64,000 nucleotides of DNA from a virus (Duplodnaviria > Caudoviricetes), in IMG/VR virus record IMGVR_UViG_3300014204_007706, positions 7,584-71,583 of that record; one strand, given 5' to 3'. The notes under the pieces are model-generated. The model saw only the letters and a program-made list of their open reading frames with translations, was not told where the DNA came from and did no database searches. Both the position numbers and the translations under genes were made by a program. Positions within the stretch are counted from its first letter, which is position 1. Every line of letters begins with the position of its first letter. This document shows positions 1 through 64,000 of the stretch, piece by piece.

Positions 1-79
1 TGTGTACTGGGCATATCTTCAAAACATTTCTTTTTTATAGAATCATACAAAGGATGGAAGAGAACTTCTTCAAAACGAC

Positions 80-508
80 TCATAAATCATCACCTCCATC
101 ACTGCCGCCCAAAAAGTTAATTTTCATTTCAAAGTACTCAAGGTTGTCATCTTTTAAATCTAAGTCCCGAGCTACTTCATCTCGTGCTTTTTTAGCGTCG
201 CGGCCTGCCGAAATCAGCGCGTTGAATAACTGCTCATCTAAAGGCTGATAGAGTTCAATGAACCCTTTCTTCATCGGTGCATTAGACTTCGCGTCAACCG
301 TATTTACATTGATAACAAAGTCATGCTTTCCCTGCTCAGAAATACTTCCAGTAGCGGCATGTGCATAGCCGCACTGCAAGCACTTATCAATAGACTTGTA
401 ACCGTCTGTGAGATGTGCCAAAGGAGCGCCACATATTGAGCACGTACGACTTTCTCCTTCAGTTTGCTGAAACTTTAGTAATCTAAGAACTCCCGTAGGA
501 ATAGGCAT
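80..508 (-). CDS. Hypothetical protein with N-terminal double CxxC (Zn-ribbon)
   Basis: 142-aa ORF; CSICG and CLQCG motifs; abuts the upstream co-directional gene. Confidence 0.6.
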   Translation of the reverse strand: MPIPTGVLRLLKFQQTEGESRTCSICGAPLAHLTDGYKSIDKCLQCGYAHAATGSISEQGKHDFVINVNTVDAKSNAPMKKGFIELYQPLDEQLFNALISAGRDAKKARDEVARDLDLKDDNLEYFEMKINFLGGSDGGDDL

Positions 509-1438
509 TTATTTCTTGTCTCCTCTTGCTTCAATAGGAACTTCCCGCTGAAGTTTCTCGTCGCGCTCATAGCGTTCCTCAAACCCGCAGACAGAACACA
601 CGGTTTTAGTCAGTTGAGCCTTATCATCGTACTTGTACATGTTTAGAGCTTGGCATTTCTTACATGTATGTGACATAACAGGGTTCAGTGGGTCCATAGC
701 GCCTGCAGTTTTAACGCTAGCGGTTATTGCGGTGTCCCCTGCCGGAGAAGATGGAGTCACCGTACGCCTTTTGCTAGTAATTTTTTCTTCTCCAGTGTCT
801 ATCGTCATACTATCAGGAGCCGGAAGAAGCTTTCCTTCACCGAATAATTCCTTGATGTCCTGGATGGACCCGTCTATCTTAGGATTTGTCCACTTCAACA
901 CAATAGACTGTATATTCCCAAGTACAGAGTCATCAGCAATGTTAAGAGTTTCCGGAGTATCCTCACCAAGAGCATCAAGATTATCTATGTCGTCCATAAT
1001 TTTCTTACCGTTATCCTTACGACCATCTTCCTGGAATATGTTCTGTTTGTCATAATCTACTTCTTTTCCCGGACCAACGCGCATTTCATTGCGAGGTCCT
1101 TTTGCAGCGTCTGGAAGTGAGTTATTGTCAATGCCAACTGCGTACTTTACCATGTCGCGTCCCATAGGTTCTGCGAAAGCATTTCCTAGTTTACCTCTAT
1201 AAGACACAACTCCGCCTGTTTTCGCAACATACTTTGGCGGTTGCGTGAGCCCTCCAAGGGCCGCCTGAAGAAAACGCTCATTATATATGCCTGCCGGTAT
1301 CAAATTTGCGGCTGTTACAATGGCATCTTTTTGTAAAACTTCCTTTATGTCGCCTGAAGAAGTTATAAACGTAACTTTCTCCGGCGTTTCTTTAACAACA
1401 GATACAAGTATGTCCTTCCATGCAAAAACGTTCAACAT
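509..1438 (-). CDS. Hypothetical protein with C-terminal Zn-ribbon
   Basis: 309-aa ORF; CKKCQ...CSVCG near C-terminus; start overlaps stop of the 1438 gene. Confidence 0.65.
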   Translation of the reverse strand: MLNVFAWKDILVSVVKETPEKVTFITSSGDIKEVLQKDAIVTAANLIPAGIYNERFLQAALGGLTQPPKYVAKTGGVVSYRGKLGNAFAEPMGRDMVKYAVGIDNNSLPDAAKGPRNEMRVGPGKEVDYDKQNIFQEDGRKDNGKKIMDDIDNLDALGEDTPETLNIADDSVLGNIQSIVLKWTNPKIDGSIQDIKELFGEGKLLPAPDSMTIDTGEEKITSKRRTVTPSSPAGDTAITASVKTAGAMDPLNPVMSHTCKKCQALNMYKYDDKAQLTKTVCSVCGFEERYERDEKLQREVPIEARGDKK

Positions 1439-2619
1439 TATTTTGCCTCCTTAGGAGTAATATCCGGTTTTTTTCCACCGCGGGCCATAATCTTATCTAC
1501 AATAGCGTCATTTTTATCATAAGTATCGTCTGCTTCAAATTCTATGGCATCCTGTGATAATTTTACGTCAAGTTTATCCGCGACAGCAAACTTTGGCTGG
1601 GCTGTTTTATTCAGCTTAACTCTAACCATGGAATCTAAAGCATTGCGACCAACGTGCTCGCCATATCGCTGTATAATACGCTCCAGAATAGCGCTTGCCT
1701 TAGCTTCTGTAGGCGCCGAGATCATCTGGGTCATAAGATTCTGGTAACCGTCAGAGTCGCGTGGCATAGCGCCTTCTGCTTCTGCAAATACTCCCAAAAT
1801 CGTATCTTTATTAAACTCGCCTATGACTTTATTACCTTCATCGCGCAGTTCTGCCGGCAGTACAAGTAAATCATTGTAAATGACCGCGTCAGTATACGCC
1901 TTCACTGTGTTGTCCACAGAAGCAAGCTCAAACTTCACAGTGTAACCGTTCTGTAACTTAGCTGCTTCAACAACCCTAACCATCGGTATAATTTTATTAT
2001 TAAACACGTCTTTTTGGAGAAAACCATTAAGCGTATGAACGGCCTGTTCCTCCACGTCTGCGGGAAGTGAGCCTTCCTGCTGAGTTGCGTCCAATGCAGG
2101 CGCCGCATTACTATCCATAATTGGTGGTGTCGCAGGCCCTGCGGTCTCTGTGCCTGGAACAGTCTCTGGGGGAACACCGGTAATATCACCAAGTTGTGCG
2201 TCAAGCCCACCTGCAGCTGCACCAGCCGGGTCCATAGGGTCAGCTCCATAAACCATAAGCACTGCCTTACGTATAATAGGTTTGCTTGTACCCTCACGAA
2301 ACTGAAAGTTCTTTAAGTGGTCTAAAAAACTCGCCAAACGGGACGGCGCTGTATTAAAAAAGTACTCAACTTCACCGGTAGGTTTGTCTATCTGGGATTT
2401 TATACCCGCGACATCTATAACAGGGTCAACTTCATCCTTAAACAGCTCCGCACTCTGTACGATAGCGCGTTTAAGATTTTGTTTTGAGGTTTCTTTTAAA
2501 ACTTCCGGAAATTCACTAACAAAAGCTGCGAACTTTCGGTCATCAAACTTTGCTACTCGGGCGTAACTAACATACGCCCTAACAATAATCTTTTCTTTGT
2601 CCATTTTACTTTCCTCCAC
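1438..2619 (-). CDS. Hypothetical protein with Pro/Ala/Thr-rich central linker
   Basis: 393-aa ORF, tightly packed in operon. Confidence 0.65.
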   Translation of the reverse strand: MEESKMDKEKIIVRAYVSYARVAKFDDRKFAAFVSEFPEVLKETSKQNLKRAIVQSAELFKDEVDPVIDVAGIKSQIDKPTGEVEYFFNTAPSRLASFLDHLKNFQFREGTSKPIIRKAVLMVYGADPMDPAGAAAGGLDAQLGDITGVPPETVPGTETAGPATPPIMDSNAAPALDATQQEGSLPADVEEQAVHTLNGFLQKDVFNNKIIPMVRVVEAAKLQNGYTVKFELASVDNTVKAYTDAVIYNDLLVLPAELRDEGNKVIGEFNKDTILGVFAEAEGAMPRDSDGYQNLMTQMISAPTEAKASAILERIIQRYGEHVGRNALDSMVRVKLNKTAQPKFAVADKLDVKLSQDAIEFEADDTYDKNDAIVDKIMARGGKKPDITPKEAK

Positions 2620-5600
2620 TGGAGATAGTATTTAAATTTTGTTTAGCCTTATCAGCTTCATCTATAAGTTTACTCAACGAACTTAGTTTTGTAAAGATTT
2701 CTTGGAAAGACGGAGCCAGGCTCTGATATAGCGCGGCCAGTTTATTACTGACCATGTCGCCCACAGCAGTTCCCGCAGCGTATTTAATCTGCGTATTTAT
2801 CGCAGATGTTTTAGGCGGCTCTTCCTTCATAGGTGCGGGAGTTGAACTATACTGTGGATTCTTCTCCACAAAATCTTTTGGCAGATATCCTTTTGTTTGG
2901 CGTATGTGCTGTTCAATCTCATACATTTTGTTCCCAAATTTATTATCATATATGTAGTACTTTATAATTTCAGCCACAGCAGCGCCAAGCGGATTATTAA
3001 TATCTATATCTTTTTGTAAACGCGCTTCAAAAGCAGCGTCTAAATCCTTAGGTGCCATTGTAGTCATTCCGTCCAAATAGAACTTATAGTAATCAAATAA
3101 AAAACCTGAAAGCGTACACGTAAACTCACTCAAATCTTCCCTTAGTGCGTTAGCGTCAAATTCAACTCCATATATTTCGCGGTCGGACCTTGACGCAGGA
3201 TAAATAGCCTTGAAAGACTCTGCGTTCAAATTCTCTGTCAGATAGGGTATAAACTCCGCGGAAACCATGTCAACCAACATACGTAATGACTCCTCATGCT
3301 GCCCCTGTCCAAGAAGATCTCTTAGTAAAGGACCTTTAGCTCCAGTAGCGCCACGGTCATTAAGAATACTATCCATTTGTTCCCAAGTTTTAGAATACTG
3401 TGTGTAATCTGCTGTCCCATTGCCTCCAGAAGGTAGATGTTCATTTATGAGGTCCCATGAAACTGTATAAGGTAAGTCCAACTGCTGTAGTGTAGCCGGG
3501 TTCTTTAACGCGTGTTTAAACTTCATGTAGGCGTCAGCCTTGATATCCTCTATGGACCGATCTATCGGAGGCATACCTTGCTTCTGTAAATTTTCATTAG
3601 CTGCCACGTATGTTTCGCGTGCAATCGTAAAGTTATCTTTTTGACTCAAGTAGCGCATTAAGTGTACTACAATAGAAGTCTCAAGACGCTTAACTTCTTC
3701 CGGCTCGCGGTTTTTTCCAAAAACTTCCTGTGCATAATTTGAGGCAACCTGGCGCACAATAGGTTCCACTTCTGCAGCGGAAGCAGCACTAAGGTGCATT
3801 GTGGTAAATACTGTTGTAATATCAGATGTATCTAAGTATGAGGCTTTACCAGTTGTACTGTAAAACTGACTTCTCACAAGTTTGTCAAGAATTATTGACA
3901 GCATCTTATTTCTATCGTTTACCGCTTGTGAACGCGCTGCAGGGTCACCCGGGAGCGTCATCTTTCCAACCATCATATCCATCATCTGTGTGTATTTATC
4001 CCACGCACCCGTTCCGGTATCAAACTCTGTATCTTTAAGTTCATTATGCAAGTATTGCATGAATCCGGGAGAAAACACATTAACAGCCGAAGACATGCGC
4101 TTTTTATTCCTTCTTTTAGCATAAGGTGTCATGGGAAATACTGCAGATAACCTGGCAAACTCGGCCGTCCCGGTAGTCCCTATTGGGAGCTCCTTCATTA
4201 TGGACTCCTGCCCATGTGTTAACTCTGCTTTAACCTTAAAAATCGTGTTGTAAACTTCAGTCGCCACTTTTATAGCTTCCTGATTAAAATGTATTTGGTT
4301 GCTAATAGCTTCTACAATGTCAAGATTTACTTTTCCTTCCATACCGCGTTCGGGCATGACCGGCTCCATAACATCTTGGGCCGTACCCTTATCACCAATT
4401 TCCTGGTGTTTTTGTGTAAGAGCTTCGGGCATACCAAGGTCTTTCGTAACATTAACGATATCAACCTTGCGCTGCGCCATTGCTTCAGCTGTTTGCATAT
4501 CTTGTGTAATGCGCTGAATGCGCTGTGTAAGATCCTTTGTAATTCTGTCATACTCGGCTTGCTTGTCAGGCGGTGTGTTAGGGTCACCAATGCGCTGTTG
4601 TATATTTTGCAGCATAGCTTCCAACTTTACCTTATCTTGGGCTAACTGCTGAGGGTCCATATCAAGTAAACGCGGATTCTGTTTAAGTATTGCTACATCT
4701 TTAAGCTGGTTATCTACGCGTTGTAGCAAATGTGTAAGCCTTTCTTTCTGTGCTGCTAGAGGTGCCTTAAACTGCTCGTCCATCTGCTTTGATAATTCAG
4801 CATCTGTCGCTGATAACTGCTCAGTATATTTTATCTTTAAGTTTTGAAGTACTGCTTCAGCGTCCTGCCAATGGGAAATCTGTCCCTCTGGAGTCTGTGT
4901 AAAGGTCGTTACTTCAGAGGTCATCTTATTTAAAAATTGCTGGACCTCTGGTGTTAAAACTGTGGGAGCCGTGCCGCGAACGTGAGACTGCTGTCCTAAG
5001 CCAAAAAGTTTTGCAGATTGGTTGGACGCGAAATTACTTAAGATGGCCCTCAAAGATCCACCCTGCTGCCCATATATTCTAAAAAGGTCAGCGATCTGTG
5101 GATTCGTTAGTGTTGTTATCGCAGAACTTACCAGTTGAACCATACGATTCTTACGGGCTTCAAGCTCTACCAAGGCGCGCGCCTTAGCTTGCGCGGACTT
5201 CATAACACCTTCGTCCCCCATCTGGGCGGTTCTTACCATAGCAGTTTTTGGAGCTTTAAGTGCACCGTTAAAAAGCATAGCAGCCCCAGAACCAAAAGAT
5301 AGCATTTTTGAAAGATATCCTACTACATTCAAGAATGGGGTTTCATCAACGCTAGCAATCCCAAGTCTTTTTAAAGTTTCTGTTATAAAGGCGGGGCGCG
5401 TGCGTAACCGCGACGGAGTATTTCCAAGACTAACCACGCCTTTTTCAAGAATCTTTGGATTTTGTACCATTATGCGACCGTACACCTCATCAACAAGGTC
5501 GCCGATAAAACGCTGTACTTTTTGTGAGTCTTCCAGCGTCTGAGAAAGTCTGTTTTTATTTTCAACTTGCTGGGAATACATATTGTCGGTCATCTGGCCT

Positions 5601-8600
5601 TCAGCACGGTAGCCTTCAAGTTCCTTTAAGTAACCATCATAGGCCTGAAGTACACGTTCCGGCGTTGCAAGTTTCTGTATCACTGTGTTAACCTTCGCCA
5701 TTAGCCTTGTTAAAGACTTGCTACGACGAATTATATTCGACCCAAAAGTTTTTACAACTTCTTCTAATTCTGTTACGTTCATTTGTATTTCTTTAAATAA
5801 AGGATCTGACATTATTACATTCGTTATAAGGTAATCCGGAAATCCGGACAGCGACTTAGTTTCACGAACTATACGCAAAGGGTTGTAATTCGTCCCTTCG
5901 CCAAAATCTGACGTTGGAGTACCAAGGTTTACAGCTGTCCCATTAAATTGGGCAAATATGTCTGCCTTGAAACCATTGTTGTGCAGTATCATATAGTCCA
6001 AAAGCTCTGCACCCGGTGGACTTGTCCTTTCACGTGCAGATTCTCCGGCGCCATACTTTAAAATGGACTGAAATAATACTTTTGTGGCCAGCTTTTTAAA
6101 AGAATCATCAGGTGTTCCTGCGGTAAGTTTTAGATTTAAAAACGTATGTGCTATTTGGTCGGGAGTTATGTTAAAGCGTCTGGCTAAAAGCCCACGGCCG
6201 CTTTCGTCCTTAGTTGACTCCTCAAACTCAGCAGCGGCCTTCTTTGACTCTCCGTTGAAAGCCTGTTCAGAAAGCGCCGGGTTCGTAGCTAAATCCGTTA
6301 GTTTATCCACTAAAGGTTTAAATTCTGCGTCATCATACATAAAAGGAAGCACACGTACTTTTACAAAATCCGGATTACGTAGCATCTTGGACAAAACCTG
6401 CTGCCCTGTTGTAACCGCCTGCTTTAACTCACCACTTTGAATTTTTGATGCATCATCCACGACAGCTTTAAGCTTACTATTTACGTATTTTTCTGCTGAA
6501 GAAAGGATATCAAAAATATTACGTACGTCGCCACCAGCAGTCTTTGCAGCATTAAGCTGTGCAACTACTGACTCTGCATAAACGGGGTCAACTTCATATA
6601 GATGCGCCACGGCAGATTTCTTTACGTAGCTTGAAAGTTTATCAAATTCTTCTTTAGAGTATAAAATCTCGGGTCTTTTCATCTTTTCTCTGGCAGACGC
6701 TACAGCCCTGTTAAATAAATCAATTTTACTGCCACCAAAAGCTGGATTCATAAACTTATCTTTAGCGAGTGACAATCCCTGTGCTGTCATCATTGAGCCA
6801 AAAGCCGCAAGTTTATATAGATATGCTATAGTGGCCTTATAGTTTTGCTGAAGCTCTTGGGCCTTTTTATACTCGGCCTCGGTTTTAACCTGAGACATAT
6901 CTGGGCGCGTAAGCAATTGCTGTTCAAAAAGTTCTAATGCGCCTTCTTCTGTAATTTTCCCACCCAGTCCTTGAGCAGTCATTTGCTGTGTAAGCGCCAA
7001 CAGCTTTTCCGGAAGCATTTGAACATACTGATTATACGTATCGGTTATGAGTGTTTCCACCACTGATGCGTCTAGAGCCATGTAATTTGATTGGTTACTT
7101 GTTATGGAGCCTTCCGGACGCGGAGGCACACCGGCAGACTTAGACACAAGATCGGCACTAAGTGCCTTGCCCGCTTTTGCTTCCCATAGGTCTGAAAGGG
7201 AGGCCATTTGGGCCAGAATTGTACGAATCTTATCTGCGTCTACTATGCCACTAGCCTGTATAAACTCCGCAAGAATATTGTCGATCTTTGGGTTCTTATC
7301 TGCTATCTTCATAAACATGGAAACTAAGCTATGAAGTTCCGGAGGCACATTTGATTCATCCAGTACTACTTTGAGTTGTGTGTCGCTGACTTTATAGAAC
7401 AAACTTTTAAACGCATTAGACTTTATTTGTTCGACGCCCGTAGCGCCAAAAAATATATTACGCTGGTCCTGGTAAGCCACGTTAAAAGCTGTCCGCAAAG
7501 CCTGAATAACATCGGACATAAAATCCGGAGGTACCTGCATGCCTTTTAGACTATCAGAAAATATGCTTATCGGAGCGTTTTCCGGGTCCTGTATAAAAAC
7601 ATTTATTGCTTTAGATATCATATTTCCAAGTGTGCTCACATTTAAGTGTGCGCCAAGCCGGTTAGCTATATTCTCAATAGATTGCTTTAAAGCTACCTGT
7701 TCCTTCTTGTTGCTTTGGAGTACAATGCTGTAAGACTTTGATTCTATAATTCCAAGTATCTTGTCGCCTTTCGCAAGTAATTCCTGTATCTCACGTTGTT
7801 TCTCTTCCCGCTGGGCGCCTCCCGGAGATTTCTTACGTTCCTTAGTTGGTGCCTCAACGCCTCCGGCGGGGGCCATAAGCCCATATAGCACGCCAAGGAC
7901 AGCCTCCGGTTGGCCCAGCGTTCCAAACTCAGTAAAAAAACGCCCCATGTTGCTGAGAAACGAAGTTTTTTGAATTGATGGATCTGCAAAGGCACCTAAA
8001 AGTGCATTTTTAATTATTCCTGGGTCCGAAATGTCCAAAATTATATCTTCAACAGTACGGGCACCACTAAGAGACTTTATGTGTCCCACGATGTTGTTAG
8101 TAAAATTACCTATTTGTGATTGCTTCGCGGCAACAGCCTGCTGACGTGCCGGGCCATCTGGTATCTCCTGTACTGCCTTGTCATACAAATCACTAGCCTT
8201 ATTTGGAACAACTAAATTTAACTGGTTGACTATCTTTGTTAAAACGTCAGGAGTCGGTGCGGATTTCAAAACACTGTCGTATGGACCTGCTTCCTTAGCT
8301 GCCTTACGCCTGAGAAAATCTGTAGAAACAAATGCGGCTTTGGCAGTTGCGTAATCTTCCAAAAGTGCCTCAAGAAATAAGTTCTTGGGTAGTACTTGGT
8401 ATTTTTCAGCTTGTGTATTAAGGTATGCCGCGAGGCGGGACGTATCTACATGGTCTTCAACTGGTATGGAGTATATAAGTTTGCTTGCAGCAGTCACATC
8501 TATAGAGCGCTCACCCTGCTGAACAGAATAACGATTATCTAAAACTGCGCCAGAGTCAAGAGCTACAATATAGTCTGACCCCTCAATGTGCTCAATTGAC

Positions 8601-8782
8601 CAAACACGACTCAGATCATCAGGACGCGTGTATGTATTATAACCAAGACGAATAAGCTGCGACCGACTTTCATCAGTCAGCGGTTCAATGCCTGATGCTT
8701 TTATCACCACCTGAGATAACGTACAACGAGGCACCGTCAGCTGACTTAAAATAGATTGTGCTTTCCTACGATTAGGATTCAT
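2606..8782 (-). CDS. Giant, largely helical hypothetical protein (possible virion/internal head protein)
   Basis: Uninterrupted 2058-aa ORF, Q/A/K/L-rich with a coiled-coil-like stretch; no catalytic motif recognised; function is inference. Confidence 0.75.
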   Translation of the reverse strand: MNPNRRKAQSILSQLTVPRCTLSQVVIKASGIEPLTDESRSQLIRLGYNTYTRPDDLSRVWSIEHIEGSDYIVALDSGAVLDNRYSVQQGERSIDVTAASKLIYSIPVEDHVDTSRLAAYLNTQAEKYQVLPKNLFLEALLEDYATAKAAFVSTDFLRRKAAKEAGPYDSVLKSAPTPDVLTKIVNQLNLVVPNKASDLYDKAVQEIPDGPARQQAVAAKQSQIGNFTNNIVGHIKSLSGARTVEDIILDISDPGIIKNALLGAFADPSIQKTSFLSNMGRFFTEFGTLGQPEAVLGVLYGLMAPAGGVEAPTKERKKSPGGAQREEKQREIQELLAKGDKILGIIESKSYSIVLQSNKKEQVALKQSIENIANRLGAHLNVSTLGNMISKAINVFIQDPENAPISIFSDSLKGMQVPPDFMSDVIQALRTAFNVAYQDQRNIFFGATGVEQIKSNAFKSLFYKVSDTQLKVVLDESNVPPELHSLVSMFMKIADKNPKIDNILAEFIQASGIVDADKIRTILAQMASLSDLWEAKAGKALSADLVSKSAGVPPRPEGSITSNQSNYMALDASVVETLITDTYNQYVQMLPEKLLALTQQMTAQGLGGKITEEGALELFEQQLLTRPDMSQVKTEAEYKKAQELQQNYKATIAYLYKLAAFGSMMTAQGLSLAKDKFMNPAFGGSKIDLFNRAVASAREKMKRPEILYSKEEFDKLSSYVKKSAVAHLYEVDPVYAESVVAQLNAAKTAGGDVRNIFDILSSAEKYVNSKLKAVVDDASKIQSGELKQAVTTGQQVLSKMLRNPDFVKVRVLPFMYDDAEFKPLVDKLTDLATNPALSEQAFNGESKKAAAEFEESTKDESGRGLLARRFNITPDQIAHTFLNLKLTAGTPDDSFKKLATKVLFQSILKYGAGESARERTSPPGAELLDYMILHNNGFKADIFAQFNGTAVNLGTPTSDFGEGTNYNPLRIVRETKSLSGFPDYLITNVIMSDPLFKEIQMNVTELEEVVKTFGSNIIRRSKSLTRLMAKVNTVIQKLATPERVLQAYDGYLKELEGYRAEGQMTDNMYSQQVENKNRLSQTLEDSQKVQRFIGDLVDEVYGRIMVQNPKILEKGVVSLGNTPSRLRTRPAFITETLKRLGIASVDETPFLNVVGYLSKMLSFGSGAAMLFNGALKAPKTAMVRTAQMGDEGVMKSAQAKARALVELEARKNRMVQLVSSAITTLTNPQIADLFRIYGQQGGSLRAILSNFASNQSAKLFGLGQQSHVRGTAPTVLTPEVQQFLNKMTSEVTTFTQTPEGQISHWQDAEAVLQNLKIKYTEQLSATDAELSKQMDEQFKAPLAAQKERLTHLLQRVDNQLKDVAILKQNPRLLDMDPQQLAQDKVKLEAMLQNIQQRIGDPNTPPDKQAEYDRITKDLTQRIQRITQDMQTAEAMAQRKVDIVNVTKDLGMPEALTQKHQEIGDKGTAQDVMEPVMPERGMEGKVNLDIVEAISNQIHFNQEAIKVATEVYNTIFKVKAELTHGQESIMKELPIGTTGTAEFARLSAVFPMTPYAKRRNKKRMSSAVNVFSPGFMQYLHNELKDTEFDTGTGAWDKYTQMMDMMVGKMTLPGDPAARSQAVNDRNKMLSIILDKLVRSQFYSTTGKASYLDTSDITTVFTTMHLSAASAAEVEPIVRQVASNYAQEVFGKNREPEEVKRLETSIVVHLMRYLSQKDNFTIARETYVAANENLQKQGMPPIDRSIEDIKADAYMKFKHALKNPATLQQLDLPYTVSWDLINEHLPSGGNGTADYTQYSKTWEQMDSILNDRGATGAKGPLLRDLLGQGQHEESLRMLVDMVSAEFIPYLTENLNAESFKAIYPASRSDREIYGVEFDANALREDLSEFTCTLSGFLFDYYKFYLDGMTTMAPKDLDAAFEARLQKDIDINNPLGAAVAEIIKYYIYDNKFGNKMYEIEQHIRQTKGYLPKDFVEKNPQYSSTPAPMKEEPPKTSAINTQIKYAAGTAVGDMVSNKLAALYQSLAPSFQEIFTKLSSLSKLIDEADKAKQNLNTISSGGK

Positions 8783-9207
8783 CCGTTCCTCACTTTTATT
8801 TTAGCCCAGAGTGATTTAACTTCTGGTAAAGCTTCTGGGTCTTTCATTATGGCTTCAAAACGCTGACGCGTTTCAGGACTTACGTTGCTCCTAATAGACT
8901 CGTACTCTTGTCCTAATTTGGTCAGCTCATCAAGAATACGGATACCGCCGTTTATTACAGATTCTGCTTTAGTAAAATCATCATAAGTTGCGTCTATGTA
9001 TTTTTTGACTTTGAACCCGCGGGCTTTAAAATGTTCCAGACGTTTTCTAAGGTCCGTTTCGGTTTTTAACTTTCCGGACATAACCTTAAGAGTACCCATC
9101 ACAGAGGCCAAGTCTTTTTTGTAGCGGCCGTCTGTTTGCCTCAAAACTTCCGTAAACAGATATTCAATGCTATCAAAATCTTTGCGCAATTTATCGGTAA
9201 TTAGCAC
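8779..9207 (-). CDS. Hypothetical helical protein
   Basis: 142-aa ORF, GGAGG upstream, 4-nt overlap with the giant gene. Confidence 0.65.
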   Translation of the reverse strand: MLITDKLRKDFDSIEYLFTEVLRQTDGRYKKDLASVMGTLKVMSGKLKTETDLRKRLEHFKARGFKVKKYIDATYDDFTKAESVINGGIRILDELTKLGQEYESIRSNVSPETRQRFEAIMKDPEALPEVKSLWAKIKVRNG

Positions 9208-9270
9208 TAAAACCTCCGGAGGTGTCCTAATAATGTATGGTAACGCCTATGTATAGATTTTTATACTTTT

Positions 9271-9684
9271 TTACTTCTGGAGGAACGCCGCGAGGGCGTT
9301 CAAGGCCGCAAGAGGTGGGTCTGCCTGTATATATTGCGTATAAAGCTGCATAAAATAAGGGTTTTTAAGCAATCCTGTACGTAGTTTCTTAAGTGCCGCT
9401 TGTTTGGTATGTACCACGTTGGCCTGGCCTAATTTTAGTGTCTTTCCAACGTATACGGTGGACTCCCCTTTAAAGAAACAACGCAAAATTATGTCCCTTT
9501 GTAAGGGGGTTAACCGGGTCATTTCCTTGCCAATAAGATCTACTAGTACATGAAGTAGATTGGTCTTGTACAGGTCTACTTCCAGCGCAAACGGGTGCAT
9601 TTCAGAATATAACTGCTGGTCTATTTCGGAAAGGTCGCCGAATTTAGATGTCGTTTCCTCGACGTTATCCTTTTGGTTTTCCAT
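9271..9684 (-). CDS. Sigma-70 region-4-like HTH protein
   Basis: LTPLQRDIILRCFFKGESTVYVGKTLKLGQANVVHTKQAALKKLR fits the sigma r4 pattern; no region 2 seen. Confidence 0.7.
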   Translation of the reverse strand: MENQKDNVEETTSKFGDLSEIDQQLYSEMHPFALEVDLYKTNLLHVLVDLIGKEMTRLTPLQRDIILRCFFKGESTVYVGKTLKLGQANVVHTKQAALKKLRTGLLKNPYFMQLYTQYIQADPPLAALNALAAFLQK

Positions 9685-10312
9685 TTTTTATCTCCGCGGT
9701 CATGTACTCACAAAAATCCTTGTGTGGGAATACAAACTGCCTGCTTATATTTACGTCCGGAAGAACTTTCTTTATTAGTTCTTCAGACATGTTCATGCCT
9801 TTAAGACCTGCCGCGTCATTATCCAAGGCTAAGATAAAGTTACGCGTGTAAGAACCCAGTAGTAGAATTTGCGTGACAGACATAACTCCACCCAAAACCC
9901 CTACTACATTTTTCTGTCCGCCCGTATGAGCCATTAAAACATCGAACGGACCTTCAACTATAATTGCAGCATCATTTTTTAAAATGCCATCAATTGAAAA
10001 TGGCATACCATAGAGCTGCTCCGAAGGGCGTGCGCTCCAATAAAAATATTTGTAATCTTTATTACCGGGACGAAATATCCACCCGGCAAATAGACCGTCG
10101 ATGGTGTAGATGGGAAAGGCAGGGGCGCCTGTTATATCCTTGGGTAAGGTCCCAGGCGCACCTGCCACATGCCCGAGCTGAAACTGCCGGAAAACTTCCT
10201 CTGAAACGCCCCGCTGTGCAAAATAACTATTGGCATATGTAGTGTCCATAGTTATATCCAATAAGCTTGGAGAAACGTCGGGTCTAAGGGTGCTTTCCAC
10301 AGTTCTGCTCAT
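9665..10312 (-). CDS. dnaG: DnaG-type primase catalytic (TOPRIM) domain, no Zn-binding domain
   Basis: IIVEGPFDVL and LALDNDAAG TOPRIM motifs; start moved to ATG 10312 (AAGGAATAAC upstream). Confidence 0.85.
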   Translation of the reverse strand: MSRTVESTLRPDVSPSLLDITMDTTYANSYFAQRGVSEEVFRQFQLGHVAGAPGTLPKDITGAPAFPIYTIDGLFAGWIFRPGNKDYKYFYWSARPSEQLYGMPFSIDGILKNDAAIIVEGPFDVLMAHTGGQKNVVGVLGGVMSVTQILLLGSYTRNFILALDNDAAGLKGMNMSEELIKKVLPDVNISRQFVFPHKDFCEYMTAEIKNGKPKG

Positions 10313-10313
10313 G

Positions 10314-11486
10314 TTATTCCTTATCTTCTTCAGATGCTTCTGATACGTCCGGAACGTTCGCACTTACTGGTACTTGTGCGTCTGTCACAGGCGTAGTAGC
10401 TTTAGCTTCTGCACTAAGAACGTCGCGTGCAAATTTTACTGCTGCGTCGTATGCTACAGAGTCATTACGAAACGCATCCATCAAGTTTTCCAAACCCTGG
10501 TATTTCTGGCTGGCATAGGTGTAAAATGCGCCGGCGCGTACAATATGACCGGTAGAAAGCAAGAAGTTTACAACATCGTAAATCCTGTCCAGGCCTTTAT
10601 TGTACTCTATCCTAAATGTAGCGTTTGTGAAATTTGCCCCACCGCGGTGCTTAGTAATCTGGGCGTCAATCTCTACTCCCTTAACCGTGTCTCCATCTTT
10701 TAAAAGCTTAGATGAGTTAGCCTTAAGGAACTTTACCCTTGAGTGATAAATGTGTTTTAAGTTTCTGCCCCCAGGTGTACGCAGCATAGGTACGTAGCCG
10801 CCTATGACGTCGCGAACCTGGTTGATAACTATCAGGGAGACATTGTTGCGCTTAAGAACTTTCGAAATACGGGGGATAATTCTTTGGAGAACTCCTGGTA
10901 CTGAGGCGTACTTTGGGGCGCCCATTTCTGAGCCCATTACGTCAAGCGTCGTAACATTTGCAATACTGTCTATCACAACCATATTGACAATGTGTGACTC
11001 TGCATATGTCTCAATTATCTTAAACATGTCCTCAACAACATTGCAATCTGACACCATCAGTCGGTCTGTTTGAATCCCAAGATTTACTGCTCTCTTAGGG
11101 TCATATGAGGACTCTGTGTCAAATAATAAACATCTGCCACCGTTCTTTTGCATCTCGGCGACGGCTAACTGCGATACCAGTGACTTACCGGTGAATTCCT
11201 CACCGTAAAGCTCTGTAATACGTCCCGCAGGTAAACCACCGGACAAAGCACGGTCAAGCGCGAGTATCCCTGTAGAGTACAAAGGTATTGCTAAGTCTTG
11301 GGATCCTGTTGCTGAGTCGTCGTCTAGTACTGGGAGGGTTTTTGGATCAATTATCTTTTCAAGTTTCTTATTTGCTTCTTCCATTTTCTTACGCAAATCT
11401 TCATCTACAGATTTTGTTACCTGTGCCCGTTGTTCTGGTGCAGAGGGTAAACTTGTGCTATGTGTTGTTTTTTTCTTAGCTGCCAT
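10314..11486 (-). CDS. recA: RecA/UvsX-like recombinase
   Basis: STGILALDRALSGGLPAGRITELYG, Walker A GEEFTGKS, VVIDSIA, INQVR, TPGGRNLKH. Confidence 0.95.
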   Translation of the reverse strand: MAAKKKTTHSTSLPSAPEQRAQVTKSVDEDLRKKMEEANKKLEKIIDPKTLPVLDDDSATGSQDLAIPLYSTGILALDRALSGGLPAGRITELYGEEFTGKSLVSQLAVAEMQKNGGRCLLFDTESSYDPKRAVNLGIQTDRLMVSDCNVVEDMFKIIETYAESHIVNMVVIDSIANVTTLDVMGSEMGAPKYASVPGVLQRIIPRISKVLKRNNVSLIVINQVRDVIGGYVPMLRTPGGRNLKHIYHSRVKFLKANSSKLLKDGDTVKGVEIDAQITKHRGGANFTNATFRIEYNKGLDRIYDVVNFLLSTGHIVRAGAFYTYASQKYQGLENLMDAFRNDSVAYDAAVKFARDVLSAEAKATTPVTDAQVPVSANVPDVSEASEEDKE

Positions 11487-11495
11487 AAAGGCTCC

Positions 11496-11789
11496 TTAAA
11501 TTTTACTTAAATTACGTCCGCGACACATATCCCATTCAGCCATAGTTCGATGGCCTTGGTTCCGTGCGCATGCGATGCACTCAGTAGTCTTAACGTGGGT
11601 GTTCTTTACAGCACAGTGTCCTGCAACAGTCTTAAAAGCTTCAGGATACTTCGCTACATATTCCTCCACAAAACGTTTACGTGCATCGTTGGACATTGTT
11701 CGATATACTTCAGCTTCTTCAGCAGACATGTGCCCCATGTCAATAATCATTCCCTGTCCTACGATCCAACCCTGCATTAAATGACCCAT
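11496..11789 (-). CDS. Hypothetical Cys/His-containing protein
   Basis: 97-aa ORF packed between recA and the resolvase. Confidence 0.55.
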   Translation of the reverse strand: MGHLMQGWIVGQGMIIDMGHMSAEEAEVYRTMSNDARKRFVEEYVAKYPEAFKTVAGHCAVKNTHVKTTECIACARNQGHRTMAEWDMCRGRNLSKI

Positions 11790-12262
11790 GCGGCGTCCAC
11801 CTTTTTCATTGTAAATGGTACAGTTGCTGCTGCGATTGCATCTGTTACGTCATTTGATACGTTCGTTAATTTGTGCTTAGTACAAATATACTTGTAAATG
11901 TCATCCTTGTCAACTTTCGTTCCGGGAAAAATTGCAGAACGTATCGTAGCGGGCATAAGCAGATAAAGTTTAGAACTTGAGCTGTGCAATCTGCATGCTA
12001 AGATAGCAGCGCCGCTATATCGTGCGAGAATCTTTAGAGTCTTAATATTTTTTCCAAAGAATACGTCCTCAATCACAATATAGTCGAAGGGTCCATGAAG
12101 TTCAACGATGCTTTTTATAAGCTCGCTAAACATCATAAGATTATCACCCAGACGCTTCTTCTTATCGAAATTCAGATTGGTGTGGTAAACTACGAGGGGG
12201 CCGTCCGAAAGGACGGCTACCCCCGTAGAAGTTTGTGATATGTCAAGCCCTAAGACGCGCAT
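11777..12262 (-). CDS. ruvC: RuvC-like Holliday junction resolvase
   Basis: VLGLDISQTSTG, IVIEDVFFGKN, DVTDAIA acidic RNase-H-fold motifs. Confidence 0.85.
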   Translation of the reverse strand: MRVLGLDISQTSTGVAVLSDGPLVVYHTNLNFDKKKRLGDNLMMFSELIKSIVELHGPFDYIVIEDVFFGKNIKTLKILARYSGAAILACRLHSSSSKLYLLMPATIRSAIFPGTKVDKDDIYKYICTKHKLTNVSNDVTDAIAAATVPFTMKKVDAAWVI

Positions 12263-13155
12263 TACACTTTAGGAGCTGGTGGCATGAACTGCTGAAACAT
12301 ATTGTCGTTAACAGCGTTCGGTGCCGGAGTCTGAGGAGCCATCTGGACTTGGGGCGCCGGAGGAACATACTGTGAAGCTTGCCCTCCTGACTGTACTGTT
12401 ACACCAGGAGCCGGATAAGACGCTGTTGCTCCGGGAACCTGTACTGCAGGCGCCTGAGGAGCTGGTGGCACATAGCTCTGCGCCGGGTAGCTTGCTGCCG
12501 GCGGCACATATTGTGTGCCTGTAGGAACCTGCTGGGGAACGTAGTTCCCGGGTGACTGAGGAGCAGGCGGCATCATTACTCCAGGCGGAAGTGCTGCCGG
12601 AGCAGGAGCGGATGCCTGCTTTGACGGAAGGGGAGTGCCGTTCAAGATCGCCATGGCCTCTTCGTTTGAATGTGGCCTTGCATATTTCTTGTAATCGACT
12701 GTCTCAAAAAACTTCCTTATTTCTTGCTGATCAATTGCAGAAAGAGCTGTAGGAAGGTTTGGTATTACCTGGTAATCTGTTTTCTTTCCAACGGTAGTCT
12801 GTTTAATTGAAAGATCGTAGTTCACCGGATCTCCCCATTCGCCTTCTTTTAATGCGCGAATCTGGCCGACAACGATCTGCGGCACGTCCATAAGCTTCAT
12901 CTTTCCTGTCTTTCTGTCGAGCACAGGAAACAATGCACGCACTCTTGGTTTGTCACCCATCGCACATATCGGACATATGGTCGCTCCAGGACATCTTACA
13001 GTAACGTCCTTACCTACGCGGCCTCTCGTCCAATGTCTCTCAAAAAACTCGGGCTCTCCTACAACCCTAACTCTTAACTCGTCCTTCAAGTTAAGAAACA
13101 GGGATTCTCTTGGTCCACTTGGTGCTTGTGTTGATCTCGGGTCATTCCATGCCAT
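12262..13155 (-). CDS. gp32-like single-stranded DNA-binding protein with Pro/Gln/Ala-rich tail
   Basis: VRVVG...ERHW...CPGATICPIC...GDPVNYDLSIKQT pattern of phage gp32-type SSBs; sits between resolvase and polymerase. Confidence 0.75.
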   Translation of the reverse strand: MAWNDPRSTQAPSGPRESLFLNLKDELRVRVVGEPEFFERHWTRGRVGKDVTVRCPGATICPICAMGDKPRVRALFPVLDRKTGKMKLMDVPQIVVGQIRALKEGEWGDPVNYDLSIKQTTVGKKTDYQVIPNLPTALSAIDQQEIRKFFETVDYKKYARPHSNEEAMAILNGTPLPSKQASAPAPAALPPGVMMPPAPQSPGNYVPQQVPTGTQYVPPAASYPAQSYVPPAPQAPAVQVPGATASYPAPGVTVQSGGQASQYVPPAPQVQMAPQTPAPNAVNDNMFQQFMPPAPKV

Positions 13156-13226
13156 AATCTTAGTACCTCCAAAATTTTTAACGCCTCATTAACGGCTCAA
13201 AGGCCTCACGGGCGTATAACCAAAAC

Positions 13227-15791
13227 TTACCCAGCCACCTCCACTTTCGATCGAATAGGAAACTTCGATACAAATTCCTTCGGTATAGCTGATAGGTCCC
13301 GAAGTTTGATTCCCAGATTCTTTTTAAGGAACCTTGCCTGGTGCAAGGCGGGGACGTGCGTAGGTTCCATCTTCTCGCCGTATTTCTGCTCGAGAGTTTT
13401 CCAGTCAAACCATCTGTCATTAACATACTGCTCAACGAGAACTGGAAGCTGAAGCACCTGTTCAGCCATGGAACGCATAGTATCGTGAATAATCTTAGCT
13501 GCCTGTAAAACCTGGTCTTTACGAACTTCATAGCAAAGTTCGTCATGCACGGTAAGAACTAATTTAGCGTCAAGACCTAGGCGCTCAAATATCAAATAAA
13601 TCTGTACGGCGCTGGCGTTGGTAATTTCCGCGGCGGTACCTTGAATAGGGCTGTTCAAAGCCGTTCTTTCAGCCTCACCGCGAATATATGCATCTGGGGA
13701 GTCTATATCAACTATGTGATGAACCCGGCCAAAATGATTCTTTACAAATTTGTGTTCATGTACAAAAGCTTTAATATACTCCTGGAACGCATAAACTCCG
13801 GCGTATTTCGTCAAATACTTATCAATGTACTCCTGGGCCATGTACTCGTCAGTACCGATCTGCTTTGAAAGTGACTGCGCCTGAATACCATAGCAAATAC
13901 CAAAGTTAATAGCCTTAGCCATACGGCGGATATCCTTTGTAACCCTCTGACCGGGCGCAACGTTAAACACTTCGCGAGCAACCTGGTCGTGAATATCTTC
14001 GTTGGTCCAGTACGCCTGCAAAAGCTTTGGGTCCTGCGAGAACTTGGCAAGAACGCGCAGCTCAATCTGTGAAAAGTCTGAAGACACAAGTGCATAGCCA
14101 TCTCTGGCCATGTAAACCCGACGGAAAGCCTGCTTAGCAGGAATATTTTGCATATTGGGACCTGACGAGCTAAGTCTCCCAGTACCAGTACCGTGTATGT
14201 TAAAGTTGCCACGTAAGACATCATCTGGACTCAGCTTTTCCAAAACGCCCGTCACATAAGTAGAACGCATCTTCACCAGGTGGGAGTGCTCAACCAGCTT
14301 TGCTGCTATGGGATGATCCAGTTTTTCCAAAACTTCCTTCGCCGTAGAAGGAACATCACTCTTTGCTTTCTTCTTTTTTCTGGGTTTAGGCAGTCCAAGC
14401 TTTTCAAATAGGATCCTAGCCTTCTGCGGACCGGAATTCAAATTAAACTCTTCACCAGCTATTTCCCAAATTTCTTTCTGTAAAGATGCTTTCTGGTTAT
14501 CCAGTTTTATACCCAATTCTTCTGCGCCAGCGCGGTCAACTTTTATACCGTGGTATTCTGCCTGTGCAATAGGAACTGTAAGTGGCTGCTCATTACAAAA
14601 AAGCAACCCTAATAGTTTCTTTTCCTCTAACTCTTTGTAAAAAATGTGAAACAAGCGTAATGCCGCGTCAGCGTCAGATGCACCATAGCGATACATAATG
14701 TCTTTTGGAACTTGTCCATAGTTCGACACGCCGTTCATGTTCTTGTATGCTTCGAGCTCACCTTCGTAGTAGGCCAAGTCCTGAAATCTCCGCGCTAAAG
14801 GTTTAAGTCCATGAGGTGGCTCTTGCCACAAAATATGATGTGCTAACATAGTGTCAAAATAAAAATTCGTGCCGACAGACCCATCAGGACGTGTGTAAAA
14901 CTTAAGAACATCAATATCCCACTTCTTTTTTATAAAATTAGCGTCAAACTTACCATTATGCATTATTAATTTTGTGCCAGGATTGGTAAGTAGTTTTTTT
15001 AGTTCTGAAATAGTGTATGCTTCAGTAGATGCATCTAAAATCTTGGCGCTGCCAGCAAACAGTGGAACATAGTATCCTGTATATTCGGACGCTGTAAAGG
15101 AAAAACCTATAATATCATCACGTGCGATATTTGGGTCCTCGTCCCTAAGTGGAGTATTTGTTTCAATGTCAAAAGCCAAAAATTCCTGGCCCTGAACTGC
15201 CTCAAATGCTGCTTGGATTTTATCCTTCGTATCACAACAGTAATAGGTGCCTTGGCGTATTTCATTCTTTAGGTAGCTGCGGACAAATACAAAATCGCGA
15301 AAAAACGTCTCTTTGAGCATAGGGTTTCGTAGTATTGCTGCCGGATGAAAAATCGGTATATATGTACGGTTAGCCTTATCTTTAATGACAGTGCCCCTCT
15401 TCTCTGTTATACCTTTTTGTTTTAAAACAGACTGTAGCGCAGTAGCTCCTAGTAAAATTACAAGCTTCAGGTTAGGCATTTCCTCAATAACTTTAAGTAC
15501 ATGATCGCGGCAAGCATCCATTTCTTCTTTCTTCGGCTGCCTATTCTGTGGAGGACGACACATAACAGCGTTAGTAATGTAAATGTCAGAAACGGATAAG
15601 TTTGCGGCGTCTAAAGCCTGTCTTAAAATCTGTCCTGACGGTCCCACAAAAGGTTTACCTTGCTCGTCTTCCATTTCACCAGGAGCTTCACCAACAATAA
15701 GTATCTCACCCAGCATATTGCCCGCGGGTGTTACAAAGTTTTTCTTTGTTTTACATAGTATACACTTCTCACACAAAAAAGGTTCTGACAT
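13227..15791 (-). CDS. polA: Family-4 uracil-DNA glycosylase fused to 3'-5' exonuclease and family A DNA polymerase
   Basis: N-term CEKC, IVGEAPG, PFVGPSG, NAVMCRP, FHPAAILR (UDG); AFDIET, HNGKFD, DTML (exo); TGRLSSSGPNMQNIP, DFSQIELR, RRMAKAINFGICYG, LTVHDEL (PolA). Confidence 0.95.
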   Translation of the reverse strand: MSEPFLCEKCILCKTKKNFVTPAGNMLGEILIVGEAPGEMEDEQGKPFVGPSGQILRQALDAANLSVSDIYITNAVMCRPPQNRQPKKEEMDACRDHVLKVIEEMPNLKLVILLGATALQSVLKQKGITEKRGTVIKDKANRTYIPIFHPAAILRNPMLKETFFRDFVFVRSYLKNEIRQGTYYCCDTKDKIQAAFEAVQGQEFLAFDIETNTPLRDEDPNIARDDIIGFSFTASEYTGYYVPLFAGSAKILDASTEAYTISELKKLLTNPGTKLIMHNGKFDANFIKKKWDIDVLKFYTRPDGSVGTNFYFDTMLAHHILWQEPPHGLKPLARRFQDLAYYEGELEAYKNMNGVSNYGQVPKDIMYRYGASDADAALRLFHIFYKELEEKKLLGLLFCNEQPLTVPIAQAEYHGIKVDRAGAEELGIKLDNQKASLQKEIWEIAGEEFNLNSGPQKARILFEKLGLPKPRKKKKAKSDVPSTAKEVLEKLDHPIAAKLVEHSHLVKMRSTYVTGVLEKLSPDDVLRGNFNIHGTGTGRLSSSGPNMQNIPAKQAFRRVYMARDGYALVSSDFSQIELRVLAKFSQDPKLLQAYWTNEDIHDQVAREVFNVAPGQRVTKDIRRMAKAINFGICYGIQAQSLSKQIGTDEYMAQEYIDKYLTKYAGVYAFQEYIKAFVHEHKFVKNHFGRVHHIVDIDSPDAYIRGEAERTALNSPIQGTAAEITNASAVQIYLIFERLGLDAKLVLTVHDELCYEVRKDQVLQAAKIIHDTMRSMAEQVLQLPVLVEQYVNDRWFDWKTLEQKYGEKMEPTHVPALHQARFLKKNLGIKLRDLSAIPKEFVSKFPIRSKVEVAG

Positions 15792-15803
15792 ATGCGCTCC
15801 AAT

Positions 15804-16064
15804 CTAAATATCTAGGATTTTTTCAACCTTAACGATTACGCGCTGAGCTGTTCCAAAACGTGGATTTTCCACAATAATTTTTTTGTCTGCAATCATCTGT
15901 AACTGCTCTTCTGTGATATTACCGGCCACAACTATAGGGTAGCGTGCACCACGGTGTAACGGGTCATTGCCCACCCAGTCAATAATAAAGTAGTTGCCAT
16001 CTTTAATTTTTTCATCATACTCTTTTGGTACATTTGCCGCAAACTGTCCGGACTGTACAAACAT
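15804..16064 (-). CDS. Hypothetical protein
   Basis: 86-aa ORF with GGAGG RBS. Confidence 0.6.
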   Translation of the reverse strand: MFVQSGQFAANVPKEYDEKIKDGNYFIIDWVGNDPLHRGARYPIVVAGNITEEQLQMIADKKIIVENPRFGTAQRVIVKVEKILDI

Positions 16065-16072
16065 GGTTCCTC

Positions 16073-16948
16073 CTACAGGGTTATCTGCTCGCCGGCGTAA
16101 GTCCCGGGCAGCATTTTTATTTTTACGTCTTGTGCTAGTTTGTAAGAAAAGAAATTTGCGTCATCTTTTGTAAGGTATATTCCACCTGGGTTCATGATTA
16201 TCATATCCGGGAAATAGAACGATATGAGCCTGCGTAGCTCAATCAGCATGAATAAGTGGGATTGATACAAAGGGTTGTCAAAATAGTACTGCTCAACTGT
16301 TTGACATGGTACAGTAAAAGATTCGTACGGAACAAACGCCACAACAAAAATACCGATGGAGTTTAAGTATTCGATATAGCGTGGGTCCACGGGATCGCCA
16401 AAAAATATAGCCTTCTTTTCCATCCGCATGTCCCAGGGTGTGTCAAACTTCATAATGTGCTGGATAAGCGTGTCTGCTGAAGTTTTATTTATATCAGAGA
16501 GCAGCAGCATAGCATTATAATAGTCCTTTTGTGGCATGTTATCTTTATTGCGCGTAAGTATATCCCGCACGGAGTTTGCCGAGTCAATCCATGTACGAAC
16601 ACCGGGTTTACCTCCAAGCTGAATAAATAAATTCTTTAAGGTTCGAAATATCTCCGTATCTGAAGACACATAGGGTGGGTCATATACTAAGAGATTTTGT
16701 AAGTTGTCTTTTGAGTTTAGCTCCTCCCACACGTACGGAATTAGATCTTTATTCTTCACAGTGTTAAGCAAAAACTTATCACCTTTTTCTAAACGAAAAG
16801 ATTTAAGGAACTGAATTACGTCCTGTTTAAGATTACCTGTCTGAACGCCTTTTGTCATCACAAGGTTAATAATATCCGTGATAGCATATTGTCGACTAAT
16901 AACTTCAATAGGTTGATAACCGATAGTATAAATCGTGGGGGCTGGCAC
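16073..16948 (-). CDS. Hypothetical protein
   Basis: 291-aa ORF; start overlaps upstream stop. Confidence 0.65.
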   Translation of the reverse strand: MPAPTIYTIGYQPIEVISRQYAITDIINLVMTKGVQTGNLKQDVIQFLKSFRLEKGDKFLLNTVKNKDLIPYVWEELNSKDNLQNLLVYDPPYVSSDTEIFRTLKNLFIQLGGKPGVRTWIDSANSVRDILTRNKDNMPQKDYYNAMLLLSDINKTSADTLIQHIMKFDTPWDMRMEKKAIFFGDPVDPRYIEYLNSIGIFVVAFVPYESFTVPCQTVEQYYFDNPLYQSHLFMLIELRRLISFYFPDMIIMNPGGIYLTKDDANFFSYKLAQDVKIKMLPGTYAGEQITL

Positions 16949-18042
16949 TATTTCACCACCTCGCTTGGCTGCATAACAGCCGAAATATCTGAAATCATAA
17001 CTTTAGAAGTCGCCGGATTAGATACCCTTGGTAAAGTCACAGGTCTACCCATAGTATCGTGTACAGTATGACCGGAATTAAGAATATTGGCCACGCTGCT
17101 GGCGGTACTGCCACCAGACCCGGAACTTGCCGCCTGTGAAAGCGCCGGGGCAACAGCCTGGTTAAGAATATTACCACTACTTAAGTCTGCGATAACCTGA
17201 CTTGCTTCTGCGGCAGCTTCTGCTGCAGCTTTAGCGTCTAAGGCAGCATAACGCTCTTCTTCTTGGGCAGAGTAAGAGATTCCTTTCTTCGCTGCTTCAC
17301 GCATAGCCTTAACCTGCTCATTGGAAACAAAGGTCATACCAGGAACTTTCTCGGTAAACTGGTCACCTTTATTTGGATTTCCAATCTTAGTAATAGGCAT
17401 GATTGGCAAAGCTCCCGGAGTTTTAAAAAGCTCCAGGTCCGCCGGTGTTAAGTGTACATTTGTCGGGGTGTCTGTGGCGATTAGTCCATGCTGGTTTACT
17501 ATTAGAGCCACCCTATCTGGGTCGTCTCCTACACCTTTGACTGCCGGACGTATAATTTTTTTTGCCACAGGAGCTGCACCAGCTGACGGAGCTGCCGGGA
17601 CGAACGCCGGGTCATTTAAAAGTGCCGGATCAATTGTGATTTCCCCCGAGACTTCTGTAGTACTTCCTGTATTTACCGGAGCCGGACTTTCTACCTGGTA
17701 CGGTGGGTGTGTTAAACCAGGGGCGTGCGCAGTTATAGGAACCTGCTGCGGTTGGGTAGCACGGAGTGTCATAGCGTCAGACATGTCCTCTTCCACAATA
17801 ATCACAGGAAGGTCCTCAAAGCCTGACAGCTTTTTAAAGTACTCTTCAGATAAAAGCATCAGGTGCTTTCCGGAGAGGGGTAGTTGTAACCGGCGTGTTG
17901 TTTCCATAAAATCAAGAACTCCTGCAGCCTTTGCTGTGTTTATTGATTTGCCACATCCCGGACACTCACCTTTCGCCATTGCGTGTTCCATCTCAGATGA
18001 AAGTTTGAACTGGCACTCCGGACATTTAATATAAAATTTCAT
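16948..18042 (-). CDS. Hypothetical protein, N-terminal Zn-ribbon and low-complexity C-terminal part
   Basis: CPECQ...CPGCG at N-terminus; Pro/Ala-rich downstream. Confidence 0.65.
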   Translation of the reverse strand: MKFYIKCPECQFKLSSEMEHAMAKGECPGCGKSINTAKAAGVLDFMETTRRLQLPLSGKHLMLLSEEYFKKLSGFEDLPVIIVEEDMSDAMTLRATQPQQVPITAHAPGLTHPPYQVESPAPVNTGSTTEVSGEITIDPALLNDPAFVPAAPSAGAAPVAKKIIRPAVKGVGDDPDRVALIVNQHGLIATDTPTNVHLTPADLELFKTPGALPIMPITKIGNPNKGDQFTEKVPGMTFVSNEQVKAMREAAKKGISYSAQEEERYAALDAKAAAEAAAEASQVIADLSSGNILNQAVAPALSQAASSGSGGSTASSVANILNSGHTVHDTMGRPVTLPRVSNPATSKVMISDISAVMQPSEVVK

Positions 18043-18044
18043 AT

Positions 18045-18521
18045 TTAGTTTTCCCCTTTTGGAGTGATCTTTTCAACTTCCTCAAGACCTTCGGTGTTTT
18101 CTTTTCCCACGGTAAGAATAAGTTCTTGCTTGGCGGCCGCTAAGTCCTTTTCTATATTGCAGGATATGCCGTCTTTTTTTACCTCTGCTGCGCGAACCTC
18201 GAGCTCATTTAAAATCCCTTCTGGTAGCTCGCGCTTCGTAATGCGTAGCCACGCTGCAGCGCCCAACGCTTGTCTGTACTTGCGTAAAGATATAGGGCAC
18301 TTAGCAGTCAGGCGTTTGTCATAATAAATCTGAAATTTTCGCGTGAGCGTCTGCAGGACTGAGATAAGCCAGCCCACAAACCGCGTCCACATATCCAGCT
18401 TGGCCGCAAATACATTTACGCGAATCTTCATGCGAGCAATTTCAGCCTCGACCGCCTTGTTACGATCTTCCTTAGATACTTCTACAGTGATGTTCTCGTG
18501 ATTGTGTTCTTTCTGTGCCAT
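18045..18521 (-). CDS. Hypothetical protein
   Basis: 158-aa ORF, AAGGAGG RBS, downstream of a TTGTCGTATAAT motif. Confidence 0.65.
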   Translation of the reverse strand: MAQKEHNHENITVEVSKEDRNKAVEAEIARMKIRVNVFAAKLDMWTRFVGWLISVLQTLTRKFQIYYDKRLTAKCPISLRKYRQALGAAAWLRITKRELPEGILNELEVRAAEVKKDGISCNIEKDLAAAKQELILTVGKENTEGLEEVEKITPKGEN

Positions 18522-18543
18522 AAAGCCTCCTTAGTGGTCCCAA

Positions 18544-18559
18544 GTATATTATACGACAA
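18544..18559 (-). promoter_or_regulatory. Phage promoter-like motif TTGTCGTATAATATAC
   Basis: Reverse complement identical to plus-strand copies at 35702 and 40594. Confidence 0.7.
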
Positions 18560-19180
18560 TTATCCCTGGTTTATTTCTTCTGCTGTTAAATGCATGTATT
18601 GCTTGAGATCAGACTTCCACCAACCTTTCCAGATTAACCAAAATAAGTAATTGCCATGAACTCCCCATTTTGGATAGTACGTAGAGTCCGGTGAACCTGT
18701 CCAAGGTGTATAGCGGTACAGTACGGACGTGAATGCGCTTAGTGGAAACAGTGATAACTTTCCTCCGTCAACTAAAATAGGTGGTTGCGGGGTTTGTCCG
18801 GCCAGCTTTTCAAACCACATAGGCATGCGAGAGATAGCCGCAATATTTTGTTTATCAAAACCATAGTACTGTTCCTGGTCTCCATCGTCAGTCATACCAT
18901 AGCCGAGCGCCCGATTCATAATTTTTTCTGGCGGTAAGGTTATTTTGGAGACTAAGCTTTGTTCCTTTTGTAAGTTTACAAGGATGACTTTTGGGTTTAA
19001 ACCAGCAGCCTTGCACTGTGTGTCCAACCAGTCTGCGTAAAAAACATCATTGATTTTATAGTCTTTAAGAAAACTGTTCTTCTTTTGTAAAAATCCCTGA
19101 ACATCAACCTGCTGGTATGAAAATAAGGCGTCAGGCATTACGTCGTTTGAAACCCAGTGTGTGTAGTTAAGTTTTGACAT
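18560..19180 (-). CDS. Putative lysozyme-like cell-wall hydrolase
   Basis: LNPKVILVNLQKEQSLV...ALGYG...YYGFDKQ...LYRYTPW resembles a recalled lysozyme-like domain of cell-wall proteins; not verified. Confidence 0.5.
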   Translation of the reverse strand: MSKLNYTHWVSNDVMPDALFSYQQVDVQGFLQKKNSFLKDYKINDVFYADWLDTQCKAAGLNPKVILVNLQKEQSLVSKITLPPEKIMNRALGYGMTDDGDQEQYYGFDKQNIAAISRMPMWFEKLAGQTPQPPILVDGGKLSLFPLSAFTSVLYRYTPWTGSPDSTYYPKWGVHGNYLFWLIWKGWWKSDLKQYMHLTAEEINQG

Positions 19181-19730
19181 GATAGTTCTCCAAGATTCCT
19201 TTTTCGGTTAGTGTGCACGCGTAGGCGTACGTATCTAGCATAGAAACCACATGGTCTAAGTGCGCTTTGGTGTGTAGAAAGGGGTATTGGGTAAACACGT
19301 TGTGAACAAACGCGCAAGTAAATTTGTCCAGCCGATAGTGGCCAGCCTTAACAGCAGCACGGATGAAACTACGATACCGGTAGTAGTAATCATAAACCAG
19401 GGAAACATAAATAATCTGCCGGTTTGCATCTGTGTGTGATAGTTGTCTAAGAGCATTTAAAAAGTCGGCGTACTTTTGGCGCTGTATAAAGTTTGAAAGC
19501 TCCGGGTGGCTTAGCAAGACTGTAAGAACTTCAGAGGGACCTATCTGCTCCTTATCTCGTAAGCGCTTCAAAAAGTTATAAAAGCTTACCTGGAACCCTG
19601 TGGTATAGCGGGTACGCGCCTTCATTTGTTCTTTTTCACGTAACTGTTCCATTGCCATGGCAACAACGTCTCGCAATTCTTTTACCTCCGGGCTGGTACG
19701 GCCCGCTTTTCTGAACGACCAATAGCTCAT
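19167..19730 (-). CDS. Hypothetical protein
   Basis: 187-aa ORF with GGGAG RBS. Confidence 0.6.
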   Translation of the reverse strand: MSYWSFRKAGRTSPEVKELRDVVAMAMEQLREKEQMKARTRYTTGFQVSFYNFLKRLRDKEQIGPSEVLTVLLSHPELSNFIQRQKYADFLNALRQLSHTDANRQIIYVSLVYDYYYRYRSFIRAAVKAGHYRLDKFTCAFVHNVFTQYPFLHTKAHLDHVVSMLDTYAYACTLTEKGILENYHVKT

Positions 19731-19875
19731 TAAGTCTCCCTTCAGGTATGTAAAGTATGCCCCAGTTTTCGGCTGGTGTCAAGCCGCGGCCGGCGGCAAT
19801 AGCAGACCGCCTGACGGCTAGGTCATTTAAATCCACATTCAGTTTTTAAAAGTACTTCGTTTTTGAAGTTTCGCC

Positions 19876-20046
19876 TTACGTTCTTAGTTATGTCTTTTAC
19901 GTTCTTAGTTGTATTCTTAGTTCGTATGCCATTTTGACGTAACCATTACGTCATTTTGACGTAACCTCGGGATATCATTACGTCATTTTGACGTAACCTG
20001 CCTTTTGTAAGTTTTTTGTCAGTAAGTTATTCACAGGTTATCCACA
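19876..20046. repeat. Candidate replication origin: 14-bp direct repeats, three 19-bp palindromic repeats and two DnaA boxes
   Basis: TTACGTTCTTAGTT at 19876 and 19897; TTACGTCATTTTGACGTAA at 19946 and 19978 (imperfect at 19924); TTATTCACA 20027-35 and TTATCCACA 20038-46. Confidence 0.7.
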
Positions 20047-20351
20047 ATTTTTAATAGGTTGATTTCATACTGAACCACCCGGTGTTTTGACTGCCCGACT
20101 GGGACCAGTATTTGCTTTTCCTCCAAGTAACGAACTGTGCGCTGGACAGTTCGTAAGGAAAGATTCAAGCTATGTGATAGCTCACTGGCCGACCTGTAAG
20201 GCCGCTTAGTGCGCAGTCTGCCAGCAGCGCTATAGTATTCCGCTAGAATAGCGGCGGCGTTTAAACCTAAATGTTTTATCCAGTTATACTGTAGTTTTAA
20301 AAATGCTCGTCCACTTTCAGAAGGCTGGAAGCGTTCACTGTTTTTTGGCAT
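20031..20351 (-). CDS. Winged-HTH DNA-binding protein (candidate initiator/regulator)
   Basis: SASELSHSLNLSLRTVQRTVRYLEEKQIL HTH; ATG 20351 with GGAGG; 3' end overlaps the DnaA boxes. Confidence 0.7.
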   Translation of the reverse strand: MPKNSERFQPSESGRAFLKLQYNWIKHLGLNAAAILAEYYSAAGRLRTKRPYRSASELSHSLNLSLRTVQRTVRYLEEKQILVPVGQSKHRVVQYEINLLKIVDNL

Positions 20352-20377
20352 ATGTCCTCCATAGGGTTGTGTCACCT

Positions 20378-20427
20378 ATAGTATACGACAAAATGACGTA
20401 ACCTGCTAGTATTGTCGTATACTATAC
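20378..20427. promoter_or_regulatory. Back-to-back divergent promoters (14-bp inverted repeat) at the strand switch
   Basis: ATAGTATACGACAA 20378-91 is the exact reverse complement of TTGTCGTATACTAT 20412-25; a fourth copy of the origin palindrome lies at 20383-20401. Confidence 0.7.
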
Positions 20428-20474
20428 GTGAAGCACATTTCGTGCTACTTTATATGTTCAATATCTGGAGACGT

Positions 20475-22289
20475 ATGACAAAATTTGAAGTAACAAACTA
20501 TGCAAACATATGTAGAATAACCTCTGATAACTACCTTTTTAACCAGTGGGTGCCCAAAAGTCCGGCACGTAAGTGGATGCGCTTGGAGAAATTCTGGGGT
20601 TACCCTATAACAGAATTGCGCGACCTTACAGATTTTTTACAAAAAATAAATGAGACTTTTTGGGTTGACCCCAAGGTGCAGGACGAACTTATAAAGTTCT
20701 CTACTAAAGTGGAGATAGTCCGCCGAATTAAAGAAGGTGAGATTACAGATTTCAACATTACTAAACCTGCCTTATTTAAAACAGAGCTAACAGAAAAATT
20801 TCAGTACCAGTACGGAGTGATCTCGCAGATGCTTTTAATGCGGCGTGCTTTACTTGTGCTGGACGTTGGCCTCGGAAAGACAATTATTTCTTTATACACA
20901 ATTCTTAAACTCCGCGAGATGCTCAAAGGCAGCGCGTTAATTATTTGCGAGTCCAATCAGATACACAAACCTTGGCTGGACACACTAATGAAGTTCACTG
21001 ATATTAAAGACTACTTAATTGTTGAAGGGGACGCTGCCGAGCGTCAGCGTAAAATAGCTCAAGGTAAAGCAAACTTAGATAAGCACTGGTTATGGATAGC
21101 TTCATACGACACTGTAAAAATAGAGTGGCAAAATATGAATATTAACTGGACGACTATGGTTTTGGACGAAATCACAAAAGTAAAGAACGTGTCCACGGAT
21201 GCATTTAAAGCTCTTGATGAGCTTGACGCTACTTACAAATTCGGACTCTCTGCAACACCTGTTATGACAAACTACTTTGATTTATATGGTATAATGAAAA
21301 CGGTCAACCCAGATGTCTTTACAAATAAAGATAACTTTACAACACGTTATCTGGAGCTCGACTGGTTCGGGAATCCTAAAGGTGTAAAAGAGGGTATGGA
21401 GGAAGAGCTTAAACGCAAGGTATATCCATGGACTGTACAGGTGCGCAAAAAGGACGTAGGCCAAGTAAAGCCTAAAGAGTTTATAACACTTCCTGTGCCG
21501 CTGGTACCCTTGCAGCAGGTAGAACTCGACCGTATCAATAGCGAGATAGCCAACGGAGATAGAACGGCGTTTGAAAGTGGTACAGTACTCCGGCAAATTT
21601 GCAACACACTGCGTATTGTGTCTGAAGTTGTGCCTGTATTAGACTCTGAAGGGAATGCGGTGTACGATGCTAAGGGTAAGGTTAAAACAAAATCACTCTT
21701 ACGTTATCCAGACATACCCATGGCGGACTCAACAAATAAGGTGGCAGTACTTAAAGACATCTTAAAAAAGAAAGTGGTGGGCGAGAATAAAAAGGTTGTT
21801 GTTTTTAGCTTTTTTAAAACCGCGGTATCACTCTTAGAAAAAGAGCTGCTTCAGGATTACCGGGTAAAAACTATCACAGGTGATACGTTACGAGGTTGTA
21901 AATTCCCACAGGTTGTACAATGTAACAAGTGTCCAAAGTATCGCTATTGTAAAATGATCAAAAAGGAAATATGGGAATTTGTAGAAGGAGATGTACAAGT
22001 ACTATTGGGAACAGACAGCCTCTCTAGGGCGCACAATCTTTATACATGTGACACCATTATTAATTTTGATCTGCCCTGGTCCAGTGCAGACTTGGAACAG
22101 CGCATCGGACGTATTGACCGTGCCAATAACGTTGCTGAGAAACTCCACATTATCAATTTAGTGACCCTTGGAACCATCGAAGAGCGTATTATCAAAATTA
22201 TTGAGACAAAGCAGAAGGAATCAGACAAGGTATTCCCGGCCTACAACGTCAGCCTTAGCCGGTTATCCTCAACTATAAAGGTGAAATAA
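20475..22289 (+). CDS. SNF2-family (SF2) helicase
   Basis: LDVGLGKT, MVLDEIT, GLSATP, INFDLPWS, QRIGRIDR; start moved to ATG 20475 with GGAG RBS. Confidence 0.88.
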   Translation: MTKFEVTNYANICRITSDNYLFNQWVPKSPARKWMRLEKFWGYPITELRDLTDFLQKINETFWVDPKVQDELIKFSTKVEIVRRIKEGEITDFNITKPALFKTELTEKFQYQYGVISQMLLMRRALLVLDVGLGKTIISLYTILKLREMLKGSALIICESNQIHKPWLDTLMKFTDIKDYLIVEGDAAERQRKIAQGKANLDKHWLWIASYDTVKIEWQNMNINWTTMVLDEITKVKNVSTDAFKALDELDATYKFGLSATPVMTNYFDLYGIMKTVNPDVFTNKDNFTTRYLELDWFGNPKGVKEGMEEELKRKVYPWTVQVRKKDVGQVKPKEFITLPVPLVPLQQVELDRINSEIANGDRTAFESGTVLRQICNTLRIVSEVVPVLDSEGNAVYDAKGKVKTKSLLRYPDIPMADSTNKVAVLKDILKKKVVGENKKVVVFSFFKTAVSLLEKELLQDYRVKTITGDTLRGCKFPQVVQCNKCPKYRYCKMIKKEIWEFVEGDVQVLLGTDSLSRAHNLYTCDTIINFDLPWSSADLEQRIGRIDRANNVAEKLHIINLVTLGTIEERIIKIIETKQKESDKVFPAYNVSLSRLSSTIKVK

Positions 22290-22290
22290 C

Positions 22291-22665
22291 ATGAAGTACC
22301 CACACCCACAGATCATACCAAAGCAGCTTAATGGTATTATCCACAAAAGTCCCTTGGAACAGATGAAACAGTTTGTTAAAATTCAGGGCGCTAGCGGAAA
22401 TTGGGATTATGACCCCTATATGTTAGGAATCTACAACGGCCTGGAACTATGTTTGTCATCACTTGAAAAGCGTAACCCTGTTTTTAAAGATCCACCAAAA
22501 GTTTGGGGATTTGAAAAGGAGCCTATACATGACGTACTTGGAGCTAATGGCAGCATACAATCTTCAGAAGAAAAAATTATTAGTGGAACCAACGCTGAGT
22601 CAGAACCTGTGCAAGCTCCCTCCGGTGGAGCAGGGGGCGTACTTCCTGGACATAAGGTTCTTTAA
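22291..22665 (+). CDS. Hypothetical protein carrying HPQIIPK motif
   Basis: 124-aa ORF starting 1 nt after the helicase stop. Confidence 0.6.
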   Translation: MKYPHPQIIPKQLNGIIHKSPLEQMKQFVKIQGASGNWDYDPYMLGIYNGLELCLSSLEKRNPVFKDPPKVWGFEKEPIHDVLGANGSIQSSEEKIISGTNAESEPVQAPSGGAGGVLPGHKVL

Positions 22666-22690
22666 TTCCAAACTCTCTTACAAAGAGAAC

Positions 22691-23170
22691 ATGGAGGTCA
22701 AGCTATACCAGGCCAAGCTGTTGGGCCAGGAAGGACACTTAATATATTTTGGGGATATCAAAAACAACATGCTGTATCAGCGGGCGGAGCTTCGTGACGG
22801 GGAGTACTCTACCTACCTGCAGGGAGGGCTCGTGGAAAACTCGCCGGGTTTTGCTCGCAAGTTTAAATTCCACAAAGATCACTACGTGGTAAAGACATAC
22901 TGTGGTGGAAAACTTTTTATGGTGCTTAATTTGTCGTATAATATACTTGCTGAGAAGCTGTCTAAAGTTTTTGCACAACACGGACCGCGTTTTGGTAAAA
23001 GTTTTTACCAAGTACGGGCGTATGACTCCGGTGCTTCTGCACAGCTTATCAGCAGAACGAAGTTGTTAGGAGATATGGAGATACTGACAATATTGGAGAA
23101 GGCAGATATACAGGTGCAGGTTCTTCTTAATGCACCCGGGAACCAAACGGCCGTTCTTAGTGTGAGGTAA
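22691..23170 (+). CDS. Hypothetical protein
   Basis: Start moved to ATG 22691 to remove overlap with the previous gene. Confidence 0.55.
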   Translation: MEVKLYQAKLLGQEGHLIYFGDIKNNMLYQRAELRDGEYSTYLQGGLVENSPGFARKFKFHKDHYVVKTYCGGKLFMVLNLSYNILAEKLSKVFAQHGPRFGKSFYQVRAYDSGASAQLISRTKLLGDMEILTILEKADIQVQVLLNAPGNQTAVLSVR

Positions 23171-23171
23171 C

Positions 23172-23750
23172 ATGGCGATAGTAATAAAAGAAACTGTGGG
23201 CGTGTATATTGTAAACCCGCAAGATAGGTTTTATAAGCGAGCGTACAAAGCCAAAAACATAAAAAAATTTTTGGCCTCAATAAAGCAGCCACATACGGTT
23301 AAGTACCTTACGGTGCCAAACATCTATAAGATTAAGCTCGCGGACATTACACCACTGACAAAGACGTTGAATATTATAGTTATTCCGTCAAACACATTTT
23401 TCTTTGACTTGTTCATACACAGCGGGCACATTGTTATGGTGGTATCGTTAGATACAGCCGACTGGCGATACTCACACGGGATTTACTGTCAGTCGCTAAC
23501 ACTCGTACGTAGGTATCTTGGGGGGTTGCCGGTGGATATACTGGAGGGTTCGATGTACCGGCGCATGAAGCCGGAAGGAAAGGCCATAATCCTGGCCAGC
23601 ATGGTGGATATAAAAAAGTTTGAGTTTTTTAGCAAAATATACTTACGAATTTTAAAGATAAAGCTTGACAGAAAAATTAAAGATGCTATAATAAGGGTGT
23701 TGGTTCTAAAAAAGAATAAATACATACTATACTCTAAGGAGTCGGCCTAA
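23172..23750 (+). CDS. Hypothetical protein
   Basis: 192-aa ORF with GAGG RBS. Confidence 0.55.
   Translation: MAIVIKETVGVYIVNPQDRFYKRAYKAKNIKKFLASIKQPHTVKYLTVPNIYKIKLADITPLTKTLNIIVIPSNTFFFDLFIHSGHIVMVVSLDTADWRYSHGIYCQSLTLVRRYLGGLPVDILEGSMYRRMKPEGKAIILASMVDIKKFEFFSKIYLRILKIKLDRKIKDAIIRVLVLKKNKYILYSKESA
23665..23692 (+). promoter_or_regulatory. Sigma-70-like promoter upstream of the helicase-loader gene
   Basis: TTGACA-16nt-TATAAT with TG extension. Confidence 0.5.
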
Positions 23751-24464
23751 ATGACATGTCCAAAATGTAATGACTTAGGCTATCTTGAGGATCGCGCACA
23801 TAACGCAATGGTAAGATGGTGTGACTGTCCTGCGGGTAGACGCGTCTATAAACTGCAGTGGGATAAAAAGCTCGAAGACGCTGGAATACCTTTAGAATTT
23901 TGGAATTTAAGTTTCAACGATTTTTGTCCCCAACAGGGGTTTAAGTCCCACTTAGTATTCATGCGTGATCTGGAATTCTTTCTTAAAAACATTGAGACGC
24001 ACCGGGCCGAAGGAACTATGTGGTTAATATGCGGCGAGTCCGGCGTTGGTAAAACTTTGGGTGCCGCTTGCATACTGAGACAAGCCATACGCAGGGATTA
24101 TAAGGCTAAGTATACGGTGTGGACTACCATAGTGGACGCCACACTGAGCACCTTTGAGAAGGACATTTTAGAAGATATACTGGACGTAGATTTTCTTGTA
24201 ATAGATGACTTAGGTAATGATAAAATAAACGTGAACACTAAGTCAAATTACTCCGCCGACTTACTGGAGAAAATAATAAAACCGCGCTACAGCAATAAGC
24301 GTCCTACCATCTTAGTTTCTTCTAAGCAGTACAAGGACTTAATACCAAAGTATCCTATTTTGCAACACATGATTCCTGATGAATGGCGCTCGTACGTTAC
24401 CGGTGAAAGTTTTAGAACAAAGAAGATAGCGATAAAGCCTCCATCGCCGCCAAAACAAGCCTAA
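23751..24464 (+). CDS. DnaC/IstB-like AAA+ helicase loader with N-terminal Zn-binding motif
   Basis: CPKC...CDC; Walker A GESGVGKT; Walker B FLVIDDLG; precedes the DnaB-like gene. Confidence 0.85.
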   Translation: MTCPKCNDLGYLEDRAHNAMVRWCDCPAGRRVYKLQWDKKLEDAGIPLEFWNLSFNDFCPQQGFKSHLVFMRDLEFFLKNIETHRAEGTMWLICGESGVGKTLGAACILRQAIRRDYKAKYTVWTTIVDATLSTFEKDILEDILDVDFLVIDDLGNDKINVNTKSNYSADLLEKIIKPRYSNKRPTILVSSKQYKDLIPKYPILQHMIPDEWRSYVTGESFRTKKIAIKPPSPPKQA

Positions 24465-24484
24465 CCTAACCTGAAGGGAGATAT

Positions 24485-25828
24485 ATGCTGGATATAGAAA
24501 AGTTAGTCTTACAGTATGCATTAGTTGTTCCAGGAACTACTAACGAACTGCTCTCTGCGGGCATAGACTCTTCATTCTTTTTGAACGTAACAAACAGAAT
24601 TGTAGCGGGCTCCTTATTTGACCACTTTAAGTTATATGGTCAACCTATTTCTGCCGGCGCATTGCGTATGAAATTATTGCAATTGCAAGTTCCACCCGCG
24701 ACCGCAGAGGAGTATCTAAGCTTTGATACCGGAGCTGTTGTAGATTTTCAGATAGACTGGTTGATTTCAGAACTTCGCGCGCATAAAAAGAAAAACATTA
24801 TTGAAAGTGGTATCCAAGAAGCTATAATGAGTCTTCGCGGTACGGATCCGCTGTCTGCAGAATCAAACCTACAGCGTACAATTTCTGAGTTATCCAGACT
24901 TAATACGTCCAATAAGCTGGTTTCAAATTTAAATGACGAAATTGGCTCGATTGTTTCCGGACTTAAACTTCCAAAACAGGAGAACTTTTTTCTGACTGGC
25001 TACGCCGAGATGGATGACGCCACAGGAGGATTTCTTCCTGGATGGCTGGTCCTCTTAGCAGCGCTCCCTAAAATAGGCAAGTCACGTACTTTGGTAAATA
25101 TGGTATGTAACTATGTTCGGCGCGGGCAAAACGTTCTTGTTTTTTCTCTTGAAATTGCTAAGGAGCAGTATATTAATCTGTGCTTAAGCTGTTTCACGCG
25201 TACACCCTACGCACATGTAGAAAAACATATGCTAACTCCTGAAGAAGACCAGAAAATGGCGGAAATTACCACGCTTCTGCAAACGTCTTACGGAAAGCTG
25301 GATATCGTGGATACTTTAGGCAGTTGCACACCCACAGACATACAAAGCTGGATTAACAAACAACAGCAGGAAAAAGGTATTAAATACGACATCATAATTG
25401 TAGACCACGCTTCTATGATGCGCCCTGACCTGCCTACAGGTAAGGATCATTTAGACCAGAGTCAAATAGCTTTGGATTTAAAATCTATGGCGCGTAAAAA
25501 TAACCAGGTGTTTTTAGTAGCTTTGCAGCGTAAGAACGACGAAGCCAGAACACGACGTGCTGTTAAGAAGGACGACGAAACACCTGATGCGGGTGGAGAG
25601 TCCATAGGAAGGTCTTTCACGTGGTACCAGCTCGGTGACATCGTTATGATTATACAGAACGACCGGCCTGACGGTTTAGCTATTTCAACATTAAAATTTA
25701 GCGTAACCTCACGATGGGGCGCTTGTACGTCCTTCGCTTTAATTAAAGATTTTAACACTACCGCCGTACTTTCAATAAAAGATAATCCTCAGATGAAGGG
25801 TATGTGGGACGACGGTACACTCGGATAA
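24485..25828 (+). CDS. dnaB: DnaB-like replicative helicase
   Basis: LAALPKIGKS, FSLEI, IIIVDH, VALQR motifs. Confidence 0.85.
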   Translation: MLDIEKLVLQYALVVPGTTNELLSAGIDSSFFLNVTNRIVAGSLFDHFKLYGQPISAGALRMKLLQLQVPPATAEEYLSFDTGAVVDFQIDWLISELRAHKKKNIIESGIQEAIMSLRGTDPLSAESNLQRTISELSRLNTSNKLVSNLNDEIGSIVSGLKLPKQENFFLTGYAEMDDATGGFLPGWLVLLAALPKIGKSRTLVNMVCNYVRRGQNVLVFSLEIAKEQYINLCLSCFTRTPYAHVEKHMLTPEEDQKMAEITTLLQTSYGKLDIVDTLGSCTPTDIQSWINKQQQEKGIKYDIIIVDHASMMRPDLPTGKDHLDQSQIALDLKSMARKNNQVFLVALQRKNDEARTRRAVKKDDETPDAGGESIGRSFTWYQLGDIVMIIQNDRPDGLAISTLKFSVTSRWGACTSFALIKDFNTTAVLSIKDNPQMKGMWDDGTLG

Positions 25829-25843
25829 TTCCAGGAGACTCGC

Positions 25844-27841
25844 ATGAAAATAACTAATAAGTTTGGAGATATTTTGGATTATAGTAAAGACGATCTTCGT
25901 AGTTCTATAGAAAAAGCCTTTCGTATGTCTGAAAATTCAGTTATTGATGAAGTCGTGGACGAACTTACTGAGCAAGTTACCACAAAACTTAAGGCTCTTA
26001 AACCTATCACAACGGATATAGTGTCTTCGGTCGTGGAAGAAGTTTTGCGCGAAGGCAGCTACTTTGGTGTTTTTGAACAGTACCGGACACATCAGCAGCT
26101 GAAAGCTAACTTACAAGCTTCTGCAGGTGTACGCAATGTCTTTAACAAATACCTCGATAAGTCCGCGTGGGAAATTAATGAGAACGCAAACATGTCTTAC
26201 TCACTCCAAGGATTAAATCATGCAATAATACGGGGAGTAATTGAAAAGCACTGGCTGGAGAAAATATATCCTGAAAAAGTTGCCATGGCATACCGTGAAG
26301 GTTTTATCCATATACACGATTTAGACGCTCTATCCGCATATTGCTGCGGATGGGATTTGCAAGATTTACTCACGCGTGGATTCGGCGGAGTCCCCGGAAA
26401 AATTTACTCCGGGCCGCCAAAGCACCTATCTGCAGCGCTCGGCCAGTTAGTAAATTTTTTATTTACACTACAAGGTGAAATCGCAGGGGCTGTAGCAGTG
26501 TCTAATGTTGATACGTACATGGCGCCTTTTATTGCACGTGATAAGCTGAGCTACAAGGAAGTTAAACAGGCCGTACAGGAATTTATTTACAACATGAATG
26601 TACCAACACGCGTGGGGTTTCAGCCGCCCTTTTCTAATGTTACATTAGACTTAACCATACCTAAGCACTTGAAAAATACGCCTATAATTATCGGAGGATT
26701 GCCTCAAGAGGAAACTTATGGTGAGTTCCAGGCAGAAGCCGATATGTTTAACAAAGCATTTTTTGAAGTTATGTCCGAAGGTGATGCACATGGACGCATA
26801 TTCACATTTCCTATACCGACGGTTAACATTACAAAAAACTTCGACTGGGAAAATCCGGCATTAAATATTTTGTGGGATGTTACTGCTAAATACGGTACAG
26901 CTTACTTTGCAAATTTTATTAACTCGGACATGGACCCGTCAGAAACCAGGTCTATGTGCTGCCGTCTAAAACTGAGTTTGCGGGAGATTCACAAGCGTCA
27001 TGGCGGGTTATTTGGGTCCGGAAGTCTTACAGGCAGTATTGGTGTGGTTACGCTAAACTTACCAATGCTTGCCTATGAAGCGAAAGGTTCCAGAGATAAG
27101 TTCTATACTAACATCGAGAAGTATCTTGAAATAGCTAGCAGGTCTTTAGAAATAAAGAGAGACGTTATCGAGGCTTTTACTACGCAAGGATTATATCCTT
27201 ATACTAAAACTTACTTAGAAAGTTCATATGCGCGGGATAAAAAATACTGGGGGAGCCACTTTTCAACAATAGGTCTCATTGGTATGTACGAAGCTGCCGT
27301 GGCGCTAGGGATAGATTATACTTCCGCAGAAGGTCGTAAGTTTGCCGAGACCGTGCTGAAGTTTATGAATCGTAAACTTGTGTACTTTCAGAATACTACA
27401 GGAAATTTTTATAACTTAGAGGCTACTCCGGCAGAAGGAGCTTCGTACAAACTGGCGTTGGCTGCAAAAAAGAAATACCCGGATATTTTTACGTCCGGTG
27501 TTGCCACGCCTTATTTTACAAACTCAACAACACTACCTGTCGGGCACAGCACTGACATCTTTAAAATACTAGAACACCAAGATACGCTGCAAACATTATA
27601 TTCGGGTGGTACAGTTTTGCATGCTTACTTAGGAGAAAAAATTACAGGCGACCAGTCTAAACTTATGGTAAAAAAGATATTAAGTAATTATAAAATACCT
27701 TACTTATCAATTACACCAACTTTTTCTGTGTGTCCTGCACACGGGTATTTGGCAGGGGAGCATTCACTATGTCCGAAGTGTACTGAAGAGAAAGACACGT
27801 TAATAAACAGAATTGCCCAACTTAAGGAGGAACTAAAGTGA
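25844..27841 (+). CDS. nrdD: Class III (anaerobic) ribonucleotide reductase with ATP-cone; glycyl-radical tail absent
   Basis: ATP-cone; IHIHDL, YCCGW, SMCCRL, EATPAEG, TPTFSVCPAHGY...CPKC; no C-terminal RxxGY. Confidence 0.9.
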   Translation: MKITNKFGDILDYSKDDLRSSIEKAFRMSENSVIDEVVDELTEQVTTKLKALKPITTDIVSSVVEEVLREGSYFGVFEQYRTHQQLKANLQASAGVRNVFNKYLDKSAWEINENANMSYSLQGLNHAIIRGVIEKHWLEKIYPEKVAMAYREGFIHIHDLDALSAYCCGWDLQDLLTRGFGGVPGKIYSGPPKHLSAALGQLVNFLFTLQGEIAGAVAVSNVDTYMAPFIARDKLSYKEVKQAVQEFIYNMNVPTRVGFQPPFSNVTLDLTIPKHLKNTPIIIGGLPQEETYGEFQAEADMFNKAFFEVMSEGDAHGRIFTFPIPTVNITKNFDWENPALNILWDVTAKYGTAYFANFINSDMDPSETRSMCCRLKLSLREIHKRHGGLFGSGSLTGSIGVVTLNLPMLAYEAKGSRDKFYTNIEKYLEIASRSLEIKRDVIEAFTTQGLYPYTKTYLESSYARDKKYWGSHFSTIGLIGMYEAAVALGIDYTSAEGRKFAETVLKFMNRKLVYFQNTTGNFYNLEATPAEGASYKLALAAKKKYPDIFTSGVATPYFTNSTTLPVGHSTDIFKILEHQDTLQTLYSGGTVLHAYLGEKITGDQSKLMVKKILSNYKIPYLSITPTFSVCPAHGYLAGEHSLCPKCTEEKDTLINRIAQLKEELK

Positions 27842-28620
27842 GAATGGCAGACGAGCAGCTAGAGCTGGAAAGTCTCAAGCGCTATGAAGAAGGAAAACCC
27901 AAAATTAGCGTAATAGTCCCATGCTACAATCGTGAAGCCTTTATTCAGGAGTGTGTAGTATCTATAATGTCAAATGACTATATGCGCCGCGGAGAACTAA
28001 TCATTGTAGACGACGGTAGTACTGATAGTTCTGCCCAAAAAATTTCATCCCTAGTTGACATGTATACTGCCGATGGATATACTATACGTAGCATAAAGCA
28101 TGATACAAATCGTGGCGTATCTGCAGCGCGTAATACTGGAATATCGGACTCCCTTGCGGACATTGTAGTTTGTATCGACGCAGATGATATAGTCCCGCCA
28201 AATTTTTTGCGCAAGAATTACCAGAACATGTACTCAAATAAAGTGGACGTTTCATATACAGAGGTTCAGTGTTTTGGGTCCGAAATAACCAAGCATGCGT
28301 GGCCAGAGTTTTCACTAGACCATTTGCGGCGTGAAAATTACATACCATGTAGCGCCATGATGCGCAAAGATGTATGGGTAAAGGCTGCAGGTTTTGACGA
28401 AACTATGAAAAGCGGACTAGAGGACTATGATTTTTGGTTAAATGCAGCACATTTCGCAACAACTAAGTTTAAAAAATGCAATGAGACCATATTGTTGTGG
28501 CGGAAGCACGATGGAAATACCACAGCAGCGGCAGACCAGGAAACTACGCGTAAAGAAATATTAAAGTATTTAAAAGATAAGCATAAAGGATGGTATCTTG
28601 GAAATGGCGAATTATCCTAA
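27838..28620 (+). CDS. GT2-family glycosyltransferase
   Basis: ISVIVPCYN, IIVDDGSTD, NRGVSAARNTG, CIDADD, LEDYDFWL. Confidence 0.9.
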   Translation: MRMADEQLELESLKRYEEGKPKISVIVPCYNREAFIQECVVSIMSNDYMRRGELIIVDDGSTDSSAQKISSLVDMYTADGYTIRSIKHDTNRGVSAARNTGISDSLADIVVCIDADDIVPPNFLRKNYQNMYSNKVDVSYTEVQCFGSEITKHAWPEFSLDHLRRENYIPCSAMMRKDVWVKAAGFDETMKSGLEDYDFWLNAAHFATTKFKKCNETILLWRKHDGNTTAAADQETTRKEILKYLKDKHKGWYLGNGELS

Positions 28621-29962
28621 GTTAACTTTCACCATGACAACATGTCAGCGCTTAGACCTATTTAAGCGTACAATGGACAGTTTTTTGAGCACATGTAAGG
28701 ACCAAGACTTAATTGAACGCTGGATTATTTGTGATGATGGCAGCTCACAAGAGGACCTTGACAGTATGAAACAGCTTTATCCTTTTTTTGAGATACACAA
28801 AAATCCAGGTAAAGGACAGGCCGCCAGCCTGAGTCACTTATTTAGTTTACCTACTACAGAATGGATCTTTCATTGCGAAGATGATTGGGAGTTTCTTAGA
28901 GTGGATAACTACATACGCAAGCTATATGATATTGCCGTACAAGACCAAAAGTTTAAAAACATTATACTCCGCGACTGGGGAGGTGACTTACGGCATTGTC
29001 CGCTCACTGATGTGGCATACACGGTTCATAGATATGATCCCAGTTGCACAGACGACGGTCAGATTATACGTACAGATTGTCACTGGTTCGGATACTCTTT
29101 TAATCCCGGATTACAACACTTGCCTACGCTAAGGGAACTTAATCCCGGCGCAAGCACCTTTGATATCACCCAGCGGTATTGGGATAAGCATATAGCGTTC
29201 CGGTACTACGCGAAGGGCTATCTTCGCGCAAATCTGATAGGTGGTTATATTAAGCACTTAGGAGATGAACGCTCCGTATACACAGCAGATCCTGCAAATG
29301 TCCCAAAAGTTATTCTGGTTACACACAAGAATCCGGAAGAAATAAAGGACCAAGTACTGGAACTTATGCATAACACACCTGAATCCTACAATTTAAATAT
29401 CACAGGTAAAAAATCTTCGGCGTCCGTAAATCGTAATGAAGGTTTAAAGTTTACGACCGCTGCGTATATAGTTATGCTAGATGATGATATACGAGGCTTT
29501 TATCCCGGGTGGTTGACTGATGCTATTCGCCCGTTAAAAGAAGACCCTAACATCGTGGTATCGTCCGCACGTTTACTTAACTTGAATGGTCAACCCGGGC
29601 CTATGATGGGCGGTTTTGGTATTCCTACAGATAAAGGCGTATATGACGCGTCTCCTAGTGGTTATAAAGGTTACCGGCGCGTTCCAACAGCGTGCATCAC
29701 TATTAGAAATGACACCCTACGTTTCGACGAGGGTTTCATTGGTTCGGGCTACGAAGACACAGCTTACATGAACGAAGTTAACATAACTTACCCGGGAAAG
29801 CGCATTGTTGTGAACAATGACTGCAGGCTTATCCACATAAATGAAGAAAAGAACCAGGGTGGAAAGTACTTTGAGCACAACCATGCGAGATATATGGAGC
29901 TATTTCCGGATGATGAACAAACACGCAACCAAAAAGATTGGACTCGGAGAGCTCAAAAATGA
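28604..29962 (+). CDS. Tandem double GT-A/GT2-like glycosyltransferase
   Basis: IICDDGS and HCEDDW in domain 1; SASVNRN, MLDDDI, GSGYEDT in domain 2. Confidence 0.8.
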   Translation: MANYPKLTFTMTTCQRLDLFKRTMDSFLSTCKDQDLIERWIICDDGSSQEDLDSMKQLYPFFEIHKNPGKGQAASLSHLFSLPTTEWIFHCEDDWEFLRVDNYIRKLYDIAVQDQKFKNIILRDWGGDLRHCPLTDVAYTVHRYDPSCTDDGQIIRTDCHWFGYSFNPGLQHLPTLRELNPGASTFDITQRYWDKHIAFRYYAKGYLRANLIGGYIKHLGDERSVYTADPANVPKVILVTHKNPEEIKDQVLELMHNTPESYNLNITGKKSSASVNRNEGLKFTTAAYIVMLDDDIRGFYPGWLTDAIRPLKEDPNIVVSSARLLNLNGQPGPMMGGFGIPTDKGVYDASPSGYKGYRRVPTACITIRNDTLRFDEGFIGSGYEDTAYMNEVNITYPGKRIVVNNDCRLIHINEEKNQGGKYFEHNHARYMELFPDDEQTRNQKDWTRRAQK

Positions 29963-30687
29963 ACAGCCGTGAAATTTTGGACTTTATAGCCTCTAATTGG
30001 CAAGGACAATATATACCATCGGACATAAGTTACGCGACGGTACCTGACGCAGATCTTCCATTGATGCTTAACGATAAGATTATGGAGTGGTCACAGGGTG
30101 CTATGTCCGGCCCAGACATACTAGTTTTAACTCAGTGCTGCCAGAGTAAGGATTTAGTAGTCGAACTCGGCACAGGTCTTGGCGGTACCACAAAAATTTT
30201 AGCACATGTTGCCAAAGCAGTTATAACAGTTGATATTTTTGAAAAGTTTGATTTAATTGTTGATGATCTCCAAAGACAAAATTATCGTGCCTGGCGGGAG
30301 CGTTTCCCGCTAACTTACGCGGATTATAAAGCTAATGTATCCGCGTATTACCCAAATATATCGTCGGCTTGTGCACTGACATACGAATATGCTAATTATG
30401 CTGAAATGAAGGACTGCCAGGCAGACGTACTCTTTATTGATGCGGACCACTCTTATGTGGGAGTCAAAAAAGATTTTACTGCATGGTTTCCTAAGGTTAA
30501 GGACAACGGTATAATACTTTTTCACGATACGTTTATGCAACCAGGAGTCGCTCAGTTTTTATCTGAGCTTCCATCTAACTACGGTGGGTACCAACTCGTG
30601 CGATTATTTCCTGACGTTAATATGACAGGGAAAGAAGCCGAGCCAACATATGGATCCCTGACCGGATTCCAAAAAGTAAAGGAGTAA
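29959..30687 (+). CDS. Class I SAM-dependent methyltransferase (Methyltransf_24-like)
   Basis: VELGTGLGGTT, LFIDADHSY, GIILFHD; ATGA overlap start. Confidence 0.85.
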   Translation: MNSREILDFIASNWQGQYIPSDISYATVPDADLPLMLNDKIMEWSQGAMSGPDILVLTQCCQSKDLVVELGTGLGGTTKILAHVAKAVITVDIFEKFDLIVDDLQRQNYRAWRERFPLTYADYKANVSAYYPNISSACALTYEYANYAEMKDCQADVLFIDADHSYVGVKKDFTAWFPKVKDNGIILFHDTFMQPGVAQFLSELPSNYGGYQLVRLFPDVNMTGKEAEPTYGSLTGFQKVKE

Positions 30688-30689
30688 CA

Positions 30690-31628
30690 ATGAGAACTTC
30701 TAACGTCATACAAGAAATTGAACTTAATACTTCAAACATTTGTGGAGCGAGTTGCATCATATGTTCCAGAGCGCATGGAAACGGTAATATTCCATTTATG
30801 CCGCCGGAAATCTTTAACGAACTCGTTAAACAGTTGAAAGACGTAGATTTTAAAATGATACAAACGTCCGGTAATGGCGAAGCACTTTTAAACCCGCACC
30901 ATTTGGATTACATATCAACCATACGCAAGAATTGGCCGAGCATACCTATGTGGACGTACAACAACTTTTCTTTCATGACCAAAGATAAGGCGGAGCGTAT
31001 TGTTAACGAGCGCCTGTTTGACAGCGTCACTGTTCGCATAGACAGTTTGCACAAATGGATTTTTGAGAAGAACTCTAATTTAAACCAGGATATCGTCTTT
31101 GAAAACTTGAAGTACTTCTTAAGTATAAACAAGGACATACCCGTAGTACTGCTATATAACAATATAACGGAGTACTACGCAAAATGCCTGCGCGTTACAG
31201 GACACCGCCCGGCCCGGGATTACTTCTCCGATGCAGATCTGGCAAAGGTAACCAACGAAGAGCAGGACATACGTAATTACTTTCAGCCATTTTCTAAAGT
31301 ACCCCTGCGCATGAGTCATATGGGACACAGCTTATGGGGAGAACGTCACCACGCGCCGCTGAACCCTACGGCTCCTTGTCCTAAGTGGAACGTCATTAAC
31401 AACGTCACGTGGGTGTGTCCGAACGGTGACATAGACGTTTGCTGCTACGACGATACGCAGAGCCGGTTTGTGGCGGGCAATATTATGAAAGAGCATATTT
31501 TGGACATCTTCTATGGCCCAAAACGCGCAGAAATACTCGCCAATATAAAATCGCGGGCATACAAAGATTACCCGTGCACAAATCCCGTCTGTTGTTCTTT
31601 TGGAGACGGCGGAATGGAGCCAAAATAA
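30690..31628 (+). CDS. Radical SAM protein with SPASM/twitch domain
   Basis: CGASCIIC triad, GNGEAL, CPNGDIDVCC...AGNI...PCTNPVC. Confidence 0.85.
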   Translation: MRTSNVIQEIELNTSNICGASCIICSRAHGNGNIPFMPPEIFNELVKQLKDVDFKMIQTSGNGEALLNPHHLDYISTIRKNWPSIPMWTYNNFSFMTKDKAERIVNERLFDSVTVRIDSLHKWIFEKNSNLNQDIVFENLKYFLSINKDIPVVLLYNNITEYYAKCLRVTGHRPARDYFSDADLAKVTNEEQDIRNYFQPFSKVPLRMSHMGHSLWGERHHAPLNPTAPCPKWNVINNVTWVCPNGDIDVCCYDDTQSRFVAGNIMKEHILDIFYGPKRAEILANIKSRAYKDYPCTNPVCCSFGDGGMEPK

Positions 31629-32428
31629 TGAACATTGTAGCGTTGTGTAAGACATTTAGAGGAGAAGAATGGCTAAAGCCTATGTTTGATAGTATAGCAC
31701 CTTTTGTTAGCAAGGTGGTATTCGTTAACTCAGAAGTATCCTGGACGGGTATACGTGGGAACACATGCATTGCGGAGATAAATAAACTCATGGGTGACCC
31801 CGCGAAAGCGCAAAAAATTGTGTCTCTGACAAAAACTACCACTGACCAGGATGAACAGTGTACTTTTGGGTATGAGTATATTCGCCAGCATTTTCCATGC
31901 GACTACGTGCTACTTATAGATACGGACGAGATCTGGGACAACACAAACTTTAATAAGGCTTTGGAGTTTTTAAAAGCAAATCCTAATCATAACGTATATC
32001 GCTGCAGGTTGCACGCGTACGTAAAGTCACCATATTATCGCGTGGTTCCTCCAGACCCCCTATGTCCTGTTGTCTTTATAAAGCCCACCATTTCTAAGCT
32101 GGGTCTGCCAGCGCGTTGTTGCAGTCTTACACCCTATGTAATAATGCAGGATGTATATTACCACCATTACGTACACGTTCGAAAATCTTTTAATTTGGTT
32201 CTAGAAAAGATTATATCCTCGCATAACTCTGAGAATGACCAATATGCGGATATGGCCGAGTGGGTTCCTAATGTATGGAATAAACTCCCCAATGTTGAAA
32301 ATATTCATCCTGCTCTAGGACGCGCACACTTGTGGAAAAGTATAAAAATTATAACTGAGGCAGAATTACCTGAAGTACTACAAGACCCCACATTAGCAAT
32401 TGCGAATCAATTCAGGAGGAAGGTATGA
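31628..32428 (+). CDS. GT-A-fold glycosyltransferase-like protein
   Basis: YVLLIDTDEIW DxD motif; start moved to ATG 31628 (TAATG coupling). Confidence 0.65.
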   Translation: MNIVALCKTFRGEEWLKPMFDSIAPFVSKVVFVNSEVSWTGIRGNTCIAEINKLMGDPAKAQKIVSLTKTTTDQDEQCTFGYEYIRQHFPCDYVLLIDTDEIWDNTNFNKALEFLKANPNHNVYRCRLHAYVKSPYYRVVPPDPLCPVVFIKPTISKLGLPARCCSLTPYVIMQDVYYHHYVHVRKSFNLVLEKIISSHNSENDQYADMAEWVPNVWNKLPNVENIHPALGRAHLWKSIKIITEAELPEVLQDPTLAIANQFRRKV

Positions 32429-33441
32429 GTCCGCAATTAACAACACGTTTTGTAATTGATCCCATACGGCTTTGTAACCTAAAGTGTAAATTTTGTTACC
32501 ACTTGCACTCGCATAGCACTTGGAAGGATTACACATGGCCGTTAGACAAAGCAAAAGCCTGGATTGACGCTGGCGTGGCACGAGGCAACAACTATATGGA
32601 TATTACCGGAGGAGAACCTACGATATATCCATACATTGAAGAAATAGTGGCGTATGCAAAATCCAAGGGAGTTTTATCATGTATAATCACAAACGGTATC
32701 GTAACTAGAAGTAAGGCTGAGTCAATACTAAACGCGGGATTGGACGGATGGTTGATCTCCCGGCACGGATTGAAGGACACGCATAACAATGTCACAAATT
32801 TTTCTCAGGCCTATGATAGGCAGCTGGAATTTCTGGAGTTCATAAAGGGCAAAGCGCAAATCCGTTTTAACTGTGTCATTCATAAATTTAATGAGTTGGA
32901 GTTAGACAAGATCGCGGATGAACTGCGCCCATATTGTCCGGAGATTGTAAACTTCATAAACATGAATCCACATACTGACTGGATATCCCAATCTTTAGCT
33001 ACGAAAGACGTAATCGCAAATCTTAACACAGTAGAGCCTTTGTTAAACGCTAGCATAGCGATTCTTGAAAAATCAGGCATTGGCGTTAACGTGAGATATT
33101 ACCCCATGTGTCGTATAGCTGAAGAATACCGTAGGTGCATTTGTAATGACCTTCAGGTGCTATTCGACCCCTATGAGTGGGATTACCAGATAGAACCTAA
33201 GACATTTCAGGCCTATGAAGCTTGGGGCAAGAATACGAGTAATTGTAATGAGGAAAAAGGCGACCCATGTAATCACTGCGACCTACAGAACATATGTGGT
33301 GGAGCAAACAAGCATTGGCACAAAGCAAGTAAGGATATCCATGGTGAAGTTCTTAAACCACAGCAGCTTCTCACTCAAGGCATAAAAGACTTTTACTACT
33401 ACAGACAACATAATACGCGGACGTTAAAGCCGCGGGTATGA
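32425..33441 (+). CDS. Radical SAM protein with C-terminal Cys cluster
   Basis: CNLKCKFC, ITGGEPT, C-terminal CNHCDLQNICGG. Confidence 0.88.
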   Translation: MSPQLTTRFVIDPIRLCNLKCKFCYHLHSHSTWKDYTWPLDKAKAWIDAGVARGNNYMDITGGEPTIYPYIEEIVAYAKSKGVLSCIITNGIVTRSKAESILNAGLDGWLISRHGLKDTHNNVTNFSQAYDRQLEFLEFIKGKAQIRFNCVIHKFNELELDKIADELRPYCPEIVNFINMNPHTDWISQSLATKDVIANLNTVEPLLNASIAILEKSGIGVNVRYYPMCRIAEEYRRCICNDLQVLFDPYEWDYQIEPKTFQAYEAWGKNTSNCNEEKGDPCNHCDLQNICGGANKHWHKASKDIHGEVLKPQQLLTQGIKDFYYYRQHNTRTLKPRV

Positions 33442-33442
33442 T

Positions 33443-34048
33443 ATGGACGCCATGGAGCGCACAGTGACACCCATTAATTTAGACTACAGAATAGATAATT
33501 ATGAGGACGCTTTTGATACTCCAGAAGTTCCTTTCCCTAAGGAGTTTCCAGGTCTAAAGCTTCCTCGAGGCATGCTTTCTGTAAAAGAACTTCGCATACT
33601 CACAAAGTATAGTGAAAATGGCGTATGCTTAGAGCTTGGTACGTTTAAGGGTAAGGGGACAACGATGTTATCCCAGCGAGCTAAAAAAGTTTATACTATA
33701 GACGCATATTTCGAAGAGTGCTCCTTAAAATGCGCCGAATACACATTTGAGGCATTAAAAAAGCGCTTCGAAGGTACCAACGTAGATGTTATTAAAGGTT
33801 ACACAGCAACTGTTGATATACATGATGAGTTTGATCTAGTTTTTATAGATGCAGGGCACTCATACGGCCAGGTGGCGGCAGATTTTGAGAAGTGGTTCCC
33901 CCAAGTTAAACCCGGTGGAGTCATTATATTTCATGATTACTACTATTTATACCCCGGTATTATTAAGTTCGTTCACGAAACTCTTGATAGCGGCCGAGTT
34001 GAAAAACTTGAGTTGTCTGATAGTTGTTTTGTTGTAAGAAAACTCTAA
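33443..34048 (+). CDS. Class I SAM-dependent methyltransferase (Methyltransf_24-like)
   Basis: LELGTFKGKGT, VFIDAGHSY, GGVIIFHDY. Confidence 0.85.
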   Translation: MDAMERTVTPINLDYRIDNYEDAFDTPEVPFPKEFPGLKLPRGMLSVKELRILTKYSENGVCLELGTFKGKGTTMLSQRAKKVYTIDAYFEECSLKCAEYTFEALKKRFEGTNVDVIKGYTATVDIHDEFDLVFIDAGHSYGQVAADFEKWFPQVKPGGVIIFHDYYYLYPGIIKFVHETLDSGRVEKLELSDSCFVVRKL

Positions 34049-34055
34049 ATCCTTC

Positions 34056-34084
34056 TTGACAAATGTAGTCCTTCCTGCTATACT
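34056..34084 (+). promoter_or_regulatory. Sigma-70-type promoter for the tRNA-Arg/RNase P transcript
   Basis: TTGACA-17nt-TATACT. Confidence 0.8.
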
Positions 34085-34095
34085 GTTTCCAATAA

Positions 34096-34171
34096 GCGCC
34101 TTTAGCCTAACGGATCAGGCGGCGGGCTACGGACTCGCAAAAGGTGGGTTCAACTCCTCCAAGGCGCGCCA
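34096..34171 (+). tRNA. tRNA-Arg(ACG)
   Basis: Acceptor GCGCCTT/AAGGCGC, anticodon arm GCGGG-CTACGGA-CTCGC, encoded CCA. Confidence 0.9.
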
Positions 34172-34212
34172 ATAACAATACTGAGGAGACTTATGGGCGT
34201 AAGAAGGTAATA

Positions 34213-34661
34213 AGGATATCCAAGCAAGTGCGGCTAAGCCAGCATAGTTAGTTACCGGGGAAGCGTAATCCTTAGGACAAATAACTAGCGTGTACGCAGT
34301 GTTGGCTTAGCCGAGGAAAATCCCGGCATATTGGGGCGCTGTACCGGAGTTAATTCCGGACGAGTAATCGATGAATAGGGGACAGAGACGAGGCGTAGCA
34401 AAGCTTTAGCTGAAAAATACGCAGCGTGAGTAGCTGCGTTAGGGCTTCCTCAACCCAAGGCTATAGTGAATCTGGTAGTGGGCAGTCCGCAGTTAAGAGC
34501 TAGGGCATATGAAACGGCCAGACCTGAGCTACTAAAATGAGACGACCAACCTCTACAGCATGCAAGACGAAATAGGCGGACTATGACGTGACCCCACCGA
34601 GTCCGCGGGTACGTCGCTTAGATTGATACTTGCATAAACAGAACCGGGTTTATGGATACCT
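34213..34661 (+). ncRNA. rnpB: RNase P RNA (bacterial type-A-like, extended P3, P18 absent)
   Basis: GAGGAAAATCCCGG (34313-26) pairs with ACAGAACCGGGTTTA (34638-52) as P4; P2 GCAAGT/ACTTGC; 14-bp P3; GCAAGACGAAATAGG, L15 GGT and P15 GACG/CGTC; P6 TGGGG/CCCCA. Confidence 0.9.
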
Positions 34662-34677
34662 GAAAATAAGGAATACT

Positions 34678-35037
34678 ATGGCAGCAAAATGTACGCTTTG
34701 TGGTAATGACGCAGAGTATGGAAACATGTGCGCTGAATGTATGCAGGGATTCAGTTCTGTGTCCTCTGTGCGAAAGGCGGAGATTATGAACGAAGACCTA
34801 AAAAAGAACGACACAAAGAAGCTGCAAAATTGTCTAAGCTGCGATAAGCTTACGACAGATAACAAAATTTGTAAGGCATGTGTCGCGGAATATCTCCCGA
34901 AGCTCAAGGAGTTTATTGATAAACATCCGGAACTGGATAACTATATGCGGGTTAATTTTCACAAGGAGCTGCCTATACCGCGCAGGGCCTTGTATGCTCT
35001 TGATCAGGCGGGATTGATTAAGATTCGAACTAAATAA
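34678..35037 (+). CDS. Double Zn-ribbon protein resembling YvyF-like HTH proteins
   Basis: CTLC/CAEC then NCLSCDK...ICKAC...LKEFIDKHP...GLIKIR; start moved to ATG 34678. Confidence 0.55.
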   Translation: MAAKCTLCGNDAEYGNMCAECMQGFSSVSSVRKAEIMNEDLKKNDTKKLQNCLSCDKLTTDNKICKACVAEYLPKLKEFIDKHPELDNYMRVNFHKELPIPRRALYALDQAGLIKIRTK

Positions 35038-35039
35038 GT

Positions 35040-35117
35040 GTTGGTTGTAGCTCAGTTGGTTAGAGCGCCAGGATGTGGCCCTGGAGGCCGCCGGTTCAAG
35101 TCCGGTCAGCCAACCCA
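35040..35117 (+). tRNA. tRNA-His(GTG)
   Basis: G-1 and C73, anticodon arm CCAGG-ATGTGGC-CCTGG, CCA. Confidence 0.92.
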
Positions 35118-35120
35118 AAT

Positions 35121-35195
35121 TCCCGCGTAGTTTATGTGGTAAAATGCATCCTTGGTAAGGATGAGAATCGGATTCAAACGCCGACGTGGGATCCA
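35121..35195 (+). tRNA. tRNA-Thr(GGT), atypical T-arm
   Basis: TCCCGCG/CGTGGGA; CATCC-TTGGTAA-GGATG; A53-G61 mismatch. Confidence 0.8.
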
Positions 35196-35200
35196 TAAGG

Positions 35201-35275
35201 GCCGCTTTGGTGTATGGAGTAACACGCGACTTTCGTAAAGTCGAGAACCGGATGCAAACGCCGGCAGCGGCTCCA
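35201..35275 (+). tRNA. tRNA-Thr(CGT), atypical T-arm
   Basis: CGACT-TTCGTAA-AGTCG; T-loop TGCAAAC; CCA. Confidence 0.78.
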
Positions 35276-35290
35276 ATATAAATTTACACG

Positions 35291-35330
35291 TGTATATAAG
35301 TTATAGTCACGTGACTATAAGTTATATACA
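35291..35330. repeat. 40-bp near-perfect loopless palindrome
   Basis: TGTATATAA-G-TTATAGTCACGTGACTATAA-G-TTATATACA. Confidence 0.85.
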
Positions 35331-35336
35331 GCAGAT

Positions 35337-35412
35337 TCCGGCGTATCTCAATTAGTAGAGAACCTGCCTTGTAAGCAGGGGGTTGTCGGTGCAAGTCCGA
35401 CCGCCGGATCCA
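35337..35412 (+). tRNA. tRNA-Thr(TGT)
   Basis: TCCGGCG/CGCCGGA; CCTGC-CTTGTAA-GCAGG; T-loop TGCAAGT. Confidence 0.88.
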
Positions 35413-35431
35413 AAATTTGAAAGGGGAATAT

Positions 35432-35596
35432 ATGACGCAGATTAAAACGAAAGTGGACGTGAAGGGATTTTACACAAAGGTTGTAATTCCAAAAGGTACC
35501 GTTCTTGACGTAAAGGAAAACCACGTTACAAGGTTCCTGGTGGAGTTTAAGAACAAGTACTGGTTTATTGATAAGCACCAAGCAGCAAAAATATAA
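35432..35596 (+). CDS. Small hypothetical protein (54 aa, not in ORF track)
   Basis: AAAGGGG RBS; MTQIKTKVDVKGFYTKVVIPKG...QAAKI. Confidence 0.55.
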   Translation: MTQIKTKVDVKGFYTKVVIPKGTVLDVKENHVTRFLVEFKNKYWFIDKHQAAKI

Positions 35597-35599
35597 GGT

Positions 35600-35676
35600 A
35601 GCGGGGTATAGCAGTGGTCTAGCTTTTTGGGCCCATACCCCAAAGGTCGCTGGTTCGAGTCCAGCCCCCGCCACCA
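35600..35676 (+). tRNA. Initiator tRNA-fMet(CAT)
   Basis: A1:C72 mismatch, three G-C pairs closing the anticodon stem (TTGGG/CCCAA), C33. Confidence 0.88.
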
Positions 35677-35701
35677 AATTTCTTTTGGTACCCATCTGTA
35701 A

Positions 35702-35717
35702 TTGTCGTATAATATAC
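35702..35717 (+). promoter_or_regulatory. Phage promoter-like motif TTGTCGTATAATATAC
   Basis: 21-bp identity (TTGTCGTATAATATACATGAG) with 40594. Confidence 0.7.
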
Positions 35718-35747
35718 ATGAGAACATCTTATTGAAAGGAGATACTC

Positions 35748-36311
35748 ATGACCCCATCAGAAATAGTAAATAGCTTAAATGTGTGGCACCCAGCATATGG
35801 GAAGTTAAAATTGCGGGGTGGTGGTACAGACCTCGGATATTTTGAATTTACCTTGGAGTCCGATCCGGACAAAAAAGTAAAGATCTACACACAGGATTTT
35901 GATAAGCTTACCAAAGAAAAACCTACTAACGACACCGCTGGAATGAAGTTTGACGGCGGAAAACTCCGCTTTGACCTCATACCCATGGAAGCTCTACAGG
36001 AAGAAATGAAAGTTCTTACCCACGGAGCGAATAAGTATGCCCCGAATAACTGGAAGCACGTTAAGGGCCGTATATGGCGTTATGTCGGCGCGGCCGGCCG
36101 GCATCTTATGACCTGGTTTATGGCTTACCTCGCATGGTGGGTTACAAAGGATGAAAAGTACCGCCTTCGTGGTAAAACAATAGATGACCTTTCAACGCTG
36201 GACTTCGATACAGGCATAAGCCATATGGCACATCTGGCATGTTGCGCACATTTTCTAACAGAGTGTGAACGGCACCCGGGAGACGACGAAATGGAAGGTT
36301 ACCAAGAATGA
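35748..36311 (+). CDS. dATP/dGTP diphosphohydrolase-domain protein (DUF5664-like)
   Basis: GMKFDGGKLRFDLIP...HGANKYAPNNW...AAGRHL...SHMAHLACC. Confidence 0.8.
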   Translation: MTPSEIVNSLNVWHPAYGKLKLRGGGTDLGYFEFTLESDPDKKVKIYTQDFDKLTKEKPTNDTAGMKFDGGKLRFDLIPMEALQEEMKVLTHGANKYAPNNWKHVKGRIWRYVGAAGRHLMTWFMAYLAWWVTKDEKYRLRGKTIDDLSTLDFDTGISHMAHLACCAHFLTECERHPGDDEMEGYQE

Positions 36312-36646
36312 GCCAAAAGAAGTGGAATAAATACGCTAGAGTATATTATCATAAACACAAAGCGGAGATAGCGGTCCGCCGAGCGGCGCGGTACTTGAAA
36401 GACTATGGTGAGCAAGCAGCGGCCAGGGAATTAATTCGCAAAGAGGTGTATGCTGTAGCAAAGGAGTTAAATAAAAAGCTAAAGGCGCTTCAAAAGCAGT
36501 ACGTCAAGGATAAGAAAGGCGCCTGGCAGACAGTTACGTTAGATGAACTTGGAGCCAGGAAAGATTACCTGGAAACAGTGTATGAGAACGGAAAGCTTGT
36601 TAAAGAGTATACATTTGATGAGGTAAGGAAGAACGCTGAAATATAG
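36308..36646 (+). CDS. Hypothetical protein with a NAMPT/NadV-like C-terminal remnant
   Basis: Ends DYLETVYENGKLVKEYTFDEVRKNAEI. Confidence 0.55.
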   Translation: MSQKKWNKYARVYYHKHKAEIAVRRAARYLKDYGEQAAARELIRKEVYAVAKELNKKLKALQKQYVKDKKGAWQTVTLDELGARKDYLETVYENGKLVKEYTFDEVRKNAEI

Positions 36647-36734
36647 TAGTTCGCTGGCCCCGGGTCCGTGCTGCTGAACCCCATTAGCGCGTGTCGAGCG
36701 GGCCCGGGGGCAACTACTTGAAAGGAGCAATAAA

Positions 36735-37130
36735 ATGAATGACATGAGGATGGGTTTAGACGTGCATGGAGTGATAGACAAAATGCCGGAATTCTTTTCG
36801 GCTATGTCAGAAGCAATGGTTAATTATGGCTTCCAGGTGCATATAATTACGGGGCACGCGTGGACCAAAGCGTTTGTTAAGGAACTTGAAGAACTGGGTT
36901 TCACAGAAGGACTTAACTATACACACCACTTTTCTGTTACAGACTACTATAGGGAAGAACCGGCAGCTAAGGTCAGGTTTGATGAAGATGGCAACCCCTG
37001 GATGGACAAAGAGATGTGGGACCGGGCTAAAGCTAAGTACTGCCTTGATAATGATATTGAGTTGCACATAGATGACTCTGACGCGTATGGTAAGTACTTC
37101 AAAACTCCATATGCCAGATTGACGAGGTGA
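36735..37130 (+). CDS. HAD-superfamily phosphatase-like protein
   Basis: MGLDVHGVID (motif I), IITG, LHIDDS (motif IV). Confidence 0.7.
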   Translation: MNDMRMGLDVHGVIDKMPEFFSAMSEAMVNYGFQVHIITGHAWTKAFVKELEELGFTEGLNYTHHFSVTDYYREEPAAKVRFDEDGNPWMDKEMWDRAKAKYCLDNDIELHIDDSDAYGKYFKTPYARLTR

Positions 37131-37133
37131 CGC

Positions 37134-37346
37134 ATGGAACCGATAGAAAAATCAGAAGCTTTACGCGCCGTAATAGCCAGATTGCCCATGGTTGAGTTTA
37201 CTCCGGGTTCGAACTTTAGGGAATTATTTGAAATATGTTATGAGAAATATACTTTGGATAATAGCCGAAGTTTTATGTTTTACTGGTTAGATGTTGAAGT
37301 CATGCTGATTGCCGGCGGAAAAATAGATCTAACTGTGTGGAGGTGA
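37134..37346 (+). CDS. Hypothetical protein
   Basis: 70-aa ORF with GAGGTG RBS. Confidence 0.55.
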   Translation: MEPIEKSEALRAVIARLPMVEFTPGSNFRELFEICYEKYTLDNSRSFMFYWLDVEVMLIAGGKIDLTVWR

Positions 37347-37349
37347 TCC

Positions 37350-37598
37350 ATGGGCAAAAAAGAAAGTTATACATGTGATATATGTGGAAAGCCTTGTACT
37401 TTAGACGACCACATAGATGACCTTCAGGTAATATTTACGACTGAACAGACAGAGGGACGCTCAGTTGAACCACACTTATGCAGCGTAGACCTATACGTGT
37501 GTGACGCATGTAAAGAGCATCTATTGGAAGGAAACTATCTGTTTGCATCCGGAGCCCAGGGACATAATACCTACCACTTCCCTAAGAAAAAGAAATGA
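37350..37598 (+). CDS. Small Zn-finger hypothetical protein
   Basis: CDICG and CDAC; GAGGTG RBS. Confidence 0.6.
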   Translation: MGKKESYTCDICGKPCTLDDHIDDLQVIFTTEQTEGRSVEPHLCSVDLYVCDACKEHLLEGNYLFASGAQGHNTYHFPKKKK

Positions 37599-37605
37599 GG
37601 TAGAC

Positions 37606-37866
37606 ATGCTTGACGGCGTTGAGGTTCTGGGAGGCATTGCCGCGGTACTTACTACCATTGAGGCAATACCACAAGTTATTAAATCTATACGTACGCGTAG
37701 TACCCGGGATATCTCTTTAGGATCCATTATGGTGGTTATATCCGGATTACTCTGCTGGACTGCCTATGGGGTAATAAAGAAAGACCTATGGATTGTTCTC
37801 TCTACAGGAATTGCCACGTTATTTTACATAACTTTACTTGTTGTGAAACTGGCATTTGAGAAATAA
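37606..37866 (+). CDS. SemiSWEET/PQ-loop (MtN3) membrane transporter
   Basis: Three hydrophobic helices, IPQVIKSIRTRSTRDIS, CWTAYG; start moved to ATG 37606. Confidence 0.85.
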   Translation: MLDGVEVLGGIAAVLTTIEAIPQVIKSIRTRSTRDISLGSIMVVISGLLCWTAYGVIKKDLWIVLSTGIATLFYITLLVVKLAFEK

Positions 37867-37871
37867 ACCCC

Positions 37872-37900
37872 TTGACAAATTACAGCCTTTCTGTTATAGT
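37872..37900 (+). promoter_or_regulatory. Sigma-70-type promoter
   Basis: TTGACA-17nt-TATAGT just upstream of tRNA-Leu. Confidence 0.75.
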
Positions 37901-37909
37901 ATGTCATAC

Positions 37910-37994
37910 GCGAGTATGGCGTAATTCGCAGCCGCGCCAGACTTAGGATCTGGTCCCGCAAGGGGTGGGGGTTCAAGTCCCTCTACTCGCACCA
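37910..37994 (+). tRNA. tRNA-Leu(TAG)
   Basis: CCAGA-CTTAGGA-TCTGG, long variable arm, CCA. Confidence 0.92.
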
Positions 37995-38480
37995 TAGGGC
38001 TGTAGTCATGGGAGCCCACAATCCCGTGTCCGTGCACCGGCCTACGATAAGCCGGCTGGATTTATAGATCTTGGGCCTTCTTAGAAAGCCGACTGCGCAA
38101 CAGCTGGGTGCTTTCGGTGGCAACCGAAAGGTTTATGGGTAGCAGAGTATAGGGTGGTCACTTTTAGGAGCCCTCAATGAACACCAACAGCCCTAAGCAA
38201 TGGCAAGGACCGTCCTATAGGCGTCCCTTGTGAAGCGTAGCCCCCACACTTGAGGTGGGCGTACTTATAAAAGGTTTCTTGCCGAAGGGCATCGGTTTCC
38301 GTTTTGTTCGTGGGACTAAGTCGACTCCTTGCAGGGACACGGGCAATGATAACCGAGAAATTATTGGCTTACGGGCTTAGCGGCCCGCGGACTGCGCAGC
38401 TAGGGCAAACTGCGAATTGCCAGAAAACAACCCGATTGAAATTATAAAGCGAGGGTGGTGTAAGATGAAGAACTTAATAA
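37995..38480 (+). ncRNA. Large structured non-coding RNA of unknown class
   Basis: No credible ORF; crossing 9-bp helices and many hairpins; 3' boundary approximate. Confidence 0.6.
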
Positions 38481-38617
38481 AGATCCATTCATGAATAGTA
38501 AACGTGGGCATTACATATATAAGTTAAAACAGTTGTATCATCATAGGCAGACTGTAAGAAAGCATGACTCTATATACTGGAGCCGCTTTGCAAACTGGAT
38601 TTGTGAGGAGAGGCCAA

Positions 38618-38941
38618 ATGGGCTGGAAAAACCTAAAGAAGTTTGATATTATAGGAATAACTAAGAGACGTATGCGGCAGTGTATGAAGGACAATCCGGA
38701 GTTGCGTTTACAAAATAATCCGCAAAGGATAGCAAAAAAGCGGAGGGTGTTGCCGTGGAATTCTCCAGGAACATATTCTGTGAGCGTTGACTTAGCTGCT
38801 GGTCCCATACAGGTGGGCTCCACTGTAGTGTTAACAAATACGGGTAAAGTAAAGGTGACACTAGATGCACATACAAAACCCTTTGGAATTGCGTTGTCCA
38901 CAAGTGATTCCAAAGGTACGGTCACAATCCAGGTCTATTAA
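38618..38941 (+). CDS. PQRIxK-motif protein with possible DUF2190-like (capsid cement) C-terminal domain
   Basis: GAGGAG RBS; NPQRIAK; GPIQVGSTVVL...PFGIAL...VTIQV beta-rich pattern. Confidence 0.55.
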   Translation: MGWKNLKKFDIIGITKRRMRQCMKDNPELRLQNNPQRIAKKRRVLPWNSPGTYSVSVDLAAGPIQVGSTVVLTNTGKVKVTLDAHTKPFGIALSTSDSKGTVTIQVY

Positions 38942-39332
38942 GAGCGAACGTATCAGGGTTCCCACATTTGAAATCGCGGCCAATCCGAAGATAAAGCTTA
39001 AGGATTTGGCGCTGCGGAAGTTTTCGATACCAGGAAGATGGAAGCACGAGTGTCGTAATCCACAAAGGATACCCAAGAAGCGCCGGCCAGGGTTCAGAAA
39101 TCAGCGGCCATATAGTCCTTGGTTAGACCAGAAAGCAGGAAAGCTTATATCAGATAGGACGCTTGCGCAGGAAATGGGACTAGATTATGACGCAGAAATG
39201 TTTAAACTATTGAAGGAGAATTCGCAAGATGGGAAAAGTAATACTATATGTGGGCAAGGAACAGAAAGTGCTACACGGAACGTGGAAGACAAAGACGGGA
39301 GCCCTGCTAACAGGGGAAGCTCTAAAAAGTGA
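38865..39332 (+). CDS. Basic protein with two PQxIPK motifs
   Basis: AAGGTGA RBS; CPQVIPK and NPQRIPK; 77-nt overlap with the previous ORF. Confidence 0.55.
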   Translation: MHIQNPLELRCPQVIPKVRSQSRSIKSERIRVPTFEIAANPKIKLKDLALRKFSIPGRWKHECRNPQRIPKKRRPGFRNQRPYSPWLDQKAGKLISDRTLAQEMGLDYDAEMFKLLKENSQDGKSNTICGQGTESATRNVEDKDGSPANRGSSKK

Positions 39333-39444
39333 AGTAATAAAACCGCACTTTGAGATAGAGAATGCTTGCTGGTGGATTCTGGGTGGCGCCGGTAGGGCAT
39401 TTTCAATGTTGCACAAAAAGAGCTTACGTAAAATTAAATTATAG
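39229..39444 (+). CDS. Hypothetical protein
   Basis: 71-aa ORF whose TAG ends on G1 of tRNA-Leu(CAA); overlaps previous ORF. Confidence 0.4.
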   Translation: MGKVILYVGKEQKVLHGTWKTKTGALLTGEALKSEVIKPHFEIENACWWILGGAGRAFSMLHKKSLRKIKL

Positions 39445-39528
39445 CGAGTGTGGTGGAATTGGCAGACACAGTGGTCTCAAAAGCCACAGGGGCAACCCAT
39501 GGGGGTTCAAGTCCCTCCACTCGCACCA
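39444..39528 (+). tRNA. tRNA-Leu(CAA)
   Basis: GTGGT-CTCAAAA-GCCAC, long variable arm, CCA. Confidence 0.92.
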
Positions 39529-39541
39529 AAAAGGAGTTAAG

Positions 39542-40102
39542 ATGTTTTCTGAAATATCAAGAAACAAAAAGACAGACTTTATTTATAACTCAAACTTAAT
39601 TGAAGAAATAGGGTTTGACAAAAAAGAATATAAAGACTGGGACTCATCAAGCTACCCGGAAATATCCGGGCATGCTATGGCGACAGACTACATGTTACAG
39701 AACTGTAGTACACAACTAAGTGAATATACCATTTTGGTTATGCATGGCATGCTTACACGTGGCTTGGTGCCTAGTAAATATCGTGGCGCATATAGAGATT
39801 GTATGGTATATATTGGCGGTCATGAAGGTCTGCCTCCTGTAGGTATAAAGCCAGCGATGTCACAGCTTATACGACATGCTGCTGTAGCAAAAACTGAACA
39901 GGACTGCTGGAATATACACCACGAGTTCGAGGTCATTCATCCGTTTATTGACGGTAATGGCAGGACCGGAAGGTTAATACTTAACTGGATGCTTTTGCAT
40001 AATAAGCGTCCGTTTAAGATCATAGATATCAAAGATAGATTTACGTACTATGACCAGATAGAGGAATATCGGCGCGAGCAACTGCGCCGGAAGTATGAAT
40101 AG
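39542..40102 (+). CDS. Fic/Doc-domain protein
   Basis: Canonical HPFIDGNGRTGR; FIYNSNLIE; start moved to ATG 39542 (AAGGAG RBS). Confidence 0.9.
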   Translation: MFSEISRNKKTDFIYNSNLIEEIGFDKKEYKDWDSSSYPEISGHAMATDYMLQNCSTQLSEYTILVMHGMLTRGLVPSKYRGAYRDCMVYIGGHEGLPPVGIKPAMSQLIRHAAVAKTEQDCWNIHHEFEVIHPFIDGNGRTGRLILNWMLLHNKRPFKIIDIKDRFTYYDQIEEYRREQLRRKYE

Positions 40103-40187
40103 CGAGTGTGACGTAATGGTAGCCGTACAGGACTTAAAATCCTGTGGGGGAAACCTCGTGTGGGTTCAAGTCCCTCCACTCGCACCA
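40102..40187 (+). tRNA. tRNA-Leu(TAA)
   Basis: CAGGA-CTTAAAA-TCCTG, long variable arm, CCA. Confidence 0.92.
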
Positions 40188-40201
40188 AAAAGGAGAACCT
40201 T

Positions 40202-40480
40202 ATGGCAGCGAAAGATTCAGTGCTAGTAAGGCTTATTTTTACCGACCCTAAGTACGCGCCAGAACCTCAGGGTATCGAGAACATAAGCCGATTATTTAAT
40301 GAAATTTTTAAGGACGGCGGAATACTTGTCATTCCGGAGCATATTACAGTAGAATGGGTAAAGGAACGTACAAAGGAAGCACTACTGGCTAGACAGGCCG
40401 CAGGGCTGACTTTGGACATGGAAATACTCAATGCGGTAAAAGCTGTAGAAATACAGCATATTCGCGTGGATTTTGAGTAG
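40202..40480 (+). CDS. Hypothetical protein
   Basis: Start moved to ATG 40202 after AAAGGAG. Confidence 0.6.
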   Translation: MAAKDSVLVRLIFTDPKYAPEPQGIENISRLFNEIFKDGGILVIPEHITVEWVKERTKEALLARQAAGLTLDMEILNAVKAVEIQHIRVDFE

Positions 40481-40501
40481 AGCTCTCTAAGAAGGCGTAG
40501 C

Positions 40502-40577
40502 GGGTTGGTGGTCTAATGGTTATGATGCAGGTCTCCAAAACCTTGCGGTGGTGGTTCAATTCCATCCCGGCCCGCCA
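40502..40577 (+). tRNA. tRNA-Trp(CCA)
   Basis: Anticodon loop CTCCAAA, G73, CCA. Confidence 0.85.
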
Positions 40578-40593
40578 AAAAAAATGCTTACTT

Positions 40594-40609
40594 TTGTCGT
40601 ATAATATAC
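40594..40609 (+). promoter_or_regulatory. Phage promoter-like motif TTGTCGTATAATATAC upstream of groES/EL
   Basis: Identical to copies at 35702 and 18544 (minus strand). Confidence 0.7.
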
Positions 40610-40639
40610 ATGAGGAAATAAATCATCTTTTGAAAGGAG

Positions 40640-42570
<1,931 letters not shown>

Positions 42571-42586
42571 CATTCGGAGGTAGCCT

Positions 42587-43660
42587 ATGCAGTTATTACT
42601 ACAACAAGAGTCAGAGATATCTCTGCCTCATATGGAAAATTTCGCCATCGTTTTATGTGGTGGGGGTGGCGCCGGTCGTTGGCAAGCTGGAGTTTTGGCG
42701 GCTTTGGCTCAACAAGGCGTCATAGAACGCGCCCGCGTAATATCTGGAACGTCCGTGGGTGGGATTAATACAGGAATTTTTGGTTTATACGGATTGACAC
42801 AGGGCGCAACTTCCTCTTTAAATCCCTGTCCTACTCCAAGATGGCATCAAGCTGTAGACGTATGGGAGTCAATAACCAAAAATTCTGATGGCTATAAAGG
42901 TGACCTTACGAGCCTTCCTGGACAGATAGGGTCGGGAGTAGGCCTTCTTGCAGGTAGTGATTGTCTTTTAAACCCGGACCCTTTGCACCAAAAAATAGAT
43001 AATATTTTTGGATCACTGGATATGGAAGCAGTGTCTGAAATTTCCGGTGTGCACTTAATGATCTCTGCAATGGACTTAAATTCACAGCTTGAGGAATTTT
43101 ACACCAGCTTTGGACCAGATCGCAGCATGAAAATATCCGAAGCTATAAAAAGAACCTCGGCGCTGCCTGTCGTTTTTAAATCACAACCAGGTAAAGATTC
43201 GGCGCACCCTAACGCCGTACACTGGCATGTTGACGGCGGTTTGGCCGCTAATAATCCATTTTTAGCCTTGAATACCTATAACAGAAATTTTCCAGGGGCA
43301 CAGGTAAAGAAAGTTATTATTGTATACTGCTACCCTGATATAACCACGGATATTGGTATAAGTACGTCAACAGCTAATGATAACACAGAGTACAGAATGG
43401 CACGCGACGTGGCTTTACGGTCTTTGGGGGCAGTTATGAATGGGCAAGAACAGATGGCTGAGTCGGTAATTATAGACAAAGTTAAAGAAGCCGGCTGGGA
43501 CGTGTTAGCTTTGTACCCAAAAAATGCTCCCTGTGATGCTATAAATTTTTCCAAGACCATATTGTTGCAGGAAGGTTACGACTATGCTGTTGCCGGCAAG
43601 GGTTACTCTTACAGAGATGACGCGACTATAAACATTATTGATTTTTTAAAGCGTACATGA
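42587..43660 (+). CDS. Patatin-like phospholipase
   Basis: GGGAGR (GxGxxG), GTSVG (GxSxG), VDGG. Confidence 0.88.
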   Translation: MQLLLQQESEISLPHMENFAIVLCGGGGAGRWQAGVLAALAQQGVIERARVISGTSVGGINTGIFGLYGLTQGATSSLNPCPTPRWHQAVDVWESITKNSDGYKGDLTSLPGQIGSGVGLLAGSDCLLNPDPLHQKIDNIFGSLDMEAVSEISGVHLMISAMDLNSQLEEFYTSFGPDRSMKISEAIKRTSALPVVFKSQPGKDSAHPNAVHWHVDGGLAANNPFLALNTYNRNFPGAQVKKVIIVYCYPDITTDIGISTSTANDNTEYRMARDVALRSLGAVMNGQEQMAESVIIDKVKEAGWDVLALYPKNAPCDAINFSKTILLQEGYDYAVAGKGYSYRDDATINIIDFLKRT

Positions 43661-44088
43661 GTAAGAAAGAACCGGATGAAGCATTAGAACCTATAAGAGT
43701 GCGCGCACTTATAGAGGAAGCCAATGCCAATGTATTTGTGGAAAACTTCCTTTACGCAGAGAAAGACGCACTACGCATTGTTTGGCTAAGGTTCCTTTTG
43801 GAAGGTTCCACGCCGGAAAGAGTCATCACCCAAGTTAAAACTATATCTACAGACTTTAACATACAATTGTTGCTCTTTGCTGTAGGGCGCTCGTACTACC
43901 TGAGTTATTCTTCTGTACTTGGTGCGTTCCATAAGGTTAAAAGTTGGCAAGGTGCGGTTCCGTCCTTGGAAGAAATGGATAGACTGTGTATTTCGCAATT
44001 TCGAGTAAAGTCGAAGGTAAAGGCTATGTTTCTTGAAGACCGCTGGAGGAAGCTCAGTGACGATTATAACCTTAAAGACTCACGTTAA
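43657..44088 (+). CDS. Hypothetical protein
   Basis: 143-aa ORF, ATGA coupling. Confidence 0.55.
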   Translation: MSKKEPDEALEPIRVRALIEEANANVFVENFLYAEKDALRIVWLRFLLEGSTPERVITQVKTISTDFNIQLLLFAVGRSYYLSYSSVLGAFHKVKSWQGAVPSLEEMDRLCISQFRVKSKVKAMFLEDRWRKLSDDYNLKDSR

Positions 44089-44443
44089 AGCTACCACAGT
44101 AGGTACTATACGCCGCGTCATGGAAAATCCTGACATTACTGTGGAGTTAGTTACAAGGTTCGGGGATTATTACCTAAAACGTACTTTTGGTAAGATCCTT
44201 CAAATGCTGGACTTAAATTTTACAGTACAGTCAACTTGCAGCGAGTCATACATAGAGGTACGCGGTGGAAAGATATATTTCCATATTTGTGACATAAATA
44301 ATACTGATACAGTTTCGTGGCTGGTGTACGTCGATGATAATTTAATACCTGTTGAGAATTATAATGTGGAATATTTTGCAGACCCGGAAGATGATACCAA
44401 TATGATAAGAAAGGTAGTTGTGCCTGGCAGCGCATGGATATAG
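44057..44443 (+). CDS. Hypothetical protein
   Basis: Start moved to GTG 44057 with GGAGG RBS. Confidence 0.55.
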
Positions 44444-44835
44444 TTCAGTACGCACAGTCAAAAGGAATGAAAGTCAGAGCGATTGGCAACGTTTACCGCG
44501 CCATATGCCCATTCCCTGACCACCAGGAACGCACGGCTTCCTTTACGCTTTACCCGCGCACCAACAGCTTCTTTTGTTTTGGATGCAGAAAGTCCGGCAG
44601 CATGCTTAAGCTTATGCGTCTTTATGGGGATCCCATTCCACCGGAATTGCTTCAGGCTGAAAAGGACCGTCGTAAGAACGAAAAGGTGGCCAGTATTTTT
44701 CATCGAGATAGACTCAAGCGGATCCAAAACATCATCCCGAAGATAAGGAATGCGCGTAAACATTTTAAAAACCAGACCATTCTTAACAGGCGGGTATTCG
44801 CTATGCAGCGGGCTATCAAGGAGATACAATTGTGA
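44434..44835 (+). CDS. Stand-alone CHC2 zinc-finger (primase Zn-binding domain) protein
   Basis: [15 protein letters not shown]...FFCFGC. Confidence 0.85.
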
Positions 44836-45935
44836 AGATATTACACTGCGCTGACGTGCACATAAAGTTGAAGAACGACAATCGGTATAAGCGCGAGCTT
44901 ATTACGTTTTTACAGTTTTTGGTAAAGACGGTTTACGAACAGAAACCTGATTATCTATTCTGGGCCGGTGACGCTTTTGATAAAGACGTTCCTACCCCAG
45001 AAGAATACACACTCTTTCATACCGTTATTAAACAAATAAGTGATTATGGTACTAAAATCATTATGACGCAAGGAAATCATGATGAGCCGGATAACGCCGA
45101 AGCGCACCACACGCTTAATCCGATCAAAGCACTCAAGATACCCAACGTATTTATTTTAGATGAACTTGACGTCTATACCTTGCCTGGAATAGATGTTTTG
45201 GCATTACCTTACAAGTACCATGATAAGGAAGAATGCAAATTAAAACTTCAGGAGCTCCATAATAATTATGCAGGTCAGAATCTTTACTTTATAGGACATT
45301 GCTGGGTAGAAGGTGGTATGGGTGTGGCTCCCCCAGCATCAGAATTTGTGATTCCTTTAGGCGTATTAGCAACTTTGCCAAAAGTAAAATATGGCGCCTT
45401 GGGACATATTCACATAGCTGGTAACGTCTTTGGTCAGTTCTTTTACTCCGGGTCACCTTATAGAACTACTTGGGGCGAGGAAGAGCCCTCCAAATGTATG
45501 CTAATGTATGACTCCGATACTGGAGTAACTTCCCAGCTGCTAACACCGGCGATTCCAATGCACATTTTTGACGTGCGTACATATACTGAGGACGACCTTA
45601 ACAGAACCGGACAAATGGTTAAAATTCGGGCCGTGGGTGTAGACGTGTCGTTGCTTCCTAAAATAGAAGAGTTGAAAACACTGCTGGAGTCGCGAGGAAA
45701 CTATGTATATGTAGAGAAGAAAGTTAATACACAATATGTGAGCGCTACTGCAGATAAGAAAGATATTTCTGTGGAGGGTTACATCGCTGAGTATGTTAAA
45801 AACAATGATGTAGTACCTTACAAAGCAACACTAAATGCTATAGTGGAGAAGATTATTTCTGGTGAGATAAAATCCGGAGCTTCACCGTTTAATATTTCGG
45901 AGTTAGGCCTGGAGGACAAAGATGCGCTTGCTTAA
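44832..45935 (+). CDS. sbcD: SbcD/Mre11 (gp47-like) nuclease
   Basis: [34 protein letters not shown]. Confidence 0.92.
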
Positions 45936-47952
45936 ACTACACTTAAAAAATTTCATGGCCCATGAAGATACTACTGTGGATTTTACGGTTCTTGGCTCTC
46001 CAGTGCTTATAAAAGGCATGAATCTGGACCGCGGGAGTGAAAAGGCCTCCAATGAAGCCGGAAAGACTTCTATATTTAATGGCATTGATTATTGTTTGTT
46101 CACAAAGCGGCATATTAAGCTACGTCGAGGAACAACAAACGGGTCCACGTCATTAACGTTTGAGCATCAAGGGTCTGTTTACCAGGCCACTAAACGATTC
46201 ACGGCAGACGACTATACTTCCGAGCTTCTAAAGAACGGCCAGCTTATTTCCACGCAAAAATCCGAAGTGGAGAAGTATATGTATAATCTGATAGGAATGT
46301 CCAGGGAGCTTTATGAGCACACGATTTACCAGAACCAGATGTCTACAGACGCGTTTGGAAGCGCAACGAAGCAGCTAAAAACCGGATTTATAACAGACAT
46401 AATGGATATTTCTGTATGGGAAGACAGGCACAGCGTGGCAAAAGATATACATAAAACGCTTGGTGACTATAAAGCTAAAAGTGTGACAAAGAAAGAGATG
46501 CTGGAAGTTCAAATCAGCCAGAAGAAGACCGAGGTTGCAGCTATGGGTGAGGAAAAGATACAACAGGACTTAGGTCGGAAGCAGGCGCTTTTGGAGTCAA
46601 AGAAGCAGCTATTATCTATGCAGTCGGATACTACTGCGATGGAACAGCAGAAATACAAGCTAACCGGACAGCTTCAGGCGCTTAACTCTCGCATTGCTGT
46701 AGCAGAGAAACAGCTGACCGAGAGCAATGCTGACTTGGAAAAGCAGCGGGCCATCTACGCTGATATACAGGCTAAGCTCGTGACGCCTATAGAGGAAAAC
46801 TACAAGAAGACCTTACTGTCCAACGCGCTATCTGCGGAGAAGACTGTGGCGGCAAAAGCCCAGGAAATGCAGACCGTTGCCATGCAGATTGACGACGCAA
46901 CCAAAAAGAAACCTATAGTTTTGGCCCAGCCTAAGTGTCCTTTTTGCAGAAGGGACATGGATATATCCTGGAAGACCGAGCTCGAACGACATTTAGACGG
47001 TGAGATAGCTGCGCTACATGCCAAGTATGCTACACTGGGGTCCGAGTATGCGAATCTTTTAAACATGCGTTCCGGTCTTGCCGAGCAAGTAGAAGCTCTT
47101 AACAAACAAGTAAAAATGTATACTGAACAAGTAGGCAAAACGACTGAAGTGACCGCAAAAATTTCTAAGTGTGAGGGAATTGCGGCTGCGCTTATTCCGG
47201 AACTTACGAATAATAGAGCTGAAAGAGACTCCGCAAAGACCCAGTTGGACGATGTCATAAAGCTTTTGGGCAATACAACGCCTAGTCAGGCCGCAGTGAT
47301 TAAAGCTGATATGGAAACTATAGAGCGGGAAATAGATGTGTTTAAGACCAAACTCGCCACAATAGAGGCGTCTAAACAATTTATCACGGCAGCGGAAGGT
47401 CAGCTTGCCGGCATGCAGGCCCAGACTGCCAGGTACATCACCGCAGAGAACCTAATGAAACACGCAGCTAATATAACTTCTATTAATGGTATTCAGAAGG
47501 TCAAGATATTGCATGCGCTTGAAGACATTACACAGATAGCTAACTCGTTTCTAGCTCCTGTACATAAAGGAGTGTACTTTCAGTTTGACAAAGCTAAGAA
47601 GTCCGGAGAAGGATTCAAACCGGTATTTGACGTTATGGTAGTCAATCAGTACAAAGAAGTCTCTGAACTCGAAGATTGCTCGGGCGCTGAGGCAGGCATA
47701 GTCAACTTCGCGCTGCGTATGGCGTTGTCAACGCTGGTGGCCAACAAGTATGACTTTAAATACCTAATTATAGATGAAGGTATGAAAGATATGGACGAGC
47801 CCTACTTAGAATTTATTGCATCAGCAATTAAAAATGTATCTAGCCAATTCCAGGTATTCCTGGTGAGCCACATGAAGCAGCTTAGTGAGGAATTTTCAAA
47901 TACACTTATAGTCAGGAAAGAAAATAAAATATCCAGAGTCTTGACAGCGTAA
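45922..47952 (+). CDS. sbcC: SbcC/Rad50 (gp46-like) SMC ATPase
   Basis: LKNFMAH, NEAGKTS, coiled coil with CPFC hook, CSGAE signature, LIIDE. Confidence 0.92.
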   Translation: MRLLKLHLKNFMAHEDTTVDFTVLGSPVLIKGMNLDRGSEKASNEAGKTSIFNGIDYCLFTKRHIKLRRGTTNGSTSLTFEHQGSVYQATKRFTADDYTSELLKNGQLISTQKSEVEKYMYNLIGMSRELYEHTIYQNQMSTDAFGSATKQLKTGFITDIMDISVWEDRHSVAKDIHKTLGDYKAKSVTKKEMLEVQISQKKTEVAAMGEEKIQQDLGRKQALLESKKQLLSMQSDTTAMEQQKYKLTGQLQALNSRIAVAEKQLTESNADLEKQRAIYADIQAKLVTPIEENYKKTLLSNALSAEKTVAAKAQEMQTVAMQIDDATKKKPIVLAQPKCPFCRRDMDISWKTELERHLDGEIAALHAKYATLGSEYANLLNMRSGLAEQVEALNKQVKMYTEQVGKTTEVTAKISKCEGIAAALIPELTNNRAERDSAKTQLDDVIKLLGNTTPSQAAVIKADMETIEREIDVFKTKLATIEASKQFITAAEGQLAGMQAQTARYITAENLMKHAANITSINGIQKVKILHALEDITQIANSFLAPVHKGVYFQFDKAKKSGEGFKPVFDVMVVNQYKEVSELEDCSGAEAGIVNFALRMALSTLVANKYDFKYLIIDEGMKDMDEPYLEFIASAIKNVSSQFQVFLVSHMKQLSEEFSNTLIVRKENKISRVLTA

Positions 47953-47969
47953 CAGCTAGCACCTATACT
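47941..47969 (+). promoter_or_regulatory. Sigma-70-type promoter
   Basis: TTGACA-17nt-TATACT. Confidence 0.75.
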
Positions 47970-48129
47970 TTTACTGGATCTTAACAGACATCAGAGCGGG
48001 AGGTTTAATGGGAACACCTCAAAATTTGGTTGACCTTCCAACCTGCCAAATTTCTGCAGCCAATACTCCCACAGTCATCGGCGCACCTCCCATTCTTTTC
48101 CTCCCGCTCTTTAAATTGGAAAGGACACT

Positions 48130-48927
48130 ATGCTTACAAAGATATCTGCCACAAAGCTTGAGTCATACGTTTCATGCCCGTACAAATTCTATTTGCGCTA
48201 CGTAAAGAATGTTACACACCAGCACCTATCGACGGATTATATGCTCATGGGTACGTGTGTACATAAGATTTTGGAAGAGTTTCATTTGTATGTAATTGGC
48301 ACCAAGTTGCCTGAGGACCCCATAGGTCTACGGTTGTCATTATTGGAAGCCGCCTCACAACTAACCATGAGGCACGTTCGCACAATAGATAATGCTCACC
48401 CTGGAATGTTAAGACGCATAAAGCTCGCAGAAAGCGATGTGTTTGGAAAATATGTAAGGCCCTACGTAGAGTACTTTATACTGAATGGTTTCTACTTAAA
48501 GCGGCTGGAGCCGGAGAAACAACTTGATACTACGCTGGGTGAAATAGCAAACTCCCTTCCCAGGGAGCAGCTAAGACCATCGTATGAAACTTATAAGGAC
48601 TGTTTGGTGCAAGGCAAGATAGACTTAGTGGTGTATCCGGACTTAATCATTGACTTTAAAACGTCCGCGTCGCCGGCATCCATGAAGGACCTTACAAAGA
48701 GTTTTCAGACCACATTGTACTCTATAATCTTTGATAAGGACCTGCAGTTTATGTTTCTATACTTGAGCGAAAAGATGAAGAGTAAGATAGTTGACATAAA
48801 GAAGGTTGACAGAATAACAAGGTTTAACATGCTCTTGGAAGTTATGGAAGCGATCGATGGATCTGTCCGGTATAACAAAAATCCTAAGTCATGCTATACG
48901 TGTATTTTTAGAAAGTTCTGTTACTAA
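48130..48927 (+). CDS. PD-(D/E)XK (AddB/Cas4-like) exonuclease
   Basis: ISATKLESYVSCP, GTCVH, GKIDLV...IIDFKT, C-terminal CYTC...FC. Confidence 0.85.
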   Translation: MLTKISATKLESYVSCPYKFYLRYVKNVTHQHLSTDYMLMGTCVHKILEEFHLYVIGTKLPEDPIGLRLSLLEAASQLTMRHVRTIDNAHPGMLRRIKLAESDVFGKYVRPYVEYFILNGFYLKRLEPEKQLDTTLGEIANSLPREQLRPSYETYKDCLVQGKIDLVVYPDLIIDFKTSASPASMKDLTKSFQTTLYSIIFDKDLQFMFLYLSEKMKSKIVDIKKVDRITRFNMLLEVMEAIDGSVRYNKNPKSCYTCIFRKFCY

Positions 48928-48946
48928 AATATTAAGGAGAAAAATC

Positions 48947-49300
48947 ATGCTAGTAGGTTTTTATGCGATGACGGAAATTACCCTTGAAGTAGACTATGAT
49001 TTGTACTCCGGACCAACCAAGATGTCCAGCACTGTAACAGAGGGCGGGAGATTTAGGCTGCATATATTGCCAAATGACATCAGGACGCTTTTGGTCGTTA
49101 GCCGGGATTTTGCTGGCACTACAGTGGAACGCGAAGCTGTGTACTCTGTTGAAGAAGCGCTTAAAATGGGTTTCCTGGCCAAGATAGAGCTCGCCGTGGA
49201 TAAAATTACCGGACAGGGAGCTTTTACCAAGTATAGCAGCAAAGTTAAGGCCTACGAGGGAAAAAAGAAAAAGAAACCTGTTGACAAATCTGGACAATGA
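48947..49300 (+). CDS. Hypothetical protein
   Basis: Start moved to ATG 48947 (AAGGAG RBS). Confidence 0.55.
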   Translation: MLVGFYAMTEITLEVDYDLYSGPTKMSSTVTEGGRFRLHILPNDIRTLLVVSRDFAGTTVEREAVYSVEEALKMGFLAKIELAVDKITGQGAFTKYSSKVKAYEGKKKKKPVDKSGQ

Positions 49301-49309
49301 TGGTATATT
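49281..49309 (+). promoter_or_regulatory. Sigma-70-type promoter for tRNA-Glu/Gln
   Basis: TTGACA-17nt-TATATT. Confidence 0.7.
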
Positions 49310-49319
49310 ATAGGAAGCT

Positions 49320-49393
49320 GTCGGGTTCGTTTAAAAGCAGGACAATGGGTTTTCAATCCATGAACAGCGGAGCGTTACCGCTACCCGACACCA
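49320..49393 (+). tRNA. tRNA-Glu(TTC), non-canonical T-loop AGCGTTA
   Basis: GTCGGGT/ACCCGAC; ATGGG-TTTTCAA-TCCAT; AGCGG/CCGCT T-stem; CCA. Confidence 0.82.
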
Positions 49394-49396
49394 AAT

Positions 49397-49480
49397 TGCC
49401 AGGTAGAAAAATTGGTAACCTCAATTGGTTTTGAACCAATCGCGAAAGCACTGCTGGTTCGAATCCAGCCCTGGCAGCCA
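49397..49480 (+). tRNA. tRNA-Gln(TTG) with enlarged variable region
   Basis: TGCCAGG/CCTGGCA, G73; ATTGG-TTTTGAA-CCAAT; 12-nt variable region. Confidence 0.8.
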
Positions 49481-49521
49481 GTAGAAATAATTTGGGGGGA
49501 GAAGAAAAGATTTGTGCAAGG

Positions 49522-49550
49522 TTGACAGATTCCACCATTTAAGGTATACT
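49522..49550 (+). promoter_or_regulatory. Sigma-70-type promoter upstream of HNH gene
   Basis: TTGACA-17nt-TATACT. Confidence 0.7.
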
Positions 49551-49578
49551 TTCAGTAAAGATTTACGGAGGTATACAT

Positions 49579-50196
49579 ATGAAGGAAAAAGTAATGCCGG
49601 ATACGTCCGGAAAACTAAGAATGCACGTCGAAGTAGAATGCACCTACTGCAGAAAGTTATTTTGGAGACCTAAGCGGTTCTTAGATAGACACAAGAGGGC
49701 TTATTGTTCACCAAAGTGCGCTCACGCAGCACAGCAACAGCGTGTCGTTGTAACGTGTTATCACTGCGGAAAGAGTTTTACAAGAACTCAAACCAAGCTT
49801 AAGGGTAGCCGTAGTGGATTTTATTTTTGCTCTCGTGGGTGTAAAGACGCGTCACAGCGTGTGGAAAACAATGGACATAATTGGAACCCGCGTTATGTTA
49901 AGAATACGGGTAGGTACACATACCGTACCATTGCTTGGAGAAATTACCCACATAAATGTGCTTGTTGCGACTACGCTGAGCACGAAGAGGGGCTGGAAGT
50001 TCACCACATTGATGGTAATAGAAGGAACAACAAATTAGAAAACTTAATCATTTTGTGCGCTCTTTGCCACAGACTTGTAACAAATGGCGTTTATACTATA
50101 ATAGATAGAAAAATGGTTAAAAATACTGAAGAGTTAAAGTCTTTGACAAGATGTTTAGACGCTTATGATAAGATTACGGGCCGCGGGACTGCATAG
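49579..50196 (+). CDS. HNH endonuclease with N-terminal Zn-finger repeats
   Basis: CxxC...YCSxxC repeats; CACC...LEVHHIDGNRRNNKLENLIILCALCH. Confidence 0.88.
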   Translation: MKEKVMPDTSGKLRMHVEVECTYCRKLFWRPKRFLDRHKRAYCSPKCAHAAQQQRVVVTCYHCGKSFTRTQTKLKGSRSGFYFCSRGCKDASQRVENNGHNWNPRYVKNTGRYTYRTIAWRNYPHKCACCDYAEHEEGLEVHHIDGNRRNNKLENLIILCALCHRLVTNGVYTIIDRKMVKNTEELKSLTRCLDAYDKITGRGTA

Positions 50197-50256
50197 GGTG
50201 GTCATCTCACTTGCAATGAGAAAGTCAGCCGGGAGCGTTACCCGGGCGGTCCACCA
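50178..50256 (+). tRNA. tRNA-Ala(TGC), non-canonical T-loop AGCGTTA
   Basis: G3-U70 in GGGCCGC/GCGGTCC; TCTCA-CTTGCAA-TGAGA; A73, CCA. Confidence 0.82.
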
Positions 50257-50274
50257 AATATAGAAGGGAGATTT

Positions 50275-50541
50275 ATGCCACTGACCGATGACGTCATCGA
50301 AAGCCTAAATCTTTCTAAAGATTATAATGGGTATACGCGCCAATTTACCACCAATGAAGGAAGGCTAGCTTTACGCGTGGTGGTTTCACCGAAAAGGCGT
50401 AGGTGCCCGCAGCGTATTTCAAAGCATCAGTACATCATGAAGGGAACAACAAGTGGGCGAATGAGTTCAATGTCGGCAAATTTCGCGATGCTGTATGGCA
50501 TGGGCCGACCAACGAAGTTGGGGGACCTAAATGGGATCTGA
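50275..50541 (+). CDS. Small protein with CPQRISK motif
   Basis: 88-aa ORF, GGGAG RBS. Confidence 0.6.
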   Translation: MPLTDDVIESLNLSKDYNGYTRQFTTNEGRLALRVVVSPKRRRCPQRISKHQYIMKGTTSGRMSSMSANFAMLYGMGRPTKLGDLNGI

Positions 50542-50755
50542 CGAGGTTATAGTAGATAATGGTAAAGTCTCAAAAGACTTTGTGGTAGGCCAGGTTTACT
50601 GGAGTCCCTTATCGGGCAATGCAGAGGGAATAACTGTAGAAGTAAAGAAGAAGCGCCATAAGCATCCTCAAGCAATACTTCGGCGCAGTAAAATGTCTAC
50701 AGGTTTTAAAAAATATGGAAACTTCGTGAACAACTTGGACAACTCGAGATTTTAA
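50531..50755 (+). CDS. Small protein with HPQAILR motif variant
   Basis: 74-aa ORF overlapping previous stop. Confidence 0.55.
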   Translation: MGSDEVIVDNGKVSKDFVVGQVYWSPLSGNAEGITVEVKKKRHKHPQAILRRSKMSTGFKKYGNFVNNLDNSRF

Positions 50756-50757
50756 GC

Positions 50758-50786
50758 TTGACATTATAAGTAATTTTTGGTATGCT
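50758..50786 (+). promoter_or_regulatory. Sigma-70-type promoter for tmRNA
   Basis: TTGACA-17nt-TATGCT. Confidence 0.65.
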
Positions 50787-50828
50787 GTATATAGCGGTGC
50801 ACGTTGGACTTATAGTTCTTTCTCAGGC

Positions 50829-51184
50829 GGGGGCGACCGGATTCGACAGGGTTGCCGACAGATTAGAAGCGTGCCGAGACTCGCAATCGTTATCGCGGGA
50901 ACAAACAATTGCTAACCCAGACCTAGCACTTCAGGCTGCGTAAGTAATGCTCTGCTCAGTAGGCTGACTCATTGCAGCTGAACATGGAGAGTGTATAAAT
51001 TAGAATGCGCCAATGGGTTCGGAGAATGACGCCTATAGTAATCCGTAGCACAACTAAGAGTTAGGCGAAAGCGCGGAATGACTGCTAACAAACACCGCGC
51101 CGGAAATCATGATGTTAGACTACGCACGTAGAAGGAATCGATACGTTACCATGGACCTGGGTTCAATTCCCAGCGCCTCCACCA
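50829..51184 (+). ncRNA. ssrA: tmRNA; tag (A)ANPDLALQAA
   Basis: 5' GGGGGCGACCGGATTCGAC; 3' GGGTTCAATTCCCAGCGCCTCCACCA with G3-U; tag reading frame 50911-50943. Confidence 0.95.
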
Positions 51185-51188
51185 AAAA

Positions 51189-51390
51189 TGCCCGACATGA
51201 TGCCGGCTTCGGCCGAGACATCGAGTACTGCATCCTCAGGTAGTGCCCAGAAATGGGTATAAAGTAGACCGGAGAATTCTAGAATATCCGGGCGACTGCT
51301 CAACGACGAGGCATTCACTTAGGTAGGTAGCCTAGAGCTACTGGACGGTGATTTATAAGGCAGGCGGTGCAACTCCGCTTAGGGCACCGA
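51189..51390 (+). ncRNA. tRNA-like structured RNA of unknown function
   Basis: Acceptor-like TGCCCGA/TAGGGCA, T-arm GGCGG-TGCAACT-CCGCT, internal hairpins. Confidence 0.5.
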
Positions 51391-51445
51391 CTTATACGGA
51401 CGCTCCGTGTTTCGCTTTTAGAGCGTTTAATATAAAATATTTCTC

Positions 51446-51474
51446 TTGACAAAAACATAAACTTTTGGTATAAT
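51446..51474 (+). promoter_or_regulatory. Consensus sigma-70 promoter
   Basis: TTGACA-17nt-TATAAT. Confidence 0.85.
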
Positions 51475-51523
51475 GAACCCACGATAAAAATACTTAGCCC
51501 TTAGGGCGGAAAGAAGGCAACAC

Positions 51524-52045
51524 ATGAAAATCATCGAAGCGTTAAAAGGACTGAAAGAGCTCAAAAGAAAAGCAGAAGATCTTCGTGACAAAGTCTCCAG
51601 ACACTCCGCGTACAAAAGTACTGAGACAGCAGTTTACGGTACAAAGGAAGACCAGACCAAACAGATAAAGGAATGGCTGCAGTCTCACTCCGACCTCGTG
51701 AAGGAAATAGAGAGACTGACTCTCTGCATACATAAAACCAACCTGGAAACCCAGGTAACAATAAGGCTCGGCGATAAGGATGTAACCAAACCTATCGCGG
51801 CTTGGATTATCAGACGCACTGAGCTTGCCACGATGGAAGCCAGGGCATGGCATGGTCTCACTGACAGACATCTGTCAGAAGGAATGGAGACCAACAGCGC
51901 GGGGGAAAAGATACAGGTCAGCATCGTAAGGTGCTATGAACCAAAAGAGCGCGACAACAAGGTTATGCTTTACACGAGCGAACCTGCAGAAATAAACAGC
52001 AAGCTCGAAGTGATAAATGCTGTTACGGATTTAATCGAGAAGTAG
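51524..52045 (+). CDS. DIP1984/DUF6847-like coiled-coil protein
   Basis: MKIIEALKGLKELKRKAEDL...EIERLTLCIHKTNLET...INSKLEVINA; family recalled from pattern, not searched. Confidence 0.6.
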   Translation: MKIIEALKGLKELKRKAEDLRDKVSRHSAYKSTETAVYGTKEDQTKQIKEWLQSHSDLVKEIERLTLCIHKTNLETQVTIRLGDKDVTKPIAAWIIRRTELATMEARAWHGLTDRHLSEGMETNSAGEKIQVSIVRCYEPKERDNKVMLYTSEPAEINSKLEVINAVTDLIEK

Positions 52046-52204
52046 GGAGGAGATCCCGGGTTCGAGCCCCGGCCTGCGGAGGACCCCTTTTGGGTGCGCA
52101 GATGTGGTGTAGTGGATAACACACCTCCAAAACACGGAGACGCGGGTTCGAATCCCGCTGGAGGCCCCTGGGCCTCTGTCGTCTAGAGGCTAGGATACCG
52201 TGCC
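52046..52204 (+). ncRNA. Two tandem circularly permuted, anticodon-less tRNA-like units
   Basis: Each unit has the 3' half (anticodon-stem strand, T-arm, acceptor strand) before the 5' half (acceptor strand, D-arm, anticodon-stem strand); GGAGG/CCTCC and CACGG/CCGTG pair perfectly. Confidence 0.8.
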
Positions 52205-52218
52205 AAAAGTTCTTTAAC

Positions 52219-52568
52219 AGTTCACAGAGCCTACGTGCAAAGATAAAAACCGATACCAAAAACCACGAACTCCCATGACGATAATTGGGAAAATACAAAT
52301 TGGATTGTATAACACCGCATTTTTTGTAGGATGTCTCCTTCGGGAGAGTCTAACAAAAATCTAAGGGTAAGTCCGTAAGCCTAAAGTTCGAAAGTTCGAA
52401 AGACTCAATTTTCGAAAGAACGCAAGGAGGACGCCCGCAAGTCCGGAGCTCAATGCAGGAATGCTTAACCATTCCACCATGCAGAGAGAACGACCTAAAA
52501 CAAGTTAATGTTTATGGTTTTTATGCTCGGAACTTTTTAGGCTTCTTGCCTGGGAGGCGCTGTGAATT
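52219..52568 (+). ncRNA. Structured RNA domain with 8-nt repeats, contiguous with the permuted tRNA units
   Basis: Nested long-range helices, UUCG hairpin, AAAGTTCG repeats; no credible ORF. Confidence 0.65.
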
Positions 52569-52584
52569 TTATGAAAGATTTGTA

Positions 52585-52613
52585 TTGACAAACAGAGGTG
52601 TTTGTTGTACAAT
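52585..52613 (+). promoter_or_regulatory. Sigma-70-type promoter for the membrane/ABC operon
   Basis: TTGACA-17nt-TACAAT. Confidence 0.75.
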
Positions 52614-52652
52614 GTAGTCGTAATAAAAAAAGAATGAAAGTGGTGACGCTCA

Positions 52653-52865
52653 GTGGGAAAACTCATATCAGCCATGCTTACAGCCTTACTAATTGCCGTC
52701 GGTATTTCTTTAGCCTGTCTAGTTTACGCCCTTCCTATTATGTTGCTATGGAACTGGCTCATGCCCAAAATCTTCGGTCTCATTACTATTAATTTCTGGG
52801 AAGCCCTTGGTCTTTGTTGCTTAGCAGCGTTTTTATTCAAAAGTTCAAATACAAAATCCGAATGA
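52653..52865 (+). CDS. Small membrane protein
   Basis: Two hydrophobic segments; PIMLLWNWLMPKIFGLITINFWEALGL. Confidence 0.65.
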   Translation: MGKLISAMLTALLIAVGISLACLVYALPIMLLWNWLMPKIFGLITINFWEALGLCCLAAFLFKSSNTKSE

Positions 52866-52879
52866 AAGGAGGTATACTT

Positions 52880-53473
52880 ATGGCAGAGAAAAAGAAATTC
52901 AGCATCGCAGCACTGTTTATCAAGGAAGACGAAGCACCGAGAACACCTTCTACAAAAACAGAGGAAGTTCCAGCGGAAGCCACAGAAACACAGGCAGTAT
53001 CGGGCCAGGTTAGCGAGGAAGTTGCGTCAACACTCAAAGGAATCCTGGCAGAGAACAAGCTTGACGGATTTGAATATCTTCAGTTTCGGGAGACGCTCAA
53101 TAATATTGATATAGAAGATGAGAGCGTAAAGTTCAAATCAGCTATGGCAGCGGTTACAGCTATGAAGGGGAATCCGGAGGTTCTGCTTACGTCAGCGAAG
53201 TCTTACATTATGGTACTAAAGGACCAGTCCAAAGAGTATTCGAAACTTATGGCTGGCAAGCTTGCAGACGTAGCAGAAAAAGAAGGGGAAGCCGCCTCAA
53301 TGCAGGCACAGATCGAAAAGCTGCAGGCCAGCAAAGCTTCATTGGAAGCCGGCGCAGCAAAGACAAGAAAGAATATAGCGGCCAAGCAGGCCACGTTTGA
53401 CGCGACGTGTGCATCACTGGTTGATGAAATAGCAGCAGATATAGAAAAGATCAAAAAATTCAAGAAGGTTTAA
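52880..53473 (+). CDS. Coiled-coil protein of the ABC/OmpA module
   Basis: Start moved to ATG 52880 (AAAGGAGG); C-terminal coiled coil. Confidence 0.7.
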   Translation: MAEKKKFSIAALFIKEDEAPRTPSTKTEEVPAEATETQAVSGQVSEEVASTLKGILAENKLDGFEYLQFRETLNNIDIEDESVKFKSAMAAVTAMKGNPEVLLTSAKSYIMVLKDQSKEYSKLMAGKLADVAEKEGEAASMQAQIEKLQASKASLEAGAAKTRKNIAAKQATFDATCASLVDEIAADIEKIKKFKKV

Positions 53474-53482
53474 GGAGGCAAC

Positions 53483-54502
53483 ATGGGAACTGACTTAATG
53501 GGAGCACCTGTTAACAAACCGAAAAACTTCTGGGAAAAGCCGGAAGGAACCACAGCGACCGTGGTTAACGCAGTAGCCCTCGGTGGCGGCGCAATTGCGC
53601 TGGTTACATTCGCACCGGTGCTGCTTACACTTATGACAACACTTTTCGGGGCAGTATTGCTCGCGGGATTGTCCGCGGGAGCCATATTTCTGGCTATGCA
53701 GAAGAACTTTCGCAACCTTATGTGGTATGGCTATCAGAGTGCCATGAGGGGAGTCACAAGCCTGTTTGTAACTATTGATCCAATAGGTATTCTTAAGAAT
53801 TACGTAAAGTATCTTAAGGAGAATTTGGAGAAGATGGACAGCCAGGTAAGCGGACTCGGCGGACAGATGGAAGAAATGAAGCGTACAATGGACTCGAATC
53901 AGTCAAGTATGACAATGAGCCTGAAGTTAGCGTCAAAGGCCAAAGAAAAGGGCGACCAGATAAATACCACGCTTAACGCGAGGAAAGCCGGAAGACTGGA
54001 AAGCTCCAATATTACTCTAAGAACCCTCTATACAAAGATGGAAGTCATGTACCGCGTGTTGTCAAAGATGCGTGATAATGCCAGCATCCTTATAGAGGAC
54101 ACAGAGAGCGAGATTGAAACACGGGAAGCCGAGTATAATGCGATGAAAGCCGCACATGGAGCTATGAAGTCTGCCATGTCCATCATCAATGGTGACCCGG
54201 ACCAGAGGGCAATGTTCGAAATGTCTATGGAACAAACTGCAGACTCTATCAGTCAGAAACTTGGCGATATGCAGCATTTCATGGAGATCAGTCAGAAGGT
54301 TATGGACTCAGTTGACCTAACCAATGGTGTTATGACTGACGACGGCTTGAAAATGCTTGAGGAATGGGAAAACAAGTCCACCTCAACTCTCTTAGGCGAT
54401 GACAAGAAATCTGCGCTCGATGCAGCATACGATGACAAGCAGGTGCTGGACGTAAAGAAAGGTAAGAAAGCAAAAGGAAGCGATCTCGAAAAACTAATGT
54501 AA
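53483..54502 (+). CDS. Membrane-anchored long coiled-coil protein (PspA/IM30-like, inferred)
   Basis: Two N-terminal TM helices, DPIGILKNYV, long Met-rich coiled coil. Confidence 0.6.
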   Translation: MGTDLMGAPVNKPKNFWEKPEGTTATVVNAVALGGGAIALVTFAPVLLTLMTTLFGAVLLAGLSAGAIFLAMQKNFRNLMWYGYQSAMRGVTSLFVTIDPIGILKNYVKYLKENLEKMDSQVSGLGGQMEEMKRTMDSNQSSMTMSLKLASKAKEKGDQINTTLNARKAGRLESSNITLRTLYTKMEVMYRVLSKMRDNASILIEDTESEIETREAEYNAMKAAHGAMKSAMSIINGDPDQRAMFEMSMEQTADSISQKLGDMQHFMEISQKVMDSVDLTNGVMTDDGLKMLEEWENKSTSTLLGDDKKSALDAAYDDKQVLDVKKGKKAKGSDLEKLM

Positions 54503-54527
54503 ACATTCTCTTGAAAGGAGAAAAACT

Positions 54528-56075
54528 ATGAACAAACTGACAGGTTTTGCGAAAGGGTTGATAGCGGTAGTTATCGGTGCGGTCATCTTCGGCGGATGGA
54601 TGTATGCAAAGAAATCCGGCTTGATGGACAAGATCGCTCCGGTAAGCAAGGAAATGGCTTCAGCAGGTGCTGTAGTTAAGACGTCCGGGGGCGGCGGTAA
54701 GCTGAACAGGCCCATCCGCGTGGGTATTAACACGTGGAGCGGATTTGCCGGCATTGTGTACTGGAACAAAGGCATGAAGGCAAACACGGAGTCAAAGTTT
54801 TACACGAATGACGGGCTCCAGGTAGAGATACTCCAGATAGACGACATTCAGTCAGGTAAGAACTCCTGGATAGCGAACAAGATTGACGTATGGTATTGCA
54901 CGGTAGATTCCTTCCCGGTTGATGTTGGCGGGATAAAGTCGCAGCAGCCTAAGATTATTCTTCAGACAGACTGGTCACGCGGCGGAGACGCTATAGTAGT
55001 AGCGCCCGGAATTAACACGGTAGCAGACTTAAAAGGTAAGACTGTGGCATGCGCAGAAGGTTCACCTTCACACACTTTCTTACTGTGGATGCTTAAGGCG
55101 AATGAGATGCTTATGACAGATATAAAGCTTATTAAGGTAGCGAATGGTATTGATGCGGCAGCAGCTTTCAAAGCCGGCAAAGTAGACGCGGCAGTATGCT
55201 GGTCACCGGATGACCTGGATTGCGTAGACGCCATAAAAGGCGCGAAGGTTCTAATTAACACGAAAAAGGCGTCGAACATCATAGCGGACGCTATTTATGC
55301 AAAGAAATCCTTTATCGAGAATTATCCGAAAAGCGTTGAGGCCCTGGTAAAGGGATGGCTTGAAGCGAACGCGGCTATCAATGGTTCAGAGTCGGCAAAG
55401 ACAGAAGCGACCAAACTTTTCGCCACGAACTTTAATGTGCCGGAAGTGGTTGTGGACGTAAGGAACGCCAGGCTTTGTACATACGGGGACAACATGAATT
55501 TCTTTGAGATGAACCCGGCCTACGCAGGTGTAACCGGCAGGAGCTTGTATGAGGAAATGTCAAACGAATATGGCAACATCGGACTTGCAGGAACGGACCT
55601 TCCTTACTGGAGAGAGATCGCAGACGTGTCCATACTTAGGGGACTATCCAGTGTTCTGACCGGCCCGGAGCAGTCAGCTGAAGGCAAAGCAACATTTGCG
55701 CCGGTTGCCAACGCAGACTCCCTGCAGACGATTTCGTCAAAGAAACTTTCAATATCGTTTGAGTCCGGCTCGGCCATACTGGACCAGAACGCTCAGTATG
55801 TCATCCAGATGGGCTTTGGCAGCTTTGTTAAGTCCTTTGCCCGGTCCAGGATTAGGATTGAAGGAAACACAGACAGCGTAGGCGGCGATGAAGTAAACCA
55901 GCCGCTTTCAGAAAGACGCGCCCAGGCTGTGGCCAACTTTCTGATTAAGACCTACAAACTCGATTCGAACAGGATCCTTGTAGTGGGCAACGGATCGAAA
56001 AAGCCGGTAGCTTCGAACGATACTTCGGATGGACGCGCAAAGAACAGAAGGACAGACTTTGAGATAGTAGAATAA
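54528..56075 (+). CDS. NMT1/THI5-type ABC substrate-binding protein fused to an OmpA-like peptidoglycan-binding domain
   Basis: N-terminal TM; DWSRGGDAIV, LKGKTVA; C-terminal ISFESGSA...IEGNTDSVG...LSERRAQAV...NRRTDF. Confidence 0.88.
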   Translation: MNKLTGFAKGLIAVVIGAVIFGGWMYAKKSGLMDKIAPVSKEMASAGAVVKTSGGGGKLNRPIRVGINTWSGFAGIVYWNKGMKANTESKFYTNDGLQVEILQIDDIQSGKNSWIANKIDVWYCTVDSFPVDVGGIKSQQPKIILQTDWSRGGDAIVVAPGINTVADLKGKTVACAEGSPSHTFLLWMLKANEMLMTDIKLIKVANGIDAAAAFKAGKVDAAVCWSPDDLDCVDAIKGAKVLINTKKASNIIADAIYAKKSFIENYPKSVEALVKGWLEANAAINGSESAKTEATKLFATNFNVPEVVVDVRNARLCTYGDNMNFFEMNPAYAGVTGRSLYEEMSNEYGNIGLAGTDLPYWREIADVSILRGLSSVLTGPEQSAEGKATFAPVANADSLQTISSKKLSISFESGSAILDQNAQYVIQMGFGSFVKSFARSRIRIEGNTDSVGGDEVNQPLSERRAQAVANFLIKTYKLDSNRILVVGNGSKKPVASNDTSDGRAKNRRTDFEIVE

Positions 56076-56086
56076 CATAACCGCTG

Positions 56087-56118
56087 TAGGGGGTGGGCAG
56101 AGCGTCGCCCACCTCCTA
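56087..56118 (+). other. GC-rich intercistronic hairpin (likely mRNA stabiliser, no U-tract)
   Basis: TAGGGGGTGGGC/GCCCACCTCCTA 12-bp stem between binding-protein and permease genes. Confidence 0.6.
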
Positions 56119-56139
56119 TGGCATATAAGGAGGATATGC

Positions 56140-56937
56140 ATGAATAAATTTTTTGCCTTACGCGGAGAATTACCCAAGAAAACCGCAACCATTATATTTT
56201 ACGCCGGGCTGGCCACGCTTGTGTTCTTGTGGTGGGCTATTACGGCGTTCACAAAGATCAGCCCTACACTGCTACCGTCACCGGCTAAGGTGCTGGCTTC
56301 ATTCAATGAGCTTCATTTCCAAGACGCATTGGTTCGCAATACCATATATTCTGTAAAACTTAATCTTCTTGGTTATATGGAAGCCATTGCAGTTGCGGTC
56401 CCTATAGGATTCCTTATTGGACTCTTTCCATTATTCAGGGATATGTTCCGCCGGCACCTGGACGCTATCAGGTTTATACCGCTGACCGCGGTGACCGGGC
56501 TCTTCATAGCGTGGTTCGGTATCGAGGACAACATGAAAGTACAGTTTCTGGCATTTGGTATCATTGTATACCTGCTGCCTGTAGTTGTGCAAAGGATCCA
56601 GGAAGTTGATAACGTCTATGCTCAAACCGTGCAGACACTCTCAACCAAACAGTGGCATATAATTAAAAAGGTGTTCATTCCGGCGGTACTGTCAAAGGTG
56701 TACGAGGACATCCGCGTTCTTGTGGCCATATCCTGGACGTACATTATCGTGGCTGAAATGGTAAACAAGTCCGGTGGTATCGGTGCTATGGCGTACCTCG
56801 CCGCCAGGCAAAGCCGCGTGGATAAGGTATTCGCGCTGCTCGTGGTGATAATACTTATCGGAATAATACAGGACAGACTGTTCATGCTGCTTGACAGGGT
56901 ACTCTTTCCGTACAAGTATAAAAAGGAGAAAGTATGA
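56140..56937 (+). CDS. NitT/TauT-family ABC permease
   Basis: LLPSPAKV, IRFIPLTA, VFIPAVL, SWTYIIVAEM; multiple TM helices. Confidence 0.9.
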   Translation: MNKFFALRGELPKKTATIIFYAGLATLVFLWWAITAFTKISPTLLPSPAKVLASFNELHFQDALVRNTIYSVKLNLLGYMEAIAVAVPIGFLIGLFPLFRDMFRRHLDAIRFIPLTAVTGLFIAWFGIEDNMKVQFLAFGIIVYLLPVVVQRIQEVDNVYAQTVQTLSTKQWHIIKKVFIPAVLSKVYEDIRVLVAISWTYIIVAEMVNKSGGIGAMAYLAARQSRVDKVFALLVVIILIGIIQDRLFMLLDRVLFPYKYKKEKV

Positions 56938-57308
56938 ATAAAATACTAATGGGTTACGCTATTTTTGTTTTTGTTTTTCTTAGCTTTGCTCTTGTTGTAA
57001 ACGCAGGCGTACCGGGCCTGTCAGAGTTCGGTGACATCTCGGGCCAGGAAAAAGCCGCCATTAATGCATTTGCAACAAAGACTGACGCAAGCGTAGCGAA
57101 TTTGCAAAAACGGGTATTGGCGCTGGAAATGTGGGCGAACATGAAGGACCAGGACCCGCGGGTTCAGATACAACAGCTGCAGGCGCAGGTAAAAGAATTA
57201 CAGGCCATCGTAGCGCCTTTGCAGGCAGAGAATGAGCAGCTTAAGAAAGAAAAGACTATCCTATTACAGACGCTGAAGGTTTACCAGACAGCGCCGAAGG
57301 AGAAGTAA
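56934..57308 (+). CDS. Exported/membrane-anchored coiled-coil protein
   Basis: N-terminal signal/TM then heptad-rich segment. Confidence 0.6.
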   Translation: MNKILMGYAIFVFVFLSFALVVNAGVPGLSEFGDISGQEKAAINAFATKTDASVANLQKRVLALEMWANMKDQDPRVQIQQLQAQVKELQAIVAPLQAENEQLKKEKTILLQTLKVYQTAPKEK

Positions 57309-57309
57309 T

Positions 57310-58140
57310 ATGGAAAACGTAAAATTTGATAATGACAAAGACGTACCCGATATAATTGAGCTGCAAAAGATCAACCAGTCCTACGACGGTGGTAAGACCT
57401 TTATCATAAAGGACCTCGATTTGCTCCTGGAGAATGAGCCTGGAGAGAACCAGGTTATTTCAATCTTGGGCGCGTCCGGATGCGGAAAATCTACGCTCTT
57501 GCGCTACGTGAGCGGTCTGCAGGTTCCTACAAGCGGCGAAGTAAAGCTCTACGGCAAGCCTATCGACTATAAGACAATAGTCGGCATGGTCTTCCAGAAG
57601 TATTCCAGTCTGCCCTGGCTCACTGTTAAAGAGAACGTAGCTTTGGGTCTGGAGTTCCAGGGAGTTTCAGAGTCAGAACGTAACCAGAGGGCTTTAGAGA
57701 TGGTAGACCTTGTGGGCCTCACCGGTCATGAGAACAAATATGCAGAGTATCCTACACTCTCTGGCGGACAGCTGCAGCGTGTAGCTATCGCGAGAAGCTT
57801 GCTAGCGAACCCGAAGATCCTGCTTATGGATGAACCTTTCGGAGCCCTGGACATCAACACCAGGTTGAACATGCAGGAACTGCTTATGTCCATCTTAAAG
57901 AAAGTTAAGGACATGGCGATTATCTTTGTGACGCATGACATCACCGAGGCTGTGTACATTTCGGATGATATTTACATGATGTCGGCCAATCCCGGGCAGA
58001 TCGTCGAGCATGTGAAGGTACCATTCGAGGGCCGGTCACACTTACTCAAAAGGGATATGAAGTTCGTTAAACTGGTATACGAGATTGAGGATAAAATGAA
58101 AGAGATTAGCGCCGCGTCAGCTAAAAGGAAGGTGGCATAA
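57310..58140 (+). CDS. NitT/TauT-family ABC ATPase
   Basis: GASGCGKST, LSGGQLQR, LLMDEPFGALD, FVTHD. Confidence 0.95.
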   Translation: MENVKFDNDKDVPDIIELQKINQSYDGGKTFIIKDLDLLLENEPGENQVISILGASGCGKSTLLRYVSGLQVPTSGEVKLYGKPIDYKTIVGMVFQKYSSLPWLTVKENVALGLEFQGVSESERNQRALEMVDLVGLTGHENKYAEYPTLSGGQLQRVAIARSLLANPKILLMDEPFGALDINTRLNMQELLMSILKKVKDMAIIFVTHDITEAVYISDDIYMMSANPGQIVEHVKVPFEGRSHLLKRDMKFVKLVYEIEDKMKEISAASAKRKVA

Positions 58141-58141
58141 C

Positions 58142-58624
58142 ATGCAAACAAAATCAGAACTGTTTGGATTTGTAATAGAATTTAATGAGCAGGCAAATCA
58201 GTGGGTTATTACTGATGTTGGCGCTGAGGTATACAGAGACGTAGATCGTAGTAAATGTCTTGCTTGGGTTAAGCGTAATAAGAATAGAAATGTTGAGAAG
58301 ATCTCGGCGTATAGCAGCCACTTTAGTTTTGGTGAGATTACATCCGTTGCAGATGAAAACATAAATTATCCCCACGTGTGGTTTACGATAATAGATAAAG
58401 AGTATGGGAATAGCCGGCGTAAGGAACGCCTTGAATCTCTGTATCCAGCTACGGAGGAAAACAAAGATATAGTGACACGGAGATGTGAACTGAATAAACA
58501 GATTGAAGCGATAGAAAATCAGCGTGATAAGTTGCAGCTCAAAGGTGAGTTCATTTTGAAAGATGGTAGAGTTATGGTGAAACCTAAGAAAGCCCTCAAA
58601 GAGAAAAAGTCCCAGGAGGTATAA
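58142..58624 (+). CDS. Hypothetical protein
   Basis: 160-aa ORF in operon. Confidence 0.6.
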   Translation: MQTKSELFGFVIEFNEQANQWVITDVGAEVYRDVDRSKCLAWVKRNKNRNVEKISAYSSHFSFGEITSVADENINYPHVWFTIIDKEYGNSRRKERLESLYPATEENKDIVTRRCELNKQIEAIENQRDKLQLKGEFILKDGRVMVKPKKALKEKKSQEV

Positions 58625-58625
58625 C

Positions 58626-59186
58626 ATGAAATTTTTCTACATGTATGGAAATATCGGGACACACAAATCTACGTACGCCCGCTACATAGCGGATAGGCAG
58701 GGTACGTTGATTCTGGACGACGACGAGCTGTATCATGTACTTTGCAATAAATCCTGGAAGTTTTATTATAATAAAGGCATTCAGGAGGTAGTTCTGCAAA
58801 TGTTTCAGGGGGCCGTGTCCAAGCTGCAGGAGAATGCTGTAAAAGACGCAGTGGTGGCTACAGCATCCCTGGATCCGTTTATGTTTTCTCTAGACATAAA
58901 ACCCCCAAACCAGTTATTTATAATAGTTACGGGTAATGGAACCAGGGAATTCAGCCTGGAAAACCGCAGGAAAAACCACCGGGGAGTATCCCAGGAAGAA
59001 TGGGCTATGGTGTACGACCAGGAAGCCGCAAAGATTCGGACCGGCTTGGCCAGTCTAAAAGAAACACTCGAAGATAAGACCTGGCTTGCTGAAACGGTAC
59101 TCTGGCTTACGGACCCCTTGGATGAAGAATTAAGTAAGAAAGAGATTGACAAATTCCTGGATAACGTATATAATGTACAAAACTGA
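58626..59186 (+). CDS. P-loop (AAA_33-like) kinase
   Basis: MYGNIGTHKSTYARY degenerate Walker A, ILDDDEL; GGAGG RBS. Confidence 0.6.
   Translation: MKFFYMYGNIGTHKSTYARYIADRQGTLILDDDELYHVLCNKSWKFYYNKGIQEVVLQMFQGAVSKLQENAVKDAVVATASLDPFMFSLDIKPPNQLFIIVTGNGTREFSLENRRKNHRGVSQEEWAMVYDQEAAKIRTGLASLKETLEDKTWLAETVLWLTDPLDEELSKKEIDKFLDNVYNVQN
59146..59174 (+). promoter_or_regulatory. Consensus sigma-70 promoter
   Basis: TTGACA-17nt-TATAAT. Confidence 0.8.
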
Positions 59187-59201
59187 AAAAGGAGGTGCCG
59201 T

Positions 59202-59501
59202 ATGAAAACACTTGTCGAGACGTTAAGGACTAAGACAAAGGTTGGCTACATCGAGCATCCTTTTTCGTATGTATCTGTTGACGGACTTAAGAAGCTTACT
59301 TTCGAGCAGGCTTACGCTGAGTTCATTGACGTGCTTTACGGAGAAGGCAAAGCTGTTGTACACAATGGCAAGGCTATCATGCTGTTTAAGAAGAAAGCTT
59401 TCGTTGGTACACTCGATGCGACCGATCCGCTGGTCATCCCACATGATGGCTGGAAAAAGGTAGAAAACTTAAGGCACGAGTTCTTACTGCTTATTAAGTA
59501 A
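59202..59501 (+). CDS. Hypothetical protein
   Basis: 99-aa ORF, AAGGAGGTG RBS. Confidence 0.65.
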   Translation: MKTLVETLRTKTKVGYIEHPFSYVSVDGLKKLTFEQAYAEFIDVLYGEGKAVVHNGKAIMLFKKKAFVGTLDATDPLVIPHDGWKKVENLRHEFLLLIK

Positions 59502-59510
59502 ACTTTAGGT

Positions 59511-59587
59511 AGGGCCGTAGCTCAGTTGATTAGAGCGCCCGCCTGTCACGTGGGAGGCCGCGGGTTTGAGCCCCGTCGGCCCTGCCA
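59511..59587 (+). tRNA. tRNA-Asp(GTC)
   Basis: AGGGCCG/CGGCCCT, CCCGC-CTGTCAC-GTGGG, G73, CCA. Confidence 0.92.
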
Positions 59588-59603
59588 AAGAAAAAGGAAG
59601 GAG

Positions 59604-59873
59604 ATGATTCTAATGGGTAAGCTGATAGAAAACATGACATTAGCCGAACTGGAAAAAGCAAATCCTTCCAACGATGACTTAGAAGCATCTGGACGCAGAG
59701 TTATGGTCAAGGTCTTTGCTTCAAGAAGTAAATACATGAACGCCAAGGATATCAAGGCTTTAATAGCCGCCGGCGTTGGTACGCGCTCAGATCTTGAAGA
59801 AGCGTCAGACATGGAGAACATTATACCCGTGATTGACGCAATAATAGAAAGCAAGCTTAAAGGAAACGCATGA
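59604..59873 (+). CDS. Hypothetical protein
   Basis: Start moved out of the tRNA (ATG 59604 or 59613). Confidence 0.6.
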   Translation: MILMGKLIENMTLAELEKANPSNDDLEASGRRVMVKVFASRSKYMNAKDIKALIAAGVGTRSDLEEASDMENIIPVIDAIIESKLKGNA

Positions 59874-59881
59874 ACATTAGT

Positions 59882-59956
59882 GCGAGTGTAGTTCAATGGT
59901 CAGAACAGACGCTTGATAAGCGTCAGACAGTGGTTCAATTCCACTCTCTCGTACCA
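59882..59956 (+). tRNA. tRNA-Ile(GAT)
   Basis: GACGC-TTGATAA-GCGTC, A73, CCA. Confidence 0.9.
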
Positions 59957-59960
59957 TTTT

Positions 59961-60036
59961 GGGCATGTAACTCATCAGCTAGAGTACCTCACTTTTAATG
60001 AGGGAGTAGAGAGGGCGGCACTCTCCATGCCTACCA
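59961..60036 (+). tRNA. tRNA-Lys(TTT), non-canonical T-loop GGCGGCA
   Basis: GGGCATG/CATGCCT; CCTCA-CTTTTAA-TGAGG; GAGAG/CTCTC T-stem. Confidence 0.82.
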
Positions 60037-60037
60037 A

Positions 60038-60112
60038 GGATCTGTAGCTCAACAGTGGAGCAAGGCACTCATAATGCCGAGGTCGCAGGGGCAGCACCTG
60101 CCGGATCCACCA
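60038..60112 (+). tRNA. tRNA-Met/Ile2(CAT), non-canonical T-loop GGCAGCA
   Basis: GGATCTG/CGGATCC; loop CTCATAA; GCAGG/CCTGC T-stem. Confidence 0.8.
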
Positions 60113-60128
60113 AATGAAAGGAGTCGCC

Positions 60129-60428
60129 GTGAATCCGAATGACGTAGATGTAATATTATCTTCCGATAAAAAATACTGGATATTCCTATGGAGACGCGAT
60201 AATAGCGTCTTGGCAAAAATATCTATAGATGATATACTCGGTATAGAACTTAGGAATGACGACTCCGTACGTGAGATGCTAACAAAGAACGAATTTGGAG
60301 AGCTGCTGCGACATGACATGGAAACTCATGGTATAGGCCAGTCACTGAAAGTGTTGCTTGGATCAAAATTTGACGAGCTACAGCAAAAACATCGGTGTCC
60401 ACAGCGCATATCCAAGAGGGTGGTTTAG
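60129..60428 (+). CDS. Small protein with C-terminal CPQRISK motif
   Basis: GTG 60129 after AAAGGAG. Confidence 0.6.
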   Translation: MNPNDVDVILSSDKKYWIFLWRRDNSVLAKISIDDILGIELRNDDSVREMLTKNEFGELLRHDMETHGIGQSLKVLLGSKFDELQQKHRCPQRISKRVV

Positions 60429-60506
60429 CATGGAACAAAATGAACGTATATAATGTACAAAACTGAAGAGCATGAGGCCCAGGTTCAATTCCTGGGGTCA
60501 CCACCA
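60419..60506 (+). pseudogene. Degenerate tRNA: acceptor stem, T-arm and CCA intact, D/anticodon arms replaced
   Basis: GGTGGTT/GGTCACC, CCAGG-TTCAATT-CCTGG, ACCA; interior carries a 25-bp copy of 59163-59187. Confidence 0.6.
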
Positions 60507-60522
60507 AATGAAAGGAGCGTCT

Positions 60523-60912
60523 ATGCTATATGATGAGCAGTTTCATAAGCAGTTACGGGAAGAGGAAGCTGTGCACGAATTAGACAAACAAACTTCATAT
60601 GAAACCCGGCTGCACCCACGTAACCATCCACAGGCCAAGCTTCGCTGGGTTCGAAACCTATTTAAAAAACACCCGACGCCCGCCGTTATGCAACAAGCCG
60701 CTCTTGACCTTCTTGTATATGGTGAGGCATATCTTAAGGTGCCGATAACCGAGACGCGCATAACCCTGGCGGACGCCTACAATCCTTTACTTAACGAAAG
60801 TCATTGGTATACTCCGAGCTCCCGGAGACCGCACAATCCACAGCGGATCACAAAGCGGGGATGGCGTTGGAAAGACAATCGTGTTTACTATAGACAGCAA
60901 AAGGTGGTATAA
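60523..60912 (+). CDS. Protein with NPQRITK motif
   Basis: Start moved to ATG 60523 (AAAGGAG). Confidence 0.6.
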   Translation: MLYDEQFHKQLREEEAVHELDKQTSYETRLHPRNHPQAKLRWVRNLFKKHPTPAVMQQAALDLLVYGEAYLKVPITETRITLADAYNPLLNESHWYTPSSRRPHNPQRITKRGWRWKDNRVYYRQQKVV

Positions 60913-60918
60913 TACAAA

Positions 60919-61131
60919 ATGAATCCTTATACGAGGGATCTTGACATAAGCATTCCAGATATTGGACAAATAGAAGGGCGTATTTTACGTGGTTTGGGTG
61001 TTAAGAAACCCAACCCGCAGCGTATACCAAAAGTACGTTTGAAAACACGTTATAAGAATCTAGCGCACTCTTTTGCAGATATACTGAAGCACGGTTTGGA
61101 TTATAGCAGCCGTCCGCGGAAAGTGAAATAA
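60919..61131 (+). CDS. Small protein with NPQRIPK motif
   Basis: 70-aa ORF, TAATG coupling to next gene. Confidence 0.6.
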   Translation: MNPYTRDLDISIPDIGQIEGRILRGLGVKKPNPQRIPKVRLKTRYKNLAHSFADILKHGLDYSSRPRKVK

Positions 61132-61343
61132 TGCCTTACCTTCCTCTAGCGCGACTGGCTATGCAGCCCTTCTCTCCGTTGTACCAGGAGTCAAATCTTG
61201 TATCTCCCAGGTCTCACGAGAACGACGCGAGAATGCAGCGCGAACTTTATGGTTGCCGGCAGCGCATACCAAAGAACTGCTCCCTTGAACAAAGTAAGGA
61301 ACTAACAAGAATGTACACAAAGTGGCGCAGGGTGCATGCGTAA
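61131..61343 (+). CDS. Small protein with CRQRIPK motif
   Basis: 70-aa coupled ORF. Confidence 0.55.
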   Translation: MPYLPLARLAMQPFSPLYQESNLVSPRSHENDARMQRELYGCRQRIPKNCSLEQSKELTRMYTKWRRVHA

Positions 61344-61352
61344 GGAGGCGTC

Positions 61353-61571
61353 GTGGCCAAACGATCCAGGGAAGAGCAAGACGCCATAGAGGAATCCTTA
61401 GAGGCCGGAGATCTCTCCGGAGTTCCAGGTATGGTCCCAGACTATGACGCTGAGGATTGGCGAGTCTATGGAGATCCTGACTATGACCCCTACGAGTGTT
61501 ATTGGTGGAAACATAAGCGTAAATATGGAAGATGCCCTCAGGCAATAAGCAAACAAAGACTACCGTTCTAA
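61353..61571 (+). CDS. Small protein with CPQAISK motif
   Basis: 72-aa ORF, AAGGAGG RBS. Confidence 0.65.
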   Translation: MAKRSREEQDAIEESLEAGDLSGVPGMVPDYDAEDWRVYGDPDYDPYECYWWKHKRKYGRCPQAISKQRLPF

Positions 61572-61615
61572 GCGCGGGCATACTGTTAATGGCAGCAACC
61601 AGTCTTTGTATTAAA

Positions 61616-61690
61616 GCAGGCGTGACTCATTGGGTGAGTGTCGGCCTTCCAAGCCGGATAAACTTGGTTCGATTCCAAGCGTCTGCTCCA
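61616..61690 (+). tRNA. tRNA-Gly(TCC)
   Basis: GCAGGCG/CGTCTGC, loop CTTCCAA, U73, CCA. Confidence 0.9.
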
Positions 61691-61706
61691 AATAATCGCA
61701 CGCGGC

Positions 61707-61734
61707 TTGACTATAAGGCTTAAAATGCTATACT
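61707..61734 (+). promoter_or_regulatory. Sigma-70-like promoter
   Basis: TTGACT-16nt-TATACT with TG extension. Confidence 0.55.
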
Positions 61735-61764
61735 TTATAGAAAGCTACAATACAGGAGGTCTTC

Positions 61765-61890
61765 ATGTTAGCAGCAGTGTTTGATTTAGTAGGATTTATA
61801 TTTTATGTGCTATTTTATATGTTATTTTACATAGTTTTTGGGTGGTTGTTTTCTCCGGATTCACAGCTTGCAAGAGAGTTACGAGGATAG
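61765..61890 (+). CDS. 41-aa single-pass membrane peptide (not in ORF track)
   Basis: AGGAGG RBS; MLAAVFDLVGFIFYVLFYMLFYIVFGWLFSPDSQLARELRG. Confidence 0.65.
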   Translation: MLAAVFDLVGFIFYVLFYMLFYIVFGWLFSPDSQLARELRG

Positions 61891-61893
61891 AAT

Positions 61894-62001
61894 ATGAAGA
61901 AGATTTTACTCTTAACCGTGCTGGGGTATTTGTTTATATCTATGGCTTTATCATCTTCTGATTCACAGCTTGCAAAAGAAAGCTACGAGGTGAGGATATG
62001 A
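61894..62001 (+). CDS. 35-aa signal-peptide-like peptide (not in ORF track)
   Basis: MKKILLLTVLGYLFISMALSSSDSQLAKESYEVRI; ATGA coupling. Confidence 0.55.
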   Translation: MKKILLLTVLGYLFISMALSSSDSQLAKESYEVRI

Positions 62002-62426
62002 AACGCATACTGATAATCATAGCGTTGATGTGCATTGTGGGGAGCGTGTGGGGAGCGACTAAAATATTTCCCACTCCTACAATTACACATATACTTACAC
62101 CAGTAGCAACATTGACTTATCTTACAACTATTAAATTAAAAACCTGTGAGTTAATTAAAAGTGGAAAGGGTATGCGTCCTAAGTTACCAGCGTTCATTTA
62201 CGATTATGCTCAGACGTTGAACTATAAATATGTGACTCCTGAAGAAAAAATATCAAGAAATAATGTTGATGCAACATGTGTCTATATTTATATAATCATG
62301 CGGGATGATAAAGTTAAAACTACGTCTCAGCAGGCTTATTTTTTAAAACAATGTAAAGCCAATGATATTCAGGTTATAAATGATTTTGCATATGAAATTG
62401 AAGCTCGTGAAATGGTGCTGAAATGA
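61998..62426 (+). CDS. Exported protein with short Thr/Pro linker
   Basis: Signal peptide MKRILIIIALMCIVGSVWGA, PTPTITHILTPVATLT. Confidence 0.65.
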   Translation: MKRILIIIALMCIVGSVWGATKIFPTPTITHILTPVATLTYLTTIKLKTCELIKSGKGMRPKLPAFIYDYAQTLNYKYVTPEEKISRNNVDATCVYIYIIMRDDKVKTTSQQAYFLKQCKANDIQVINDFAYEIEAREMVLK

Positions 62427-64000
62427 AAAAAAATATACTATCGTTATTAGTTATATTATATTTTGCTTGCACTATACACGCCACAACTGAAATATTTTTG
62501 CCGCTTGAAACTAATTTTACAGATGCAGGAACTTTCGGGCTAACGTGGACTAATGTAGGTGATTACGCAACTTTTGGAACTGAACAAGGCAGGGCGTGTG
62601 TAACAGTACCTAAAGCTGTTGGTGCGGGAATATTGAGTACGGGAAGCACACAAAATATTAAACTTATACAAATAGAGATACTGCGTAAGACTGGTATTAG
62701 TGGCGGTAATGGACATATACTGCGAAGCGAGGGGGGTTATTCAGCTATATATTCCATCAACGATACTAAATGGTGGGGAAATATACCTTGTGGTGGAAAT
62801 ACTTCAGAAATTACTTATGAAGCGGATACGTGGTATACTGTCAACATCACGCTGGACGGCACTTACTATAATTTTTATGTTGACGGAGCATTATTATATC
62901 AAACGGCTTGTACTGCCACTTATTTTGGGCAGAGGTTTGTTGTCGGTGGATATTCAGATTTTTCGGGATACTTTGAGGGGTCGGGGTATAGTATTAGATA
63001 TTTAATCGCAGATAATACTATTCCTGAAATTTTACCTATAAGTTATATAGATACGCCGACAGGAACGCCTACGCTTACACATACATTAACTGAAACGCCT
63101 ACGTTTACCGAAACAATAACACCCACGGTAACCGAGACCGTCACGCCCACGGTTACGCCAATCATATCTTTATCAAAATCAGCAGACACTTCAAGTGGTG
63201 TTTATCCAACACACGTTTATAGTGTTTTGGAATTAGATAACAGTATTATAGATTTAAAGGGTAACACAAACTGGGTAAATTCTGGTGCTAAATTTAGCAG
63301 TGATATTGTAAAATACGGTTCATACTCGGCTAATTTTTTTGACAATAGCTATCGAATAAAAAGTTTTCCAAATTTTCCAAGTGGTATATTACATGGAGTA
63401 CAATTATATTTTAGACTTACAAGCGCATCAGCAAATGGGGATAGAATAATAACCTTTTCGAGTATAAAAAACGTTGGAGTGTGGATTGATAGACAACTAT
63501 ATGTCCGGTGGGCAGGTATTGATTATCTTTCAGGTGTTGATAAAAAATTATTAAGCGATGTGTGGTATAGACTTAATGTGGATTATGCGCCTGATAAAAT
63601 TAAGTTTTATATAAATGGCGAGCAGTGGATAGAAACTCCAGCGGATGCTTTTTTTGCTTATGTAGCAATAGGTAATTATTCATCCGATGGCAATGCTTTA
63701 AATGGAAATATTGACCGTTTAATATTATCAACAACTACAACTGGCGGGGCTGAAATATTGCCTGTTTGGAAACACGGTGACACGGTAACTTATTCACTTG
63801 CTTATAATGTAACAAATACAGCAGAAAATATTTTTATTTGGGATACTATCCCCGATAACATTGAATACGTCGGGGCAGATAATAGCGGAACTACTAACAA
63901 TGGCGTTGTGACTTGGAATGAGGGTAATACTACAAACGCTTTTGGCGTTATTCGTAAATGGTGGGGCACGCTTAAAACTACACTTGTAGGATTATTTACA
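62423..64000 (+). CDS. Partial exported surface/adhesin-like protein: two LamG/ConA-like domains, TPT linker, DUF11-like domain (runs off the window; missing from ORF track)
   Basis: Frame read by hand, open for 526 codons; signal peptide; DTWYTVNITLDG...FYVDG; TPTLTHTLTETPT; ISLSKSADT...GDTVTYSL...IWDTIPDNIEY...GVVTWN. Confidence 0.8.
   Translation, partial: MKKNILSLLVILYFACTIHATTEIFLPLETNFTDAGTFGLTWTNVGDYATFGTEQGRACVTVPKAVGAGILSTGSTQNIKLIQIEILRKTGISGGNGHILRSEGGYSAIYSINDTKWWGNIPCGGNTSEITYEADTWYTVNITLDGTYYNFYVDGALLYQTACTATYFGQRFVVGGYSDFSGYFEGSGYSIRYLIADNTIPEILPISYIDTPTGTPTLTHTLTETPTFTETITPTVTETVTPTVTPIISLSKSADTSSGVYPTHVYSVLELDNSIIDLKGNTNWVNSGAKFSSDIVKYGSYSANFFDNSYRIKSFPNFPSGILHGVQLYFRLTSASANGDRIITFSSIKNVGVWIDRQLYVRWAGIDYLSGVDKKLLSDVWYRLNVDYAPDKIKFYINGEQWIETPADAFFAYVAIGNYSSDGNALNGNIDRLILSTTTTGGAEILPVWKHGDTVTYSLAYNVTNTAENIFIWDTIPDNIEYVGADNSGTTNNGVVTWNEGNTTNAFGVIRKWWGTLKTTLVGLFT

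Follow-up and report, generated by a model that had tools for sequence, protein, structure and literature searches.

A gene for a DIP1984-fold protein and a structured RNA encoded beside it on the same strand form a two-part module in a phage genome, and the two travel together in dozens of phages and in some bacteria. The RNA belongs to a real, conserved and uncatalogued family. Across 31 copies, strong covariation is seen in helices P1, P2 and P4 as well as in a pseudoknot, P3, and AAG triplets recur in a periodic array. Judging from the sequences, gene and RNA probably form an undescribed protein-RNA particle, and we assign a probability of roughly 0.55 to the reading that the pair assembles into a ribonucleoprotein through the AAG array.

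Genomic setting of the module

The window analysed here is a stretch of 64,000 nt that makes up most of a 71.6-kb IMG/VR virus record, which by estimate is about 48% complete. The module is surrounded by many tRNA genes and by a tmRNA gene at 50829-51184. An earlier note on this DNA had listed a perfect sigma-70 promoter, a 173-aa helical protein, a permuted tRNA pair and a 3′ RNA of about 520 nt, and had taken them together for a self-contained, possibly undescribed unit of protein and non-coding RNA. The promoter is indeed perfect, and together with the consensus promoter of the next operon it flanks the gene, the tRNA mimics and the RNA (Table 1). Neither a blastn search with 51150-52700 nor a tblastn search with three proteins of the family gave a match to any of 50,697 cultured-phage records.

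Table 1. Positions of the features of the module in the window.
Feature	Position	Strand	Evidence and remarks
Sigma-70-type promoter, TTGACA-17 nt-TG-TATAAT	51446..51474	+	12/12 matches, TG extension; drives gene, tRNA mimics and RNA
Gene for 173-aa DIP1984-fold / DUF6847-like protein, stop codon included	51524..52045	+	HMM matches below cut-off, AlphaFold2, fold match
tRNA mimic unit 1	52046..52128	+	MFE fold; partial tmRNA/tRNA model matches
tRNA mimic unit 2	52133..52202	+	Centroid fold; weak YrlA model match
Conserved structured RNA, 348 nt	52220..52567	+	Alignments, pair counts, nhmmer E 5e-28
P1	52220-52232 with 52555-52567	+	P1 + P2 (helix 1): 16/17 pairs with changes on both sides
P2	52234-52240 with 52546-52552	+	Counted jointly with P1
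Near-invariant single-stranded box AGAUAAAAA	52241..52249	+	Conserved alignment columns
P3 pseudoknot, CCGA with TCGG in P4 loop	52250-52253 with 52527-52530	+	Helix 2: 4/4 pairs covary
Optional hairpin TCCCA/TGGGA, loop motif GACGAUA	52271..52290	+	In 11/31 relatives, covarying stems
Variable region	52291..52362	+	In the window local hairpins only, including a UUCG hairpin at 52335-52348
AAG array, nine triplets	52363..52441	+	Starts 52363, 52369, 52377, 52384, 52392, 52400, 52416, 52424, 52439
Hairpin P5, CTC...GAG base, GGAATG/CATTCC tip	52449..52486	+	Read from alignments
P4 hairpin, GAA/UUC, CCUAAA/UUUAGG, AAGUU/AACUU	52488-52506 with 52531-52545	+	Helices 3 + 4: 92-94% of cells paired
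Invariant GGCUUC box, end of P4	52540..52545	+	
Promoter of the next operon	52585..52613	+	11/12 matches; bounds the unit

Structure of the conserved RNA

We fetched 26 viral and 19 MAG loci, all of which encode homologues of the 173-aa protein, and aligned 31 copies of the RNA (alignment A3); pairs were counted on the unedited MAFFT alignment. Over these 31 copies 84.5% of the cells are paired, compared with 67.5% in shuffles and 32-52% when the partners are slid by 1-3 columns. Changes on both sides are found in 26 of 35 pairs, and the cells that carry such changes number 229, whereas shuffles give 85. The frequent G-U pairs fit the + strand.

The outer closing helix proposed in the earlier note corresponds to P1 and covaries. 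For the two helices that had been nested inside it, the family has other partners. The A-run of ATAAAAACC/GGTTTTTAT is an invariant unpaired box, and the CCGA that follows it pairs with TCGG to form P3, while the 3′ strand of AAGCCTAAAGTTC/GAACTTTTTAGGCTT is paired in the family with CCTAAA..AAGTT at 52494-52506, as part of P4. Both the ATAAAAACC/GGTTTTTAT helix and the AAGCC.../...GGCTT helix were rejected because they are not kept in relatives and compete with the covarying P3 and P4. P3 occurs at its expected place in 17 of the 31 copies, compared with 7.5 ± 1.8 when the partners are permuted, and none of 2000 permutations reaches 17. The 3′ strand of P3 sits inside the loop of P4, which makes P3 a long-range pseudoknot. 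P4 itself (helices 3 and 4) has six pairs with changes on both sides.

Among the smaller hairpins that had been noticed in the window, GAATG/CATTC forms the tip of P5, a conserved hairpin that varies in length and in relatives frequently carries a GNRA loop. TCCCA/TGGGA recurs in about a third of the relatives (Table 1), with compensatory changes in its stem. The hairpin TCTCC-TTCG-GGAGA cannot be counted as conserved structure: it belongs to the variable region, and L070, the closest relative (77% identity in the protein), lacks it. Over 52220-52567 the window RNA has every element of the family, namely P1/P2, the AGAUAAAAA box, P3, the AAG array, P5, P4 and the GGCUUC box. It is followed by a U-run at 52568-52571, and most copies in the family likewise end with P1 and then a U-run. 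The 3′ RNA of about 520 nt has two components, a conserved RNA of 348 nt and a pair of tRNA mimics that were inserted in this lineage and are missing from L070.

Rfam 15 (4227 models, including GOLLD, ROOL, RAGATH-27, HEARO and raiA) gave no match at 52206-52570, whether with the gathering scores or at E-values up to 5. Over the RNA in 15 relatives, at E-values up to 1, the only matches were the embedded tRNAs and a single sub-threshold match to YrlA. No description of such an RNA was found in the literature.

The AAG array

The successive AAG triplets of the window array are spaced by 6, 8, 7, 8, 8, 16, 8 and 15 nt, and they form two blocks with the 16-nt step between them. Arrays in the family have 8-10 AAG triplets that lie 7-8 nt apart. 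The recurrent spacing signature, 7,7,7,8 / 16 / 8,7,8, again gives two blocks, and degenerate units show up as multiples of the spacing (14-16 and 22 nt). In the array region of the 31 RNAs, AAG is found 252 times where 88 are expected, and spacings of 7 or 8 nt occur 148 times versus 4.8 ± 2.1 in shuffles, which is far beyond chance. The earlier note had described five units with a period of 8 nt; their periodicity is borne out by these counts, but not their extent, and they turn out to be the middle part of the array of nine triplets.

A comparison of the window with L070 finds a nearly identical scaffold in which almost every spacer is different. The spacers are non-random: they show a weak consensus and track the G+C composition of the genome, and the repeat unit may therefore exceed AAG. 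Spacers also recur within one RNA, TTCGA being present twice in the window and TCTA, TCTC or GCTC being repeated in relatives.

TRAP, an oligomer that binds the trp leader of Bacillus subtilis, reads NAG triplets with 2-3-nt spacers. The sites of HutP, likewise an oligomer, consist of XAG triplets with 4-nt sequence-independent spacers, and two sites are joined by a 17-nt linker (PMC2425495). Spaced NAG or AAG triplets in two blocks are common to the RNA of HutP (the Bacillus subtilis hut terminator, with a period of 7) and to the window RNA, for which the RNA side alone is visible. The RNAs of HutP and TRAP are short mRNA leaders, whereas the RNA of this family has 300-400 nt, is closed and pseudoknotted and has a tRNA-shaped domain. 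The folds of HutP and TRAP are unrelated to the DIP1984 fold; our fold searches list neither, and this absence is no evidence either way.

Another system with a likeness to the module is VIPR, a phage pair of the protein Vipr and the vrRNA, in which protomers line YNNGG repeats (10.64898/2026.04.26.720920, 10.64898/2026.04.26.720927). The vrRNA has about 100 nt, with short repeats that combine a fixed motif with variable bases and with a pseudoknotted cap (10.64898/2026.04.26.720920). Both systems pair a small phage protein with a repeat RNA that has a structured, pseudoknotted part and lies up- or downstream of the gene. The proteins differ in that Vipr is a RAMP (RRM), whereas the window protein consists of a helical hairpin with small β elements and therefore falls outside VIPR. 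The repeats differ as well: the vrRNA has 5-nt YNNGG units, whereas in the window RNA, which is about 350 nt long, each unit consists of AAG and 4-5 further nt. By analogy, HutP, TRAP and VIPR are the closest working parallels, and none of them is homologous.

The DIP1984-fold protein

The 173-aa protein matches the two profiles of the DIP1984/DUF6847 family over its full length with scores below both curated cut-offs (NF038048: 34.3 bits, cut-off 70; PF20935: 22.6 bits, cut-off 27), and PF20935 is present in homologues with at least 55% identity. AlphaFold2, used with an alignment of 63 sequences, predicts a long helical hairpin, two β hairpins and two more helices with a pLDDT of 97, in agreement with the helical protein expected from the sequence. 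According to Foldseek, this predicted fold matches 3KDQ, the crystal structure of an uncharacterised Corynebacterium diphtheriae protein of the DIP1984 family, with a probability of 1.0 and a TM-score of 0.56-0.63, and we therefore assign the protein to the DIP1984 fold. VIA-align superposes 149 of 152 residues with a Z-score of 12.7, clearly ahead of the rows that come next. 3KDQ is the sole convincing structural neighbour; all other rows of the fold searches match the helical hairpin alone. It was found by fold search only, since phmmer against the PDB sequences returned nothing. In the literature on DIP1984, DUF6847 and 3KDQ we found neither a function nor a partner RNA described.

The family is large, with 540 matches in 90%-identity clusters and 347 representatives at 50% identity, most of them metagenomic. 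Among the conserved positions are Lys-2, Lys-8, Lys-11 and Lys-16, which form a basic stripe on helix 1, Arg-97/Arg-98, Arg-143 and several aromatic residues, as well as the motifs TN (72-73) and E..NA.T (162-168). The net charge of the protein is near zero and it has no recognised RNA-binding domain. T5.085 of phage T5 was considered as a family member and rejected, with a weak match to the family HMM (E 1.6e-4), a probability of 6% in hhalign and no signal from Pfam or NCBIfam; it is kept as a lead.

A complex prediction with four copies of the protein scored a symmetric dimer at 0.74, whereas the best control reached 0.01. Of the proteins used for calibration, 20 of 30 with structures solved as same-chain pairs come up to that mark, as does 1 of 23 with single-chain structures; the calibration used two copies where our job used four, and the predictor may simply have reproduced the related crystal structure 3KDQ. 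The runs share at least 85% of the contacts, and the pLDDT of the partner is at least 85. The prediction supports self-association of the protein as a symmetric dimer, and it supports the dimer only, not a ring or a filament. The earlier note had proposed an oligomer that would bind one subunit per repeat and would display the tRNA mimics; of this, the dimer is the part that the prediction backs.

tRNA-shaped domains in and beside the RNA

In most relatives the variable region contains a cloverleaf of normal order whose D and T arms are good. The choice of anticodon is arbitrary: those for Ser (UGA, GCU) and Tyr (GUA) are found on bodies of 73-74 nt without a long arm, A34 anticodons such as AAU and AGG are present too, and the anticodon loop differs between the close relatives L024 and L025. 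For this reason the cloverleaf domains look like tRNA-shaped structural modules and not like decoders. The RNAs of L017, L018, L032 and L036 contain a permuted, acceptor-capped domain with the same layout as the mimics of the window; the one in L017 scores 37.5 bits against the YrlA model, below the gathering score of 69. Copies without a tRNA-shaped domain are those of L004, L007, L011 and L070.

The permuted tRNA pair of the earlier note was recovered by folding, its layout being reproduced for unit 1 in the MFE fold and for unit 2 in the centroid fold. Each unit has a closing stem of 5 bp with a canonical T arm inside. Unit 1 is built from the closing stem GGAGG/CCTCC, the T arm, an acceptor-like hairpin capped by a small hairpin, and the D arm, which is an order of the YrlA type. 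In unit 2 the closing stem CACGG/CCGTG is followed by the T arm GCGGG/CCCGC, an acceptor stem capped by a tetraloop, and a D arm resembling that of tRNA-Glu. L070 has no such units, its RNA beginning 25 nt past the stop codon, which marks the tandem mimics as an insertion that is specific to the lineage of the window and lies outside the conserved RNA.

YrlA (RF02553) is a tRNA-mimicking Y RNA of bacteria and phages that is bound by Rsr/Ro60, and its domains are ordered as variable region, T arm, capped acceptor stem-loop and D arm with one closing stem (PMC4201824). The order of T arm, capped acceptor stem-loop and D arm is found in the folds of both window units and in the modules of L017, L018, L032 and L036. 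The YrlA model gives unit 2 a score of 16.3 bits at 52137-52190, where the gathering score is 69. No match to a TROVE/Rsr gene was found in the 71.6-kb record, itself about 48% complete, and the Ro-binding motif GNCGAAN0-1G is absent from 52000-52599. On the grounds of score, gene and motif, the mimic units of the window are not members of YrlA.

A tRNA gene suggested by RF00005 at 52098-52166 (29.9 bits) was rejected as a chimera of the 5′ half of unit 1 and the 3′ half of unit 2 with unpaired ends; ARAGORN calls no tRNA there. IMG/VR contains no match to an exact 46-mer from unit 2. When all 536 nt are folded together, the MFE structure misleads by joining the T arms of the two units, and it was left unused.

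Linkage of gene and RNA and its possible meanings

According to nhmmer, the RNA adjoins the gene in about 33 of the 45 homologue loci, and it lies on the strand of the gene every time. Typically it starts no more than about 30 nt past the stop codon; in six loci (L035, L037-L040 and L064) it is found directly upstream of the start codon, and in several the two are 0.7-1.7 kb apart. Distant homologues with 26-32% identity, from MAGs of Synergistaceae, Desulfovibrionaceae and Acidobacteriota, have a divergent RNA behind the gene with CAAG units 8 nt apart and a closing stem of its own. One relative with 75% identity has a different sequence in the 330 nt between its stop codon and the end of the contig.

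The linkage also holds in the opposite direction. A search with the RNA pattern only gave 15 places, of which five were known, two were chance matches and eight were new true copies, and all eight records with new copies also carry the gene. The chance matches are L052, which lies inside a coding region, and L058; neither has an nhmmer match. The check for a conserved RNA downstream of the homologues has therefore come out in favour of the earlier note, with the RNA present in nearly all of them and covarying. Because of this, and because the search anchored on the RNA returns the gene, a self-contained unit of protein and RNA is well supported as a genomic module. Synteny of a gene and an RNA is possible without physical binding, and the linkage can be read in other ways.

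Could the RNA be a machine or scaffold in its own right, like ROOL, GOLLD or raiA, with the gene merely co-transcribed in a phage cluster for tRNAs and translation? GOLLD and ROOL are large structured RNAs of phages and Firmicutes that have no assigned job and occur near tRNA genes, and GOLLD can hold a tRNA in its variable region. The RNA of this family is likewise large, ornate, pseudoknotted and placed among tRNA genes, it can carry a tRNA in its variable region, and the distances of up to 1.7 kb between gene and RNA would also suit this explanation. To our knowledge, GOLLD and ROOL have neither a dedicated protein partner nor a triplet array, and their Rfam models do not match the window RNA at permissive thresholds. 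What makes an RNA-only function unlikely, even if it is the alternative that survives best, is that the linkage is kept in both gene orders and across phyla down to 26-32% protein identity, that records found from the RNA alone have the gene in eight of eight cases, and that periodic unpaired triplets are typical of protein-binding sites.

A second explanation would make the RNA a cis-acting element of the gene's own transcript, either an autoregulatory leader or a 3′ element, which the protein would bind only to control its own synthesis or the stability of its mRNA. Such an element would not be expected to serve equally well upstream and downstream of the gene, and an attenuator needs far less than 300-400 nt, five helices, a pseudoknot and a domain shaped like a tRNA. 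The protein would also be left without a function beyond the control of itself. We see a slim chance for this explanation, which draws on the constant strand of the RNA, on its distance of mostly 30 nt or less, on the six loci where it directly precedes the start codon and on its end in a stem and a U-run.

The short repeats beside a small protein gene on mobile elements also recall a toxin-antitoxin-like or abortive-infection pair whose toxic protein would be neutralised by the repeat RNA, as in type III systems. Family members on small Acinetobacter plasmids are even labelled 'septicolysin', a mislabel that is a matter of annotation only. Type III antitoxins such as that of ToxIN consist of tandem repeats of about 36 nt that are cut by the toxin, whereas the units seen here measure 7-8 nt and lie inside a closed scaffold. 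Together with the lack of any nuclease among the matches of the fold search and with the location of the module in tRNA clusters of large lytic-type phages, this makes such a pair very unlikely. The least likely explanation is a programmable recognition like that of VIPR, a logic that exists in phages (10.64898/2026.04.26.720920) and in which protomers on the array would use the AAG triplets as anchors and the 4-5 variable bases together to specify a nucleic-acid target: the anchors are invariant and the spacers variable, almost all of them being replaced relative to the 77%-identical relative while the scaffold is kept, but spacers recur within one RNA, their consensus and G+C tracking fit neutral or weakly constrained linkers better than guides, and the protein is unrelated to RAMPs.

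A model for the particle

We return to the reading that we prefer, a ribonucleoprotein formed through the AAG array. From the structure of the RNA family, its array and its linkage to the gene, we infer binding, stoichiometry and a cellular role as follows. The module would consist of two parts under one shared promoter, a DIP1984-fold protein and its cognate structured RNA. The closed and pseudoknotted scaffold of P1, P2, P3, P4 and P5 would hold out the largely single-stranded AAG array in two blocks. Symmetric dimers of the protein may then bind along the array, reading AAG and ignoring the spacers in the way HutP and TRAP read NAG, which would give a defined ribonucleoprotein. A tRNA-shaped domain usually rides on the RNA, and in the window phage two acceptor-capped mimics lie just upstream. 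The domain could link the particle to a reader of the tRNA elbow; RNase P, modification enzymes, the ribosome or a tRNA-directed host defence are candidates.

In its fullest form, the model would describe a new class of ribonucleoprotein in which dimers line the array and the tRNA-shaped domain engages the tRNA or translation machinery or acts as a decoy for defence, and in its boldest version the variable bases would even form a gapped code like that of VIPR. We regard this form as a long shot.

If the pair is true, a dedicated partner RNA would provide the first functional handle on a domain of unknown function whose structure, 3KDQ, is solved. At the same time, a widespread and ornate RNA of 300-400 nt would be one more of the few large RNAs in bacteria and phages that have no known job. 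This RNA brings together a long-range pseudoknot, a triplet array of the protein-binding type and a tRNA-shaped domain, and it occurs in large phages and in several bacterial phyla. The module is placed in phage clusters of tRNA, tmRNA and RNase P-like genes, and the tRNA mimics that it recruits are of three topologies. For this reason it may point to a new route by which phages act on host translation or tRNA surveillance.

A culturable candidate for the gene-RNA module

A profile HMM built from the DUF6847-like protein family touches a single ORF in the 50 kb of phage T5 searched, namely T5.085, a hypothetical protein of 212 aa (E 1.6e-4); the hhalign probability for T5.085 versus the family is only 6%. 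Directly downstream of this gene lie about 350 nt without annotation, in which a closing stem (CTAGTAAA/TTTACTAG) is found together with about ten (A)AAG units at a spacing of 7-8 nt. The module may thus far be represented in culture by phage T5.

Positions of features in phage T5, the L070 contig and the window
Feature	Position	Setting	Basis
T5.085 and downstream gap	phage T5 (AY543070.1), locus L073 23135-24144; record about 43135-44143	minus strand	HMM and sequence reading
T5 stable RNAs (RNAI, RNAIII, RNAIV, RNAX, RNA1, RNA2, RNA2H, RNA3)	L073 10285-21567	tRNA region	record annotation
RNase P RNA-like match	L070 1-130	contig start	RF00373
HNH endonuclease gene, zinc-finger motifs	window 49579-50196	between tRNA-Gln and tmRNA	
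G+C-rich stretch	window 51185-51430	directly after tmRNA, before the unit's promoter	sequence reading
T-arm-like hairpin	window, about 51366-51382	in G+C-rich stretch	
Two terminator-like hairpins	window 51394-51425	in G+C-rich stretch	

Sequence around the gene in relatives

In L071 (648-979) and L072, contigs encoding the 75%-identical protein P0003, the 330 nt between the stop codon and the contig end are something other than the AAG-array RNA, with no nhmmer match there. This stretch is structured in appearance, and its GGTGCAACTCC hairpin resembles the T-arm-like hairpin of the window. In other loci (L056, L057/L067, L060/L068, L065 and L018) the gene is separated from the RNA's conserved 3' block by 0.7-1.7 kb. 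ARAGORN called no tRNA in this gap, which could be accounted for by inserted genes or by a variable region of very large size.

RNAs and genes of the surrounding tRNA clusters

The first feature on the contig of the closest relative, L070, is an incomplete RNase P RNA-like match of 48.7 bits, truncated by the contig end; nine tRNA genes come next, and after them the DUF6847 gene with its RNA. This match agrees with the phage RNase P RNA read in the window from sequence alone.

Within the window, the G+C-rich stretch had likewise been read as a tRNA-shaped RNA. It contains the hairpin GGCGG-TGCAACT-CCGC, and Rfam returned weak permuted-tmRNA noise and nothing else. The HNH gene is typical of homing endonucleases, which lie dispersed among the tRNA genes of phages, T5 being an example.

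In the tRNA region of T5, eight RNAs are entered in the record as “stable RNAs with unknown functions”, and several of them carry a tRNA-like label. Unexplained RNAs are abundant in large phage tRNA clusters.
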